Origin: Marinifilaceae bacterium | GTDB lineage: Bacteria > Bacteroidota > Bacteroidia > Bacteroidales > Marinifilaceae | Assembly: GCA_041725895.1 (NCBI GenBank) | Contig: JBGRQA010000005.1 | Span: forward strand, 141,134-205,133 | DNA length: 64,000 nucleotides | Direction of reading: 5' to 3' | Shown: piece by piece, positions 1-64,000 of the stretch | Position numbering within the stretch: position 1 is the first letter of the stretch | Layout: each line of letters opens with the position of its first letter | Position numbers and translations under genes: made by a program | The notes under the pieces: generated by a model | Told to the model about the DNA's origin: nothing | The model's input: the letters and a program-made list of their open reading frames with translations, nothing else | Databases searched by the model: none

Positions 1-1
1 T

Positions 2-637
2 AGTGACGAATTGGACGAAATCTACGGAGATATCTATTCCACTTCCTTCTCTGCTGATATCAACAAACAAAACTATTGGGATTTTACTGTAGGTGCTTTG
101 GTCCAATTCCCCACCATTCGACGCCATCGAAAGATTATTATCCATACAATGGGCTTCGCTCTGCATCATTTTACACGGCCAAAAGATTCTTTTCTGGATA
201 AGGATGGCCGTCTGCCTTTGAAATTGACTCTGCACAGCCAATCCTCTATTACCACCCGGACCTATAGCTTCAACAAAGAAGATCGTCTCCGCATTATTCC
301 TTCCCTGGTTTACCAAATACAGGGGGAAAAACTGTTTAATTCGGCGAGCTACAACAACCTCCTTTATGGAGTGGATATTCAATCCGATCCTGTTTTCGGA
401 GGAATCTGGTACAGTTCACAGGTTTTAAATAATTCCAAAAAAAATTTTAAAGCGGTCATTTTCCAGTTTGGGGTCAAACTACTATCCGACAACAAAAAAT
501 ATGTGTATCGTTTAAGCTACAGTTACGACATGTCCATCTCCAAACTTTCCAGTGTCACTCAAGGGGCTCATGAGATCAGTCTCAGTGTTGATCTTCATTT
601 TCCGGCCCGATACAAGTACAACATCTTCTCCTTTTAA
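2..637 (+). CDS. PorP/SprF-family type IX secretion membrane protein, C-terminal part (5' end lies outside the window)
   Basis: The reading frame is open to the window edge. The C-terminal signature ...SVTQGAHEISLSVDLHF resembles the conserved PorP/SprF C-terminus, and the sequence has beta-barrel-like alternating hydrophobicity. Confidence 0.6.
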   Translation, partial: SDELDEIYGDIYSTSFSADINKQNYWDFTVGALVQFPTIRRHRKIIIHTMGFALHHFTRPKDSFLDKDGRLPLKLTLHSQSSITTRTYSFNKEDRLRIIPSLVYQIQGEKLFNSASYNNLLYGVDIQSDPVFGGIWYSSQVLNNSKKNFKAVIFQFGVKLLSDNKKYVYRLSYSYDMSISKLSSVTQGAHEISLSVDLHFPARYKYNIFSF

Positions 638-730
638 TCTCTTTCCAATAATTATTCTCCTTCTCATCTCCCCAAGGAATCCAAAATTCAATTATCTTTG
701 TATGAAATGTAAAAAAGAGGACTTTAAAGC

Positions 731-1735
731 ATGGTCAGTGGATTTTCTTCCGTTACACTCCGCAACATAGATACTACTATTTTTCAGGTAGCTCCGGCCC
801 GAATTAATTTCAAAATGGTACTATCCCCTAAGGGAAGTATCGATGTTCTGTTTCGGGACCAACTCAGACCTGTGAATCTGGTGAAACAATTGCCTGTTGC
901 TTTGAAAAATTATAAAGAAGCCACCCGACCAACTCAAACACAGAAATCTAGTACTTTGGTTAGCACAGAACAAACTATCGATACACTAACAGGGAAAGAC
1001 ACTCTAGTTGAAGCCCCAATTGCAAATGAATTTACAGAATCAACATCCACGCCCCAGGAATTCGGTCTGGAAGGCACAATGGTAAAAGCCCCCAAAAGTG
1101 ATTGGATTGTTGGTATTTTGCTTTTTTCCATATTGTTAATGGCGGTAATCAAATTCTCTTATGGAAAATTTCTATCCAAAGTTATTGATTCCATCTTTAA
1201 CCACCAGGTTGCTTCCAATCTATTCAACGAAAAGAATATAAAGAATCTCCGGGGAGCAATTATCATGAACCTGATATTCTTTATTAATGCCGCCATTTTT
1301 ATAGTAGAATCCCTTAACTACTATAGCATTGCCCCAATACAAGGTCAGGGCATTCATTTGTTTCTTCTTTGTTTTCTGGGTATAGTGGGGCTTTTCCTAA
1401 TAAAATTGGTAGGTTTTGGAATCATCGGGCAAGTATCAAAATGTACCCGCGAAAGCAAAGAATATATTCACAATGTTTTCCTGTACAACAAGAACCTGGG
1501 AGTTTTTCTATTTCCTGTAATTGTTGGGATTCCTTTTATTGCGCCCTACGCTGTTCCTGTACTTATTAAAGCAGGAATATCAATAGCCGCTTTCTTTTAC
1601 ATGTTACGGCTTTTTAGGGGCTTGAAAATATTATTTAAAAAACATGTTTCAATATTTTATATGATTTTGTACCTTTGTGCACTGGAAATTTTACCCTTGC
1701 TAATGGTATACAAGCTCTTCGTTACTTTGAGCTAG
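731..1735 (+). CDS. DUF4271-like multi-pass membrane protein
   Basis: The C-terminal two thirds is a series of hydrophobic helices. It sits directly upstream of a hemD-like gene, as is typical in Bacteroidota. The exact start codon is uncertain. Confidence 0.55.
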   Translation: MVSGFSSVTLRNIDTTIFQVAPARINFKMVLSPKGSIDVLFRDQLRPVNLVKQLPVALKNYKEATRPTQTQKSSTLVSTEQTIDTLTGKDTLVEAPIANEFTESTSTPQEFGLEGTMVKAPKSDWIVGILLFSILLMAVIKFSYGKFLSKVIDSIFNHQVASNLFNEKNIKNLRGAIIMNLIFFINAAIFIVESLNYYSIAPIQGQGIHLFLLCFLGIVGLFLIKLVGFGIIGQVSKCTRESKEYIHNVFLYNKNLGVFLFPVIVGIPFIAPYAVPVLIKAGISIAAFFYMLRLFRGLKILFKKHVSIFYMILYLCALEILPLLMVYKLFVTLS

Positions 1736-1773
1736 GGATTTCATATTAATTCGTCAAACTAAATCTTACTACC

Positions 1774-2532
1774 TTGAGAATCAAGACTGTATTAGTATCA
1801 CAACCTAAACCTCAAACCGAAAAGTCCCCCTACTTTGATCTGGCTGAAAAATACAATCTCAAGATTGATTTCAGACCTTTTATCCATGTTGAGGGAGTTC
1901 CGGTAAAAGAATTTAGGCAAGAGCGTATTAATATTCTGGACCATACTGCAGTGATCTTTACGAGTAGAACAGCTGTAGATCATTTCTTCAGAATCTGCCA
2001 GGAGATGCGCGTTGATGTCCCCGATGATATGAAGTATTTCTGTATTTCAGAATCGACCGCGTTCTACTTGCAGAAATACATTGTGTATCGGAAACGAAAA
2101 ATTTTCTTCGGAGAAAAGAAATTCGAAGACTTGATGGAAATTATCTTAAAGCACAAAAACGAAAAATTTCTTGTGCCTCTTTCGGATATTCACAAGCAAT
2201 CGATTCCAAACCTTTTGGACAAGAATAAGATTAAATATACCAAAGCAATTCTGTATCGTACAGTGAGTAGCGACCTTTCAGATTTGAAAGATGTGAATTA
2301 CGATGTTTTGGTTTTCTATAGTCCTTCCGGAATTAAATCTTTGCTTCAGAATTTCCCGGATTTTGTACAAAATGAGACCAAGATTGCCTCGTTTGGCCCT
2401 TCTACTGCAAAAGCGGTAAAAGATGCCGATTTACGTTTGGACATCCAGGCTCCTATGCCACAAGCTCCTTCAATGACGATGGCTTTGGATCAATTTGTTA
2501 AGAAATTCAACAAATCCAACAAGGATAAATAA
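1774..2532 (+). CDS. hemD: uroporphyrinogen-III synthase family protein
   Basis: 252 aa with a TTG start. The N-terminus VLVSQPKP...DFRPFIHVEGV and the two-lobe HemD-like layout match the Bacteroidota HemD family. Followed by an intrinsic terminator. Confidence 0.7.
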   Translation: MRIKTVLVSQPKPQTEKSPYFDLAEKYNLKIDFRPFIHVEGVPVKEFRQERINILDHTAVIFTSRTAVDHFFRICQEMRVDVPDDMKYFCISESTAFYLQKYIVYRKRKIFFGEKKFEDLMEIILKHKNEKFLVPLSDIHKQSIPNLLDKNKIKYTKAILYRTVSSDLSDLKDVNYDVLVFYSPSGIKSLLQNFPDFVQNETKIASFGPSTAKAVKDADLRLDIQAPMPQAPSMTMALDQFVKKFNKSNKDK

Positions 2533-2557
2533 GCTATTCATCATATCTTACAGAAAA

Positions 2558-2583
2558 AAGGGGAATAATCTTCCCCTTTTTTT
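2558..2583 (+). terminator. rho-independent terminator after hemD
   Basis: Hairpin AAGGGGAA-taatc-TTCCCCTT followed by a T-run. Confidence 0.7.
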
Positions 2584-2607
2584 AATCTTTCAGCCCAACG
2601 AAATACC

Positions 2608-3030
2608 ATGGAAAATACGCGGTTCACTTTTTCTAAAGCCGAACGCTTAACCAACAAAACCCTAATCGAAGAATTGTTCTCCGATAGCAACAGTTTTGTT
2701 ACCTACCCCTTTCGTATCGTTTGGAAAGAAGCAGAACTTCCTTCAAACTTTCCTGCCCAGGTAGCCGTAAGCGTATCCAAAAGATGCTTCAAACGGGCTG
2801 TGAAACGAAATTTGATAAAGAGAAGAATACGGGAAATCTATCGCCTAAACAAACACCCTTTCTACCAGGAATTGGTCAAACGGAATATCCAAATCTCCTT
2901 TATGATCGTATACCTACCCAGAACAATTCTACCATCCGCTGAAATGGAGCCACGGTTAAAGGCTGCCCTTCAGAAAATTATCAGAGAGTATGAGAAACGT
3001 CATCCTATTTCTACTGATTCTGCCGATTAA
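2608..3030 (+). CDS. rnpA: ribonuclease P protein component
   Basis: A 140-aa basic protein with the [15 protein letters not shown] motif (RNR-like box). It lies immediately upstream of yidD, the conserved arrangement. Confidence 0.85.
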
Positions 3031-3211
3031 ATTCTATCAGTACTTTATTTCTCCCCTGACCCCCTCCGCCTGCAGGTACACCCCCACCTGTTCCAGTTAT
3101 GCCATTCAGGCCCTCAAAAAGCATGGTCCTATCAAGGGAAGCTATTTAGCCATAAAACGAATCCTATCCTGTCATCCATGGGGAGGACACGGGCATGATC
3201 CAGTCCCTTAG
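2990..3211 (+). CDS. yidD: membrane protein insertion efficiency factor YidD
   Basis: Contains the YidD hallmark YQ.FISP....[11 protein letters not shown]...HG...G......RI..CHP. Confidence 0.9.
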
Positions 3212-3495
3212 CCTCTGTTGCATTCCTTCAAAATCCGGTTCCTCATTATTTCCAATTGGCTCACATCTAATAGTTTTCACTTCCAAGCGGTTAATAAATG
3301 TTAAAGAGGATAACATTTACTGCCTTAATCATTATATTTGTTTGGGTTGTTTTATATGACTTACAGCTATTTCACGGAATCAAATTTGACAAAATTTGAA
3401 ACCTTAGCTTTCATATTTACATATATGTCATAAGGTCGGGAGTATTTCAATTTCCTTCCATCTTCCCATCATTTCAATTAATAAAATCGAATCAA

Positions 3496-5187
3496 ATGAA
3501 ATACATGAATCGCCTTAAAAAGAGTGGAGTTTTCTGGCTCATCATACTGTTGATTGGAAGTAGCGTAGCTTTCTGGGGTTTCAACAGGGATGAACGAAAT
3601 TTTGAAATCAGCAAAAACCTAAACATTTACTATACTCTCTTCAGAGAGTTGAATCTGTTTTATGTAGATGAAATAGAACCGGGAGATCTGGTAAAAAAGA
3701 GTATGGATGCCATGCTTTCCTCACTGGATCCCTACACAACCTATATTCCCGAATCGGAAATAGAAGATTTTAAGCTCATGACAACAGGAGAGTACGCTGG
3801 TATCGGAGCTCTTATCAGTAAACACAAGGAAGATGTAATTATCGCAGAACCCTATGAGGGATTCCCTGCAGATAAGGCCGGATTGAAAGCCGGAGATGTC
3901 CTTTTGGAGATCAACGGAACTAAGATACAGGGAAAATCCACTTCGGATGTGAGCAACCTGCTGAAGGGACAACCCAATATGCCCCTGACGATCAAAATTA
4001 AAAGGTTCGGAGAAAAGAAACCCTTAGAGAAAAAACTAATCCGTGAACATATTCAACTGGAATGTGTTCCCTACTTCGGAATGGTTTCCGATTCAATAGG
4101 TTACATCCATTTGAATCAATTCACCAATAAGGCAACCCGGGAAGTAAAAGAAGCCCTCCAGGAACTAAAAAAGCAGAATGCCAAAAGTATTGTGCTTGAT
4201 TTAAGAGGAAATCCGGGAGGACTGCTTGACCAAGCCATTGAAATTGTGAATTTGTTTGTTGACAAAGGCAATGAGATTGTAAGTACAAAGGGAAAAGTAT
4301 CCAAATGGGATAAATCCTATGTTGCCACCCGTACTCCTGTAGATTCGGAAATTCCAGTGGCCGTTTTGGTAAGCCGTGGTTCGGCTTCCGCATCTGAAAT
4401 TGTTTCAGGAGCCCTTCAGGACCTAGACAGAGGTGTTGTCATTGGACAACGTACATTTGGAAAAGGATTGGTTCAAACGACCCGTAACCTCTCCTACAAC
4501 GCCAAATTAAAGGTTACCACAGCCAAATACTACATCCCAAGCGGAAGATGTATTCAGGCGCTGGATTACAGCCATAGAAACGAAGATGGTAGCGTCGGAA
4601 AAGTTCCCGATTCATTGATTACCGAATACAATACTAAGAATGGACGAAAAGTGTATGACGGAGGTGGTATCCTTCCTGATATTCAAATTACTCCTGAAAA
4701 ATACAGCAATCTGGCCATTCACCTGATTCGGAAATTTATGATTTTTGATTTCGCCACGCGGTACACCAACAATCACGAGAACATCGCTCCGGCAAAGGAC
4801 TTCCTTATTTCAGACGCGGACTACGAATCGTTCCGAAACTATCTAAAGGAACAGAAATTCAGCTATGAATCGGAAAGCGAAGAGCTACTGAAACAATTGC
4901 AAAAAGTTGCAAAAGAGGAGAAATATCACGGCAATGCAGCTAAAGAATTTGAATCCCTGGGATTAAAACTTGCTCATAACCTGGACCGTGATCTTGATGC
5001 TTTTAAAAATGAAATTAAAGACTTGATTTCCCAGGAGATTGTTAAGCGTTACTACTACCAGAAAGGTGGAATTGTATATGCCCTAAGCAACGATAAAACT
5101 CTGGAAAGAGCTATTGAGGTATTACAAACCCCTAAGGAGTACAATGGCATTCTGGATGGATCCATTACCACAGAAAAAAAGAAATAG
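3496..5187 (+). CDS. ctp: S41 family C-terminal processing peptidase with PDZ domain
   Basis: N-terminal TM segment, PDZ segment GFPADKAGLKAGDVLLEING, and S41 catalytic region SRGSASASEIVSGALQD...GQRTFGKG. Confidence 0.85.
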   Translation: MKYMNRLKKSGVFWLIILLIGSSVAFWGFNRDERNFEISKNLNIYYTLFRELNLFYVDEIEPGDLVKKSMDAMLSSLDPYTTYIPESEIEDFKLMTTGEYAGIGALISKHKEDVIIAEPYEGFPADKAGLKAGDVLLEINGTKIQGKSTSDVSNLLKGQPNMPLTIKIKRFGEKKPLEKKLIREHIQLECVPYFGMVSDSIGYIHLNQFTNKATREVKEALQELKKQNAKSIVLDLRGNPGGLLDQAIEIVNLFVDKGNEIVSTKGKVSKWDKSYVATRTPVDSEIPVAVLVSRGSASASEIVSGALQDLDRGVVIGQRTFGKGLVQTTRNLSYNAKLKVTTAKYYIPSGRCIQALDYSHRNEDGSVGKVPDSLITEYNTKNGRKVYDGGGILPDIQITPEKYSNLAIHLIRKFMIFDFATRYTNNHENIAPAKDFLISDADYESFRNYLKEQKFSYESESEELLKQLQKVAKEEKYHGNAAKEFESLGLKLAHNLDRDLDAFKNEIKDLISQEIVKRYYYQKGGIVYALSNDKTLERAIEVLQTPKEYNGILDGSITTEKKK

Positions 5188-5202
5188 AACTTCATTAAAT
5201 AA

Positions 5203-5243
5203 AAAGAAAGCCCCTTACGAATAATCGTAAGGGGCTTTCTTTT
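5203..5243. terminator. bidirectional terminator between convergent ctp and polA
   Basis: 16-bp perfect stem AGAAAGCCCCTTACGA-ataa-TCGTAAGGGGCTTTCT, flanked by an A-run and a T-run. Confidence 0.8.
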
Positions 5244-5259
5244 GTACTTCTCTCCTATA

Positions 5260-8064
5260 TTAATGAGCCTCCAGCCAGTTTTCACCAACTCCCATATCAA
5301 TGGTCAATGGCACACTTAACTTGACTGCATTCTCCATTTCTTCCTTCAAAATGATCTTCATTTGGTCCAGTTCAGACTTCAGGCAATCAAAGTTCAATTC
5401 ATCGTGCACCTGAATAATCATACGGGATTTTAGCCCCTCCTTCTGCATTCTTCGATACACTTTGATCATTGCCATTTTTATCACATCGGCCGCCGATCCC
5501 TGGATAGGAGCATTAATGGCATTCCGTTCGGCCACTCCCCTCACAATCGCATTACTGGAGTTAATGTCCTTCAGGTAGCGACGTCGCCCCATAAAGGTCT
5601 CCACAAACTCATTTTTACGCGCTATCTCCACACTTTCATCCATAAAGGCCTTGACCCTTGGATAGGTTTCAAAATAGCCTGTAATCAGCTCTTTTCCCTC
5701 CTTACGGGAAATGTCCAATCGCTCCGCCAAGCCCCAGGCTGAAATACCGTATATGATACCAAAGTTTGCTGTCTTGGCTCGGTTACGCATCTCTCTTGTC
5801 ACATCGGCATCATCCAGCTTATATATTTTCGCAGCCGTTGCAGTATGGATGTCTGCATTCTGGTTAAAAGCTTCCACCATTTGCTCATCCTGACTCATAT
5901 GGGCCATCAGACGCAATTCCACCTGGGAGTAGTCAGCCGACAGAAATGTATGCTCCTCGTCGGAGGGAACAAATGCCTTTCGAATGTATCTCCCCTGCTC
6001 TGTCCGGATTGGAATATTCTGCAGGTTGGGATTGGTGGAACTCAAACGACCGGTTGCAGCTTCTGCCTGGTTAAATGATGTATGAATCTTTCCTGATTTG
6101 GAATTGATATAGGTTGGCAAAGCTTCAACGTAAGTTGATATCAATTTCTTTAAAGAACGGAAATCCAATATTTTTTCAATGATTTCATGCTTGCCTTTCA
6201 GTTTCATCAATACCGGTTCGGAAGTAGAATACTGCCCCGATTTGGTCTTTTTCGCCTTACTATCCAACTGAAGCTTATCAAAAAGAATTTCGCCCAACTG
6301 TTTCGGTGAAGCCACATTAAAATCCTGACCTGCCAGATCGATAATCTCTTTCTCCAATGTTGCCACCTTTGCATTCAATTCACCGGCATAATCCTTCAGG
6401 GTATCCACATCGATACGAACCCCGTAGAATTCCATATCCGCTAGAATTTCAACAAGAGGCATCTCCACTTCTTCATAAAGTTCATCCAGCTTGTTCTCCT
6501 TCATTCGTGCCTCCAGCACCTCCTTCAATTGAATAATCACATCCACCTCTTCACACATTCTGTCGCGAAGCTGTGAATCATCCTCCATCATTAGACTCAA
6601 CTGGGCTTTTCCTCTCCCTTTCTTCTCCTCCTCGATCAATTTATAGTTCAAATCATATTGACTGATATAGGAAAGCTCGTGTTTCAATTCGGGTTGAATT
6701 AAATAATGAGCAAGCATGGTATCGAAAAACGGCCCTCGCAACTCCATTCCAAACCATTTAAAGATAAGCAAGTCTTTTTTGATGTCGTGAGCAATTTTCA
6801 AAATCTTTTCATCCTGAAAAATATGCCGGAACTCCTCCACCACTTTTTTGGCCTTCTCAAAATTTTGCGGAATGGGCACATAGTATGCCTCATTTTTTTT
6901 AAAACAGAAAGCAAAACCGAGCAGTTGGGCAGTGTTCGGATCAGAATCACTCAAAATTGATTTAAAAGCAAATTCTTTCTGCACACATAAATCAGCTTTC
7001 AAGTCTCTTCTTACCTCCTCATTATCAACCACAAAATAATTGCATTCTGTTTGACTTAAATCTCTGAGAATCTCTTCCTTTTTTTCCTCCGTATCAATGG
7101 CTTTGGATAGAGAGCTCTCAGAGCCGGTTAATGAGGCCTGCCCTGGGCTTTCAACATTTTCCCCTTTTCCGTATTTGGCAAACACTCTTTCAGCAAGTGT
7201 AAAAAACTCTAATTCCTTAAAAAGTGGTGTCAGCACTTCTTTGTTAATATCTATGATTTTATATTCATCTTCATTAAAATCTATGGGAGCATTCAGTGCA
7301 ATTCGTGCAAGCACTTTTGAAAACTTCACCTGCTCTTCATTGGCTTCCACTTTTTCTTTCTGCTTCCCTTTTAATTTTTCAGTATTCTCATACAGGCCTT
7401 CGATGCTTCCGTAGGTTCCGATTAATTTTTGAGCAGTTTTAGGTCCAATTCCCGGACACCCCGGAATGTTATCTGCTGTATCGCCCATCAAACCCAATAT
7501 GTCGATCACCTGTTCGGGGGTATCTACACCAAAAACTTCCTTTACTTCAGGGATTCCTAGTACTTCTACTTCTTTTCCCGATCGCTTGGGCTTGTACATG
7601 AAGATATTCTCAGATACCAGCTGGGCATAATCCTTATCGGGGGTCATCATGTAAACCGTGTATCCTTCCTTTTCGGCTTTCTTGGCCAAAGTCCCGATCA
7701 CATCATCCGCCTCAAAACCGGAAACACTTACTTCCGGAATGTTAAAACCTTTGATTATTTGCTTGATGTAAGGAATTGATGCTCTTAAGTCCTCTGGCAT
7801 GGGAGGACGCTGAGCCTTGTACTCCTTGAACATTTCATGTCGAAAAGTTGGTCCCTCCGGATCGAACACCACAGCAATATGCGAGGGTTGTTCCTTCTCC
7901 AGCACCTCCATCAGGGTATTGGTGAACCCCAACATAGCGGATGTATTTAAACCTTTGGACGAATATCTGGGGTTTTTGATGAAAGCATAGTAAGATCTGT
8001 AGATCAAGGCAAAAGCGTCCAAGAGAAACAACTTCTTACCTGGATTTGAACTGGATGAATGCAT
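5260..8064 (-). CDS. polA: DNA polymerase I
   Basis: 934 aa. It has an N-terminal 5'-3' exonuclease region and polymerase motifs A (DYSQVELRLMAH), B (RNRAKTANFGIIYG) and C (QVHDEL). Confidence 0.97.
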   Translation of the reverse strand: MHSSSSNPGKKLFLLDAFALIYRSYYAFIKNPRYSSKGLNTSAMLGFTNTLMEVLEKEQPSHIAVVFDPEGPTFRHEMFKEYKAQRPPMPEDLRASIPYIKQIIKGFNIPEVSVSGFEADDVIGTLAKKAEKEGYTVYMMTPDKDYAQLVSENIFMYKPKRSGKEVEVLGIPEVKEVFGVDTPEQVIDILGLMGDTADNIPGCPGIGPKTAQKLIGTYGSIEGLYENTEKLKGKQKEKVEANEEQVKFSKVLARIALNAPIDFNEDEYKIIDINKEVLTPLFKELEFFTLAERVFAKYGKGENVESPGQASLTGSESSLSKAIDTEEKKEEILRDLSQTECNYFVVDNEEVRRDLKADLCVQKEFAFKSILSDSDPNTAQLLGFAFCFKKNEAYYVPIPQNFEKAKKVVEEFRHIFQDEKILKIAHDIKKDLLIFKWFGMELRGPFFDTMLAHYLIQPELKHELSYISQYDLNYKLIEEEKKGRGKAQLSLMMEDDSQLRDRMCEEVDVIIQLKEVLEARMKENKLDELYEEVEMPLVEILADMEFYGVRIDVDTLKDYAGELNAKVATLEKEIIDLAGQDFNVASPKQLGEILFDKLQLDSKAKKTKSGQYSTSEPVLMKLKGKHEIIEKILDFRSLKKLISTYVEALPTYINSKSGKIHTSFNQAEAATGRLSSTNPNLQNIPIRTEQGRYIRKAFVPSDEEHTFLSADYSQVELRLMAHMSQDEQMVEAFNQNADIHTATAAKIYKLDDADVTREMRNRAKTANFGIIYGISAWGLAERLDISRKEGKELITGYFETYPRVKAFMDESVEIARKNEFVETFMGRRRYLKDINSSNAIVRGVAERNAINAPIQGSAADVIKMAMIKVYRRMQKEGLKSRMIIQVHDELNFDCLKSELDQMKIILKEEMENAVKLSVPLTIDMGVGENWLEAH

Positions 8065-8113
8065 AATAGAATTTTAAATAATCAATTGTTAACTAACACA
8101 AAATTACAATATA

Positions 8114-8146
8114 AACAAAAAAAACCCGAAATCACTTTCGGGTTTT
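8114..8146 (-). terminator. rho-independent terminator after queD
   Basis: Stem AAAACCCGAAA-tcac-TTTCGGGTTTT, with a T-run on the minus strand. Confidence 0.7.
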
Positions 8147-8182
8147 CTATCAAAATATTGTTTGATCGCTATCCTGATGGAT

Positions 8183-8632
8183 TTATTCGTTATCCGCGGC
8201 ATACCACTCAGCAAAGGAACTTGCTGTCTCGTGTAATTTAAGGGAATGCAATTGTATGCGTTCCGGAAGCTGTTTTTTTATTCTTTCGGCAAAATCAACA
8301 ATCATGTTTTCACAGGTTGGTTGATAGTCCACATAGAAATGACGGTCGAACATTTGCGGAATGTTTAACTGCTCCAGGTTAGGGGTACTCTTATTCAAAA
8401 CAATAGCATGGTCCAAAACATCCACAATTTCACCACACACAATTTGTTTCAAATCACCAAAATCCATAACCATACCCAATTTGGGATCGGCGATATCTGA
8501 AATAGGCTCCCCAATAACAGTAACGTACAGTATGTAGGAATGTCCATGAATGTTACGACACAATCCGTCGTAATTCCAAAGTGCATGTGCCATTTCGAAC
8601 CGAAACTCTTTGGTCAATCTAATTTTCGCCAT
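8183..8632 (-). CDS. queD: 6-carboxytetrahydropterin synthase (6-pyruvoyl-tetrahydropterin synthase family)
   Basis: FRFEMAHAL...CRNIHGHSY zinc-ligand pattern, and a size of 149 aa. Confidence 0.85.
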   Translation of the reverse strand: MAKIRLTKEFRFEMAHALWNYDGLCRNIHGHSYILYVTVIGEPISDIADPKLGMVMDFGDLKQIVCGEIVDVLDHAIVLNKSTPNLEQLNIPQMFDRHFYVDYQPTCENMIVDFAERIKKQLPERIQLHSLKLHETASSFAEWYAADNE

Positions 8633-8703
8633 CTATCTCCTCTTCTAAAATCATCAATAATAAAGAAAGACCAGTTTCTCAACTGGTCCATCAAATGTTT
8701 TTC

Positions 8704-9003
8704 TTATCCCATTGTGCATTTGGTAACACAATCGACAATGTTGCTAAGGCTGCAGTGTCTCAGGAAGTAGTAGGTGTTCTTTCCTTCACGTTTTGAAGAC
8801 AAAACCCCTTTGTCTTTCAAAATTCCCAAATGGTGAGAAGTTGTAGACTGCTCTATATTTAACAATTCATGGATTTCAGTTACCGTCAATTTTTTCCCAT
8901 CTTCCAAATAGCCCAAGATAGCAATACGCATTGGGTGCGCAATAGCTTTGAGCATATTGGCAGCTCGCTCCAATTTCTCGGGATTCAATTCATTCACTTT
9001 CAT
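8704..9003 (-). CDS. ArsR/SmtB family transcriptional regulator
   Basis: Winged-HTH signature HPMRIAILGYL...LTVTEIHELLNIEQSTTSHHLGILKDKGVL. Confidence 0.85.
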   Translation of the reverse strand: MKVNELNPEKLERAANMLKAIAHPMRIAILGYLEDGKKLTVTEIHELLNIEQSTTSHHLGILKDKGVLSSKREGKNTYYFLRHCSLSNIVDCVTKCTMG

Positions 9004-9170
9004 TATATACTCAGATTAAACACGTTAAATTATCAAATGCAAATATATAAATATATTCGACAATGTTCTAAGCAATCATATCGAAATATTTAAATTTCTC
9101 ATTTCTTAGATAATTTATTTAAAGTCTTAATAAAAACAGTGTATTTGTGGTCTAAATTTAATTATTACCT

Positions 9171-10166
9171 TTGAAAACTATGACACTGAAAAAGCCAACT
9201 ACCAAGCTTATACAAGCTCCCATTAAGGAAGAGATGAAAGAATTCGAAGGATTTTTTCGTGCCTCCATGAAGAGTCGCATCCGCTTGCTGGATATTATCA
9301 ATAACTATATTATTAAGCGAAAAGGGAAAGAAATGCGCCCTATGCTCGTATTTCTTACGGCCCAATTGACTGGAAAGGTTCAAAAATCTACTTATACCGC
9401 TGCTGCACTTACTCAACTCCTTCATACGGCGACCCTAATTCACGATGATGTTGTAGACGAAGCTTACGAGCGCAGAGGTTTCTTCTCTATCAATGCTTTG
9501 TGGAAGTCCAAGGTAGCAGTTCTGGTTGGTGACTTCCTACTCTCCAAAGGGTTGCTACTAGCGTTGGAAAACAATGAATTTGAGCTTTTAAAAGTGGTTT
9601 CGGAAGCAGTTCGTGAAATGAGTGAAGGAGAACTGTTGCAGATTGAAAAATCTCGCAAATTGGACATTACCGAAGAGGTTTACTTTGAAATCATCCATAA
9701 AAAAACGGCAAGCTTAATTGCCTCGTGCACCTGGCAGGGTGCCCTTTCGGCCGGAGCCGACGAAGCAACCTGTTTGAAGATGAAACGTTTCGGTGAATAC
9801 CTTGGCATTGCGTTTCAGATTAAGGATGATCTTTTTGATTATGAGAAACAGGGGGATATTGGCAAGCCCACAGGAAACGATATTAAGGAGAAGAAAATGA
9901 CACTTCCCCTAATTGCCGTTCTAAAAAATGTTACTCCATCAGATCGTCGCTGGATGCTTCGAATTGTAAAAAAACACAATAAGAATTCAGAGAAAGTTAA
10001 CGAATTGATTCAATTTGTTAAGGACAAGGGGGGACTGGAATATACACGTCAAAAAATGATCGAGTATAAAGAAAAGGCGATGGCAATACTGCAGGATTTT
10101 CCTGATTCGGAAACCAAACTTGCATTGGAAACGATGGTAGAATATACTATATCAAGAAGTAAATAG
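9171..10166 (+). CDS. ispB: polyprenyl diphosphate synthase (octaprenyl/heptaprenyl type)
   Basis: Two aspartate-rich motifs, LIHDDVVDE and FQIKDDLFD. Chain-length specificity cannot be determined from sequence. Confidence 0.85.
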   Translation: MKTMTLKKPTTKLIQAPIKEEMKEFEGFFRASMKSRIRLLDIINNYIIKRKGKEMRPMLVFLTAQLTGKVQKSTYTAAALTQLLHTATLIHDDVVDEAYERRGFFSINALWKSKVAVLVGDFLLSKGLLLALENNEFELLKVVSEAVREMSEGELLQIEKSRKLDITEEVYFEIIHKKTASLIASCTWQGALSAGADEATCLKMKRFGEYLGIAFQIKDDLFDYEKQGDIGKPTGNDIKEKKMTLPLIAVLKNVTPSDRRWMLRIVKKHNKNSEKVNELIQFVKDKGGLEYTRQKMIEYKEKAMAILQDFPDSETKLALETMVEYTISRSK

Positions 10167-10204
10167 CATAATTGTTATAGGCATAATGAAAGTAATGGCC
10201 CATA

Positions 10205-12535
10205 CTAACGGGCCACAGGGAGAGTAAAAATGAAACTACTCCCCTTACCTACTTCACTTTCAACCACGATGTCTCCCTTATTTCTGCTTATGAACTCCTT
10301 GCAAAGAATCAATCCCAGTCCAGTGCCCATTTCCTCATTGGTTCCCATGCGCGTATATGCTGCATCCAGCCGGAATAACTTCTCCATATTTTCTTCGGAA
10401 ATGCCCATTCCAGTATCTCTTACTTCAACTTTTATTTGCTCCCCTACTTCATCCATATAGATATCCACATTACCTTCCGGATAAGTAAATTTTAAAGCAT
10501 TGGAAAGCAAATTTCGGACAACTGTATCCACCATATACTCATCCGCGTATGCATAGTTTCTTACTTTGGAATGCAGTTTTATTTCTATTTTTTTCTCAAT
10601 TGCCTTTGCCTCATGCAAAGCCATGTTCGTTTTTAGCAGATTCTCCAGATTAATCTGTTCCGGATTTCGCTGAATTTTTCCCATCTGAGAGCGAGACCAT
10701 TCCAACAAGTTTTCGAGCAGGTTGTAGCCTTGATGAGCTGACGAATGAATCAGGTCGATACATTCCTGAAATTGATCAGGAGCCATACTTTCGCCATTAT
10801 CCTTTAGCAATGCAGAGAAACCCAGTAAAGCATTAAACGGGTTCTTTAAATCGTGTGCGATTATGGAGAAAAATTTATCTTTTGTTATTACAGCCTCATG
10901 AAGCTTGCTTTGAATTGATTTAAGATCGGTAATGTTAACGCAGGTTCCCAGAGCCCTGACTGCCCGTCCCTGCTCATTTCTTTCCACAACCTTACCCCTC
11001 TCCAGAACCCATAAATAAGTTCCATCAGCTGCACGAAGCCGGTGTTCCACCTCGAAAATTTCGCTTTTCCCCTTAAAATGATCCTGGTATGCCTTTTTCA
11101 CTCTCTCCTGATCATCGGGATGAATGATATCGCGGGTAAAACTTCCCAAATTTAAAATATCCTCTCTCCGGTATCCTAGCATCGTAAACCATTGATCATT
11201 ACAATCAATACGCTGTTCCAGGATATACCAGTCCCACAAAGATTCAGATGCTCCATCCATGGCCAGTTTCAAACGTGTTTCACTCTCCTCCAAATCCCTC
11301 TGGGCCAATCTTCTTTGGGTTATATCTCTTGCAACAGCTAGTAATGTTTCCACTTTCCCCTCCGTAGTAAATTCCGGAATCAGTCGCCATTCAAAATACA
11401 GCTTTTCTCCATTCATTTGAAGGGTGAATTCAACAGTCTTTGACTTCCTCTCATCAAACACCTGCTGCATCCATTCCTCCCACTGTTTGCTATTTTCTTC
11501 AGGAAATCCCATCTCATCATGGGTTAATCCAATAAAATCTTCTGGAGCAATACCTAAAAGCCTTTTACTAGTTGAATTAACAAACAGATGTCTAAATTCC
11601 CGATCAAACTGCATTATCAAATCGGGAGAATTCTCTACCAGACTTCTAAATCTGCCTTCGCTTTCACGAAGTCTCCTTTCAGCTTTCTTACGCAAACCAA
11701 TATCACGAATGGCAGCAAAACAAGCTTTCCCTGCTTTGTAATCCATCAAGCTGGCACTTACCTCCACCGGGATTCTACTTCCATGCTTCGTAATCAAAGG
11801 TGTTTCAAAAACAGCAGTCCCATCTAATTTCAATTCTTCAAAACGCTCATGAAAGGGTTTGGAATAATTGGAGTCATCTATATCCTTAATACTTAATTTC
11901 TCCAGCTCTTCATTTGAATAGCCAAGTAAAGCCGAAAGTTTGGAACTAAATTCAATTATCCGACCATTGCAGTCATGAATGATAAAAGCATCGCCTGCTG
12001 ATTCAAATACCTGACGATACAATTTCTCTTTCTCCTCCTTGGTATTTAAAAGCGTTTGATAAGAGGTTACATCCCGATTCTCCACAACCACCATTCCAAC
12101 ATCACCTTCTTCATTAAAAACAGGATTGGCTACCATTTCGGAATATACTATTTCCTTTCCGGCACCAAGCTTCTTAATAAACTTTTGGGGTTTCCCATAC
12201 GTAAAAACATCCTTAACCTTGCAATCATTACAGGGTTCCTTTCGAGAATGAAATACCTGGAAACACTTTTTCCCAATAGCTTCCTCTCGGGAGGTTGAAA
12301 TCCCTTCGAAACGGCAATTATTGGCGGCTAGTAAATTTAAATAAACATCTACTATAGAAATAGCCTCTTCGATACCGTTAAAGACGGAAAGAAATTGATT
12401 GCAATTGATAATATTCGAATTCTCTATCAATTCTTCCCCCCGCTTTCGCTCCAGTTTGGCGCGTAGGTTCTTATTCTCAACCTCTAATTGCTGAAGCCGA
12501 GTCATAAGTTGTTCGGGAGCAAGTTCGCTTAACAT
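10205..12535 (-). CDS. multi-PAS sensor histidine kinase (cytoplasmic, N-terminal coiled coil)
   Basis: Repeated PAS-like segments, H-box FFSIIAHDLKNPFN, N-box NLLSNALKFT, and G-boxes DTGMGI and GTGLGL. Confidence 0.85.
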   Translation of the reverse strand: MLSELAPEQLMTRLQQLEVENKNLRAKLERKRGEELIENSNIINCNQFLSVFNGIEEAISIVDVYLNLLAANNCRFEGISTSREEAIGKKCFQVFHSRKEPCNDCKVKDVFTYGKPQKFIKKLGAGKEIVYSEMVANPVFNEEGDVGMVVVENRDVTSYQTLLNTKEEKEKLYRQVFESAGDAFIIHDCNGRIIEFSSKLSALLGYSNEELEKLSIKDIDDSNYSKPFHERFEELKLDGTAVFETPLITKHGSRIPVEVSASLMDYKAGKACFAAIRDIGLRKKAERRLRESEGRFRSLVENSPDLIMQFDREFRHLFVNSTSKRLLGIAPEDFIGLTHDEMGFPEENSKQWEEWMQQVFDERKSKTVEFTLQMNGEKLYFEWRLIPEFTTEGKVETLLAVARDITQRRLAQRDLEESETRLKLAMDGASESLWDWYILEQRIDCNDQWFTMLGYRREDILNLGSFTRDIIHPDDQERVKKAYQDHFKGKSEIFEVEHRLRAADGTYLWVLERGKVVERNEQGRAVRALGTCVNITDLKSIQSKLHEAVITKDKFFSIIAHDLKNPFNALLGFSALLKDNGESMAPDQFQECIDLIHSSAHQGYNLLENLLEWSRSQMGKIQRNPEQINLENLLKTNMALHEAKAIEKKIEIKLHSKVRNYAYADEYMVDTVVRNLLSNALKFTYPEGNVDIYMDEVGEQIKVEVRDTGMGISEENMEKLFRLDAAYTRMGTNEEMGTGLGLILCKEFISRNKGDIVVESEVGKGSSFIFTLPVAR

Positions 12536-12614
12536 AACCTAAGGTGTTTGACTTGTTTATTTTTTTGCTTAGGCATAAATGTACGAAAAAATACTTAACA
12601 TACAATTATAGAAA

Positions 12615-12649
12615 ATAAAAAACCCCGAAAAGTTTTCTTTTCGGGGTTT
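12615..12649 (-). terminator. rho-independent terminator after deoC
   Basis: Stem AAACCCCGAAAAG-tttt-CTTTTCGGGGTTT, with a T-run on the minus strand. Confidence 0.75.
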
Positions 12650-12666
12650 ACTATCAATATTTTAAT

Positions 12667-13566
12667 TTAAAAATACTTAACAGGCTCCTCACTACCAGTT
12701 TCCAATTTACGGATATCAGTAAGCAAGTTATTTGCCAGACTGGAAGCACCATAGCGAAGGTATTCATTGTTCAGCCACTCTTCTCCCAAATTGTTACGAA
12801 CTACTGACAAATATTCAATGGCATCCTTTCCTGTTGAGATACCACCTGCTGGTTTAAAACCAATTTTTTTACCGGTTTTCTCAAAAAATTCCTGAATTGC
12901 CTGAGTCATTACGTAAGCAGACTCAAGGGTAGCATTCACAGGTACTTTCCCTGTTGAAGTCTTAATAAAATCAGCACCAGCTTCCATTGCAATCAATGAA
13001 GCTACACGAATTTGCTGAGCTGTTTTCAGTTCTCCGGTTTCAAGAATTACTTTCAGGTGAGCTTTTCCACAGGCCTCTTTTTGAGCTACAATTTCATCGT
13101 ACACCGTTTGGTAATCACCTTCGAGGAAAGAACCTACAGAAATCACAATATCGATCTCATCTGCTCCTTTTTCCACCGCCATCTTACACTCCAATGCTTT
13201 AACTTCGATGTATGATTGTGAGGATGGGAAAACACCGGCCACGGAAGCGATATTCACGCCTTCCGCTTTTAAGTTTTCATTTAATGTAGCTACCTGTGAA
13301 GGATACACGCAGATAGCAGCCACATTTGGCATGTCAAAATCATTCTGGAAGTTATTTACATTTTCTGCGAAGCTTTTAGCTCTTGCATGTGTATCTGTCG
13401 AATTCAAGGTCGTCAGATCAATCAACGAAAAGCACTTCTTTAAATTCTCCAGGGTATACAAAGAATCGTAATCAGCCTTGATGATCGCCTGAACTTCCTT
13501 GCCTACAAACTCATCATTCAGATCCAGTTTGTACCCTTTCAAGATCTCTAAAATGTCTTTTTTCAT
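12667..13566 (-). CDS. deoC: deoxyribose-phosphate aldolase (long form)
   Basis: Schiff-base lysine context GADFIKTSTGK and a TIM-barrel DeoC-like layout. Confidence 0.85.
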   Translation of the reverse strand: MKKDILEILKGYKLDLNDEFVGKEVQAIIKADYDSLYTLENLKKCFSLIDLTTLNSTDTHARAKSFAENVNNFQNDFDMPNVAAICVYPSQVATLNENLKAEGVNIASVAGVFPSSQSYIEVKALECKMAVEKGADEIDIVISVGSFLEGDYQTVYDEIVAQKEACGKAHLKVILETGELKTAQQIRVASLIAMEAGADFIKTSTGKVPVNATLESAYVMTQAIQEFFEKTGKKIGFKPAGGISTGKDAIEYLSVVRNNLGEEWLNNEYLRYGASSLANNLLTDIRKLETGSEEPVKYF

Positions 13567-13717
13567 AATGTAAATAAATAAAATTTAACCAGATACGAGA
13601 CGTTTCCCGTATGATTTTAAACAAGAAAGAGGCCATAAACGACCTCCTCCAAACAATTCGAAGACCACAAAATTACAATAAATATTCCTTATTTTTTAAT
13701 TTCTAGGAAGTTAATCC

Positions 13718-14059
13718 CTATTTGAGTCTGTCGTTATTTTTGTGACGTGTAGCATCCCTGGTACTCTTCTTCTCGATATTTTTGCGAAATGCCTCAGTCA
13801 AATCCACTCCGGTCTGGTTGGCCAGGCAAATTAACACCCAAAGTACATCTGCCATCTCGTCTCCCAAATCTTTATTCCGATCCTTTTCACGGAAAGACTG
13901 CTCTCCATATTTTCGCGAAATCAAACGGGCCACCTCTCCCACCTCTTCGGTAAGAATTGCCATATTGGTTAACTCATTAAAATAACGTACCCCATATTCC
14001 TTAATCCAGGCATCCACCATAGTTTGAGCTTCAGCAATCGATATCTCTTTTCTCTCCAT
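13718..14059 (-). CDS. MazG-like nucleotide pyrophosphohydrolase
   Basis: EEVGEVARLI ... LGDEMADVLWVLICLAN (the EExxE...ExxD MazG motifs), 113 aa. Confidence 0.8.
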   Translation of the reverse strand: MERKEISIAEAQTMVDAWIKEYGVRYFNELTNMAILTEEVGEVARLISRKYGEQSFREKDRNKDLGDEMADVLWVLICLANQTGVDLTEAFRKNIEKKSTRDATRHKNNDRLK

Positions 14060-14070
14060 AGAATATCAAT

Positions 14071-14523
14071 TTATTCCTTGTTTTTAGTATCAATGATAAT
14101 GGTTACCGGTCCGTCATTGACCAGGGCCACCTGCATTTCAGCCCCAAATTCTCCGGTTCCAACCTCTTGCCCCAACTCCTGCTCCAGTTGTCCTACAAAT
14201 TGATTGTAAAGGGGAATTGAAACATCGGGCTTTGCGGCATTGATGTAGGAAGGACGATTGCCTTTCTTGGTCCTGGCATGAAGTGTAAACTGGCTTATGG
14301 CCAGTATCTCTCCCCGCACATCTACAACAGAACGATTCATAACCCCCTCTTCATCATCGAAAATTCGAAGGTTACATATCTTTTTGCAAAGCCAGTTAAT
14401 ATCCTCGGTGCTGTCTTCGTTTTCAATTCCTACAAGGATCATGAGCCCCTTGCCTATTCTGCTTTTACAGGTCCCGTTGATGCTTACCGAGGCCTCATTA
14501 ACTCGTTGTATTACTACTCTCAT
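14071..14523 (-). CDS. dtd: D-aminoacyl-tRNA deacylase
   Basis: MRVVIQRV N-terminus plus the SQFTL and NDGPVT motifs. Confidence 0.93.
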   Translation of the reverse strand: MRVVIQRVNEASVSINGTCKSRIGKGLMILVGIENEDSTEDINWLCKKICNLRIFDDEEGVMNRSVVDVRGEILAISQFTLHARTKKGNRPSYINAAKPDVSIPLYNQFVGQLEQELGQEVGTGEFGAEMQVALVNDGPVTIIIDTKNKE

Positions 14524-14670
14524 TCTACTCTTTTATCGGATTTTTGATGACAAAACAATTTCCCCAAAGATAATTACTTTCCAATAATCACTTCCTGTCT
14601 CCATTTCCCTTATAATAGTTACTTCAGGTTCAAATCCCGATAAAGGGAAATTCAGAAATTATAAACATCT

Positions 14671-15684
14671 TTGTATATCGGAAACAAAAAAGAAATTACC
14701 ATGCTGTGCTACATAAGTGAAAGTAATGATACTTCTTATAACATCGCTATGGAGGAGTATTTCCTAAAAAATTTTGATGATGATTTCTTCCTTCTCTATC
14801 AAAATGAACCTTCTATTGTTGTAGGCAAACACCAAAACACCCTTGCCGAAATCAACCTCACCGAAGTAAAAAATCAGAGGGTAAAAGTAGTCCGTCGCCT
14901 TTCGGGAGGTGGAACAGTATTTCACGATATGGGAAACCTCAATTACTGTTTTATTCTGAAAGGCAACAAGGGGGAATTGGTCAATTTCAGGAAACATACT
15001 CAACCCATTTTAGAGGTATTAAATCAACTGGGAGTAAAAGCAAAGTTTGAAGGAAGAAACGACCTGACCATAGACGGAAAAAAATTCTCGGGTAATGCCT
15101 GTCACGTATACAAGAATAAGGTCATGCAACACGGAACAATGCTTTTTTCAAGCGATTTAAACCGCTTAAACAAACTCCTCAAGGTAAACCCTCTTAAGTT
15201 TAAGGATAAGGCCATACGCTCCATCAGAAGTCGTGTAACCAATATTTGTGAACATCTTTCTGTCCCTGTGGAATTAAAACAACTGGCTGAACAAATCCTG
15301 AACCACATTCTTACAACCACGACCAATTCCAAATTGTATCATCTAAGTCCAGAAGACCAGATAAACATCCAGAAACTTGTGGAATCCAAATACGATACCT
15401 GGGAGTGGAATTTTGGATACTCCCCAAAGTACAATTTCGAAAAACTTATTCAAACTCCTGCCGGAAAAATTCTGGAAGTACAACTTTGGGTTGAGAAAGG
15501 AATCATTCAAAAAATGGAACTATTGGGCAATTGCATTCTCCCTGAAAAAATTGAAGAATTTAAAAACCAATTTGAGAATACTCCTCACGATTTACAGAAA
15601 ATTGAGGAACGAATTGCTTCAATAAATTTAAAGGAATACTTTAACGATATCTCTCCAGATCAGCTTCTGAAAGGACTTTCATAG
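14671..15684 (+). CDS. lplA: lipoate--protein ligase
   Basis: RRLSGGGTVFHDMGNLNY motif, followed by the K-F-SGNA lipoyl-AMP lysine region. Confidence 0.88.
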   Translation: MYIGNKKEITMLCYISESNDTSYNIAMEEYFLKNFDDDFFLLYQNEPSIVVGKHQNTLAEINLTEVKNQRVKVVRRLSGGGTVFHDMGNLNYCFILKGNKGELVNFRKHTQPILEVLNQLGVKAKFEGRNDLTIDGKKFSGNACHVYKNKVMQHGTMLFSSDLNRLNKLLKVNPLKFKDKAIRSIRSRVTNICEHLSVPVELKQLAEQILNHILTTTTNSKLYHLSPEDQINIQKLVESKYDTWEWNFGYSPKYNFEKLIQTPAGKILEVQLWVEKGIIQKMELLGNCILPEKIEEFKNQFENTPHDLQKIEERIASINLKEYFNDISPDQLLKGLS

Positions 15685-15726
15685 GTTCCTATTCAATTAG
15701 AAGTATTATCAAACAAAATATTTATA

Positions 15727-15765
15727 AGAAATAAGAGGGAATTGATCGTCCCCCTCTTATTTCTT
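15727..15765. terminator. bidirectional terminator between convergent lplA and uvrC
   Basis: Stem AAGAAATAAGAGGG-loop-CCCTCTTATTTCTT. Confidence 0.7.
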
Positions 15766-15771
15766 ATTCTT

Positions 15772-17595
15772 TTATTTATCTGAAAGATGTGATTTCACAT
15801 ATTCATAGACAATTAAGCCCTTTGATTTTCCAAGAAGATCTGTCAACTCTTCCAGAGAGGATTTTTTCACATTCTTTACCGATTTAAACTTCTCCAGTAA
15901 CTTTTGAACGGTCTTGGGTCCAATCCCGGAAATCTGATCCAATTCTGATTTAATGAAAGCCTTGGATCTTTTCTGCCGGTGAAATGTAATCCCAAAACGG
16001 TGAGCCTCGTTCCGCAAATGCTGTATTACTTTTAGAGATTCGGAATTCTTATCCAAACAAAGAGGATAGGGATCTCCAGGGAAATAAATTTCCTCTAACT
16101 TTTTGGCGATACCAACTACAGAAATCTTTCCTCTCAAATCCAGTTTCCCCAAACTGTTCAACGCAGCTCCCAATTGACCTTTCCCCCCATCAATAACAAT
16201 CAACTGAGGCAAGGAATGACCATCCTCCACCAGACGCTTGTACCGACGATAAATAATCTCCTCCATAGAGGCAAAATCATTGGCCCCAACTACAGTTTTG
16301 ATATTAAAATGACGATAGTCTTTCTTGTAAGGTTTGGTATCACGAAAAACCACGCAGGAGGCAACAGGATGCTCTCCCTGTATATTGGAGTTATCAAAAC
16401 ATTCGATATGCACAGGAAGCTCTGTCAATCGTAAATCCTTTTTGAGACCTAAAAGGACCCTTTCGGTATGACGCCCTGGCTGCAATTTCTCCATCTGCTT
16501 CAATTTTTCCTGACGGAAATACATTACATTTCGAGTAGACAAATCCAGCAAACGCTTCTTATCCCCTCTTTGGGGAACGGTAAAACCAACCCCTTCAATT
16601 GACAAATCCATAGGAAAAGGAATCAGTATTTCCTTAGCCGTACTAAAAAATTTCTGCCGTATTTCCGCAATTGCCAACTGCAGCAACTCCTCGGTGCTCT
16701 CGTCCAATTTCTTCTTCAACTCCATTGTGTGCGCCTGAATAATGGAGCCATTAACAACTTTAAGGAAGTTGACATAGCCACATTTATCATCCGTGATAAT
16801 GGAAAAAACATCCACATTATTAATGGAGGCATTCACAATGGTAGACTTACTTTGGTACTTTTCCAACAAGGCAAGCTTCTCCTTTATCTCCTGTGCTTCT
16901 TCAAACTTATATTCTTCTGCAAACACCATCATCTGATCTTTTAGATATTGCGTTACAGTCCGAATATTTCCCTTTAAAATATTACGTATATCAGAAATCG
17001 TTTGATTGTATTCCTCCTCCATCTCCGCCCCAACGCAAGGAGCTTTACAGTTTCCAATATGATATTCCAAACAAACTTTGAATTTCTTTTGCTGAATGTT
17101 TTTGGTAGACAATTGGAGGTTACAGGTTCGGATTTTATAGATGGTCCGAAGCATATCCATAATCGTGCGCACCATTCTTACATTGGTATAGGGACCAAAA
17201 TATTCGGAGCCATCCTTTATCAAATTCCTCGTGAAAAACACCTTGGGAAAAGGTTCCTTCTTGATACAAATCCAGGGATAGGTTTTATCGTCCTTTAGCA
17301 GTACATTGTATCGTGGTTGATGCTTTTTGATCAGGTTGTTCTCCAGAAGCAAAGCATCCTCCTCGCTATCTACCACCAAATGCTTAATATCCGCAATGCG
17401 CCGTACCATGATATTGGTTTTGGCACTATCATGAACCTTGTTAAAATAGGAAGCGACTCGTCTCTTTAACCGTTTGGCTTTTCCGACATATATAATCTTT
17501 TCCTGCTCGTCAAAGAACTGATAAACCCCGGGCTCCTCGGGAAGAGATGCAACCAGGGTTTTCAAATATTCAATATGCTTGTTTCCGTTTTTCAA
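15772..17595 (-). CDS. uvrC: excinuclease ABC subunit C
   Basis: GIY-YIG N-terminus GVYQFFDEQEKIIYVGKAKRLKRRVASYF, a UVR domain, and a C-terminal endonuclease plus HhH region. Confidence 0.96.
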   Translation of the reverse strand: MKNGNKHIEYLKTLVASLPEEPGVYQFFDEQEKIIYVGKAKRLKRRVASYFNKVHDSAKTNIMVRRIADIKHLVVDSEEDALLLENNLIKKHQPRYNVLLKDDKTYPWICIKKEPFPKVFFTRNLIKDGSEYFGPYTNVRMVRTIMDMLRTIYKIRTCNLQLSTKNIQQKKFKVCLEYHIGNCKAPCVGAEMEEEYNQTISDIRNILKGNIRTVTQYLKDQMMVFAEEYKFEEAQEIKEKLALLEKYQSKSTIVNASINNVDVFSIITDDKCGYVNFLKVVNGSIIQAHTMELKKKLDESTEELLQLAIAEIRQKFFSTAKEILIPFPMDLSIEGVGFTVPQRGDKKRLLDLSTRNVMYFRQEKLKQMEKLQPGRHTERVLLGLKKDLRLTELPVHIECFDNSNIQGEHPVASCVVFRDTKPYKKDYRHFNIKTVVGANDFASMEEIIYRRYKRLVEDGHSLPQLIVIDGGKGQLGAALNSLGKLDLRGKISVVGIAKKLEEIYFPGDPYPLCLDKNSESLKVIQHLRNEAHRFGITFHRQKRSKAFIKSELDQISGIGPKTVQKLLEKFKSVKNVKKSSLEELTDLLGKSKGLIVYEYVKSHLSDK

Positions 17596-17649
17596 TCTAA
17601 AAATATTTAACCTTATCCGGAATTAAAAGTAATGATTTTTTATGGTATT

Positions 17650-19290
17650 TTAGCTTTTAAACAAGCTCACCACTTGGAATTCATCAACGTCAAATATTCC
17701 TTTATCCGATAGTTTCAATTTAGGGATCACCAGTAGCGACATAAAAGCAAGAGTCATAAACGGAGCATGAAATGAGGACCCCAATTGCTCAACAAAACAT
17801 TTCAATTCCTGAAATTCCTGCACTACCTGAGATGCTGGCAAACTAGACATCAACCCGGCAACATCCAGCTTCAAGGATTGAGTCTCCTTCCCTTTTACCG
17901 CAACAATCCCCCCTTTCAAATCAATTAAAGTGTTCAAAGCATTCTTCAACTCCTCGTCCGAGGCACCAACTGCAATAATATTGTGACTATCGTGAGCAAT
18001 ACTTTCGGCAATAGCTCCTTCAGAGAAACCAAACCCCTTTACAAATCCAACAACAGGTTCTCCATTGTCGTAACGACTCATGACTACAATCTTCAACAAA
18101 TCCCGTTCGGGATCCGGAACAACTATTCCCTCCTCGATCTTCGGTTCCATTAAAACCTCTCCGGTAATCAAATCACCATCACTTACAAGAATGGTGCGAA
18201 CTTTACCTGGCTCGGCCTTCACCTGAATATCTTCCAAAGCAATCGGCTTACGACTAAAATTATTCAGAATAATATCATTTTGGCTCCCGAACAAGACCTC
18301 CCCTTTAGAAAACAAACACCTTCCCTTTCGGTAGGCTTCCTGCACATTAAAATCTTCCGGGGAATCAACCACAATAAAATCTGCTGAATCCCCAACCTGG
18401 AGCATTCCCAAATCCAATCCGTAATGCTGTACAGAATTGTAGCTGGCGGCACGAAGTAAATTAAACAAATCCAAGCCCTTTTTCAGCCCTTTTCGAATCA
18501 GTTTATTGATATGACCCTGCTTCAGCAACTCATCCGGATGGGCATCATCCGTACAGAGCATTACCCTGTCAGGATGAGAATCGATTAAAGTGTGCAAGGC
18601 ATCAAAATCTTTTGCTGCACTCCCCTCTCGAATCTGAATCATCATCCCCAATGCAATCTTCTCTAAAGCCTCCTCCAAGGTAGAGCACTCATGGTCGGCA
18701 GAAACTCCTGCTGCGGCATATTTCCGAAGTTCTTCTCCTTTCAAGCCAGGAGCATGACCATCCACCTTTTTCCCTAATTTTTTACAGGCAACAATCTTCT
18801 TGCAAACCTCCAGGTCATCATTCACCACTCCCATAAAATCCATCACCTCTGCCAAACAAACTACTTCCTCCCTTTTTAGCAAACTCTCCACGACATTACT
18901 ATCAAGAACAAAGCCTGAGGTTTCATGTTTGGTTGCAGGCACACAAGAGGGAACCCCGAAACGAATCTCCAAGGGTGTATTTTTGGCATCATTAATCATG
19001 AAATCGACCCCAATTTCACCCAGCACATTGGCAATTTCATGAGGGTCGGTAACTACCGAAAGCGTTCCTTGCCGAACAACAAGAGGGGCAAACTGACTTG
19101 GAATAAGCAGAGAACTTTCGATATGGACATGTGAATCCACAAGTCCTGGCATAAGAAATCTGTCAGGAACAACTTCCTTCTCGCAAATCGATAGAATCCT
19201 TCCCTCCTCTACGGTAATTTCCCCTTTAAAAATCCTCCGGGCCACTACATCTACAATGTGGCCATCAATGGTATATTTGTTTTGCTGCAT
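17650..19290 (-). CDS. ade: adenine deaminase
   Basis: Amidohydrolase metal motif GLVDSHVHIESS. I place the start at the internal ATG at 19290 (MQQNKYTIDGHIVDV...). The 44-codon upstream extension in the ORF track looks non-native. Confidence 0.85.
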   Translation of the reverse strand: MQQNKYTIDGHIVDVVARRIFKGEITVEEGRILSICEKEVVPDRFLMPGLVDSHVHIESSLLIPSQFAPLVVRQGTLSVVTDPHEIANVLGEIGVDFMINDAKNTPLEIRFGVPSCVPATKHETSGFVLDSNVVESLLKREEVVCLAEVMDFMGVVNDDLEVCKKIVACKKLGKKVDGHAPGLKGEELRKYAAAGVSADHECSTLEEALEKIALGMMIQIREGSAAKDFDALHTLIDSHPDRVMLCTDDAHPDELLKQGHINKLIRKGLKKGLDLFNLLRAASYNSVQHYGLDLGMLQVGDSADFIVVDSPEDFNVQEAYRKGRCLFSKGEVLFGSQNDIILNNFSRKPIALEDIQVKAEPGKVRTILVSDGDLITGEVLMEPKIEEGIVVPDPERDLLKIVVMSRYDNGEPVVGFVKGFGFSEGAIAESIAHDSHNIIAVGASDEELKNALNTLIDLKGGIVAVKGKETQSLKLDVAGLMSSLPASQVVQEFQELKCFVEQLGSSFHAPFMTLAFMSLLVIPKLKLSDKGIFDVDEFQVVSLFKS

Positions 19291-19428
19291 AACCAAATAT
19301 TTTAAGAAACAAGTTACAAAAAATTGACGGCTCCATTTACAAAAATGGCTCGAAATTGATTCTTTCCCTGGTGGAAAAGAATCAATTTTCGAGCCTTCTA
19401 AAGCCTTTTTAAGGGGCAACAACCCCTT

Positions 19429-19444
19429 TGTTCCACGTGGAACA
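19429..19444. promoter_or_regulatory. perfect 16-bp palindrome TGTTCCACGTGGAACA (candidate operator or hairpin)
   Basis: It abuts the mnmG stop codon and lies upstream of ade. A near copy is at 32943-32964. Confidence 0.3.
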
Positions 19445-21322
19445 TTATCGCCCCATCAACACTAAAAGAACGTTAATATCGGAAGGATTGACCCCCGATA
19501 TTCGAGAAGCCTGCCCTATCGTTTGGGGCTGTATCTTCTCCAGTTTTTGACGAGCCTCAGTTGACAAGGATTTGATAGTTGGGTAATCAAAACGCCCATT
19601 AATATTTATATTTTCCAAACGGGTCAACTTATCCGCGATTAATCTTTCCCGATCGATGTATCCGCTATATTTAATTAAAACCTCAGCGGCCTCAATAATC
19701 TCTTCCTTACGATTGGATATTTTATCCACCTCCTCTTTCAACGGACGGATGTCTTCCAACAGATCAGAGATATGTACCTGGGGACGTAAAATCACATCCA
19801 CCAATTTTACCCCCTGCTTCAAAGGTGAAGTACCCAAACGATCAAGAACCGGATTGATAAATTGAGGTTTAATACTAAATTCCCGACAGAATTTCACAAG
19901 ATCATCCCGGTATTGAATCTTCTCCTTCAACAAATCGAGACGCTCCTGTGTTGCCAACCCAAGGTGGTAGGCCTTCTCGGTCAAACGAACATCGGCATCA
20001 TCTTGCCGCAATAAAATACGGTATTCTGCACGAGAAGTAAACATTCGGTATGGTTCATCCACTCCTTTGGTCACCAAATCATCTATAAGTACGCCAATGT
20101 ATGCTTCGTCCCTTTTCAGTACGAACTTGGGCATATCATTGAGGGCTTGATGTGCATTGATACCGGCAATCATCCCTTGTGCTCCAGCTTCCTCGTACCC
20201 GGTGGTTCCGTTAATCTGCCCTGCAAAATAAAGATTGGGAACCAACTTTGTTTCCAGAGTGTGATACAACTGAGTAGGTGCAAAGTAATCGTACTCGATG
20301 GCATAACCCGGCCGATACATTTTAACATTCTCCAAGCCGGGTACTTTCCTTAAAGCTTTCAATTGAACATCCCATGGAAGTGACGACGAAAATCCATTAA
20401 TATAATACTCATTTGTATCCTCTCCTTCCGGTTCCAAAAACAACAAATGCTCCTTCTTTTCAGCAAAAGTAGTTAATTTGGATTCGATACTAGGGCAATA
20501 TCTTGGTCCGGTACTTTGAATCGTCCCATTGTACATGGGTGAATCTTCAAAACCTTCCTCCAGCTGGGCATGAACCTCCGGGTTAGTATAAACAATATAA
20601 CAGGGACGTTGTTTCAGTTTTCGTTCCACATGATTATTCAAATAGGAAAACTGATAGAAGCATTCCTCCCCATCCTGTTCTCGCATAACCGAAAAATCAA
20701 TACTGCGAGCATCCAAACGCGCAGGAGTTCCCGTCTTCATTCGTCCCACTTCAAACCCGATGGAGCTCAACTGTTCACTTATACCCAGTGATGCTGGTTC
20801 GGCAGAACGCCCCCCTTCTTGTTGTTTGCGTCCAATATGCATCAATCCATTCAAAAAAGTTCCATTGGTAAGAATCACCTTTTTTGAACGAATTTCGATT
20901 CCCAAACTGGTTTTCACACCACAGGCTCTCCCCTCCTCAATCAAAACTTCGGTTACAGAATCCTGCCACAAATCAAGATTATCGGTATTCTCCACAACTT
21001 TGCGCCATTCAGCAGAAAAAACCATACGGTCACACTGAGCACGGGGACTCCACATAGCTGGTCCTTTAGAGCGATTCAGCATTCTGAACTGAATGGAGGA
21101 ACGATCGGTTACAATCCCGGTATAGCCTCCCAAAGCATCCAATTCCCGAACAATTTGGCCCTTAGCGATCCCTCCCATGGCAGGATTACAGGACATTTGA
21201 GCAATTTTGTTCATATCCATTGTAATCAAAAGCGTAGAGGATCCCAGGTTGGCTGCAGCAGTTGCCGCTTCACAACCGGCATGACCGGCTCCCACAACAA
21301 TTACATCGTATTCTGGCAACAT
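19445..21322 (-). CDS. mnmG: tRNA uridine-5-carboxymethylaminomethyl(34) synthesis enzyme MnmG
   Basis: FAD motif [16 protein letters not shown], 625 aa, collinear with the GidA family. Confidence 0.97.
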
Positions 21323-21471
21323 ATATTATAAGATTTTCAAATTCTAAATTCCTTTCCTGCAAATATAATGCAAAAAATCAGATAACAAACTGTAAATCAA
21401 CAATATAAAAACCCGGAAAAGTTTCTTATATTACTGATAACCAATCCAATAACTTAAAAAATTTCACAAAT

Positions 21472-21897
21472 TTAATCAATCTCGGAAAGTAATGCTAATG
21501 ATTCGTTCTCCTTTTGGGTCATTATTTCCTGATCTTCATCGGTTTTATCATCAATCCCTAAAAGGTGCAAAACTCCATGGATAATTACACGATGCAATTC
21601 TTCATCGAAGGATACCTTGTAGTAATCCGCATTGTCTCGAATCGTATCCAGGCTAATAAACAAATCCCCTGAAATCACCTGATCCTGAACGTAATCAAAA
21701 GTAATAATGTCTGTGTAGTAATCGTGATTCAAATATTCCCGATTGATTTTTAACAAGTAATCATCGGAACAAAAGATGTAGTTGATCTCTCCAGTTTCAC
21801 AACCATTTAGAACAACAACGCGATTGATCCATCTGCGAATTCGCTCCTGATCAACCGCGGGCATTTCTATCTCCTCGGCATTAAAAAGTATTTCCAA
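21472..21897 (-). CDS. ybeY: rRNA maturation RNase YbeY
   Basis: Zinc motif HRVIIHGVLHLLGIDD (HxxxHxxxxxH). Confidence 0.92.
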   Translation of the reverse strand: MEILFNAEEIEMPAVDQERIRRWINRVVVLNGCETGEINYIFCSDDYLLKINREYLNHDYYTDIITFDYVQDQVISGDLFISLDTIRDNADYYKVSFDEELHRVIIHGVLHLLGIDDKTDEDQEIMTQKENESLALLSEID

Positions 21898-21898
21898 T

Positions 21899-22306
21899 CT
21901 ATTCCAATTTAAATTTCATTTCCACTAAAGCACCATTCTCATTAAACTCAATCCCATCAGCAAGGTGATTCATTAAAAAAATCCCTCGCCCGTGAGTTTT
22001 CTCAATATTCTCAGGCAAAGTAGGATCCGGTATGTTCTGGAAATCGAATCCGATTCCTTCATCCTCTACAGCGAAATTGATATAATCCTCCTCTATATTG
22101 TATTCTATTCTGACCTTTTTTGAAGTATCCAATTTATTACCATGTAAAATGGCGTTATTCACTGCTTCAATTATGGCAACAGAAATTTTCCCATAAATTT
22201 CAGAACTCAGATTATGGGTTACGGAGATTTCATCTATTAGCTTTTCTACTCGGCTAATATTTTCTAACTCGGATGGAAATTCTAACAATTTTTCACAATT
22301 AGTCAT
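21899..22306 (-). CDS. RsbW-like HATPase_c-only ATP-binding protein (anti-sigma-factor-kinase fold)
   Basis: N-box EAVNNAILHGN and G-box DEGIGF. It is 135 aa with no HisKA domain. Its start overlaps the upstream gene by 8 nt. Confidence 0.7.
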   Translation of the reverse strand: MTNCEKLLEFPSELENISRVEKLIDEISVTHNLSSEIYGKISVAIIEAVNNAILHGNKLDTSKKVRIEYNIEEDYINFAVEDEGIGFDFQNIPDPTLPENIEKTHGRGIFLMNHLADGIEFNENGALVEMKFKLE

Positions 22307-25300
22307 TATTCAACTTAATCATATAATCTAAATATAACTTATTGTAATAATCCAATAACTTAACATTAGATTGATAAAAATTATCGTTATAATTAATTCG
22401 TACTCTTTTATACTCAAATAACTCCTTAGGGTTACTTAATTTATAATTATTTCCTTCCCGACTCTCCCTTTTCTGCTCCATTCCTTTTTGTTTTTCAGCA
22501 TTTTCAGCTTCCAATAATCGAGTAAGAATTCGGTTCTGTCTGAAAAGTGTATTCGAATTTATAGAAAAATTTGCAATTTCTCTTTCTGTCTGGTCAATCA
22601 TTTTCATAACATCTTTTAAAATCATTTCGGTGCCATTAGAAACGCCCCCTTTTTGAAGCAATTCCTTCATCGACTTCCGAAACATTTCCTGATGTTTTAA
22701 CATTTTGGACAATCTTTGGTTTCGTCCGCTTTTTCCTCCCCCTTTCTTCATCTCCTGAATCATTTTCTGTAATTGATCTTTAAGAGATTGCTGTTGCTGC
22801 TTCATACCACTCAGAGAAGGCATTGGAGGGCCTTTCCGGTCTCCCATTTGGTCCCCTGGCATAGCATTGGCCATTTGATTCAGAAGATTCCTTAAAACTT
22901 CGGAAAGCAATACCGCCAGATCGTTGGTTTGGGTTAAAACCTCCTGTTGCTTCACCAGAGCACGATGCTTTTGCCTCTCCTGAAAAAAATCAAGAATTTC
23001 CTTCAAGTCAGATTCTATATCAAAAATATGGGGACCTAATGCCACTGCAATTTGAGGCGTTCGTGCAGAAAGCTGCAGCAGAGAATCCTGAAGTAATTTA
23101 TATTTCTCCTGCTGAAAAGATTGTTGCTGGTTGATTTCCTGGTACCGGGGATCACGATAGTCAACAACTTTCAACGCAGCTATCAAATCTTCCTGATCAA
23201 AGGAAAAATTTATCAGATTGGTCAACAAACGCATTAATGCATCAATATCCACTGATACTTGAGCGCTTACAGCTTTTTCCAGGGAAGAATTCAAACGAGA
23301 GGCAAGCTTTTTGATGTTTTGAGCCGTCTTTTTCATATTCCGTGAAGCTTTCTTCTCCTCCCTACTTTGCAACAATTCACGGGACTGATCCATCATTTTT
23401 TTGATCTCTCCGAAGTCCGGATTAAGATCATCCATTGAAAATGGTTGTTTCAGATCTTCGTTCCTCTCTATTAGCTTCTGGTAATCCTCCTGACTCTCTT
23501 TCAGTTGTTTTAGCTCCTCCTCCAAATTCTTTTTCTCATCACGATTTTTATCCATCACCGAATCGGACAACTCCTTATGCCTTTCGGACAATTGTTCAAG
23601 TCGATTGGCTAATTTTTTAAACTGCCCCTCCATCTCATGACGTTTAAGCAGTTCCAGATTCCTGTCCATTTGCCGGTTCAAATCACTAAAAGACAACTTT
23701 AGTTGCTCACTTAACTTATTCAGTTTTTCGGAATCAAAATCTTGTTGCAGCTGATTAAACTCCTCCATCAATTGCTGCATTTCTTCGTCCATTACTTTCG
23801 AAAGCAAATCCTCAATCTGCTTTTGCTTGTCCAGGAGAAGAGAATCCCTACTTCCAAAGGAATTTTCCAATTGATTTCGCTCCTGATTTTCCTTTCGAAT
23901 TTCATTCAGTAAATCTTCCAGTTGATTACGCTTTTCCTGAATCTCTTGGAACATTTGTTGTCGTTGCCATTCATCTCCCGGATTTTGTATTTGATTCTCT
24001 TGAAGTCTCAAAATATCTTTCTGTATAGATCGGCTCAACTCAACACTCTTCTCCATTTTTACATTTAAACTATCTTGAATGGTCTCCTCCAGATCGTAAA
24101 GTTGTTTGGCCGAAAAGCGAAGAAAATTGAGGCTTTGAGTTTTAGAACTTTTAGGACCATGGATACCATCATTATCCTTCACCTCAAAATAGTAGTGAAC
24201 TGTTGTGCCCTCCTTTATATCCAAACTGGCAAAGTCAAAAGCAAAATAGAATTCCTGTCCCTGCATATTTTTCCTGAATGGTATGGGTATGCTCTGCTCC
24301 TTACCGTGGTCTATGGAATACTTAAACCTCAAATCGCTGAAACCATAATCATCAGTAATTATACCTTTGTAATAGAAAGCAGTTGGTCGCAAACTATCAG
24401 GCATTGTAACAATTTTTATCTCCGGATATTGATCGCGAATTACATTCAGGTGATACTTTACCAATTTATATCTATTGAAACGGGAATTACTGATCAAAAT
24501 CTGATAGTTCGAAGAATTCTGCACCACATAGCGTACATCAAAAACACCCAATTTGTTGTCAGCCTGGATTAATGTATCCGGTTGCTCAAAGCAGATGGCC
24601 AAACTATCTAATTCCTGAGCCTTAAAATACCATGTTAAATCAGATCCCAGAGGAATGGATAAATCACCCAAATTTCTTTCCAAAAGTGGTTTCTGTCCAG
24701 TATATGCCGGGGGCTTAATCTTTACGGTGAACTCGTTAATAGAGGGTAAATTGATAACGGTTATTGTCTGTGTTTTAGATCGGAACTTTCCGGTTTGAAA
24801 ATAGAAGTCAACAGAATTATTCAAACTCCGAAAGGTATAGGTAAAGTGATTGCCCTGGGAGCTATTCATCAGGAAGCGGGTATCCCCATAGCAACAATAA
24901 ACTTCATCGGGGATATAATCTCCCATTAGTTCCATATTTAAAACGAAATCACCTCCTTTTTCCACCTCCAGCGAATCGTTTTGCAATTGAAAAACAAAGG
25001 GGACTGGTACATCAAACTTCTTTCTGTAATGAATCAATCTTTCTCCACTGCTGGTAAAAATACCAGGTTTAAGAAAGAAAATCAGAACCAATAGCAAGAG
25101 AGGAGGAATTAGGTATTTCAAATATTTTCGATTATCTCGAAAATTTATTGCATTCTGAAACGGCAAAAGCTGAATCTTATCAACACGTTGATTAATACTG
25201 GCTATTATAAGATCTGCTGTTTCATTGGAAAGCCGGGCTTTTTCCCCTAGCTCCAATGTATTAAGTAGTTGATCATTTAAATGAGGAAAATGATTCGAAA

Positions 25301-25592
25301 TAATTTCTGCAGCCTGTTTATGAGAGATAGTAGAAGTAAGCCGAAACAGTTTCAACAAAGGGATCAACATCAAGAAAATAATCACACCTAAGAATAAACC
25401 TGCGCCCAGAAAAAACAGTACAGTACGTATCGAAACGGAGAAGTAGATTTTATACTCAGTAAAGGTAACCAGCAAAAAATAGGAGATAAGAATAGCAGCA
25501 CCCAATAAAAATCCTTTGATTATTTGATTTTTATAGTACCTCCGGATAAAACGATCCAGTTTTTGTAAGAGTATATCGTAACGACTTTCCAT
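22299..25592 (-). CDS. large membrane-anchored coiled-coil protein (DUF4175-like)
   Basis: Three or four N-terminal TM helices, a beta-rich middle region, and a very long E/K/Q-rich coiled-coil C-terminal half. The family name is from memory. Confidence 0.55.
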   Translation of the reverse strand: MESRYDILLQKLDRFIRRYYKNQIIKGFLLGAAILISYFLLVTFTEYKIYFSVSIRTVLFFLGAGLFLGVIIFLMLIPLLKLFRLTSTISHKQAAEIISNHFPHLNDQLLNTLELGEKARLSNETADLIIASINQRVDKIQLLPFQNAINFRDNRKYLKYLIPPLLLLVLIFFLKPGIFTSSGERLIHYRKKFDVPVPFVFQLQNDSLEVEKGGDFVLNMELMGDYIPDEVYCCYGDTRFLMNSSQGNHFTYTFRSLNNSVDFYFQTGKFRSKTQTITVINLPSINEFTVKIKPPAYTGQKPLLERNLGDLSIPLGSDLTWYFKAQELDSLAICFEQPDTLIQADNKLGVFDVRYVVQNSSNYQILISNSRFNRYKLVKYHLNVIRDQYPEIKIVTMPDSLRPTAFYYKGIITDDYGFSDLRFKYSIDHGKEQSIPIPFRKNMQGQEFYFAFDFASLDIKEGTTVHYYFEVKDNDGIHGPKSSKTQSLNFLRFSAKQLYDLEETIQDSLNVKMEKSVELSRSIQKDILRLQENQIQNPGDEWQRQQMFQEIQEKRNQLEDLLNEIRKENQERNQLENSFGSRDSLLLDKQKQIEDLLSKVMDEEMQQLMEEFNQLQQDFDSEKLNKLSEQLKLSFSDLNRQMDRNLELLKRHEMEGQFKKLANRLEQLSERHKELSDSVMDKNRDEKKNLEEELKQLKESQEDYQKLIERNEDLKQPFSMDDLNPDFGEIKKMMDQSRELLQSREEKKASRNMKKTAQNIKKLASRLNSSLEKAVSAQVSVDIDALMRLLTNLINFSFDQEDLIAALKVVDYRDPRYQEINQQQSFQQEKYKLLQDSLLQLSARTPQIAVALGPHIFDIESDLKEILDFFQERQKHRALVKQQEVLTQTNDLAVLLSEVLRNLLNQMANAMPGDQMGDRKGPPMPSLSGMKQQQQSLKDQLQKMIQEMKKGGGKSGRNQRLSKMLKHQEMFRKSMKELLQKGGVSNGTEMILKDVMKMIDQTEREIANFSINSNTLFRQNRILTRLLEAENAEKQKGMEQKRESREGNNYKLSNPKELFEYKRVRINYNDNFYQSNVKLLDYYNKLYLDYMIKLNND

Positions 25593-25614
25593 ACCAAAAG
25601 GATACGTACTACCA

Positions 25615-26841
25615 TTAATTATGAGTTAACCATTTTGCCGGATTCAGTTTCGTACTCCCCTTCCACAATTGGAATTTTAATACAGTTTCTCCTTTACTAT
25701 TGTTGGTATAAACAGTTCCAATTTTTTGCTTTGCAGCAACCTGCTCTCCCTTTTTTATTGTAACTGCTGTAAGATTAGAATATACTGAAAAAAACTCACC
25801 ATGCCGAATAATAACTACCGTATTTAAACCGGGCATAGGAAGGATATGAGTTACAGTTCCCTGAAAAACAGAAAGACAAGCCGAATGTGGTTCCGTTGTA
25901 ATATTTATTCCATCATTTCGAACCTTAACATGCTTCAATATAGGATGGGGATGCTCTCCAAAATATTCTGAAATAAAACCCGTTCGTGTGGGCCAGGGCA
26001 AGGTCCCCTTGTTTTTTCCAAAACTGTCAGAAACTAATTTCTCCTCCGGAGTAAGCGAAAATTTGCCGGAGCCAGCCTTCTTTTTGGCCGCCAATTCGGC
26101 TTCACGTTTAATAATTTTCTGGATAGATTTTTGAAGCCGTTTCGCCACTTTTTGCTGGTTAGCCAACTCTTTGCGTAACTTTCGCTCTTTTTTCTGCAAT
26201 TGAGTAATAACCTTTGTATGTTGGTTCTTCTCCTGGCTCAGCTGAAGAGTTTCCTCTGTTTTTTGAGACAGCAGGTCTTTCTTCTCCTGCCTGCTATTAT
26301 TAAGAAGTTTCAACTTACCATTCAGGGAATCCCTGGTCGCTATAATCTCCTTACCTTGAAGGGTGGTAAAATTAGAGTACTGCTGAAGATATTTTAGTCT
26401 GCGGTAAGCTTGGTTAAAATCTTTTGAGGAGAAAATAAACATTAATTTCTCGTACGAATTGCGATGCTTGTTCGCATAGTATATGCATTTGGCATAGTGC
26501 TTTTTTAATTTGGCCAAATAAGCTTCATGACTCGAAATCTCCTTTCTTGTATTTAAAATTCGGGAGTCAACTGCTGCAATTTCACGTTCGATTGAATTAA
26601 TAAGACCTTCCCGTGATTTTATTTTTTGCTTCAGAAGAATTAAGCGACTAAGATTAAATTCGTGGTTTTTAAGAGTGTTTTTAAGAAGACTGTTGGTGTA
26701 AGCAATATCTTTTTCATTTTGTGCTTTTTGTTTCCGTAAAGCAGATAAATTGGTTTGAGCACTCCCAATGAAACCACTAATAAAGAGCAAATAAAAGGCA
26801 AACGAAAACGCTATCAAAAATCTTCTTCCAAATCCTGGCAT
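25615..26841 (-). CDS. EnvC-like murein hydrolase activator (coiled coil plus degenerate LytM/M23 domain)
   Basis: Signal peptide, long coiled coil and a C-terminal LytM fold. The metal ligands appear substituted: NDGINI for HxGxD, YSNL for YxHL, VLKFQ for HLHFE. Confidence 0.75.
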   Translation of the reverse strand: MPGFGRRFLIAFSFAFYLLFISGFIGSAQTNLSALRKQKAQNEKDIAYTNSLLKNTLKNHEFNLSRLILLKQKIKSREGLINSIEREIAAVDSRILNTRKEISSHEAYLAKLKKHYAKCIYYANKHRNSYEKLMFIFSSKDFNQAYRRLKYLQQYSNFTTLQGKEIIATRDSLNGKLKLLNNSRQEKKDLLSQKTEETLQLSQEKNQHTKVITQLQKKERKLRKELANQQKVAKRLQKSIQKIIKREAELAAKKKAGSGKFSLTPEEKLVSDSFGKNKGTLPWPTRTGFISEYFGEHPHPILKHVKVRNDGINITTEPHSACLSVFQGTVTHILPMPGLNTVVIIRHGEFFSVYSNLTAVTIKKGEQVAAKQKIGTVYTNNSKGETVLKFQLWKGSTKLNPAKWLTHN

Positions 26842-26847
26842 ATTACA

Positions 26848-27705
26848 CTAATCAATCTTTTTAAACTTACTAGATATTCTAAAAGAGTATTTTAACTTTT
26901 GATCGTAAATGATCTTGTTAAATTTAATTTTACAAGATAGTAAATGTTTCGCATCCCGAACATCAAATTGAAGTTGTTGAGGGAATTTCTGCTCATCAAA
27001 ATCTTTAAAATCAGAATATTTAATGAGAAGACTTCTCGGCTCATCAAATTGTCGAACGAATACATCGGTTATTCTGTATATCGAAGGATCAATTTCGAAG
27101 CGTTGATAGTTAATATGATTGAGTTTCTTCGTTTTATCCTTTTTAATTTTCCGGTTTATTTTGGAAGCACGTGAAGAGATAAAAACATATTTATTATCCA
27201 CAACCTTTCCCTTGAAATTCCTGATAAAGGAACGATTATCCTCTTTACAATATTCAAATACAGAGTTCGTTAAAACACTTTGAATGGTCTCAAAATCAAG
27301 ATCAATTTTTAAGGCTTCATTAAGATACTCAAAATCCCCTACAAAATACTCCTTCTTCAACCGATTGATAAATTTTACCGAATCAGGCGTGATCAGTACT
27401 CTGGCAACCTCACCAACGATAGGAGCACTCATCTGTATCCAGATGATACTGTCCTTTTGGATTTTCATGGATCCTTTAAAACTCTTCTTCAGGCCATCAA
27501 TGGAATAGTTTGCACTAAATCTCTTTACATAGAGCGTGTTGTAATCCAAACTATTGTCCACCAAACGATGGTACAATTTATTATCACTAATAGGTTTAGC
27601 AAGGGTAGTTCCTAATTCATAACCGGGCTTACAAGAGAATTGAAGAAGGGCGATAAAAATAATCGCCCCACTTATCATTATTTTTCGAAAGTGTTTACTT
27701 ATCAT
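26848..27705 (-). CDS. DUF4292-like lipoprotein
   Basis: Lipobox LLQFSC. It occupies the conserved position between the TPR protein and the M23 protein seen in Bacteroidota. Confidence 0.6.
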   Translation of the reverse strand: MISKHFRKIMISGAIIFIALLQFSCKPGYELGTTLAKPISDNKLYHRLVDNSLDYNTLYVKRFSANYSIDGLKKSFKGSMKIQKDSIIWIQMSAPIVGEVARVLITPDSVKFINRLKKEYFVGDFEYLNEALKIDLDFETIQSVLTNSVFEYCKEDNRSFIRNFKGKVVDNKYVFISSRASKINRKIKKDKTKKLNHINYQRFEIDPSIYRITDVFVRQFDEPRSLLIKYSDFKDFDEQKFPQQLQFDVRDAKHLLSCKIKFNKIIYDQKLKYSFRISSKFKKID

Positions 27706-29482
27706 TTTTCTTATCTACTTCAGGAATAGTCCCGGTTTTTACTTTTTCAGCTAAGGATTGTGAATCGCTTCCCATTCCTTCCGCTTTTTTCCATTCTTCC
27801 AAAGCTTTGTCCTTTTCACCTAACTGGAACAGAATATCTCCATAATGCTCAACAATAACAGCAGACTCCCGTCCTCCATTGCTGAGAGCTCTTTCCATTA
27901 TTCTTTTTGCTTCAGAAAAACGTCCGCGTTGATACAAAACCCAGGCATGAGTATCCAGGTAAGTAGAATTGGTTCCTTCCATCTCAACGCAACGAGAACT
28001 CATTTCTTCTGCTTTCTTTAAATTCTCTCCGTGCAAGGAAAGATAGTAACTGTAATTGTTCAGTACCATTACATTGTCGGGATCAAAAAGCAAAACCTCC
28101 TCAAAGGCTTCGTAGGCTTTTTCTGAATCACCCATTTGAAAATAGGCTTCCCCTAAATAGGACAGGAATTGAACTCTCATTGGAATATTGTCTCCAATGT
28201 AATCAATGCCAGCCTTTAGACTATGTGCTGCTTCTTTGTATTTTTTCAACTGTAGGGCAGCTACACCATTAAACATGTACAAAAGAGGCTGTCCGGGAAA
28301 ATATTTCAAGGCTTCGTTGCTTTCGGTATACATTTTTTCAAAATCAAGCAACTCATTCTCTATAAGTAATAGTTCCTCCCAAACCACATAGTTCCCCTTT
28401 TCCTGCTCAAGTACTTTCCACAAATGCTTTCGTGCTCCTTCATTATCCTTCGATTTTCGCAGAAAATCAGCATACAAAGCATGTACTCGAGCATTCTGAT
28501 CATGCATTTCAACCAAAATATCCAATAAACTTTTTATCTGGTCATCGGTTAGTGTAGCTTTGCCAGATTGCATAAGCGAAGAAATCAGGTATTGAATTTT
28601 TTGATCAACCTCTACACCTGAATTTTTAAAAGCTATTTGAATCTCTTCGTAAAAAAGATCCATGTCCCCTTTTTTGTAGTAGTATTGAGACAAATAAAAA
28701 TGAACCAAGCCGTTTTGAGGATCCAATTTTAAAATCTTCTCATACAATTTAAAGGCTTTATCGTCCTGGCCATCCTCAAGATACAAATCCGCCAACAAAC
28801 CATATAATTCGGCCTTACGGGGAAACTCCCGAATTAGTTTTTGCAGTTCATTGTAGGCTAACTTCCGTTTGCCCATGGCGATGTACAGTCCCTCCTTTTC
28901 GAGAGAAACAGCTTCAGTAATACCGATTTTCTTTTCTAAACGGTTGTATACTTCAATTGCTTCCTCTCTTTTCTCGATGGAAGCATAGAGTGCAGCCTGG
29001 AAATAATAAAAATCGTTACGATCAGGGAAGTATTCAATCAATTGGTCGTACACATCACAAGCATGATCAATCATCCCCTTCTTCTGATAGATTTTGGCGA
29101 GTTGTATTTGGTACCATAGATTTTTGGGCTGAAGAGCTACAGCATTTCTGGCAAGCTCCAAAGCGCTGTTGAAATTCTCCTGGGCCATATAGATATTGGC
29201 CAGCTCATATCGAACAACAGCACTGTTAGGATCTATTTTCAAGCAAGTTGCATACCAGGAAATTGCCTTCTTAATATCTCCCAATATCCTTGTTTTCTCA
29301 GCCTCTGCAAAAGCATAATCAAATTCGAGCTGTTGCTGCTCGGTAAGCTTAATTTGCTTACGATCTTTCTGCTCCTTCTTCTGAGGTGCTATTCCCAATT
29401 CTGCCTTACAGTCAGGCTGACCAATCAACAAACCGGCCCCGAGTAATGCAACCCAACAAATATTATTTCCAAGCTTCATCAA
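27695..29482 (-). CDS. tetratricopeptide repeat protein (secreted)
   Basis: Signal peptide, then repeated 34-aa TPR-like units (A..Y......P.N... pattern) throughout. Confidence 0.8.
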   Translation of the reverse strand: MMKLGNNICWVALLGAGLLIGQPDCKAELGIAPQKKEQKDRKQIKLTEQQQLEFDYAFAEAEKTRILGDIKKAISWYATCLKIDPNSAVVRYELANIYMAQENFNSALELARNAVALQPKNLWYQIQLAKIYQKKGMIDHACDVYDQLIEYFPDRNDFYYFQAALYASIEKREEAIEVYNRLEKKIGITEAVSLEKEGLYIAMGKRKLAYNELQKLIREFPRKAELYGLLADLYLEDGQDDKAFKLYEKILKLDPQNGLVHFYLSQYYYKKGDMDLFYEEIQIAFKNSGVEVDQKIQYLISSLMQSGKATLTDDQIKSLLDILVEMHDQNARVHALYADFLRKSKDNEGARKHLWKVLEQEKGNYVVWEELLLIENELLDFEKMYTESNEALKYFPGQPLLYMFNGVAALQLKKYKEAAHSLKAGIDYIGDNIPMRVQFLSYLGEAYFQMGDSEKAYEAFEEVLLFDPDNVMVLNNYSYYLSLHGENLKKAEEMSSRCVEMEGTNSTYLDTHAWVLYQRGRFSEAKRIMERALSNGGRESAVIVEHYGDILFQLGEKDKALEEWKKAEGMGSDSQSLAEKVKTGTIPEVDKKNDK

Positions 29483-29485
29483 CTA

Positions 29486-30490
29486 TTATTTTGAAAGCGT
29501 CGCAAAATCCCCAACACTCAATTCCGTAACGTCCCCAACAATGTCAACATGATTTCCAATCATTGAATTCTCCACATTTAGGTTCTCGATTTTAGAATTG
29601 CGTTGAATAATTGTATTGCGAACTAATGAATTATTCACTACCGTATTGGCCCCAACAGATACATGCGGTCCAATAACAGAATTCTCAATTCTTACATTTT
29701 TTCCAATGTAACAGGGGGGAATAATAACAGAGTTTATATTTTGAGAACTGGGGCAAACTAGCTCATCGTCTTTATGATATTCGAGGATACGTTGATTCGT
29801 GTGAACAGTTGCATCTTTGTTCCCGCAATCCATCCATTCCTTCACCTGTCCTGGCTTGAATTTCAACCCCTTGTTTTTCATGTTTTCAAGGGCATCAGTC
29901 AGCTGATACTCTCCATTTACAACCACTTTGTTATCGAGAAGATATTTTAATTCGGACTTAAGGTTAGAGCCATTTTTAAAATAGTAAATCCCAATAATGG
30001 CAAGGTCAGATACAAAATCCTTTGGCTTTTCAACAAAATCGGTAATCTCTCCCTCTCCATTAAGCTTAACAACACCAAAAGCAGATGGATCATCAACTTG
30101 TTGAACCCAGATAACACTATCCGACTCATCATCCAATTTGAAATCAGCTTTAAAAAGAGTATCTGCGAAAGCAACAACTACTTTACCATCCAGGGATGGT
30201 TCCGCACAATAAATTGCATGACCAGTTCCCAATGCTTCATGCTGGTAATAGATGCTAGCTTTTGCTCCCAAATTTGCTGCAATCTCTTTCAAATTATTTT
30301 CAACGGCTTCACCAAAATCACCAATAATAAAAGCAATTTCCTCTACTGCTTCTTTCGATACCTTGGCAATTTCTTCAACTAATCGCTGAACAATTGGTTT
30401 TCCCGCAATTGGTATTAATGGTTTTGGCACTGTTAGGGTATGAGGACGCATTCTTTTTCCCATACCTGCCATTGGTACTATAATTTTCAT
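29486..30490 (-). CDS. sugar-phosphate nucleotidyltransferase with C-terminal hexapeptide-repeat domain
   Basis: N-terminal VPMAGMGKRMRP...KPLIPIAGKP motif (GxGxR) and C-terminal left-handed beta-helix repeats (IGxxVxI). Confidence 0.8.
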   Translation of the reverse strand: MKIIVPMAGMGKRMRPHTLTVPKPLIPIAGKPIVQRLVEEIAKVSKEAVEEIAFIIGDFGEAVENNLKEIAANLGAKASIYYQHEALGTGHAIYCAEPSLDGKVVVAFADTLFKADFKLDDESDSVIWVQQVDDPSAFGVVKLNGEGEITDFVEKPKDFVSDLAIIGIYYFKNGSNLKSELKYLLDNKVVVNGEYQLTDALENMKNKGLKFKPGQVKEWMDCGNKDATVHTNQRILEYHKDDELVCPSSQNINSVIIPPCYIGKNVRIENSVIGPHVSVGANTVVNNSLVRNTIIQRNSKIENLNVENSMIGNHVDIVGDVTELSVGDFATLSK

Positions 30491-30682
30491 TTGTTTTCAG
30501 ATTTTTGCAGTTGATATAATACTTTTCCCTAAATTTTCAGTAGTATCGCAAAATTACCTGCCAGGAAAGCGATCTTATATCCTCTGTTTTATTGTAGTAG
30601 TAATAATCTATAGTTCCTGTAATAACAATCAAAAGTAAGTAAAAGCACTTACAATTGATTGAAATTAATATTTTTTAACGCA

Positions 30683-31117
30683 TCAGCCTTTCCCTGTGTG
30701 GCCGAAACCGCCTGCTCCCCTATCTGAAGTAGCTAATTCTTCTACAGGTTCCCATTGAACCGTTTCGTGAGCAGCAACAACCATCTGACAAATACGATCT
30801 CCATCCTTTATCTCAACAATATTATTGGAAAGATTGGCAAGAATCACACCAATTTCGCCACGGTAATCCGCATCGATTGTTCCGGGAGAATTCAATACAG
30901 ACAAACCTTCTTTCAAGGCCAATCCACTTCTTGGACGAATCTGTGCTTCATAGCCCTGAGGCAATTCTATAAACAACCCTGTAGGTATTAATTTTCGCTC
31001 AAGAGGTTGTAGAAAAACGGGTTCCTTTATATTGGCACGGATATCCATTCCAGCCGACAAAGCTGTACTGTACTCTGGTAAGTCGTGTTTCGACTTGTTC
31101 ACAATTTTAACCTTCAT
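30683..31117 (-). CDS. dut: dUTP diphosphatase
   Basis: Motifs [20 protein letters not shown] and a C-terminal GGFGHTG. Confidence 0.95.
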
Positions 31118-31346
31118 TTCTAAAGTTATTTTAAATCAGACTTGCTAAGATACACTTTTACAAACACAATAAAAAAACAGGTGTACACAGTAAAAGCTCA
31201 TCAACAAGTCTTTGTATTTCACATCAAAACAATTATTTAATTCTTTATCTTTTAATTTTTACAGAGAATTAGCTCTGAAACAATTCAATTCCGTCCCCTT
31301 ATTCAACTCGAAACAAACGGATAACTTACATCTCATAAACTGGATA

Positions 31347-32825
31347 TCACCTTCCGATGAACCTCTTTAGTGAGGGCCAAAGCTTCTCCTGAACAATAAC
31401 AAATCCTACAAATAAAACCAGCAGAGGAGTGCGCAACAACATATCAATCCATTGATTATCTGTCTGAATCAGTTTCCCAAAGAAAAAGAGCAACAATCCA
31501 AAACCAAAATAGACAAGAATAGATTTTAAATCGTAAGGAATTGGATACTTTTTCTGACCGAGAACATAAGACACTACCGTCATCAGAAAGAAACAAGCAA
31601 AAGCGGCAATTGCGGCACCCATGTACCCAATAAATGGAACCAGCAAAACATTTAGAACAAGAGTCAAAGCAGAACCTCCTATCGCAATGTAAGCTCCGTA
31701 TTTTGTATTGTCACTCAATTTGTACCAAAGTGACAAAGAAAAAAAGATTCCTAAAAACAAGTTGGCCATCAACACAAAAGGAACAACAACCAAGCCCTCA
31801 TGGTAACTTTTATCAATCAATAACTTCACCAAATCGAGGTAGAACATTACACCAAGAAAAATTAGCATTCCAAACACCACAAAATACTTCAGTACATCAG
31901 CATAAACCCTGTGTGAATTCTCGTTCTTAGCCTGAGAAAAGAAAAACGGCTCAAAGGCAAAACGAAATGCCTGGATAAACAGAGTCATTATCACCCCCAA
32001 TTTATAATTTGCCCCGTAAATCCCGGTCTGAAACATAGGATTCTGATCGGCAGGAATCAATTTGGGCATAAGCATCTTATCTGCATTAATGTTTATCATT
32101 CCCGCAATACTAACCATTAATATGGGAAAAGAGTAGGATAACATCCTCTTTAGCAAAGAAAAGTCGATAGTACGCTCAAACTTAAAAATTTCGGGGACTA
32201 ACAATAGAACATTGGTCAAGCTGGCAATGAAATAGGCAATAAATATATAGCCTATCCCAATTTCAGGATTGTAAATGTAATGAAGGGGAAAACTGCTGAA
32301 ATTCTTGACAATCCAGGGACAGAGCAACAGGAAAAAAAGATTTAGACCTATATTCACACCAATATTGGCCAATTTGATGAAAGCAAATCGGGCGGGTCGC
32401 TTTTGCTGACGTAATTTGGCAAATGGCAAGGCGGTTAGGGCATCCATACCAACAGTCAGTGCTAGCAAATAAATATATTCTGGGTGATCGGGAATCTCCA
32501 AAAAAGTAGAAATATTACCGGAAAAGCCGAACAAAACGAACCAAAACAATGCTGTAGTAAGAGTTAAAGCAAACATACCCGTAGGATAAACTCTTTCTCC
32601 GTACTTCTCATCCGAAGCAAACCTAAAAAAACCGGTTTCCATACCATAGGTGAGAACGACCAAAAGGAAGGCTACATAGGACATCAAATTGGTTACAACA
32701 CCATATTCTCCTGCAAGGAAAATTCGGGTGTAAAGAGGAACCAGTAACCAATTTAGCAATCTCCCTAAAATAGTACTAACTCCATAAATGGCGGTTTCCC
32801 CTGCCAATTTTTTCAATGGATTCAA
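31347..32825 (-). CDS. MOP-superfamily polysaccharide/oligosaccharide flippase
   Basis: 492 aa with roughly 12-14 TM helices. The N-terminus LAGETAIYGVSTILGRLLNWLLVPLYT is typical of Wzx-like proteins. Confidence 0.75.
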   Translation of the reverse strand: MNPLKKLAGETAIYGVSTILGRLLNWLLVPLYTRIFLAGEYGVVTNLMSYVAFLLVVLTYGMETGFFRFASDEKYGERVYPTGMFALTLTTALFWFVLFGFSGNISTFLEIPDHPEYIYLLALTVGMDALTALPFAKLRQQKRPARFAFIKLANIGVNIGLNLFFLLLCPWIVKNFSSFPLHYIYNPEIGIGYIFIAYFIASLTNVLLLVPEIFKFERTIDFSLLKRMLSYSFPILMVSIAGMININADKMLMPKLIPADQNPMFQTGIYGANYKLGVIMTLFIQAFRFAFEPFFFSQAKNENSHRVYADVLKYFVVFGMLIFLGVMFYLDLVKLLIDKSYHEGLVVVPFVLMANLFLGIFFSLSLWYKLSDNTKYGAYIAIGGSALTLVLNVLLVPFIGYMGAAIAAFACFFLMTVVSYVLGQKKYPIPYDLKSILVYFGFGLLLFFFGKLIQTDNQWIDMLLRTPLLVLFVGFVIVQEKLWPSLKRFIGR

Positions 32826-32942
32826 TTGTTCTGGAATTTAAATATTTAACATTAAAACTGACTACAAAGATAGAAATCCTAAAGGATATTATTGCCATAA
32901 AAAGAATAACCGCACATTTGCATAAAAGAACTGAGAACAGGG

Positions 32943-32964
32943 GAATGTTCCACGTGAAGCATTC
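32943..32964. promoter_or_regulatory. imperfect palindrome GAATGTTCCACGTGAAGCATTC (second copy of the TGTTCCACGTG box)
   Basis: Located in the divergent intergenic region between the flippase and ABC ATPase genes. It matches the 19429 palindrome at 16 of 18 positions. Confidence 0.3.
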
Positions 32965-33041
32965 AAGTGGAAATAGAATTCTTGTTTGAAAGTAGCGAAT
33001 CGTTTACTAACTTGGTTCAATAAAAATTAATCAAAGCCCAA

Positions 33042-33722
33042 ATGATTCAAATTAACCAGCTTTCAAAAATATTCAGAACAGAAGAAATCGAAACAACCGC
33101 ATTGAACCAGGTGAATCTTAAAATCCAAAAAGGAGAATTTGTGGCAATTATGGGACCATCAGGTTGTGGAAAATCCACCCTTCTAAATATTCTTGGCTTA
33201 TTAGATAATCCGAGTTCGGGAGAAATCTATCTGGATGGGCAGGAGGTCTCAAAATATTCGGAAAGACAGCGTACTATTCTTCGTAAAGGCAATATCGGTT
33301 TTGTATTTCAGAGTTTTAATCTAATCGATGAATTAACTGTAGCGGAAAACATTGAACTTCCTTTACTCTACCAAAAAACCTCAACCAAAGAACGTAAACA
33401 GAAGGTTAGGGAGATTATGGAACAAATGAACATCGCTCATAGAAGGAAACATTTTCCCCAACAACTTTCGGGAGGGCAACAGCAAAGGGTTGCTATAGCC
33501 AGAGCCGTTGTCTGCAATCCAAAACTCATTTTAGCGGATGAGCCTACGGGAAATTTGGATTCTACAAATGGGAATGAGGTTATGGAACTACTCTCGCAAT
33601 TGAACGAAACCGGAACCACAATTGTAATGGTAACCCATTCCCCGGAGGATGCTCAAAGAGCCCATCGAATTATCAATCTATTCGATGGCAAAATCGTAAC
33701 AGAAAATCCTATTCTGCACTAA
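33042..33722 (+). CDS. ABC transporter ATP-binding protein (MacB/LolD-like)
   Basis: Walker A GPSGCGKST, signature LSGGQQQR, Walker B LILADEPT. No adjacent permease gene. Confidence 0.92.
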   Translation: MIQINQLSKIFRTEEIETTALNQVNLKIQKGEFVAIMGPSGCGKSTLLNILGLLDNPSSGEIYLDGQEVSKYSERQRTILRKGNIGFVFQSFNLIDELTVAENIELPLLYQKTSTKERKQKVREIMEQMNIAHRRKHFPQQLSGGQQQRVAIARAVVCNPKLILADEPTGNLDSTNGNEVMELLSQLNETGTTIVMVTHSPEDAQRAHRIINLFDGKIVTENPILH

Positions 33723-33938
33723 ATGGATCAAATTGGCCCTTTCAATCGCAAAGAAAATCAGAAAAGTTTCTGTTCTATGAAGATTCATTACTAATTAAAA
33801 CGATTTCGATAAAATTCATTGATACTTTTTGTGTTAGATGCGGTCTAATACTTTTTTTAACGACTTTTTTTTGCGAGATTTGCACCCAACGCTTTTTAGG
33901 AACGTTTATGTTAGTGTTTGTTGTTTAAGTATTTTGTG

Positions 33939-33979
33939 AAACATCCCAACCCCCAAGTTGGGATGTTTCTTTTTTATTT
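33939..33979 (+). terminator. strong intrinsic terminator 217 nt downstream of the ABC ATPase gene
   Basis: Stem AAACATCCCAAC-ccccaa-GTTGGGATGTTT followed by CTTTTTTATTT. Confidence 0.7.
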
Positions 33980-34072
33980 ACACTAGACAAAATGCTTTTA
34001 CGGAAAGGAATCTCACCCCAATTTTCAACAGCAAGCAATATCAATTTCTCTCCCCTTTTTTATTAATTCAAC

Positions 34073-34441
34073 TTATCGAATTTCTTTCCCAAAAGGAGTA
34101 AGAGCATATCCGGCTAATTTTATATGCTGTTTTGCAAATGGAAGCCCGATAATAGTAATGGCAAATAGCACAGCCCAAAAAAGATGGGTAATAGCAATCC
34201 AGAATCCTCCAATAAAAATCCAGATAATATTGAGCAATATGGCTAAACACCCGGAAGCACTTTCGGTTTGCACAATCTCCTGACCAAAGGGTGCCAAAGC
34301 AAGTACGGATAACTTGATAATTTTAATTCCAAAAGGAATCCCTACAATAGTGCAGCACATCAGCAAACCAGCTATCAAATACTCAAGAAAAACAAAGAGT
34401 CCACCAAAAATGATCCAAATAATATTTCCTAAGATACTCAT
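34073..34441 (-). CDS. yccF: YccF domain-containing inner membrane protein
   Basis: Internally duplicated motif N.IW.I.GG......H......L....IG.PF..... and a size of 122 aa. Confidence 0.8.
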   Translation of the reverse strand: MSILGNIIWIIFGGLFVFLEYLIAGLLMCCTIVGIPFGIKIIKLSVLALAPFGQEIVQTESASGCLAILLNIIWIFIGGFWIAITHLFWAVLFAITIIGLPFAKQHIKLAGYALTPFGKEIR

Positions 34442-34695
34442 AATACAATTGAATTTTAAATTGACTACTAAATTAACATAATTTTACCAAATCCAAAACA
34501 GCTTACTGGACTACTCCAGATCGTACAAAAGACGAACTCCAAAAATAAGAATGAATTCCCTCTACTGATGGATAGAAAATAAATCAGCCCAAAAACAGCA
34601 CATCAAAAAAAAGGTTTGGATACTAACTTGAAGGTAGCTAAGGAAACTCCAATATTCAAGCAATAGAATTCTAGGTCAGATGAACGAACAATGTT

Positions 34696-35691
34696 TTATA
34701 GCCTCCTGGTAAAAGAAAGTTGAATGACAATATCCGGAGCGGTATTGGCAACTAAGTCCTCAACAATCCCCAACTCAAATCCGGTTTTGGGATTCAAAAC
34801 AAATTCGGCCCCAAAGCCTACTTGAACAGAGGCCTTTCCCAATTGTTTGGTGGAGGATTCCCGATAGAACGGACCGTTCCAATCCAACTGAAGTTTGGGA
34901 ACAAGTCGATGCTGAATTCCAAAGGCCCATCCCAAGGATCCAAAACCAACCCTGGAACGCTGAATCTCCTCTAGCAAGCCTCCTTGTCCGGGAAACAGGA
35001 TTCCCCCTGAATAGTAAAACAAAGTCCCTCTATATCCATTGACCGACCCTATGGTACCATTCAACTGAACCGAAAAATCAGTGGATCCGCTACCGATAAG
35101 CTGCCTTTTATTTCCTGTAGGGAGTTTTAAAGCGGTTCGAAGGCAAAGAGTATGCCCTTTCCGATTAAGGAGCTTAAAAGCCCCTAGTAGGCTTACATCG
35201 CCTAGTCCCGAAGAAGGTTGTTCCAAACTTACAATTTTGTTACCATTGAAGGAATAAAAATAGCCCATTTCGTTATACGGCATTTGACTACGAGCCTTCC
35301 CAGGTAGATTAAAGGCCTCGTGCCAGGAGGAAATAAGATGATCCAAACCGCCGGTAGTATGACGAACTAGCGGCAAATCAATTCCTAATTCCAACCAATC
35401 CAGAAAACCATAACGAACAGAGAAATCCATTCGATACATCTCTCCATCGAGGTACACCCTTTCATTATAAAATCTTTTGGCACTGGCATTACTTACCAGA
35501 TTGATGTGATTGTGAAATATGAATTCACCAGTCTCCAACAGTGCCCCACCCTCATTTCCTTGGAGTCCAAAAAAATGAATTAACGGACTTTGATTGTGGG
35601 TGTAAAAAGGAGCAACCTTATATTGCGAAAAGGCTGATCCTGATAGTAAAATCAGAATCAGCCCCAATATATGTTTTTTGATTTTCAGCAC
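34696..35691 (-). CDS. outer-membrane beta-barrel-like protein (DUF3187-like)
   Basis: Signal peptide ending SAFSQ, alternating beta-strand pattern and a C-terminal aromatic residue. The family name is from memory. Confidence 0.5.
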   Translation of the reverse strand: MLKIKKHILGLILILLSGSAFSQYKVAPFYTHNQSPLIHFFGLQGNEGGALLETGEFIFHNHINLVSNASAKRFYNERVYLDGEMYRMDFSVRYGFLDWLELGIDLPLVRHTTGGLDHLISSWHEAFNLPGKARSQMPYNEMGYFYSFNGNKIVSLEQPSSGLGDVSLLGAFKLLNRKGHTLCLRTALKLPTGNKRQLIGSGSTDFSVQLNGTIGSVNGYRGTLFYYSGGILFPGQGGLLEEIQRSRVGFGSLGWAFGIQHRLVPKLQLDWNGPFYRESSTKQLGKASVQVGFGAEFVLNPKTGFELGIVEDLVANTAPDIVIQLSFTRRL

Positions 35692-35725
35692 ATCTCCAAA
35701 AAATAGTGAGCTGTAAATCTAATAA

Positions 35726-37102
35726 TTATTTCCAGGTTTTTCGAATAGGATGAGCCTCGCTGTTAAAAATCACCTCCCTGAAATTCAATGTCTCCTTGGG
35801 AGCAAAAAGCAAATACAAATATTTCATTGTCTCAGCGAAAAAGAAACTCTGAAGAATATCATTCTTCTCTTTAGATACAATATCACTAAGCTCGCTGTAT
35901 CCTACTTCAGTTCTACAGTTTTGAATCAGACTTTCAAAATACTCCTGTCCTACTTTCAGATACTTTTCATCCCTGGTATACTGATACAGGTAATAGGCCG
36001 ATTCAAGGTTACCTGGCCGAAGGAAATAGTGCCCCCAAACAACTTCTTTGGATCTATAATCTATTTGCTCAGGCTCAACTCCATACAGCTTCCAAATACG
36101 GCGGCAGGATTCCTCAAGCTTTTGAGCCTGCCTCAAATCGCCACCCAGAGCTAAAACCGAGGGAAATGAGGCTTCCAACGCACCAAAATGGGAGTGTGTT
36201 CTGGCCCCGGTGTGCATGTCCACATGTCCATACCAAAGATCTCCATCATATTCCTGGGCCAAATGCTTGTTGATACCCTTAATGGACATCTCCCACATTT
36301 CTTTGCACTCCGCATCACCAAAAAGCAACCAGGCCTTCAAAAGGTATTCATAGTAAGAATCGATACACCCGGAAAGGTGAGCATCCTGATTCAACCATTC
36401 TCCGGTATGAATATTCAAGGTGGTTCCCACCAATCCAAGCTTTGATCGCCTCTGATAAACAGCTACAAGAGCTTTCTTTGCCTTGCTGTAATAAATCGGG
36501 TTCCCTGTCAATTTCGAAAGGCTTCCAAACTCAAGCAGTAGAGTACCAATTTCAGCAGGATTACTGGTTTCCCCTTTCACTTCGCCTGTTTTTAGATTCA
36601 CCCTGGCCCAGGGCATTCCTGTTTCCGTATTAAAAACGGGCAGCAAACGGTTGGCCAGATCAATAGCCAAATCCAAAAACCGGGGATCACCATCCAGCTG
36701 ATAAGCTGAAAGTAAGCTTCCCAAAAAGCGAAGGTTGGTTTCAAATGTCGAAACAAAAATATCACGATCGAAATCGAGCTTCGAAAGAAGCAATTCCTTT
36801 ACTTCTTTGGCCTCTTCGATTAACCCCATCAAAACCATCGTATCAAAAGCATCCATGGGGGTTATCAACATGGATTTATCGTACCAGTTTTTATATGATT
36901 TAGACAACGGCTTTAACTCATCCATTCCCCATGCATATTCCTTGTAACCGTTCCATGCATGTAGAAATTCTGATTTTACCTGATCTGCCATTTCCTCCTT
37001 GTCGAAGGAAGAATTCGTTTTTCGACCATTGGAATTGCATCCTGAACAAAGTCCAATGCCTAGAATCAAAACGAAAATGATACTTTTTTTATCTTTTATC
37101 AT
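35726..37102 (-). CDS. glycoside hydrolase family 47 alpha-1,2-mannosidase (lipoprotein)
   Basis: Lipobox LCSGC plus GH47-like blocks AWNGYKEYAWG.DEL.P, MDAFDTMVLMG and GTLLLEFGSLSKLTG. Confidence 0.8.
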   Translation of the reverse strand: MIKDKKSIIFVLILGIGLCSGCNSNGRKTNSSFDKEEMADQVKSEFLHAWNGYKEYAWGMDELKPLSKSYKNWYDKSMLITPMDAFDTMVLMGLIEEAKEVKELLLSKLDFDRDIFVSTFETNLRFLGSLLSAYQLDGDPRFLDLAIDLANRLLPVFNTETGMPWARVNLKTGEVKGETSNPAEIGTLLLEFGSLSKLTGNPIYYSKAKKALVAVYQRRSKLGLVGTTLNIHTGEWLNQDAHLSGCIDSYYEYLLKAWLLFGDAECKEMWEMSIKGINKHLAQEYDGDLWYGHVDMHTGARTHSHFGALEASFPSVLALGGDLRQAQKLEESCRRIWKLYGVEPEQIDYRSKEVVWGHYFLRPGNLESAYYLYQYTRDEKYLKVGQEYFESLIQNCRTEVGYSELSDIVSKEKNDILQSFFFAETMKYLYLLFAPKETLNFREVIFNSEAHPIRKTWK

Positions 37103-37176
37103 AACAACCGAGATTTAGCCTTACTCATACAGAAATGCCTATTCATGGGTTCCTGGAATACTTCAATATCGAAAAT

Positions 37177-39453
37177 TTATCTTTTTTTTGTCATTGATGG
37201 CGGAAAATCAGCAGAATTGGTAGCCCATTGAGTATTGGGCTGAGCTCCCATTTCAAATTTCAATTCTCCTCCATCAATTACTTCCTTGTGATAAATAAAG
37301 GATCGATTCAATTCTTTTCCGTTCAAAAACACTTTCTGAATATAAATGTTTTCATCAGAAACATTGGGGGCAACAACTCTAAAGTCCTTTCCTTTAGACA
37401 AACTTAGAACCGTTTCCTTAAATAAAGGAGTCCCAAAAACATAGATTCCTTCAACAGGGTTTACCGGGTAGAAACCAACCGAAGAGAATACATACCAGGC
37501 TGACATTTGCCCACAATCGTCGTTTCCACAAATTCCATTCGCTTCTGCAGTAAACATCTCTTTACGAATCCTGTGAACCAGTTCCTGGGTCTTCCACCCC
37601 TGTCCTACGTAATTGTACATATAGGCAACATGATGGCTGGGTTCATTGCCCTGGGCATACTGCCCGATCAATCCGGAAATATCCACGGAAGCATTTTCCC
37701 CTTTCACTTCCTGTTCCAGTGTAAATAAGCTATCCAATTTGGAAACGAAAGCGTCCTTTCCTCCGTGCAATTGAACAAGGCCCTCAATATCATGAGGCAC
37801 AAACCAGGAATATTGCCATGCATTTCCTTCGGTATATTCATCATCACGATGGTTGGAGTATAGAGGGTCAAATTTTTGCTTCCATTGCCCCTTTGCATTT
37901 TTGCCACGCATAAAACCTGTAGAAGCATCAAAAAGGTTTCGGAAACTGTTGGCCCGATTCATAAAATAATGGTAGTCCTCGCTCTTACCCAAAGCCTTTG
38001 CAACCTGGGCTATACACCAGTCATCGTAGGCATACTCCAATGTTTTGGAAACCGATTCATTCTCCATCTCCCATGGAATATAGTTGTATTTCTTCAAAGC
38101 CGATAAGCCCCAATGATCCTTCATGGCTGTTGCTTTCATAGCTTCATAGGCCAGCTCAGCATCGAAATCGCCAATCCCTTTAAAATAGGCTTCGGCAATT
38201 ACTGGAACCGAATGGTAACCAATCATACAAAAAGTTTCATTTCCACATAGATCCCAAATGGGCAGCTGTCCGAAAGCTTTGTAATAATCCAGCATGGATT
38301 TTACCATATCCCCCGCCTTTTCGGTCTGGGTTAAGGTAAACAATGGATGAGCAGCACGAAAAGTATCCCAAAGCGAAAAAACAGTGTACTGAACATGGCC
38401 ATTGGCCTTGTGAATCTTATCATCAGGACCTTTGTATTCTCCGTTAGCATCGGAATGGGTATAGGGTGCCAAATAGGAATGATAAGCTGCAGTGTAAAAA
38501 ATCGTTTTCTGTTTTTTATCATCCGATTGAACACGAATCTTAGCCAGTTCCTTTTCCCAAATAGCATCAGCCTTTGAAACCACCGAATCGAAATCCCAAT
38601 CAGTTAACTCGGTCTCTATGTTTTTCAACGCGCCTTGAATACTTGCAGACGAGATTCCAACTTTAACCATTACCTGATCGGTTGAATCACCAAAATCCAA
38701 ATAGGCAGTGAGTCCTTTTCCTTTAAAGTCCTGTTCTTTTGCAGCTATTTGAAACTCCTTCTCTCCAATAAAGGCCTGAAAGGCCTTGGAAAAACGTGCC
38801 ACAAAATAAACTCGTTGATCTTTCGCCCATCCCTTTGAAAGACGATACCCAACCAGAGTATGATCGTCCAAAACCTTAAAATGAGATTGTACCGGATCGT
38901 CCCAATTCACTTTATACTTTAAATCCACAATCAGGGCCTTTTTCCCATTGGCTGGAAAACTGTATCGGTGAAAACCACAACGTTGAGAAACGGTTAGTTC
39001 CGATTTAATCCCATTGTCCAGTGTTAAGGCATAGTACCCAGGTTTGGCAATTTCATTTTTATGATTGTACAAAGCCCAGGAAGACTGGTAAAAATCATCC
39101 ACTCCCTGATCCTTTTTGATTTTATTCTGAACAGGAAGAAACTTAACATCCTGTAAATCTCCAATTCCAGTACCACTCAGGTGGGTGTGAGAGAATCCAG
39201 CAAGAACACTATCAGCATAATTGTACCCCGAACACCAGTCCCATCCCTGGGTTGGATTGTCGGGACTCAATTGTACTCCTCCAAAAGGCAAAACAGCCCC
39301 GGGAAAAGTGTGTCCATGATCGGCCGTTCCAATCAATGGATCCACAAAATCGGTTAGTTTTTCCCCTTTTTGCTCAGTTGTTGAAGCACAAGAAACCAAA
39401 AGACCGGCAGCAACAACGGAACAAAAAATTCGATTAAGTTGTTTTTTAAGCAT
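37177..39453 (-). CDS. glycoside hydrolase family 92 alpha-mannosidase (lipoprotein)
   Basis: Lipobox LLVSC. GH92 N-terminal block VDPLIGTADHGHTFPGA, 758 aa. Confidence 0.9.
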   Translation of the reverse strand: MLKKQLNRIFCSVVAAGLLVSCASTTEQKGEKLTDFVDPLIGTADHGHTFPGAVLPFGGVQLSPDNPTQGWDWCSGYNYADSVLAGFSHTHLSGTGIGDLQDVKFLPVQNKIKKDQGVDDFYQSSWALYNHKNEIAKPGYYALTLDNGIKSELTVSQRCGFHRYSFPANGKKALIVDLKYKVNWDDPVQSHFKVLDDHTLVGYRLSKGWAKDQRVYFVARFSKAFQAFIGEKEFQIAAKEQDFKGKGLTAYLDFGDSTDQVMVKVGISSASIQGALKNIETELTDWDFDSVVSKADAIWEKELAKIRVQSDDKKQKTIFYTAAYHSYLAPYTHSDANGEYKGPDDKIHKANGHVQYTVFSLWDTFRAAHPLFTLTQTEKAGDMVKSMLDYYKAFGQLPIWDLCGNETFCMIGYHSVPVIAEAYFKGIGDFDAELAYEAMKATAMKDHWGLSALKKYNYIPWEMENESVSKTLEYAYDDWCIAQVAKALGKSEDYHYFMNRANSFRNLFDASTGFMRGKNAKGQWKQKFDPLYSNHRDDEYTEGNAWQYSWFVPHDIEGLVQLHGGKDAFVSKLDSLFTLEQEVKGENASVDISGLIGQYAQGNEPSHHVAYMYNYVGQGWKTQELVHRIRKEMFTAEANGICGNDDCGQMSAWYVFSSVGFYPVNPVEGIYVFGTPLFKETVLSLSKGKDFRVVAPNVSDENIYIQKVFLNGKELNRSFIYHKEVIDGGELKFEMGAQPNTQWATNSADFPPSMTKKR

Positions 39454-40438
39454 GATTAATAGTTTTGTTTAGGAATTTTTCATCATTCTCCAACTCTTTC
39501 CATACCAAAGCACTCGCTCCCAAAATGGCGGCATTGCTCTTCAAGCCGGAAGGCAATAACTTCACCTTGTTCTTGAAAATATTCAGCATGTTCTCCTCCA
39601 TGTGATGCTGAGTTGGTTTAAATATCAAATCCCCTGCCTTTGCGAGTCCACCAAAAAGAAAAATAGCCTCCGGATTGGTCACAGCAACCGCATTGGCCAG
39701 AGCCAGCCCCAACATCTGCCCGGTATATTCAAACGTTTCAATTGCTATTTTATCGCCACCGGTAGCTGCATCGTTCACCAATTTGGCATTGAGCTGATTA
39801 AAGGGAACGTCGCGAAGAACACTCTCCTCTCGGTATTTGGCCATCAGTTTCTGGGCAGTACGTTTCACCCCTGTGGCAGAAACATAGGTTTCCAAACAAC
39901 CCCTGCGACCACATCCGCAATGACGTCCTCCGGGCCGAACCAACATGTGCCCCACTTCTCCGGCAAAACCATCGTGTCCATACAGTAATTCCCCGTTCAC
40001 AACTATCCCACTGCCCAAACCGGTTCCCAGAGTAATCACCATAAAATTTTTCATTCCTTTGGCTCCCCCGTAGATCATTTCCCCAATAGCTGCAGCATTG
40101 GCATCATTGGTAAGAAAAGTTGGGACCTTAAAATGATCCTCAACCATTTGAGCCAAGGGAATCACGCCATCCCATCGCAGATTTCCTGCATGCTCAATGG
40201 TTCCGTTGTAAAAATTTCCGTTAGGTGCACCAATACCAATGCCTACAATCTCCAAATCGGGGCCGAAACAGGCAATGTGTTTATCTATTTCAGAAAAAAG
40301 CTCCTCCAGATACTTCTCTATCTCTCCGTGTTTTTGAGTGGGGATCGAATCCTCAACAAGGCATTTGCCCTCCCGATTGATAAATCCAAAAACCGTATTG
40401 GTTCCCCCTATATCTATGCCTATTGCAACTTGATTCAT
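39446..40438 (-). CDS. ROK family sugar kinase
   Basis: ATP motif GIDIGGTN and ROK zinc motif GHM...CGCGRRGCLE. Its 3' end overlaps the start of the downstream GH92 gene by 8 nt. Confidence 0.88.
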   Translation of the reverse strand: MNQVAIGIDIGGTNTVFGFINREGKCLVEDSIPTQKHGEIEKYLEELFSEIDKHIACFGPDLEIVGIGIGAPNGNFYNGTIEHAGNLRWDGVIPLAQMVEDHFKVPTFLTNDANAAAIGEMIYGGAKGMKNFMVITLGTGLGSGIVVNGELLYGHDGFAGEVGHMLVRPGGRHCGCGRRGCLETYVSATGVKRTAQKLMAKYREESVLRDVPFNQLNAKLVNDAATGGDKIAIETFEYTGQMLGLALANAVAVTNPEAIFLFGGLAKAGDLIFKPTQHHMEENMLNIFKNKVKLLPSGLKSNAAILGASALVWKELENDEKFLNKTINHA

Positions 40439-40468
40439 TTATATACTTTTTTGTTGTAAATGCTTAAA

Positions 40469-41863
40469 TTATTTGTGCAAGTGACCTCTTACAGCATAGT
40501 AAAAGATGTAGGCATAACATGCGAGTGTAATGATAAAGGCATGATGATATCCCATGATATCAGAAACATACCCCATCAGCAAAGGAATGATTGCTCCCCC
40601 AACAATAGCCATACACAAAATTCCGGATCCCTGAGAGGTGTGCTCCTCCAATCCATCGATAGCAAGAGTAAAAATAGTTGGGAACATAATGGAGTTAAAC
40701 AATCCTACCGAAACGATGGTCCACATAGCAAAATGACCGCTAAAAAAAACAGTTGTTGAAACCAGGCCAACAACAATTGCGGCAAAAATAGCCAGGGTAC
40801 GAGCAGGTTTGTTCTTTCCAATCATAAAAGCAAGAATATTCAACCCTGTAAATGCCAGGAAGATCAGTGCCATTTCAATATCCTTATTGATAGACCATCC
40901 CAAAATAGTTGCACCTACTGCAATGGCCAGAATCAAACCGTAGTATTTCAAGTCTTTTACAGTATCCGAAAGCATAACGGCTCCAAGAAAACGACCAATC
41001 ATAGCTCCCCCCCAATAAAGCGCAACATATTTGGCTCCAGCCTGATGGGAAAGACCAGCAATTTCTGGCTCAGCAAAAAAGAGAATCAAAAAGCTACCAA
41101 TAGCAACTTCTGCTCCAACATACAAAAAGATGGAAATGGCCCCTTTTACCAGGTGAGGAAAATTCCAGGCTGATTTCTTACTGGATGCACTAACGTCTTT
41201 TGTTTCGTTTTGACTCTCAATTTTGGGTAGTTTGGCAAAAGCAAATACCAATGCAATTAGAAAAAGAGTCACAGCAATGCCAATATAAGGCATTTGTACA
41301 GATTCCGCCTTTTCTATGGCAGGAGCACTTTCATCCACAAAAATAAAAACCGCCCCCAACAAAGGAGCAATTGTAGTCCCGAAAGAATTCAATGCCTGTG
41401 TCATATTGAGACGACTGGAGGCATTCTCAGGCTTTCCAAGGATAGCCACATAAGGATTCGCTGCCACCTGAAGAATCGTAATCCCGGAAGCCAGAACAAA
41501 GAATGCAAAAAGGAAAAATGCATAATTAATAATAATGGAAGCGGGATAAAAAAGTAAAGCTCCAATTCCGGTGGTCACCAATCCCAGTACAATACCCCTT
41601 TGGTACCCAACTTTACCTACAATAAAACCAGCAGGAAGCGACATCAGGAAGTACGCTCCAAAAAAAGTAAACTGGATCAGCATGGTTTCCAGATTGGTCA
41701 TCACGAATAATCCCTTTAAATGCGGAATCATAATATCGTTCAAACAAGTGATAAATCCCCACATAAAAAACAGGGAAGTTAACATTGCTAAAGCCGGTCC
41801 GTAATTTTTCCCGGCGCCTGCAACCGCCTTTACATCAGCGGCTGCCATAGATTGACTTGCCAT
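40469..41863 (-). CDS. sugar MFS transporter (FucP / glucose-galactose-mannose type)
   Basis: 12-TM MFS layout. The N-terminal block LFFMWGFITCLNDIMIPHLK is typical of the FucP/GluP family. Confidence 0.85.
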   Translation of the reverse strand: MASQSMAAADVKAVAGAGKNYGPALAMLTSLFFMWGFITCLNDIMIPHLKGLFVMTNLETMLIQFTFFGAYFLMSLPAGFIVGKVGYQRGIVLGLVTTGIGALLFYPASIIINYAFFLFAFFVLASGITILQVAANPYVAILGKPENASSRLNMTQALNSFGTTIAPLLGAVFIFVDESAPAIEKAESVQMPYIGIAVTLFLIALVFAFAKLPKIESQNETKDVSASSKKSAWNFPHLVKGAISIFLYVGAEVAIGSFLILFFAEPEIAGLSHQAGAKYVALYWGGAMIGRFLGAVMLSDTVKDLKYYGLILAIAVGATILGWSINKDIEMALIFLAFTGLNILAFMIGKNKPARTLAIFAAIVVGLVSTTVFFSGHFAMWTIVSVGLFNSIMFPTIFTLAIDGLEEHTSQGSGILCMAIVGGAIIPLLMGYVSDIMGYHHAFIITLACYAYIFYYAVRGHLHK

Positions 41864-41921
41864 TCTCTAAACAATTAATATTTCACAATTATTTTTATCT
41901 CAACTTCTCTTAATTCATGAA

Positions 41922-43352
41922 TCAACTCAACAGTTCGGGATGGTATTGATGTATTTTCAATACGAACTCACCGAAAAGGGTATTGGCCCAGGCAAACCAT
42001 TTACGGGTATACTTTTTGGGATTATCCATATGAAAAGTCTCATGCATAAATCCGGTTCCGCCATGGGTCTTAACAAGAGTATCCAGACACCATTTCATCT
42101 CCTTTTTGTCAGTAGATGTCAACCCCTGCATAATCAGACTCATAGGCCAAATCATTTCCAATCCCACATGAGGTCCACCTATCCCTTCAGCCACCTTCCC
42201 CTTAAAGAAATAGGGATTGTTTTCACTCAACACAAATCTTCGTGTGTTCTGATACACATCATTATCTACATCCATACACCCCAGGTATGGCATTGACAGC
42301 AAGCTGGGAATATTGGCATCGTCCATAAAGAGCTTGTTTCCGAACCCATCCACCTCGTAAGGCATTATCTTTCCATAATCAAGATGGTCCGTTACAGCAT
42401 ATTCCTTTAAAGCCTCCTCGACTTCATCTGCCAAACGTCTGCATTTCATAGCAAAATCGTGCCTACCATGAATCTCTTGATGCATTTGAGCCATCTGACG
42501 CAGGGAAACAACAGCAAAATGATTAGCGGGAACCAAGAAAGGATAGATACTTGCATCATCGGATGGGCGGAAAATAGAACAAATCAGCCCAACAGGTTTC
42601 ACGGGATTACCATATCCTCCACCAGCAACTGTATCGGTTTGCCAACCAGTTACTCGCATAAATTTATAAGGGCCTTTATCACTTTTTCTCTGCTGCTCTA
42701 TAAAAGTCTGAAGAATTAATTCACTGGTCCTAATCCAATTTCTATTGAAACAAGCAGTTTCTCCGGTGGCTTTCCAAAATCCATAGGAAAGACGTATGGT
42801 ATAGCAAAGAGAATCAATCTCCCATTTGCGTTCGTGAAGCTCCGGTTTCATATCGGTTAAATCCTTCTCCCAGTGACTTCCGGTTGGTCCAAAGTTAAAT
42901 GCATTGGCATAGGGATCAATCAGAACACATTTGGTTTGACGATTCACTACTCCCTCCAACAACAATTTCAATTCCTTATCCTCTTTGGCAAAAGGAAGAT
43001 AAGGCCAAACCTGTGCAGTGGAGTCACGCAACCACATGGCATGAATATCACCCGTAATAACAAAAGTATCAGGCTTTCCATTAACAATTTGATGCTCCAC
43101 TGTTGTGTCCAATGTATTGGGCAGGCAATTTTCAAACATCCAGGCCAATTCAGAATTCGAAATAGAAGCTTTGACTTCTCTAATTTTAGCTTCTACAGCT
43201 TTGGATACAAATTTTCTTTCCTTTCGCGATGGGCGACACGATAAATAAACAGCATCGGAATCCTTTGCGTAGGTAGGTAAAACATTCAGCCCAAGACCGG
43301 CGGTGATCAATCCGGTAGTTTTCAGAAAATTTCTTCTAGTAACCATATACAC
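41922..43352 (-). CDS. glycoside hydrolase family 125 exo-alpha-1,6-mannosidase (Tat-signal)
   Basis: Twin-arginine signal TRRNFLKTTGL. GH125/DUF1237 block GDIHAMWLRDS. Confidence 0.85.
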   Translation of the reverse strand: MYMVTRRNFLKTTGLITAGLGLNVLPTYAKDSDAVYLSCRPSRKERKFVSKAVEAKIREVKASISNSELAWMFENCLPNTLDTTVEHQIVNGKPDTFVITGDIHAMWLRDSTAQVWPYLPFAKEDKELKLLLEGVVNRQTKCVLIDPYANAFNFGPTGSHWEKDLTDMKPELHERKWEIDSLCYTIRLSYGFWKATGETACFNRNWIRTSELILQTFIEQQRKSDKGPYKFMRVTGWQTDTVAGGGYGNPVKPVGLICSIFRPSDDASIYPFLVPANHFAVVSLRQMAQMHQEIHGRHDFAMKCRRLADEVEEALKEYAVTDHLDYGKIMPYEVDGFGNKLFMDDANIPSLLSMPYLGCMDVDNDVYQNTRRFVLSENNPYFFKGKVAEGIGGPHVGLEMIWPMSLIMQGLTSTDKKEMKWCLDTLVKTHGGTGFMHETFHMDNPKKYTRKWFAWANTLFGEFVLKIHQYHPELLS

Positions 43353-43618
43353 TCCTCCTGATTTACAAATTCTATAGCGTTTCTAATCCTACGTTACTAA
43401 TTCGTTGATTATGCGGCTAAAATTAATTAAAAATTTCAAGTAAACCAGTTAAGTAAAAAATTAATTCCAGGAAAGGCAAGTCTCAAATACACTACTCATT
43501 GATTTAATTTACTTTACACAACAGTTCTGACATCAGACATAGGTTTAACCTATTTAAGTCCTATCAATTTACATCCAAACAGCTCCAAAATAGGTAAACC
43601 GGTTAATAAAATCAGCAC

Positions 43619-43648
43619 AAAAAAAGAGAATTCAAAAATGAATTCCCT
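43619..43648 (-). terminator. rho-independent terminator ending the peptide-export operon
   Basis: On the minus strand, GGGAATTCA-tttt-TGAATTCTC is followed by TTTTTTT. Confidence 0.6.
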
Positions 43649-43678
43649 TTTTTGTACGTTATCAGTTTGATTCCAAAC

Positions 43679-44980
43679 TTAAACATGCTCCGAAAAGAGA
43701 GCCCGTATCGGATTAAAAATACGTTGCAAGAGACGAATATCCTCCGTAATAATATCGGAAGCTCCCTCCATCTGTTGAGAGAAATCCAACTTCTTCCCAT
43801 AATTGGTTTCCAAACCATTAGTTAACCGGACTTCACAGCTATACTTTTGATCATCCGGAACCAAAGAGATGGATTGAATTTGTCCCTCCAGCATTCCATA
43901 TTCCATAAAGGGATAGTTATCCAGCTTAATATTAACCTTTTGGCCAACCTTTACCTTTCCGGCCCCCTGCAAGCCCAATTCAATTCGGGCAAAAATTTTG
44001 GTCGAATCTTCCGGTATAACCGTAAGAACACGTTCTCCCGCTTTCACCTGTTGGTTCAAACTCCAAAACTTGTTAAAACTTACGAATCCCTTAATCGGTG
44101 ACCGCAAAAGATACCGCTGTTCCCAAATATCAATTTGAGCCTTTAGATTATCGTAGGCTTGTACAAGAGAATTTTGCTTGGTTCTTAGAATATCTACATG
44201 AGACAATTCCAGGTCCATTATTTCTTGCTGAAGAGCTGAAATACTAATTTGTGTATTGGCAAGAGAGGTGCGGGCCCCATGAAAGGAGTAACTTTGATCC
44301 AAATAGGCTTTTTGCGATATTTGGTAATCAGCCAGTGCCAAAACGCCTTTACGATACAATACAGAATCCCTATGGAATTGCTGTTCCGCAATTTCGAGTT
44401 CCTTTTCGAGTATGTCTCTCTGTTGAAACAAGCGATTGTAATAAAGGTTGTATTTTGCAACCTGATCCTTTTTAGATTCAATTTTACGGGCATGATATTC
44501 CAAATCAATAAAGTCTTGATAATCCGAAAATTGCTTCAAAAATGAGGCATAGTAGCTTTGAATTTCTCCCAACTGATAGTTTTGAGTAAAATCGGTATCA
44601 ATCAACCCGTTAAAATCGGTAAAATAGCTTTGAAGCTGATCCAATTGCTTCCGTAATGAATTTACATCTTGTAATTTGCCGGAGTTTTCGATCAATGCAA
44701 GAATTTGACCAGGTTCCACCATCTGGTTCTCCTGCACAAGCAATTGATCGATAGTGCCGTTTACCTTAGCAACCATTTTAGCGGGAGGATTTTCAGTCGT
44801 CAAAATCACTTTGGCAGGAATAATATCAGGATACCTGAAAAAATAGCTTCCAACAATAATTATAAAAATAACAGTAAATATGAGGCTAATCCCCCTTCGG
44901 ATGATCCAGTGAGGAATATGGCCTAAAATTTCCTGTACCTCCTCACTACGAAGTTCTATATTATTCGGGTTTTGTGGCAT
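43679..44980 (-). CDS. HlyD-family secretion adaptor protein (bacteriocin/peptide export accessory)
   Basis: Single N-terminal TM, a long coiled-coil middle and a C-terminal beta-barrel/lipoyl-like region. It lies directly downstream of the C39-ABC exporter. Confidence 0.85.
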   Translation of the reverse strand: MPQNPNNIELRSEEVQEILGHIPHWIIRRGISLIFTVIFIIIVGSYFFRYPDIIPAKVILTTENPPAKMVAKVNGTIDQLLVQENQMVEPGQILALIENSGKLQDVNSLRKQLDQLQSYFTDFNGLIDTDFTQNYQLGEIQSYYASFLKQFSDYQDFIDLEYHARKIESKKDQVAKYNLYYNRLFQQRDILEKELEIAEQQFHRDSVLYRKGVLALADYQISQKAYLDQSYSFHGARTSLANTQISISALQQEIMDLELSHVDILRTKQNSLVQAYDNLKAQIDIWEQRYLLRSPIKGFVSFNKFWSLNQQVKAGERVLTVIPEDSTKIFARIELGLQGAGKVKVGQKVNIKLDNYPFMEYGMLEGQIQSISLVPDDQKYSCEVRLTNGLETNYGKKLDFSQQMEGASDIITEDIRLLQRIFNPIRALFSEHV

Positions 44981-45084
44981 CTAATACGGGTTTTATGTAT
45001 TTTTCGGGTAATATTGGCTTTGTTATACTTGATTTAGAATAGATTATTTGTTCTTTCTAAATTTTTGTTTAGAAAATCTACGTC

Positions 45085-47292
45085 CTAACCACCTAATTCC
45101 AATTGATTTTTTACAAGTCGGTAGTAGGCTCCCTCCATTAATGCCAACTCATCATGACTTCCTCTTTCCACAATCTGTCCTTTCTCAATGACTATGATTT
45201 GATCGGCATTTTTAACGGTACTTAATCGGTGAGCAACAACAACCACGGTTCTACCCTTGTTGAATTTTTCCAAATTCTCCATAATGGCTCTTTCATTGTT
45301 GGCATCCAAAGCGTTGGTTGCTTCATCAAAAAACAGATATTCGGGGTTTTTATATACTGCCCGGGCGATTAAAATCCGTTGCTTTTGTCCCTGACTTAAA
45401 CCATGACCATCAGATCCAATTTTAGTATTGAATCGCAAAGGTAATTTTTCGATAAAATCATGAATACAGGCAACCTGTACAGCGTGAAGCAATCGCTTCT
45501 TATCCACAATTTCATCACCAACAGCAATATTCCGGGCTATGGTATCTGAAAAAATGAACCCCTCCTGCATTACCACACCACAATTCTGTCGCCACATTGG
45601 GGAACTGTAGTTTTGAAGATCTACTCCCCCCACAGTAACCTGTCCCTTTGTAGGTGGATAAAAACCAAGCATGAGCTTAATCAGAGTGGTTTTTCCACTT
45701 CCGGAGGTTCCCACAATTGCTGTCGTCTTCCCTTTGGGAATATCCAATTGAATATTATCCAGAACCATTTCGGAATGAGGGCCCTCATACTGAAAACTCA
45801 CCTTGTCAATGATAATACTTCTATCCTCTGGCAACTCACGCAATTTCTCCTCCTCAAAATTCTCTTCATCCTCTTTTTCATGAATTTCGCCCAATCGTTC
45901 CATAGATATTTTAGCGTCTTGCCAGGAGTGAATAAACTGAATCATACTATCGATAGGAGAATTCAACTGCCCTATAATGTACTGGACTGCCAACATCATA
46001 CCTAAAGTCATTTGTCCGTCCAATACCGATTTGGCCGCCAAAAAAGTGATCAGAATGTTCTTGGTTTCGTTAAAAAACACCGAACCCGAAGTCTGGTACT
46101 GATTCAAAGACAGCCCCTGAATGCGAACACGAAACAACTGTGCCTGAATCTGTTCCCACTCCCAACGTTTCTGCTTCTCACAATTGTTCAGTTTAATTTC
46201 CTGCATTCCGGTAATCAACTGAACAATGTTGCTCTGGTTACTGGAGAGCTGGGCGAAGCGTTTGCCATCCAATTCCCTTCTTTTTCTTAGGAACAGGTTG
46301 ATCCAGGTAATATACAATGCACTACCCAAAACAAAAATCAGGAAGATTTGCAGGTTGTAAATGGCAAGAACCACTCCAAAAATAATCAGGTTGACAAAGG
46401 AAAAAAGTATATTAAGGGTAGAAGAAGTCAAAAAGCTTTCAATTCGGGTATGATCCTGGATTCGTTGCATCAAATCACCAATCATTTTGATATCGAAAAA
46501 GCCAATGGGAAGTTTCATCAACTTGATCAAAAAGTCGGAGATTAAGGAAATATTGATCCGAGTTGAAATGTGCAGGAGAATCCAGCTACGTATAAAATCA
46601 ACCGACATTCTACTGATAAACAGAAACAATTGGGCAACAAGAATCAAGTGAATGAAATTCAGATTCCGCGTATTGATCCCCACATCAACAATCGACTGCG
46701 TCAAAAAGGGAAAAATCAATTGCAACATACTCCCGAAAAGCATGCCCAAAAAGAGCTGAAACAGAAACTTTTTATAGGGTCTCAAATACTGAAGCAAAAA
46801 TCCGACCTTCTTCCTCTTGGAGCCTTTCTCATCTTCATTGGAAAAGAATTCAGGAGTTGTTTCCAAAAGCAAGCAGAGCCCCTTTTCCTCTCCCTGACTT
46901 TTGGTTGTAGCCCAGGATTTGGAGAACTCCTTTTCACTGTACTTCAACAAACCAGCCCCAGGGTCGGCTACATGAATCTCATAGCCCTTTTTCTTCTTCT
47001 CCACTTTGTGTACCACCACAAAATGGTTCTGCCCCCAATGAGCTACACAGGGTAATGGAGCCTCTTCAGCCAATTGCTTAAAACTTATACGTACTCCCAT
47101 GCTTTTCATGCCAATACTTTCAGCAGCATCGGCAATTCCAAGCATCGAAACTCCTTCGCGGGTAATATGGCTTCGATCACGGAGAGTTTGCAAGGTGTAA
47201 TTCTTACCATAATATTTAGCAATCATACGCAGGCAAGTGGGCCCGCAATCCATTGCATCTAGCTGAGTAAAATGGGGAAATCGTTTCTTCAA
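45085..47292 (-). CDS. peptidase C39 domain-containing ABC transporter (double-glycine leader cleavage and export)
   Basis: N-terminal C39 motif QLDAMDCGPTCLRMIAKYYG with a downstream NHFVVVH. Six TM helices. Walker A GTSGSGKTT, signature LSQGQKQR, Walker B YLFFDEAT. Confidence 0.93.
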   Translation of the reverse strand: MKKRFPHFTQLDAMDCGPTCLRMIAKYYGKNYTLQTLRDRSHITREGVSMLGIADAAESIGMKSMGVRISFKQLAEEAPLPCVAHWGQNHFVVVHKVEKKKKGYEIHVADPGAGLLKYSEKEFSKSWATTKSQGEEKGLCLLLETTPEFFSNEDEKGSKRKKVGFLLQYLRPYKKFLFQLFLGMLFGSMLQLIFPFLTQSIVDVGINTRNLNFIHLILVAQLFLFISRMSVDFIRSWILLHISTRINISLISDFLIKLMKLPIGFFDIKMIGDLMQRIQDHTRIESFLTSSTLNILFSFVNLIIFGVVLAIYNLQIFLIFVLGSALYITWINLFLRKRRELDGKRFAQLSSNQSNIVQLITGMQEIKLNNCEKQKRWEWEQIQAQLFRVRIQGLSLNQYQTSGSVFFNETKNILITFLAAKSVLDGQMTLGMMLAVQYIIGQLNSPIDSMIQFIHSWQDAKISMERLGEIHEKEDEENFEEEKLRELPEDRSIIIDKVSFQYEGPHSEMVLDNIQLDIPKGKTTAIVGTSGSGKTTLIKLMLGFYPPTKGQVTVGGVDLQNYSSPMWRQNCGVVMQEGFIFSDTIARNIAVGDEIVDKKRLLHAVQVACIHDFIEKLPLRFNTKIGSDGHGLSQGQKQRILIARAVYKNPEYLFFDEATNALDANNERAIMENLEKFNKGRTVVVVAHRLSTVKNADQIIVIEKGQIVERGSHDELALMEGAYYRLVKNQLELGG

Positions 47293-47647
47293 AATTATTT
47301 CGTAGTTAACAATTTGTAATAATTAAGCTTAAAAATAAGGAAAATAAACTCTGAATTACTATTATTTTAGTGTTTTGCTGGATTATTACTTTTTTTTATT
47401 AAAATTAATTATCCATAACTTTAATAAATGTGTGTTTTCGTTCTGAAATTCAACAAGATCCTTCAAAAAAACACATAACAATAATCTAATTAATAAAAAT
47501 ATTTATTTCTTCAAAAACAGTCAATAGCTTTAATTATTATATTAACCATAATAAAAAACTATACTTTTACGAAAAAAAATGAACCAGAACAATCAATCTG
47601 GTCCAAAGTCCTTGCAAATTTATAGTTGCATATTATTTTTAAGTTAA

Positions 47648-48982
47648 TTATTTAAGTGTGGATTCATAGTATGCTTCAAGATTTTTATTCAGCATTCCAG
47701 GGGCTTTCTCCATACACTGACATAAATTATACTCTCCAGCATGATAGAGATTTCGCATATTGTACCAAGTACATTTTCCATTACATATTGGCAAAAAGAA
47801 GCATTTCCTACATGTCGGATCATTATACCAACTACCACCTTCCATGTATTTATAAAACAAAGATGGGTTTGTCATTTTTTCTTGGTTTATATATCCCACA
47901 ATCCGACTTTTATCTGAGACATCATTCCAACATCTGTATATTTCGCCGACTGGACCGATAATATAGGAATTCAATTTAGTAGCGCAACATGTTTTACCAA
48001 GCACAAGTGAAGGATAAGTCGGAATATCAATCATTCCCTTTTGTCCCAATTCGTAGTGAAGTTCAGCAACCTCCTCACGAGGAATGGTCGGTGATTTCAC
48101 ATTTGTGTTGGTTGAATTTTCAAGTCTTATAATCCCAGGATAAATAATCAGATTCTTACTTGATGTGAAAGCTTTTATTTCAGAATATACTTGATAGTAA
48201 TCACCAATATTGGTTTTATCAATATTTACACGAACATGAAGTTCGGTTTCGGGTAACCTCTTGAGGATATTTTTAATATTATGAATAATCCTATTATAGG
48301 ATGAACCCTTTACATCACTTTTATCCGCCCGTAAAAGATTATGCCTTTTCTCGTTTCCATCTAAAGTTATCTGGATATTATCTAAAGGATATCGCTTAAA
48401 GAAATCAATGACTTCATCATTAAATAAATATCCATTGGTTATTATAGTGTGCTTTTTTAAGGGGATATCAACTTCTGAAGATAGTTTATTAAGAATATTT
48501 TGGATCTGTTCAAAAGCAAGAAGAGGTTCTCCTCCGTACCACGTGATATCCATCTCCTCCGCACTTTTATGTCTCTTAATAAAATTAAAAAGATCTCCAA
48601 TTACTTGATCCGTAATAATACCTGATCGTTTACCTCTTTCGAAACAATAGGGACAATCAAAGTTACAGTCTATTGTAGGTACAATTACAAGTCCCAACTT
48701 ATCCTTATTGTGTTTTCTACTCTGAGTATAGAATTGATGCTTCAAAACAAATATATCATCTGCTCCGTCGGAAACTATTATCCCATTCTCTTCTAACAAT
48801 TTAAAGGCATCTTCTGGCAATTCTCCTAATAGGGTAGGATCTGACTTACATTTTTCTATATAATTATAAAGCTCCTTTGAGAGCTCTAAAAAGGAATTAA
48901 AACAAGAGGAATAAACCAAATATTTTCCTTTTGAGGATACAAACAAATAAACATATCTTGAAATTATCTTCTTCGTATTCAT
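47648..48982 (-). CDS. radical SAM/SPASM-domain peptide maturase
   Basis: CNFDCPYC (CxxxCxxC) cluster after a roughly 100-aa N-terminal, possibly RRE-like, region. The Cys-rich C-terminus CCATK...GEIYRCWND...CRKCFFLPICNGKC fits a SPASM twitch/auxiliary cluster domain. Confidence 0.9.
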   Translation of the reverse strand: MNTKKIISRYVYLFVSSKGKYLVYSSCFNSFLELSKELYNYIEKCKSDPTLLGELPEDAFKLLEENGIIVSDGADDIFVLKHQFYTQSRKHNKDKLGLVIVPTIDCNFDCPYCFERGKRSGIITDQVIGDLFNFIKRHKSAEEMDITWYGGEPLLAFEQIQNILNKLSSEVDIPLKKHTIITNGYLFNDEVIDFFKRYPLDNIQITLDGNEKRHNLLRADKSDVKGSSYNRIIHNIKNILKRLPETELHVRVNIDKTNIGDYYQVYSEIKAFTSSKNLIIYPGIIRLENSTNTNVKSPTIPREEVAELHYELGQKGMIDIPTYPSLVLGKTCCATKLNSYIIGPVGEIYRCWNDVSDKSRIVGYINQEKMTNPSLFYKYMEGGSWYNDPTCRKCFFLPICNGKCTWYNMRNLYHAGEYNLCQCMEKAPGMLNKNLEAYYESTLK

Positions 48983-49018
48983 TATATTTAAAATTATACT
49001 TACTATTGGCCGTTAGCT

Positions 49019-49050
49019 AAAAACTGCTCCACTTAATATCAGTAGAGCAG
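49019..49050 (-). terminator. intrinsic terminator or attenuator between the precursor genes and the maturase gene
   Basis: On the minus strand, CTGCTCTAC-tgatattaa-GTGGAGCAG (one mismatch) is followed by TTTTT. Confidence 0.5.
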
Positions 49051-49084
49051 TCTGAATTTTTAGATTTACAAATTAGTATCCGTC

Positions 49085-49279
49085 TTATTTTGTAGTTGGA
49101 TCCGTTGGTTTGGTTGGTTTGGTTTCATTTTTATTCCCAATCCAACAGTCACAAGAACAATCTTGTTCATCAGCAACTGAGGTAACACCACCAAAAACAT
49201 TAACTAATTCATCTTGATTAAGTACGTCAGAGTTTTTAATAACTCTTACCGAAAAATCATTTTTCCCTTTTTTAGTCAT
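49085..49279 (-). CDS. RiPP precursor peptide B (GG leader; CSCDCWIGN core; Pro/Thr tail)
   Basis: 64 aa: MTKKGKNDFSVRVIKNSDVLNQDELVNVFGG|VTSVADEQDCSCDCWIGNKNETKPTKPTDPTTK. Paralogue of peptide A. I place the start at the internal ATG at 49279. Confidence 0.85.
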   Translation of the reverse strand: MTKKGKNDFSVRVIKNSDVLNQDELVNVFGGVTSVADEQDCSCDCWIGNKNETKPTKPTDPTTK

Positions 49280-49322
49280 AATATTATAATTAAAACTATT
49301 TGTACACTTGATTATCTGCAAC

Positions 49323-49514
49323 TTACTTTGTAGTAGGATCCGTTGGTTTAGTTGGTGTGCTATTACTATTACCAATCCAACAATCACATGTACATTCTGG
49401 TTCAGCTGCATCTGAATTTAAACCACCAAAAACATTAACTAATTCGTCTTGGTTAAGCACGTCTGAGTTATTGATAACTTTTACCGAAAACTCTTTTTGA
49501 TCTTTTTTAGTCAT
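49323..49514 (-). CDS. RiPP precursor peptide A (GG leader; CTCDCWIGN core; Pro/Thr tail)
   Basis: 63 aa: MTKKDQKEFSVKVINNSDVLNQDELVNVFGG|LNSDAAEPECTCDCWIGNSNSTPTKPTDPTTK. Confidence 0.88.
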   Translation of the reverse strand: MTKKDQKEFSVKVINNSDVLNQDELVNVFGGLNSDAAEPECTCDCWIGNSNSTPTKPTDPTTK

Positions 49515-49663
49515 AACATTAAATTTTAAAGATTAATTAATTGATTTTCAATGCGCATTTTTACTGAGCTCATAGTAAACTTAAGTTACTTCACTGTCAA
49601 TATTGGCAGTCAACCAAGAAGACGATATCTAAATACTATGTAACCAATTAATCTCTCCTTTAC

Positions 49664-49867
49664 TTAATGTTCTGTAAGAATATAAGTTCGGAGACTACGA
49701 GAATAAAAAATATCATTTCCATAATCTCTTAAATAATCAATCATACGATACAAAGTACGCTCAGAGACTCCTATTTTAAATGCCAATTCCTTAGGAGTTC
49801 CGGTAGCTTTAAGAGAAGCCAATTTTTTTATTCTTTCCAATTTCTCGAAATCTTCAAAAATATTCAT
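49664..49867 (-). CDS. small helix-turn-helix protein (67 aa), first gene of the precursor operon
   Basis: GTPKELAFKIGVSERTLYRMIDYL is an HTH_11/DeoR-N-like motif. Promoter motif copy A lies 38 nt upstream. Confidence 0.7.
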   Translation of the reverse strand: MNIFEDFEKLERIKKLASLKATGTPKELAFKIGVSERTLYRMIDYLRDYGNDIFYSRSLRTYILTEH

Positions 49868-49905
49868 AGTAAAAAAATAATTTTGGCAATGAATTATTGT
49901 TTCTT

Positions 49906-49936
49906 CTTTATTCCGAATTATTTAAAAAGGTAACCC
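49906..49936 (-). promoter_or_regulatory. alternative-sigma-type promoter motif, copy A
   Basis: Minus strand: GGGTTACCTTTT-TAAATAATTC-GGAATAAAG, 38 nt upstream of the HTH gene ATG. Confidence 0.65.
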
Positions 49937-50474
49937 AAATCATTTAATCTTTTTAATGATATATACATCATTAACATATTACAATGTTGCAATAATTGCT
50001 CCCACAAAATAATGGCAATTTTTTCACCCATTTATGTTAATGAAAAAAGTTCAGAACATAAGAAGCAACACTCGATATTACAATCAAGAAGTCTTAGGTG
50101 GATAAGTTTAGAAATCTCCTTTATTCGTATAACGCAACCTACTTTTCAACCGTATGGGTAAGGGAATGGTTTGTACCTACTTTCTATTAACTCCGTATCA
50201 AGTCCGTATAAATACGGAGTTAATACTACCTTGAGTAAAACAAAATATACAGCAGGTACAGACAAGATGCAGAGAAATACTAACGCACGTACAAAAACGA
50301 TGCGCCTCGCCTGAATGAGGCAATAGCACAACAGGAAAGGGAAAAAGATCAGACTAAAAAAAACTGTCAATCCGGGATTGGATTCAGCCCTCCCGCTCTA
50401 TCGAAACGGGATTAAAACCATACTTTATATTTTGAATAAGTATAGTTTTATTAGCGGAATTAGATGTTGACATG

Positions 50475-50522
50475 CAAAAAAAGACAAAGCTTTATTTATG
50501 GTACAATAAAGCTTTGTCTTTT
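50475..50522 (-). terminator. rho-independent terminator after the beta-propeller lipoprotein gene
   Basis: 17-bp perfect stem AAAGACAAAGCTTTATT / AATAAAGCTTTGTCTTT, with a T-run on the minus strand. Confidence 0.75.
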
Positions 50523-50573
50523 AATTAGAATGTAAAAAAGCGTTGAGGAAACACCCAAAGGTTACTATCCCCT

Positions 50574-51788
50574 TTAGGATTCTGATTTCAGAGTCGCCAC
50601 AACAACAATTGGATTATCTTCACTCTTCACATGGGAAACCAATTCCTTTAACTCGTCCTGCTTCTGTTGGGAAACAGCATTTCCCCATTGAAAATCCTCC
50701 TTCTGAAAGCTTTCCTTGAAAGCGGAAGCATTCCGCCAATTGCACAAATATTTGTCCTGATATATCCGCTTGGGCCAAAAGGTTTGGCCTCCATCCAAAT
50801 CATTCAAAAGGCCATAGGATCCGCTTGCTGTTTGCACAGAATAGAATTCCTTATTCACTTTATCATACAATCCGGTTATTATCTTTCCCTTGTAATCAAA
50901 ACTCATACAGGAGACAAACAACCATTTTTCACTCTCGTACACAATAGGATTCAAATATTTCCCTGCATAGTTTTGGTAACGCTTCATATCCTCTACGTAT
51001 TCTATTCGTTTCTCGACGGGGATAAATTTTTCGCCTAGCTCCAATTTATAAATCGGTTTCATTTCAGTTGGGCTGGCACAGGTAAAAATGGTATCACCAT
51101 ATAGTTTCCGGAAATGAAGCTTATTTTGATAATGATAGAAATACCGATCCGGAATCATCCAGAAAACACCGTTCCCATGAACAGTAAAACGTTCATGATT
51201 TGTAAATCCTTTGATACTATCCAATTCAACACCAAAAGAGATAGCCTTTATTTCTTTCTCTCCCTGCGGATTTCGCACATGAAGCAGAAAGGAAGTGGAA
51301 TCGATCCAATCAAAAGCCATTCCCGGCTGATCAGGAACAGGAAATTCCTCTATATAATTTCCTAAAAAATCGTACACAACCAGTTTTTGACGTCCTCCTG
51401 CACTAACGTATACCCGTTGAAGTTCCTGATTTACGGAAAGATGGTAAACTCTGGCATATTCACCAGGCCCCTTACCTATTGCTCCCACTTTACGAATAAA
51501 TTTTCCTGCCCGGTTGAATTGCATGACTGCATCGGAAGAATGGGTAAAAATAAATTGATCGGTAACAATCACATCTCGTATTCTCCCTAAATAGGAATCG
51601 TCATTCGTTTCCAGTGGAATGTATTGAATATCTTCAGCAAGAGCCGATAAATTTACACTTCGGCAATTGTCAAGATTCGCATTCAGTTCAACGTGGATGA
51701 TACCATCAACTTCCTTTTTGGAAGAGGTAGATCCACAGCTCCAAAGAAGGGTGGAAAGAAGAAAAAGAAAAACAGTTCGTAGAAGCAT
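50574..51788 (-). CDS. lipoprotein, probable 6-bladed beta-propeller family (BF3164/DUF5128-like)
   Basis: Lipobox LLWSCGS, and a beta-rich 404-aa body with repeated aromatic/Gly blades. The family assignment is from memory and weak. Confidence 0.45.
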   Translation of the reverse strand: MLLRTVFLFLLSTLLWSCGSTSSKKEVDGIIHVELNANLDNCRSVNLSALAEDIQYIPLETNDDSYLGRIRDVIVTDQFIFTHSSDAVMQFNRAGKFIRKVGAIGKGPGEYARVYHLSVNQELQRVYVSAGGRQKLVVYDFLGNYIEEFPVPDQPGMAFDWIDSTSFLLHVRNPQGEKEIKAISFGVELDSIKGFTNHERFTVHGNGVFWMIPDRYFYHYQNKLHFRKLYGDTIFTCASPTEMKPIYKLELGEKFIPVEKRIEYVEDMKRYQNYAGKYLNPIVYESEKWLFVSCMSFDYKGKIITGLYDKVNKEFYSVQTASGSYGLLNDLDGGQTFWPKRIYQDKYLCNWRNASAFKESFQKEDFQWGNAVSQQKQDELKELVSHVKSEDNPIVVVATLKSES

Positions 51789-51835
51789 GGTTAGTTAGAT
51801 TTAAAAACATAAAATATTATTCCAGAAATATAAAA

Positions 51836-51872
51836 CGAAAAAAGCAGGATCTTTCAAAGGAAAGTCCTGCTT
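51836..51872 (-). terminator. rho-independent terminator after the LytTR gene
   Basis: On the minus strand, AGCAGGA-loop-TCCTGCT is followed by TTTTTT. Confidence 0.6.
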
Positions 51873-51905
51873 TACAACAATTCATTTAATTTCACTTTTA
51901 ACAAT

Positions 51906-52268
51906 CTAATGGTGAACTCTTAGATCCAAACTCAATTTTTCCAACAATTCCTGCTTTCGCCGCCTTGCTACCGGTATGGAAGCCCCATCCTGAAGTATCA
52001 ATTGATCGGAACCAAAATTGTACTCCCGAACCTGTGAAAGGTTCACAAGAAAAGAGCGATGAATTCGGAAAAAGCCCAGAGAGTTAATCCGTTCCTCCAC
52101 CTTGGCGATGGATTGAGAAATGGTTAAACTCTCTCCATTTTTGAGGAAAATAACACTATAATTCTCCGCTGCCCGACAATATAAAATTTCATAAAGCCAA
52201 AGTAAATGCAGCCTTCGCTCCCCAGAAAAAGTGACCTTTTTGTGATAGTCAATAGTTAATTCGAGCAT
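51906..52268 (-). CDS. stand-alone LytTR DNA-binding domain protein (no receiver domain)
   Basis: 120 aa. ...ILYCRAAENYSVIFLKNGESLTISQSIAKVEERI...FFRIHRSFLVNLSQV is the LytTR signature. Confidence 0.85.
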   Translation of the reverse strand: MLELTIDYHKKVTFSGERRLHLLWLYEILYCRAAENYSVIFLKNGESLTISQSIAKVEERINSLGFFRIHRSFLVNLSQVREYNFGSDQLILQDGASIPVARRRKQELLEKLSLDLRVHH

Positions 52269-52300
52269 AAATTTCAGGTTTTATAATTTTAGTTGTACCC

Positions 52301-52331
52301 CTTTATTCCCAAAATTGAGAAAAGGTAACCC
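52301..52331 (-). promoter_or_regulatory. alternative-sigma-type promoter motif, copy B
   Basis: Minus strand: GGGTTACCTTTT-CTCAATTTTG-GGAATAAAG, 32 nt upstream of the LytTR gene ATG. Confidence 0.65.
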
Positions 52332-52671
52332 TAAATTCCATTATGTTTGACAAAAATCGAAAAAATAATGAGGAAACAGCTGGCTTTCACCTCAAAAATA
52401 TTTACACTAGAAGAATAGGCATAAGAAAAATCTCATTCTATAGGAAAGTTCTTGTGCAAAATTAGGGGAGCAAAGGAGGAACTTCAAAAATAACTTTTTC
52501 GAAATCTGAATTTAGCAACTTTGAAAAAACATTATAGCCAAACAAAAAGAAAGAAAACAAGGTAGGAACAAAGATCAACTATAGTTACTCTGAACTCATA
52601 TATAAATCAACCCAACAAAGTATCTGAATTTCTTCCTGTAAATGTAACCCACTAAAAAGAATTCAATCGGT

Positions 52672-53376
52672 TTAAAAAATACTCCCTACCTTTTTAAGAG
52701 CCTTTACATCTAAAATTCGAATCTTCCGTCCACTTAGTTCTATCATTTTATCGGATTTAAACTCGGATAGAAGACGGATCACAGATTCGGTAGCGGTCCC
52801 TACCATATTGGCCATTTCTTCGCGTGTAAGCGAAATTAAGAGGGTTTTATCATCAGACAGGCCAAATGTATCCATGAGTAGGATAAGAACTTCAGCCAAT
52901 CGCTCACGAACCGATTTCTGAGCGATATCGGTTATGTAATTGTTGGATTCGCCCAACTCCCTACAGGTAATCTGCATAAGTTCCAGAGAGAAGTTAGGAT
53001 TGGATTGAATCAAATGGGAGAGAACATTACCGGGGATAAAACAAAGAACTGCATCTTCAATAACTTTGGACGATGTACAAGCTCTTTCCTGACTTAAAAC
53101 AGATCGAAATCCAATCAAATCACCGCCCTTGGCAAAACGAATAATTTGTTCCTTTCCCTCGATTCCCGTTTTGTAAATCTTTAAAATACCCGAATAGATA
53201 AAGAAACAGCCATTTGCACGACTGCCTTCAGTATATACAACACTGCCTCTTTTAAAAAACTCACAATTGTCATCCAGAAATAGATAATTCAATTCATCAA
53301 CAGATAGATTGCGAAAAGTTTTTGAGAACTTCTCTGCACATTGATCACAATTGGGAAGACTTGCTGCCTGCTTCAT
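52672..53376 (-). CDS. Crp/Fnr family transcriptional regulator
   Basis: cNMP-binding beta-roll (FKRGSVVYTEG...FFIYSGILKIYK) plus a C-terminal HTH (TREEMANMVGTATESVIRLLSEF). Confidence 0.88.
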   Translation of the reverse strand: MKQAASLPNCDQCAEKFSKTFRNLSVDELNYLFLDDNCEFFKRGSVVYTEGSRANGCFFIYSGILKIYKTGIEGKEQIIRFAKGGDLIGFRSVLSQERACTSSKVIEDAVLCFIPGNVLSHLIQSNPNFSLELMQITCRELGESNNYITDIAQKSVRERLAEVLILLMDTFGLSDDKTLLISLTREEMANMVGTATESVIRLLSEFKSDKMIELSGRKIRILDVKALKKVGSIF

Positions 53377-53599
53377 TCGAAACTTCCAAATATTAAGGCT
53401 GTCACTCCACGAGCAACACCCTGCCAGTTAAACGTAAAATTAGACAATAAATTCACCGGCTAACCCACTAATCAATTCAAGGGAATTGATTATTTTTCTA
53501 CTTTCATAAAGGTCACCACACCTTTGTCGGTTTTAGCTCTAAATATACAAATTAAACTTAGATATTTGCAACTAGAAAACACTCTAAACATAAGAAAAA

Positions 53600-54016
53600 A
53601 TGAAGCATACTGTAAACATGACCTGGCTTGGAAATATGGCATTCGAAACGGAAATGGATGGACATAAGGTAATAACTGATGGCAGCATTGAAAATGGAGG
53701 AGATAACAAAGGTCCTCGACCTAAGGCGTTAATGTTAACAGCACTGGCGGGTTGCACGGGAATTGACATGGCTCTTATTCTAAAAAAAATGAGAGTAGAG
53801 GTACAAGATATGAACGTAAGTGTAGAAGGAGAATTAAGCGAAGAACAACCTCAATACTACACAAAAATGCATGTTATCTATGAATTTTGGGGGCAGGATT
53901 TACCAAAACATAAAATCGAAAGAGCCGTTAAGCTATCGGAAGAAGAATATTGTGGAGTAAGTGCCCTTTATAAAAAGGCCATTGAAGTAACTTCGGAAAT
54001 AGTATACCATGAATAA
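53600..54016 (+). CDS. OsmC family protein
   Basis: 138 aa. GPRPKALMLTALAGCTGID ... EEYCGVS gives the two conserved Cys regions of OsmC/Ohr. Confidence 0.85.
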   Translation: MKHTVNMTWLGNMAFETEMDGHKVITDGSIENGGDNKGPRPKALMLTALAGCTGIDMALILKKMRVEVQDMNVSVEGELSEEQPQYYTKMHVIYEFWGQDLPKHKIERAVKLSEEEYCGVSALYKKAIEVTSEIVYHE

Positions 54017-54022
54017 CAAAAA

Positions 54023-54047
54023 TGCCCCTGAATCGGCTTCAGGGGCA
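54023..54047. terminator. bidirectional terminator between the OsmC gene and pheS
   Basis: Stem TGCCCCTGAA-tcggc-TTCAGGGGCA, flanked by A-runs and T-runs. Confidence 0.7.
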
Positions 54048-54070
54048 CTTTAAATATTTTGTATAGTAAT

Positions 54071-55093
54071 TTAAAATCCTGCGGCAGTAAATTGCTCCAG
54101 GAAGCGGATATCATTCTCAAAGAATAAGCGTAGATCTTTGATTCCATACTTCAACATGGTAATCCGCTCAACACCCATCCCCAGTGCAAAACCAGTGTAT
54201 TTCTTGCTGTCGATACCGTTCAGTTCCATAACATTTGGATCAACCATACCACAACCCAGAATTTCCAACCATCCGGTTCCCTTACAAACATTACATCCTT
54301 TTCCTCCACACAACGAACAGGTTACATCCACCTCTGCCGATGGCTCAGTAAATGGGAAATAGGAAGGACGCAAGCGAATTTCGGTTTTCTCACCAAAGAA
54401 CTCCTTAGCAAAATAGGTAAGTGTTTGCTTTAAGTCCGCAAAAGAAACATTCTCATCAATATACAGACACTCAATTTGATGGAAAATACAGTGCGCACGG
54501 GCTGAAATGGCTTCGTTACGAAATACTCGACCAGGAGTCAGGCAACGAATAGGTAGCTCCATTTCCTCCATATCATGAGCCTGCACCGAAGAAGTATGGG
54601 TACGAAGCAGAATATCTGGATTTTTCTCGATAAAAAAAGTATCCTGCATATCACGAGCCGGATGCTCTTCGGGGAAGTTCAACGCAGAGAAATTGTGCCA
54701 ATCATCTTCAATTTCTGGTCCTTCGGAGATCGTAAAGCCTAAACGAGTAAAAATATCGATGATTTCATTCTTTACTAGAGAAAGAGGATGACGAGAACCC
54801 AATTTTACAGGATCACCAGGCAGGGTAAGATCCATTCCGGATTTGCCAACCTCACCGGTGCAAAAACTCTCTTTCAACTCATTCACCTTATCCATAGCTG
54901 CAGTTTTAAGCACATTCAATGCTTGTCCTACGGCTTTTTTCTGTTCGTTGGGTACAGTTTTAAAATCAGTGAACAATGCTGCAATGGTTCCCTTTTTACT
55001 AAGGTGCTTTATTCTGAATTGTTCTACCTCTTCAAGTGTGGTAGCTGAAAATCCGTTCAGCTCCTCCTGTAATTCTTTTATCTTATCTAACAT
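54071..55093 (-). CDS. pheS: phenylalanine--tRNA ligase alpha subunit
   Basis: 340 aa with class II aaRS motifs (HPARDMQDTF, FRNE, GFALGMGVERI). Confidence 0.96.
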   Translation of the reverse strand: MLDKIKELQEELNGFSATTLEEVEQFRIKHLSKKGTIAALFTDFKTVPNEQKKAVGQALNVLKTAAMDKVNELKESFCTGEVGKSGMDLTLPGDPVKLGSRHPLSLVKNEIIDIFTRLGFTISEGPEIEDDWHNFSALNFPEEHPARDMQDTFFIEKNPDILLRTHTSSVQAHDMEEMELPIRCLTPGRVFRNEAISARAHCIFHQIECLYIDENVSFADLKQTLTYFAKEFFGEKTEIRLRPSYFPFTEPSAEVDVTCSLCGGKGCNVCKGTGWLEILGCGMVDPNVMELNGIDSKKYTGFALGMGVERITMLKYGIKDLRLFFENDIRFLEQFTAAGF

Positions 55094-55204
55094 TTTTTAC
55101 ACGTTTAGTAATCTCGTTTGGCTTGCAAAGTTACGAAAAAGTTTTTTTTGAGATTATCTGTTTCACTTTTAATCCTTTCAAACCATTAAGGGGTGAAAGC
55201 GATA

Positions 55205-56035
55205 TCAGTACTTTAAAATCTTAACCTTAATGGTCACATCCTTATAGGGGCGATCGTTTGGGTCTGTTTTCAAGGCTGCAATACGGTCAATTACATCAAA
55301 TCCTTTCACCACCTCCCCAAAAACAGTATAATTCCCATCCAAATGGGGCACTCCACCTACAGTAGTATAGGCTTTCCTTTGTTCCGGGCTAAATATCAGT
55401 CTCCCAGGATCACTGTTGTAATCAAAATTGATGGAGGATTTTATACTATTCGCTAATTTTCTGAATTCTTCAACACTCTTCTCCTTTTTCAGAGAATCGA
55501 GAATTGCTCTTTTCCGGGGAGTTAAATAGCGCTTCACAATCTTTTTTCGTAGAGGCACATTCACCTCTTTTTCCATAAGATTTAATTCCTTTTCGGAATA
55601 TACTCTACCATGAGCGATATAGAATTGGGAAACATCCGATTCCTTGAAAATATTCACTTTATCGGGTTGGCGGGGGGCTGCCAAGGCCCCTTTCTTATGG
55701 AAATATTGTGGCTTGAATTCCGATTCAATGGTCCGGTTTGCTGCTCCATAGCCAATCAGAGCCCCCGGGGCGGCATTCCTTGAATCCTGTGATCCTCCCT
55801 GGAGCACAAAACCTTTTATTACCCTGTAAAAAAGGGTCCCGTCAAAATGCTTGTTCTCTATTAACTGCAAGAAATTCTTACGGTGTTTCGGGGTATCTTT
55901 GTAAAGCACCAATTCAATATTCCCAAAATTACTTTGAATTTGAACAAGAGTTCTATCATCTTTCTGAGCCGAACAAACTGCAAGCATGCAAAATAGGAAG
56001 ACGAATAAAAAACTAACTGCTTTTCTCTTCACCAT
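55205..56035 (-). CDS. cyclophilin-type peptidyl-prolyl cis-trans isomerase (secreted)
   Basis: FYRVIKGFVLQGG and YTVFGEVV motifs. I place the start at ATG 56035 (MVKRKAVSFLFVFLFCMLAVCSAQ), which gives a normal signal peptide. Confidence 0.85.
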   Translation of the reverse strand: MVKRKAVSFLFVFLFCMLAVCSAQKDDRTLVQIQSNFGNIELVLYKDTPKHRKNFLQLIENKHFDGTLFYRVIKGFVLQGGSQDSRNAAPGALIGYGAANRTIESEFKPQYFHKKGALAAPRQPDKVNIFKESDVSQFYIAHGRVYSEKELNLMEKEVNVPLRKKIVKRYLTPRKRAILDSLKKEKSVEEFRKLANSIKSSINFDYNSDPGRLIFSPEQRKAYTTVGGVPHLDGNYTVFGEVVKGFDVIDRIAALKTDPNDRPYKDVTIKVKILKY

Positions 56036-56204
56036 GACTGTAATTAATTTAGATAAAAGAGATTGAACCAATGTGTACAATCTCAAATTTCACCCGAATA
56101 TAAAAATGCACAATGGGCTTTCCAAATAATCCTCTCTTCCTTCCCTAAAAGAATGGCTCCGAGAGAGATTTTCCCGAAGCCAAACTTGAATGAATTCAAC
56201 TATC

Positions 56205-57032
56205 TTATTGCAAAACTTTAATTGTCATTTCGATATCCTTTAAAGGTCTGTCAAAAGGATCTTTCTCTACGGCAGCAATTTTATCGATTATTTCGAGTCC
56301 TTCTATAACTTCTCCGAAAACAGTGTAATTTCCATCCAAATGGGGAATCCCACCTATTGTGGTATAAGCTTTTCGTTGCGCTTCGGTCAATATTAGTTTT
56401 TCATCATTCATCAGAGAATCCACCATCTGTGGCATTTTCCCCTGGAAATCAGCAATTTTCAACATCTCTCCCTCCTCTTGCCATTTCATCAACTGGGTGC
56501 TGTATTTATTTCGCAAACGGTCAAAAATGGCAGCTCTTCTTCGGTTGTTGATTTTTACGACCAATGAATCCAATTCTCCGGAACGATACACTTTCCCTTG
56601 GGCAATATAGAATTGGGAACCGGCTGATTTCTTTTGGGGATTCACATTATCCCCTTCCCGGGCCGCAGCAATAACTCCTCTTTTATGAAATAGTTCCTTT
56701 TTGAATTCAGCAGGCAATTGATAACCTGGGCCGCCTTCCCCTAAACGGGCACCCGGTTCTGCTGTTTTCGAATCCGGATCTCCCCCCTGAATCATAAATC
56801 CATTGATTACCCGGTGAAACAGAGTTCCATTAAAAAACTCAGCCTTAGTGAGTTTCACAAAATTATCACGATGAACAGGTGTTTCGTCGTAAAGTCGAAT
56901 TTTCATATCTCCAAATTCAGTGGATACCTGAATTATCCTGTTGGTTTGATCAGTCTTAGACGCAGGTTTGTTGTTGGATTTACAAGATGTAATTAACAAC
57001 ACAAAAAGCAGTAAGTAAATGTAGTTTTTCAT
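56205..57032 (-). CDS. cyclophilin-type peptidyl-prolyl cis-trans isomerase (lipoprotein)
   Basis: Lipobox LLITSC. FHRVINGFMIQGGDP and YTVFGEVIEG motifs. Paralogue of the neighbouring PPIase. Confidence 0.88.
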   Translation of the reverse strand: MKNYIYLLLFVLLITSCKSNNKPASKTDQTNRIIQVSTEFGDMKIRLYDETPVHRDNFVKLTKAEFFNGTLFHRVINGFMIQGGDPDSKTAEPGARLGEGGPGYQLPAEFKKELFHKRGVIAAAREGDNVNPQKKSAGSQFYIAQGKVYRSGELDSLVVKINNRRRAAIFDRLRNKYSTQLMKWQEEGEMLKIADFQGKMPQMVDSLMNDEKLILTEAQRKAYTTIGGIPHLDGNYTVFGEVIEGLEIIDKIAAVEKDPFDRPLKDIEMTIKVLQ

Positions 57033-57051
57033 AGTATTATTTTATTTATTC

Positions 57052-57405
57052 TTAATCTTCAACCAGATATCCATTCTCCTTAAAATACTCAACAATGGAT
57101 GATTTTAACAACTGTTGCGCTTTATCTTTAGAAAATGAGGGCAAAAGTTTATTTCTCTCAAAAACCGGCCAATTATCTTCATCGACTCCAGTTTGGGTAT
57201 AGTAATTCCACCGCATAAACAATTTACAGGTGGCCAAATCAATTAAATCTGTTTTCTCTTGCTTGGTATATGATTTTTCAAATCCTTTTCCTCGCTCCTG
57301 AATACCGATGAGTAGCAACATTCCATTCAAATCGGCATCCACATCAAACTCTACAGATACTTTATAGAGCAATTTATTCCAATCTCTCTCCAAATTACTT
57401 TCCAT
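57052..57405 (-). CDS. hypothetical cytoplasmic protein (117 aa)
   Basis: Clean ORF with normal codon usage, in an operon-like position upstream of the PPIase genes. I recognise no motif. Confidence 0.5.
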   Translation of the reverse strand: MESNLERDWNKLLYKVSVEFDVDADLNGMLLLIGIQERGKGFEKSYTKQEKTDLIDLATCKLFMRWNYYTQTGVDEDNWPVFERNKLLPSFSKDKAQQLLKSSIVEYFKENGYLVED

Positions 57406-57495
57406 AGCTAATTTTTTTTTGAACCTTAAAATTACAGATTATTCGATATTTAGGGTGCTTCAGCGATTTTTTTTTTCAGTTTTTTAATTTTTTAA

Positions 57496-57527
57496 TTTGC
57501 GTATAAAGAAATTCCCACTTATATTTG
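57496..57527 (+). promoter_or_regulatory. Bacteroidota housekeeping-type promoter (TTTG-N20-TATATTTG) for the tRNA pair
   Basis: Matches the published Bacteroides consensus of -33 TTTG and -7 TAnnTTTG. It ends 20 nt before the first tRNA. Confidence 0.55.
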
Positions 57528-57546
57528 CATCGCTTTTAAGAGGAAA

Positions 57547-57624
57547 GGGCGGTTAGCTCAGTTGGTTCAGAGCACTTGGTTTACACCCAAGGGGTCATAG
57601 GTTCGAATCCTATACCGCCCACCA
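57547..57624 (+). tRNA. tRNA-Val (anticodon TAC), CCA encoded
   Basis: Acceptor stem GGGCGGT/ACCGCCC, anticodon stem CTTGG/CCAAG with loop TT-TAC-AC, T-arm GGTTCGAATCC, then A-CCA. Confidence 0.9.
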
Positions 57625-57649
57625 GATTGAAATAAAATCCTCCCATTTC

Positions 57650-57724
57650 GGGCGATTAGCTCAGTTGGTTCAGAGCACTTGGTTTACACCCAAGGGGTCA
57701 TAGGTTCGAATCCTATATCGCCCA
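57650..57724 (+). tRNA. tRNA-Val (anticodon TAC), second tandem copy, no encoded CCA
   Basis: The body is identical to copy 1 except for a compensated acceptor-stem pair (GGGCGAT/ATCGCCC). It is followed by CAC rather than CCA. Confidence 0.9.
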
Positions 57725-57727
57725 CAC

Positions 57728-57761
57728 AAGCATGATACTAAAAGTATCATGCTTTTTTTTT
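57728..57761 (+). terminator. rho-independent terminator after the tRNA pair
   Basis: Stem AAGCATGATACT-aaa-AGTATCATGCTT followed by T9. Confidence 0.85.
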
Positions 57762-58039
57762 ATCATTCAATTCGGGAATAACCACCTCCGCCCGAAATTC
57801 TAAACTATAAACCAATCTTCTTATTTTTGATTCTATTTTTAGACTGTCTTTGACAAGATAATATTGAATCGAACAAATCTCAAAGATTAATACTATATTG
57901 TGACTGTTTATGTTAATGAAAGCAAACTACTCATGTATAAAAGCATATTATTGATAAAAAATAAGCTTTTAATAATCATCATTAAATAAGATGGTTATCA
58001 TTCCACAATCGCGTTTTTTTATATTTTTTTTCAAGTTAA

Positions 58040-58070
58040 GGGTTACCTTTTAGTCAAAAGGAGAATAAAG
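58040..58070 (+). promoter_or_regulatory. alternative-sigma-type promoter motif, copy C (in front of the sigma gene itself)
   Basis: GGGTTACCTTTT-AGTCAAAAGG-AGAATAAAG, ending only 10 nt before the sigma gene ATG. Confidence 0.65.
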
Positions 58071-58080
58071 GGGTAGAAAT

Positions 58081-58641
58081 ATGGATTACACTACCGAAGC
58101 AATACTCGAGGGTATCAGTAGAAGCAATAACGATGTATTAAAATACGTATACAGCAAGTTTTACCCAAGTATTAGAAACTTTATAGAAAATAATAATGGA
58201 AATGAAGAGGACGCACGTGATCTTTTTCAAGAGGCCATTATTGTAATCTATCGTAAAATGAAAAAAGAACCTCTGGTTCTCAATTGTAACTTTAAAACCT
58301 ATATCTATTCGGTTTGTAAGTTACTATGGCTAAAACAACTGGAGAAACGAAGACAAAACAATGAGGTCTCCGACGATTCCCTATTGGATAACCGTTTGGA
58401 CGAAGTAACCCAAAACTGGGAGGAAACGGAACGATACAGGTTGTATCAGAAACACTTCCTTCGACTGGGAGACGATTGCCAAAAAGTTCTTCGACTCTCC
58501 CTAGAGAAAGTCTCCCTGAAGAAAATAGCCGAAATTATGGGCTACAAAGGGGAAAAATATGCGAAAAAAAGAAAATTTCAGTGTAAACAACAACTTGTGG
58601 AAAGTATAAAAAATGATAACCAATATAATGAAGTACAATGA
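58081..58641 (+). CDS. sigma-70 family (ECF-like) RNA polymerase sigma factor
   Basis: 186 aa. Region-2-like DARDLFQEAIIVIYRKM...YIYSVCKLLWL, and region-4 HTH CQKVLRLSLEKVSLKKIAEIMGY. Confidence 0.8.
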   Translation: MDYTTEAILEGISRSNNDVLKYVYSKFYPSIRNFIENNNGNEEDARDLFQEAIIVIYRKMKKEPLVLNCNFKTYIYSVCKLLWLKQLEKRRQNNEVSDDSLLDNRLDEVTQNWEETERYRLYQKHFLRLGDDCQKVLRLSLEKVSLKKIAEIMGYKGEKYAKKRKFQCKQQLVESIKNDNQYNEVQ

Positions 58642-59390
58642 TGAATGAAAAGTTAAATTTTGAACGAATCGAGGAATTTCTGGATGGGGACTTAACCGGA
58701 GATGAATTGATGGAATTCGAACAGGATCTACTCGACGATTCCGACCTACAAATGGAGTTAGACCTTCATGAAGAAATCAATATGGCAATCATGGAGGATG
58801 ACGTTATGGACCTACGGGCGAAACTGGAAGCCATAGAACCTCCTGCAAGTGATAAGAAGAGACGATTATCACTATTCCTAGGAAAATGGCAATTGGCTGC
58901 AGCATCGTTAATCCTAATGATTGGTATTAGTAGCTTGTTCTACCTGTTGGGAGACCGCACCTATACCAATGAGGAAATCTACAGCAGTTACTACAAACCG
59001 TACAATGTTGTTATCAACACCCGTTCTGCTGAAGGAAGTACCAATGACATACTGGTAAATGCCTTGCAAAGTTACGAAGCAAAAGACTACCGGACTGCAT
59101 TGAGCTTATTCAAAGATGTTCTTGACAAAGACAGCTTGAATGTTACCGGAAACTTCTATTCAGGAGTTTCAAACATCGAAATTAAAGAGTATGATGCCGC
59201 GAATGTAAACTTTACTCGTGTAATCAAACATAAAAACAATTTATTCCTGGAGCAATCAGAATGGAATTTAGCCTTCTGTTACCTCATGACAGAAGAAAAA
59301 GAAAAAGCAATTAAGCAATTTCAATACATAGCAGCAAGCAACAGCTACTACAAGTCCAAAGCCCAGGAGATTTTAAATAAGCTGGAATAG
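58638..59390 (+). CDS. anti-sigma-factor-like single-pass membrane protein with extracytoplasmic TPR-like domain
   Basis: ATGA overlap with the sigma stop codon. It has an acidic N-terminal helix region (IEEFLDGDLTGDELMEFEQDL), a TM segment (WQLAAASLILMIGISSLFYLL) and a C-terminal TPR-like domain. Confidence 0.6.
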   Translation: MMNEKLNFERIEEFLDGDLTGDELMEFEQDLLDDSDLQMELDLHEEINMAIMEDDVMDLRAKLEAIEPPASDKKRRLSLFLGKWQLAAASLILMIGISSLFYLLGDRTYTNEEIYSSYYKPYNVVINTRSAEGSTNDILVNALQSYEAKDYRTALSLFKDVLDKDSLNVTGNFYSGVSNIEIKEYDAANVNFTRVIKHKNNLFLEQSEWNLAFCYLMTEEKEKAIKQFQYIAASNSYYKSKAQEILNKLE

Positions 59391-59418
59391 ATTACTTTTC
59401 ATTCATCGTCAAATATAG

Positions 59419-59454
59419 AAAGCCGTTTGATCACAATCGAACGGCTTTTTCTTT
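59419..59454 (+). terminator. rho-independent terminator after the sigma/anti-sigma pair
   Basis: Stem AAAGCCGTT-loop-AACGGCTTT followed by a T-run. Confidence 0.65.
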
Positions 59455-59852
59455 GCTTACACCTTACATAAAATTAAACCACATGCCACACGAAACTGTA
59501 GTGCTATTCATCCCTTAATAAATCGAATTATAGATACTTGTATTATTAAACAATCAGTTCATCAACTGACAGTCTCGAAATGTCCGAACACAAAATAGAA
59601 GAATGTCTTCCGGCAATTTGTCAACCTCCCCGTCTAGCAAAATAGAACCGTAATCCTTTATATCATTGTGATTCAAATACTATTTTGTGAAGTCGAAAGA
59701 TATGGATTATTGCTCTGCAAAAATGGAAAGTGATTCGATCCTAAACCAAACATGAAATGGCATACTTACCATATCCTTTTGTTAATGTATTTTTTATTCA
59801 GTTAAATATTCTATAGCTTTCATATTGAACTGGCATTTACAAGTATTGCAAT

Positions 59853-62717
59853 CTATCTATTCAATTTCCTTCTCCGGAAGAGGTAGTAAATTGGAAAGCA
59901 AAAAAGTAGTAGTAAAGCCAAATATTTCCCTTTGGAAACTACTCCTCCATCATACATAACCGAAGTATCGCCCAAAGTAACATAGCCCGACCAAAAATAG
60001 GGATGAGCTTTTAAAGGATCCGCATTTTTAAGGTATTCCATTTTTGCTGCCCTCAAAGCGGCGTCTTTGGACATACCTTCCCCCAGAAATTGATAGAAAT
60101 AGGTCATTAAACTGGATCCGGATTTATCCTCTACAGTCCACAATGTCATCACAATACTGGGACAACCTGCATAGAAAAAACCACGTGCCAAACTCATCAC
60201 CCCTTCCCCTTTCAACAATTTTCCATCGCCGGTATTGCATGCACTCAAAACAACCATTCGCGCATTAAAATTCATATTATAAATCTCATGCGTATTCAAC
60301 AAGCCATCCTCGCCAGCAGACTTATTTTGTGTAAACACCAACTTCGAGAACATGGGATTCTCATCATCGATAATGGTATGCATGGCCAAATGCAAAACGT
60401 CGTAGTTGATTGCATTCTTCTTAAAATTTTCCTCTGTAGCCAATTCATCCACATACAAATCGCCTTCAATTACTTTCGAAATATTCTTAACCTCCTCTTT
60501 TACACCAGGCAAAGGAAATAGCTTATCCCGATAAGCAGCTCTCTCCACATACAGTATAGAGTCACTCACATCGTTATAACTGGGAGCGAAAGCCAACAAT
60601 ACTTTTGAGGATTCGTGCTCTTTCTGGGTATTTTTAAAACCAAGAGTTGCCGAATTTTGATAAGTAATGGTATGATCCTTCAGTAAGTAATCAAGATTCC
60701 TGTAATTGATCTTACTTGAATCCCCATTCTGTTTTAACAGTACACCAAAGGGCAAATAGGCCAACTTATCATCGGGAACTATGACCAATTTTTTCTGATG
60801 AATCATAGAATCAAAAGAAAATAGTAATTGTTGGTAGAGCTGATGTGCCGAATGGATATAGGTTTTATAGTATTCAAAACTATTTTGTGAAAAATCGTTG
60901 GTTTTTAGACACTTCCGAACAGATTCAATGTTCTTATCCAACTCAGATTTATTAATGGATTGGCGCTGAATCTGAAAATCATTGGAAGAAATGATGAAAG
61001 AGAAGAGCGCCGAATCGGAAATGGAATACTCCACAAATACCTCTCCCTCCCCCAAATGTTCCTGAAGTTCCTTAACATCAATGGTTCGGGCATCATATTT
61101 CAAAGCAAAGTAATCAGGATACTCCAGCTCGAAGGTTTTCACCATCTCCTCGTACTGAACATTCAGGTTGAAGAGCTCATTCTGCCATTCAGCTATTTTT
61201 TTCCGGCTGGGCTTCAGCTTCTTTCTTTCCTCATAAACAGCAGCCCTGTATTTGGCAATCCCCTTCCTTACCTCCTGTTCCTGTTTCTGCAGTTCGGCAG
61301 GAATTCCCCCAAATTCTTTGGCGTTTACATCTCGCAGAGAGGCCATTAAACTGGCTGACTTGGAGCGCTCAGCATAGTAGAAGGCTTTCTCCTTATAGAT
61401 ATACTCCCCGGTCTCCTTGTATAGCTGAAGCGCTAATTCAATCGATTTGGTATAGGTTTCCTTCTCGTTTTCAGAAAGTATTAACCGGCTCTCCTCGTCC
61501 TGGTAGGCGATTCGAATTCGGTCAATAGTAACCAGGCACAGATCAAAAGTTTCCAATGCTATCTTCAGATCCTTAATCTCCCTGGTATCCTTAGCATACA
61601 ATTCATAGAAGGCGTAGGCTTTCCCCTTTAAACAGGAAAGAATCGAAATCTGAGGATCAATCTGTTCCTGAATTGGATTGTGATAAATATTATTATCGGA
61701 ATAATTCTCCAACTCCGAATTCAGGGATTTTTGGAAATAATCAAGCGCCTTTCTTCTTTTTCCCATCTTTAAGTAAAAGGTCCCGTAATTGTTTAAGCAT
61801 TGGGCAATATAGGGATTTGATCCTCCCATATTTTTTGAATAAACCTGGTAAGCTTTTCCAAGATTAAGGAGAGCCTCCTCATTTCTCTCATGAGCAAAGA
61901 GGAATACAGCGAAATTCATGTACAAATTCCCTAGGAGATAAGAATCTATAGAGTTATTCCGAATAGTCTCTTCAATACTCAGTTTGTGATAATAGATAGC
62001 TTTCTCAAAATCTTTCAGATGGTTGTAGCAATTGGCCATATTGGTATAGTTACTACTCAAATCCTTTACCCTGAATTTTTTCTTCAGATCCAAACTTTCG
62101 GAATAGTAACTCAAGGCTTTACCCCATTGCTTCTTGTTCTTACAAATAATCCCCAAATTATTATACAATAAGGCCAACCAGCGTAAATTCTTCTTAGAAT
62201 CCTTTTTTAAATTAAACAAAGCCTCGTTGTAGAACTTCTCCGCTTTCAAAATATCTCCCCTGAAAGTATAGATATTCCCCTGATTCAAGTTTATCAACCC
62301 CAATTTGTTAAAATCATTTTTGAAATGAAGCTGTACCAAATTCTCCGTCCTCTGATAGAATTGAAGCGCCTCCTCCATTTTCCCTAATTTTTTTTTGAGT
62401 ACTCCAAAATTCATATAAATCCGGTAGGCCAAGTTGGGATCAAAGTCAGAGCTTTGTTCTAACAACTCAACTGTTTTCTGAAAGGATTCCTCTGCATTTA
62501 TAAAATCACCATTTCTCAAAGCTCCAACGGATTGATCATATAAAGCTTTCAATGAAGTATCCTGCTGAAGAATCGATTTCTCATGAGTAGGAAAATGGGG
62601 GGCTGACCCCACTGCATAGCCATCCCTGCCCATCAAAAAACAGAAGAGGAGCAGTAGAAATAAAAAAATCGTACTTTTTTTTCTTACAAGGGTGTCAAAA
62701 GCTAAGAACCTGAACAC
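59853..62717 (-). CDS. TPR-repeat CHAT-domain protein (caspase-like protease fold) with signal peptide and C-terminal TM anchor
   Basis: About 450 aa of TPR units, then a CHAT domain with a His/Cys dyad context (VLHLAMHT ... VVLSACNTGDG), then a terminal TM (YLALLLLFCFPIYYLF). It apparently uses a GTG start, so the start is uncertain. Confidence 0.8.
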   Translation of the reverse strand: MFRFLAFDTLVRKKSTIFLFLLLLFCFLMGRDGYAVGSAPHFPTHEKSILQQDTSLKALYDQSVGALRNGDFINAEESFQKTVELLEQSSDFDPNLAYRIYMNFGVLKKKLGKMEEALQFYQRTENLVQLHFKNDFNKLGLINLNQGNIYTFRGDILKAEKFYNEALFNLKKDSKKNLRWLALLYNNLGIICKNKKQWGKALSYYSESLDLKKKFRVKDLSSNYTNMANCYNHLKDFEKAIYYHKLSIEETIRNNSIDSYLLGNLYMNFAVFLFAHERNEEALLNLGKAYQVYSKNMGGSNPYIAQCLNNYGTFYLKMGKRRKALDYFQKSLNSELENYSDNNIYHNPIQEQIDPQISILSCLKGKAYAFYELYAKDTREIKDLKIALETFDLCLVTIDRIRIAYQDEESRLILSENEKETYTKSIELALQLYKETGEYIYKEKAFYYAERSKSASLMASLRDVNAKEFGGIPAELQKQEQEVRKGIAKYRAAVYEERKKLKPSRKKIAEWQNELFNLNVQYEEMVKTFELEYPDYFALKYDARTIDVKELQEHLGEGEVFVEYSISDSALFSFIISSNDFQIQRQSINKSELDKNIESVRKCLKTNDFSQNSFEYYKTYIHSAHQLYQQLLFSFDSMIHQKKLVIVPDDKLAYLPFGVLLKQNGDSSKINYRNLDYLLKDHTITYQNSATLGFKNTQKEHESSKVLLAFAPSYNDVSDSILYVERAAYRDKLFPLPGVKEEVKNISKVIEGDLYVDELATEENFKKNAINYDVLHLAMHTIIDDENPMFSKLVFTQNKSAGEDGLLNTHEIYNMNFNARMVVLSACNTGDGKLLKGEGVMSLARGFFYAGCPSIVMTLWTVEDKSGSSLMTYFYQFLGEGMSKDAALRAAKMEYLKNADPLKAHPYFWSGYVTLGDTSVMYDGGVVSKGKYLALLLLFCFPIYYLFRRRKLNR

Positions 62718-62802
62718 AAGATTTTTGCTGGGTTTTGTTAGTATTAGGAAATCTAAATATAGAGGAAAAATTTTACTTTTTTGAAAAAAACTTAGTTTTC
62801 GA

Positions 62803-62833
62803 GGGTTACCTTTTCGTGATTTTCGGAATAAAG
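62803..62833 (+). promoter_or_regulatory. alternative-sigma-type promoter motif, copy D
   Basis: GGGTTACCTTTT-CGTGATTTTC-GGAATAAAG, 42 nt upstream of small peptide gene 1. Confidence 0.65.
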
Positions 62834-62875
62834 GGATGTATTTAATTTTTAATAAACATCATTAATCCCTATACC

Positions 62876-62983
62876 ATGAAAAATTTCGAAACCCTAAACC
62901 AAGAAGAGCTGCAGGAAGTTAAAGGCGGATACAATCCTTACGAAATGAGAGAAATCGATGTCACCGATGACGCTATTGTTTAA
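62876..62983 (+). CDS. 35-aa double-glycine-leader peptide 1 (acidic 17-aa core)
   Basis: MKNFETLNQEELQEVKGG|YNPYEMREIDVTDDAIV. It is absent from the ORF track because it is under 60 aa. Support comes from the paralogue comparison. Confidence 0.75.
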   Translation: MKNFETLNQEELQEVKGGYNPYEMREIDVTDDAIV

Positions 62984-63017
62984 TCACTATATTAATTGAT
63001 CAAAATTTCCCTATACC

Positions 63018-63125
63018 ATGAAAAATTTTGAAACCCTAAACCAAGAAGAGCTACTGGAAGTAAAAGGTGGATACAATCCTTATGAAATGAGAGAAATCGA
63101 TGTTACTGATGATGCTATCGTATAA
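63018..63125 (+). CDS. 35-aa double-glycine-leader peptide 2 (identical core)
   Basis: MKNFETLNQEELLEVKGG|YNPYEMREIDVTDDAIV. Against copy 1 it has 10 synonymous and 1 non-synonymous difference (leader Q13L). Confidence 0.75.
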   Translation: MKNFETLNQEELLEVKGGYNPYEMREIDVTDDAIV

Positions 63126-63167
63126 AAAACTCTCAGAACTAATTTAATTAAAAAATATTTGTTTTCA

Positions 63168-63198
63168 GGGTTACCTTTTGATGGAAAACGGAATTAAG
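63168..63198 (+). promoter_or_regulatory. alternative-sigma-type promoter motif, copy E
   Basis: GGGTTACCTTTT-GATGGAAAAC-GGAATTAAG, 31 nt upstream of the histidine kinase ATG. Confidence 0.6.
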
Positions 63199-63229
63199 AA
63201 GTAAAGCCGGACCCTTAAAACACAAAAAT

Positions 63230-64000
63230 ATGGAGAAACGTCCAACATATAAGGAATTGGAAAGGCAACTGAAAGATGCTTTGCACAGGGCCCAGGAAGC
63301 CGAAGAGCTGAAAAATGCTTTTTTGGCCAACATGTCCCACGAGATACGCACGCCAATGAATGCGATTATCGGAGCGTCGGAATTGTTGCGAGACCAAAAC
63401 CTTACGGTGGCCGAACGAAATGAGTTTGCCAATATTCTCTCTACGAGCAGCCGTGAATTGTTGGAATTGTTTAACCGAATTATAGAATTGTCTGAGATGG
63501 AATCCGGACAATGCAAATTGAACGAAGCCGAATTGGATCTACAGATTCTTTTTCTGAAACTGTATTCTAAATACGAGGTCAGGATTAAGGAGGAGAAAAA
63601 GAACATAACATTATCCTACACACAGCAAATACCGGATATCTCCTTTTTCACCGATTCGGATAAACTGAACAAGGTATTAAGCCACCTTTTAGATAATGCC
63701 GTCAAGTATACAACCAATGGCAATATCGAATTTGGATGCAACCTACAGGATCATAATAATCTTTTATTCTACGTAAAAGACACAGGTCCGGGAATTAGCA
63801 TCAAAGAACAAGAAAATATTTTCCAGAAATTCCGGCAAATTGATAATTCCTATACCAGGGAATATTCCGGGGCTGGTTTGGGCTTAAGTTTAAGTAAAGA
63901 AACCGTAAAAATATTAGGCGGACGATTATATATTGACTCAATACCCGGCGAGGGTTCCATTTTTTACTTTACCCTGCCGTTGAAATATTCGGAAACGAAC
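63230..64000 (+). CDS. histidine kinase with no N-terminal sensor or TM domain (3' end outside the window)
   Basis: My own translation from ATG 63230 is open to the window end. It shows a coiled-coil N-terminus, H-box FLANMSHEIRTPMN, N-box LLDNAVKYT, G1 DTGPGI and G2 GAGLGLS. The ORF track lists only antisense ORFs here. Confidence 0.85.
   Translation, partial: MEKRPTYKELERQLKDALHRAQEAEELKNAFLANMSHEIRTPMNAIIGASELLRDQNLTVAERNEFANILSTSSRELLELFNRIIELSEMESGQCKLNEAELDLQILFLKLYSKYEVRIKEEKKNITLSYTQQIPDISFFTDSDKLNKVLSHLLDNAVKYTTNGNIEFGCNLQDHNNLLFYVKDTGPGISIKEQENIFQKFRQIDNSYTREYSGAGLGLSLSKETVKILGGRLYIDSIPGEGSIFYFTLPLKYSETN

Follow-up and report, generated by a model that had tools for sequence, protein, structure and literature searches.

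Tandem double-glycine-leader peptides as candidate signals of an ECF sigma/anti-sigma/TPR-CHAT protease cassette in Marinifilaceae

Double-glycine-leader peptide pheromones are textbook biology in Gram-positive bacteria. In the ComC/BlpC systems of streptococci (ComAB/BlpAB, ComD/BlpH and ComE/BlpR), a GG-leader peptide is paired with a C39-ABC exporter, a combination that is also present in the locus described here. The CHAT domain, to which HetF gave its name, occurs together with a C39-ABC exporter in a filamentous Gram-negative lineage. However, the HetC/HetF system differs from the present one in that its parts do not lie in one cassette, it has no ECF sigma factor and no GG-leader substrate is known for HetC. 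HetC (PCAT) of filamentous cyanobacteria is thought to export a regulatory peptide, and for Gram-negative C39-ABC exporters direct evidence is still missing for roles beyond toxin export (PMC10986499).

Proteases with TPR and CHAT domains have been linked to sigma factors in two described systems. DdvS/DdvA of Myxococcus xanthus resembles the present cassette in having an ECF sigma factor, a single-pass anti-sigma factor and a periplasmic TPR-CHAT with a His/Cys dyad. DdvA carries its periplasmic TPR-CHAT on the anti-sigma factor and is proposed to be a signal-activated site-1 protease whose signal is unknown; DdvA-like proteins have been reported only in Myxococcota and one Comamonas species (PMC11506125). 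The other system is the type III-E craspase (Csx29, Csx30 and an ECF sigma factor), a cytoplasmic system in which TPR-CHAT is switched on by a bound partner, target RNA on Cas7-11. Putative anti-sigma factors are the targets of the craspase TPR-CHAT, for which a genetic link to an ECF sigma factor is also described (PMC11506125, PMC10028731). Separase and securin, which are eukaryotic, cytoplasmic and part of the cell cycle, offer a more distant comparison in which a protease of the same fold class is occupied by a short acidic linear motif, securin acting as the pseudosubstrate peptide.

The DNA considered here, called the window, is a stretch of 64,000 nucleotides from a Marinifilaceae bacterium (contig JBGRQA010000005.1, positions 141,134 to 205,133 of the forward strand). 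Its relevant features are as follows.

43679-44980, minus strand: HlyD-family membrane fusion protein, partner of the exporter
45085-47292, minus strand: C39-peptidase ABC exporter (PCAT), which has the window's single C39 domain
49908-49937, minus strand: promoter motif copy A, heading a co-directional gene string (HTH protein, 49664-49867; two Cys-rich GG precursors, 49085-49514; rSAM/SPASM enzyme, 47648-48982) that runs into the C39-ABC and HlyD genes
52303-52332, minus strand: motif copy B, upstream of a LytTR-only DNA-binding protein (51906-52268)
58039-58068, plus strand: motif copy C, immediately ahead of the ECF sigma gene, which is predicted to be autoregulated
58081-58641, plus strand: ECF sigma factor (TIGR02937 score 61.3, cutoff 42.9)
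58638-59390, plus strand: anti-sigma-like protein with an acidic N-terminal cytoplasmic domain, a transmembrane segment spanning roughly residues 85-106 and, in the periplasm, a TPR domain of some 145 aa
59853-62717, minus strand: TPR-CHAT caspase-like protease, divergent from the peptide genes (Pfam CHAT, 6.7e-59)
62802-62831, plus strand: motif copy D, ECF-type, AGGGTTACCTTTT-N10-GGAATAAAG, some 45 nt ahead of peptide gene 1
62876-62983, plus strand: peptide gene 1, leader MKNFETLNQEELQEVKGG (62876-62929) and core YNPYEMREIDVTDDAIV (62930-62980)
63018-63125, plus strand: peptide gene 2, core identical to that of gene 1, Q13L in the leader
63167-63196, plus strand: motif copy E, upstream of the kinase gene
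63230-64000, plus strand: histidine kinase (coiled coil, HisKA and HATPase_c), cut by the end of the window

The two peptide genes stand in tandem exactly where the first-pass annotation had placed them, with starts 142 bp apart, and both encode 35-aa double-glycine-leader peptides, MKNFETLNQEEL[Q/L]EVKGG-YNPYEMREIDVTDDAIV. Codon by codon, the copies differ by 10 synonymous changes (four in the leader and six in the core) and by one non-synonymous change, Q13L (CAG>CTG) in the leader; these are the counts given in the earlier annotation. Nei-Gojobori values are pS 0.488 and pN 0.012. The probability that at least 10 of 11 changes would be synonymous under neutrality is 7.3e-7, and the probability that at least 10 of 11 would fall at codon position 3 is 1.3e-4. 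The flanks of the two genes are unrelated past the stop codon and past about 10 nt upstream (CCCTATACC), so conservation is limited to the coding sequence. No terminators were found around the pair or between peptide gene 2 and the kinase. Three Logan contigs (SRR11296587-89) are identical to the DNA of the window and carry no evolutionary information.

A length of just 35 codons might suggest chance ORFs or a non-coding repeat, and single-peptide searches returned nothing beyond the peptide itself: a phmmer search against 1.84 billion representatives and a protein search with a 52-aa mis-called extension each recovered only the peptide. This reading is refuted by the comparative data and keeps next to no probability. 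The synonymous excess (P=7e-7) speaks against it, Rfam gave no credible match around the pair, and the 112 members of the family, from several genera, keep intact frames. The earlier view that the reading frame is real and constrained therefore holds, supported by the synonymous excess, the diverged flanks and the intact frames in relatives. On these sequence comparisons, both ORFs are functional and encode double-glycine-leader peptides.

The genes had been described as unannotated, which is wrong for GenBank, where both are listed (MFA8433925.1 and MFA8433926.1) as "bacteriocin class II family protein" of a Marinifilaceae MAG. Homologous arrays were found by anchoring on the neighboring TPR-CHAT gene and then by a profile of the peptide family (alignment A2), which finds 112 members and detects peptide gene 1 at E=4e-10. 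With CHAT as the anchor, 1-10 tandem peptide genes are seen to occupy the corresponding position in Labilibaculum, in Marinifilum and in distant Bacteroidales MAGs; arrays are present in every Marinifilaceae locus with sequence upstream of CHAT, and in the distant MAGs the CHAT protein is 36-42% identical. The predicted cores of Marinifilum flexuosum, M. fragile or Labilibaculum are YQDKCINEDILV or INEMTDVSICDDCIV. Within the family, cores remain conserved where leaders have diverged. In relatives, arrays hold up to 10 near-identical copies with spacers that are 90-100% identical, a pattern that indicates young duplicates or concerted evolution, so the low dN/dS of such copies says little.

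The name "bacteriocin" is not peculiar to GenBank, since PGAP, UniRef and JGI also apply it to family members. It would be apt if these were ordinary class II bacteriocins, antimicrobials exported through the C39 route with the neighboring regulators controlling their production, and the GG leader, the match to Pfam Bacteriocin_IIc (E=5e-5) and the apparent co-regulation of the peptides with an rSAM RiPP operon would all fit. But the Pfam match (PF10439) scores 23.6 against a gathering threshold of 27.1 and aligns residues 1-18, the leader, with positions 1-18 of a 59-position profile. Class II bacteriocins as a rule are cationic and amphipathic and have 25-60 aa, whereas the mature peptides are strongly acidic, their net charge averaging -3.9 over the family, and short, with 12-17 aa in Marinifilaceae. 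The 17-aa core in the window has five acidic residues, one basic residue and no Cys, as had been noted, and a net charge of -4. No immunity-like gene is adjacent; the neighbors are a protease and a kinase, and all cassette partners are signaling proteins. The near-identical array copies suggest gene dosage over toxin diversity. An antimicrobial role is thus improbable. The first-pass annotation had favored a signal over a bacteriocin, and core length, charge and the presence of regulators in place of an immunity gene agree with that view; the peptides are more likely the switch's own signal than the bacteriocins of the databases. More than 100 database entries named "bacteriocin" have probably been misnamed on the leader alone. 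PGAP calls some other family members "ComC/BlpC family", and the ComC models fall below their cutoffs for the peptide (PF03047, 20.2 against 20.4; NF033214, 15.3 against 50).

In the GG-leader consensus, positions -4, -7, -12 and -15 are hydrophobic and positions -8/-9 acidic. The peptide leader has V-4, L-7, L-12 and F-15 together with E-8 and E-9, and peptide 1 scores 19.1 bits with the GG-leader model TIGR01847 (cutoff 15.7), close to the 18.7-19.2 of relatives; the sequences listed for that model do not include peptide 2, with its Q13L change. Judged from these residues and scores, it is a true double-glycine leader. As the first-pass annotation had recognized, the single C39 domain of the window belongs to the exporter at 45085-47292, which looks functional and lies 13 kb from the peptide genes. 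The annotation's proposal that this exporter is the likely export route is supported by the distant relatives in which C39-ABC and HlyD genes lie inside the same cassette (L017, L020, L022 and L043). No outer-membrane factor for the exporter was identified.

The earlier annotation had also pointed to a likeness between this leader and those of the two Cys-rich precursors at 49085-49514, and the likeness is real (TLNQEELQEVKGG against VLNQDELVNVFGG). Together with a weak match to TIGR04149, it raises the question of whether the peptides are extra precursors for the rSAM/SPASM maturase 13 kb away. This is very unlikely, since the TIGR04149 score is 13.9 against a cutoff of 25, the core lacks Cys (as do 59 of the 107 unique family cores), the maturase adjoins its own Cys-rich precursors, and arrays occur at the CHAT locus with or without an rSAM gene within the fetched flanks.

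What accompanies the peptides consistently in marine Bacteroidales is a cassette consisting of an ECF sigma factor, a single-pass anti-sigma factor, an extracytoplasmic TPR-CHAT protease, the peptide array and a sensor-less histidine kinase of about 285 aa. The association is recovered in both search directions: all six loci anchored on peptides carry the same cassette to the extent that their contigs cover it, and anchoring on CHAT leads back to the arrays in Marinifilaceae and in distant Bacteroidales MAGs. Sigma, anti-sigma, CHAT and kinase genes are kept together among relatives despite changes in gene order, and TPR-CHAT is the one invariant neighbor of the peptide genes. This conserved, multi-genus cassette around a sigma/anti-sigma pair had not been seen in the first-pass annotation, and its statement that there is no adjacent modifying enzyme was incomplete in that the divergent neighbor is a protease. 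No published description of the peptide-bearing sigma/anti-sigma/TPR-CHAT cassette was found in a literature search that many subscription-journal papers fell outside.

The sigma factor has syntenic orthologs of 73-81% identity. The anti-sigma protein, whose reading frame overlaps the 3' end of the sigma gene, aligns across 22 loci and has a weak match to zf-HC2. Orthologs of the kinase have 282-296 aa; in the kinase itself HisKA starts at residue 28, and there is neither a sensor nor a transmembrane segment. Since it is soluble, has about 285 aa and consists of HisKA and HATPase only, the downstream kinase cannot, as judged from its domains, be a ComD-type peptide receptor.

The TPR-CHAT protease begins with an N-terminal signal/anchor helix and has, at its C-terminus, a hydrophobic anchor with a basic tail behind it, features conserved in orthologs, and its body is therefore predicted to be extracytoplasmic. 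The His/Cys dyad (H779/C826) is invariant in 52 homologs. A sequence search of solved structures retrieved generic TPR proteins only, and no sequence similarity to DdvA was detectable; the CHAT class is visible by fold. Foldseek searches with the AF2 model (pLDDT 84) gave Csx29 as the best match (2.4e-15), followed by DdvA (5.5e-12) and separase, and the DdvA structures 8rw5 and 8rot match at E≈1e-11 to 1e-12. As modeled, the protein has the craspase/DdvA/separase fold. The TPR part diverges fastest (33-40% versus 68-74% identity), in step with the variable cores. The TPR domain of the window protein has a net charge of +11, a value that is inconsistent among orthologs.

The cassette and DdvA share a proposed logic in which a signal-activated CHAT cut is the site-1 step before intramembrane proteolysis. 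They differ in that the TPR-CHAT here, and in all relatives, is a separate, membrane-anchored protein that is not fused to the anti-sigma factor, which has a small periplasmic TPR domain of its own. In addition, the host belongs to the Bacteroidota, and both the GG peptide array, as candidate signal, and a soluble kinase form part of the cassette. Craspase, the best structural match, has a cytoplasmic TPR-CHAT, whereas a place outside the cytoplasm is predicted for that of the cassette. CRISPR genes were not noted around the cassette, and a small exported peptide takes the place of RNA as the candidate partner.

A shared promoter motif ties the peptides to the sigma factor. The motif GGGTTACCTTTT-N10-GGAATAAAG lies upstream of the sigma gene and of the array in every Marinifilaceae locus covering those regions (array-upstream copies in L004-L013, L019 and L033). 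It occurs five times in the window, always correctly oriented and 40-110 nt ahead of a start codon, and the earlier placement of the peptide genes behind copy D (62802-62831) agrees with this survey. The gene string behind copy A is arranged alike in Labilibaculum manganireducens, and the LytTR protein behind copy B has 120 aa and no receiver domain. In a distant clade (L036, L038 and L040), the regions upstream of sigma gene and array share only GTACCT(T/C)T, with inconsistent spacing and no statistical weight. The predicted positive feedback, the apparent co-regulation with a bacteriocin-like/RiPP operon and a predicted regulon that takes in both a kinase and a LytTR protein recall ComC/BlpC. 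In contrast to ComC/BlpC, the kinase lacks a membrane sensor and the LytTR protein a receiver; the host, a member of the Bacteroidota, is Gram-negative, and transduction is predicted to pass through the ECF sigma factor, the anti-sigma factor and the protease.

The cores themselves carry an acidic-hydrophobic motif (...[DE]-D-x-[IL]-V) in 101 of the 107 unique sequences, and the best-conserved residues are the acidic pair immediately before x-[IL]-[VLI]. The segment past this pair ranges from 3 to 29 residues; distant relatives have a Pro/acid-rich tail of 8-29 aa after the conserved motif, so a free C-terminus cannot be the universal recognition element. One way to read this arrangement is that TPR-CHAT matures the peptides into a secreted natural product, the sigma/anti-sigma pair merely regulating production: a cut after the conserved Asp would remove the segment behind the acidic pair as a follower, and ligation or cyclization might follow, as with other clan CD enzymes. 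The conservation of that pair, the follower-like segment and the invariant presence of a protease with an intact dyad favor this reading. It also counts for it that cleavage after Asp or Asn is common among clan CD (caspase-fold) proteases and that asparaginyl endopeptidase ligases recognize Asx plus a short hydrophobic tail. To our knowledge, however, no ligase or cyclase activity has been found for any CHAT protein. Maturation would also leave the constant company of an anti-sigma factor and a kinase unexplained, and the peptide promoter, being the sigma factor's own, fits a feedback loop at least as well. In addition, known CHAT proteases are not Asp cutters, separase cleaving after Arg and craspases after Met/Leu (PMC11506125). 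A natural product is accordingly considered unlikely, though less so than a bacteriocin.

The preferred reading, given about an even chance, is that the peptides are exported, sigma-dependent ligands or substrates of the TPR-CHAT/anti-sigma switch. The peptide pair would be transcribed from the sigma factor's own type of promoter (motif D), and the C39-ABC/HlyD exporter would cleave after GG and export the acidic 17-mer. Once in the periplasm or beyond the cell, it may act through its conserved acidic-hydrophobic end by binding, or being cleaved by, TPR-CHAT or by binding the periplasmic TPR domain of the anti-sigma factor. It would thereby control proteolysis of the anti-sigma factor, by activation or inhibition, and so release of the sigma factor. 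Freed sigma would then drive the promoters that bear the motif: those of the kinase and LytTR genes, of the sigma operon and of the peptide pair, giving positive feedback, and that of the co-directional HTH/rSAM-RiPP string leading into the exporter genes. The anti-sigma factor carries a [DN]-[ILM]-[LM]-V segment resembling the peptide end, and by analogy with securin it is conceivable that the peptide is a decoy or pseudosubstrate relative to that segment, although the resemblance is a four-residue pattern that could be due to chance.

A more specific and tentative form of the signal reading is quorum-sensing-like autoinduction, in which the GG peptide would be sensed by TPR-CHAT acting as a ligand-gated site-1 protease on the ECF anti-sigma factor. 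With the exporter 13 kb off and no outer-membrane factor found for it, export may take the peptide no further than the periplasm, in which case the system would be self-sensing and not quorum sensing. Related sigma/anti-sigma/CHAT systems free of peptides occur (L023, L026, L028 and L030), so the switch in general does not need them.

The cassette occurs in the cultured genera Marinifilum, Labilibaculum and Ancylomarina, which makes the roles of Gram-negative C39-ABC exporters and the signal of TPR-CHAT proteases directly testable. It joins a candidate signal, an exporter, a protease, an anti-sigma factor, a sigma factor and a recognizable promoter in one locus. If the autoinduction reading is true, the peptides would be the first class of signal to be identified for sigma switches linked to CHAT, and the cassette would represent a new wiring for bacterial peptide signaling in which a protease serves as the sensor instead of a membrane kinase.

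Two short double-glycine (GG) leader peptide genes lie in tandem in the window, with their starts 142 bp apart:

62876-62983, forward strand, peptide gene 1
63018-63125, forward strand, peptide gene 2

Both encode MKNFETLNQEEL[Q/L]EVKGG-YNPYEMREIDVTDDAIV. As described in the first-pass annotation, 10 of the 11 codon differences between the copies are synonymous (four in the leader and six in the core), and the sole non-synonymous difference is Q13L. Nei-Gojobori counting gives pN 0.012 versus pS 0.488. With 11 changes, 10 or more would be synonymous by chance with a probability of 7e-7, and 10 or more would fall at codon position 3 with a probability of 1.3e-4. Upstream similarity of the copies is limited to about 10 nt, CCCTATACC, while the remaining flanks on both sides have diverged to random. 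Thus, the constraint acts on the protein, which bears out the earlier claim that the frames are coding. Neither Rfam family matches nor terminators were found in the peptide-pair region. The genes had been called unannotated, but GenBank carries both from a Marinifilaceae MAG as "bacteriocin class II family protein" (MFA8433925.1 and MFA8433926.1). Gene calls on two Logan contigs (L001 924-1082 and L002 358-516) extend peptide gene 2 upstream to 52 aa (P0003); this product overlaps the end of peptide gene 1 and is a mis-call. The listing of a 397-aa 'phosphoglycerate kinase' (P0008) with 30-aa peptides in one 90%-identity cluster probably reflects an artefact of the clustering.

On sequence grounds, the leader is of the true double-glycine type, as first proposed. 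Peptide 1 scores 19.1 bits against the curated TIGR01847 model (cutoff 15.7), and hydrophobic positions -4, -7, -12 and -15 are occupied as is usual for such leaders. Matches to Bacteriocin_IIc, ComC, TIGR04149 and leader_Chryseo are all sub-threshold, leader-only alignments, and no curated model covers the peptide core. The window contains four GG-leader ORFs, the other two being Cys-rich precursors that adjoin an rSAM/SPASM enzyme. It is very improbable that the peptides are rSAM substrates as well, given the poor fit with Cys-free cores. The first-pass choice of likely exporter also stands, with a single candidate system in the window:

43679-47292, C39-peptidase ABC exporter and HlyD partner

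Sequence searches using the peptide itself returned no homologues; therefore, syntenic loci were gathered from reference genomes by anchoring on the TPR-CHAT protein (954 aa) encoded by the divergent neighbouring gene. All Marinifilaceae loci that include the CHAT-upstream region have, in the same position and orientation as in the window, 1-10 GG-leader genes in tandem, each 30-33 codons long (for example, MKNFEIVSQEELQNIKGG-INEMTDVSICDDCIV in Labilibaculum and MKNFEVLNTEDLKNIKGG-YQDKCINEDILV in Marinifilum). Arrays are also present in Bacteroidales MAGs with a CHAT protein just 36-42% identical, with cores such as ...IDEDILLPDPEP.... By tblastn with the window proteins, an ECF sigma factor, an anti-sigma factor, the TPR-CHAT protein and a histidine kinase travel together, a protease/sigma cassette that the first-pass annotation had missed. 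The order in Marinifilaceae is sigma, anti-sigma, CHAT, peptides, kinase and that in distant MAGs is (HlyD, C39-ABC ...) kinase, anti-sigma, peptides, CHAT, sigma, with the exporter inside the cassette; the gene set thus survives rearrangement.

A family search in other genomes had been proposed, and a profile built from an alignment of 25 peptides recovered 112 members, variously named "bacteriocin", "ComC/BlpC family leader-containing pheromone/bacteriocin", "natural product precursor" and "hypothetical". Six members, none originating from the CHAT-anchored search, were looked up. Five have the sigma factor, divergent TPR-CHAT and peptide array on the contig. Where these contigs reach far enough, they also encode an anti-sigma-like protein of 251-256 aa and a HisKA/HATPase kinase of 282-296 aa, and in one of the five loci a C39-ABC gene lies about 3 kb off. 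In the sixth, Ancylomarina longa, the contig end cuts the locus and the peptide-kinase adjacency is kept. Therefore, the association of peptide and cassette holds both ways.

Several loci depart from the common layout. A distant cassette (L017 4035-6129 and 8598-9085) has a different core type, GGGDDIPTTGQPIKD..., and three additional genes between C39-ABC and kinase, one of them ThiF/E1-type adenylyltransferase-like by sequence; possibly, this cassette represents a modified form of the system. About 1-4 kb past the kinase, the distant cassettes L036, L038, L040, L043 and L044 carry a second sigma-70-family gene (187-188 aa, regions 2 and 4) and then a 132-147-aa ORF. One or two DUF6249 genes are present in all of these but L043, and a Peptidase_S9 gene follows in four of them. 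Related sigma/anti-sigma/TPR-CHAT systems in L023 (7937-9283), L026, L028 and L030 are without GG peptides.

The motif [DE][DE]-x-[ILV]-[VLI] is present in 101 of 107 unique cores, which have a mean net charge of -3.9 and of which 59 are Cys-free. About half terminate 3-4 residues past the acidic pair and the others bear an 8-29-residue Pro/acid-rich tail. An acidic peptide of 12-17 residues without an immunity gene favours the original reading of a signal rather than a toxin; a true bacteriocin, as the database names would have it, fits these features poorly and is unlikely. In relatives' arrays, inter-gene spacers are also 90-100% identical between units, so that the copies must be of recent origin and little can be concluded from their low dN/dS; the window pair is the informative one for coding constraint. 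In the L009, L012, L019 and L033 arrays (units of about 167 bp), spacers of about 75 nt are as conserved as the genes, suggesting that the units evolve in concert, were amplified recently or have a functional spacer. The kinase-proximal copy of several arrays combines a conserved core with a strongly diverged leader (e.g., MNTFEKLTTQELDQVLGG) and, from its sequence, looks like an older paralog retained beside young identical copies:

L006 9009-9110, diverged-leader last array copy
L010 8943-9035, diverged-leader last array copy
L033 8120-8212, diverged-leader last array copy

The 13-mer AGGGTTACCTTTT occurs in the window as four exact copies and one with a single mismatch, each followed after 10 nt by a GGAATAAAG-like sequence. 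All five are correctly oriented, 40-110 nt from a start codon, and precede an HTH gene (head of the rSAM-RiPP genes), a LytTR gene, the ECF sigma gene, peptide gene 1 and the kinase gene. In all Marinifilaceae loci that cover the regions concerned, the motif lies directly before the sigma gene and directly before the first array gene, and each array has a single copy. An HTH/Cys-rich GG precursor/rSAM operon of L. manganireducens is likewise preceded by it, as in the window. Since autoregulation is typical of ECF sigma factors, the motif is most simply read as the sigma factor's own promoter, with the peptide array in that factor's regulon. No convincing shared motif was demonstrated in the distant clade. 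At 50574-52268 (reverse strand), motif copy B lies ahead of the gene for a 120-aa LytTR-only DNA-binding protein without a receiver domain, and the next gene encodes a 404-aa DUF5128 six-bladed beta-propeller protein. In L023, the same promoter-like motif lies ahead of a 426-aa secreted protein gene, immediately upstream of the CHAT gene.

The window sigma factor passes the ECF superfamily model; in the anti-sigma, a single TM helix separates an acidic N-terminal domain from a periplasmic TPR domain of about 145 aa. Anti-sigma residues ~130-136, STNDILV (window 59026-59046), open the first TPR helix of that domain with ...NDILV..., a segment semi-conserved in orthologs as [DN]-[ILM]-[LM]-[VAT] and resembling the ...[DE]D-I-L-V end of the peptides. 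The peptide may mimic this segment, or the likeness may be chance.

The TPR-CHAT protein has a strong CHAT domain (6.7e-59) with the dyad H779 and C826 invariant in 52 homologs. Its orthologs clearly begin with a signal peptide, and at the C-terminus they carry a hydrophobic anchor followed by a basic tail; thus, the body is predicted to be extracytoplasmic. The AF2 model (pLDDT 84, pTM 0.77) has its best match in craspase Csx29 (E=2.4e-15), followed by the DdvA anti-sigma (E=5.5e-12) and then separase. Identity is 33-40% in the TPR part versus 68-74% in the protease part, a much faster divergence of the former that is in step with the variable peptide cores. The GenBank model (926 aa, P0127) starts 27 residues past the GTG start of the ORF, and is probably mis-called because the hydrophobic signal/anchor segment, clear in orthologs, would be lost:

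62634-62717, reverse strand, 5' end of the TPR-CHAT gene, where GenBank and ORF starts differ

The kinase had been the implied sensor, but it is soluble, with HisKA from residue 28 and without a sensor, TM or receiver domain, and is therefore no ComD/AgrC-type receptor. About 2 kb past it, Marinifilaceae loci have a conserved stand-alone receiver protein of about 126 aa, a possible phosphorylation partner, with RuvB and a small membrane protein in between:

L006 6119-6499, receiver gene
L009 5983-6366, receiver gene
L013 5971-6351, receiver gene
L033 5187-5570, receiver gene
L042 2941-3321, receiver gene

The closest precedent is DdvS/DdvA of Myxococcus. DdvA, the anti-sigma of DdvS, carries a periplasmic TPR-CHAT domain proposed to cleave itself in response to an unknown signal, with RseP acting afterwards; the type is reported from Myxococcota and one Comamonas species only (PMC11506125). 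The present cassette belongs to another phylum, has its protease as a separate protein and encodes a candidate signal locally. Craspase has the fold and the ECF sigma link in common with it, but acts in the cytoplasm and is activated by RNA. With streptococcal ComC/BlpC circuits, the GG peptide, exporter and feedback logic are shared but not the receptor. No published description of this cassette was found in a literature coverage that is incomplete, so its absence is unproven. The parts of the cassette are all of known kinds.

With this protease, the peptides could instead be matured by cutting at the conserved Asp, with the sigma switch merely regulating production; we consider this the main rival reading, at perhaps one chance in five. 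We give about even chances to an exported peptide that controls the sigma/anti-sigma switch through TPR-CHAT or the anti-sigma TPR domain, with sigma feeding back on the peptide genes. The coding constraint, the GG leader, the cassette, the motif and the fold, dyad and topology of the protease are taken as shown; export, receptor, sign of effect and autoinduction are putative. In such a switch, a sigma-dependent promoter would transcribe the peptide pair, and the C39-ABC/HlyD system would cut the precursors after GG and export them. The acidic mature peptide would then meet the extracytoplasmic protease or the anti-sigma TPR domain and, by binding or being cleaved, govern anti-sigma proteolysis and sigma release. 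Released sigma would boost its own operon, the peptide genes, the kinase, the LytTR gene and the rSAM-RiPP genes running on into the exporter genes.
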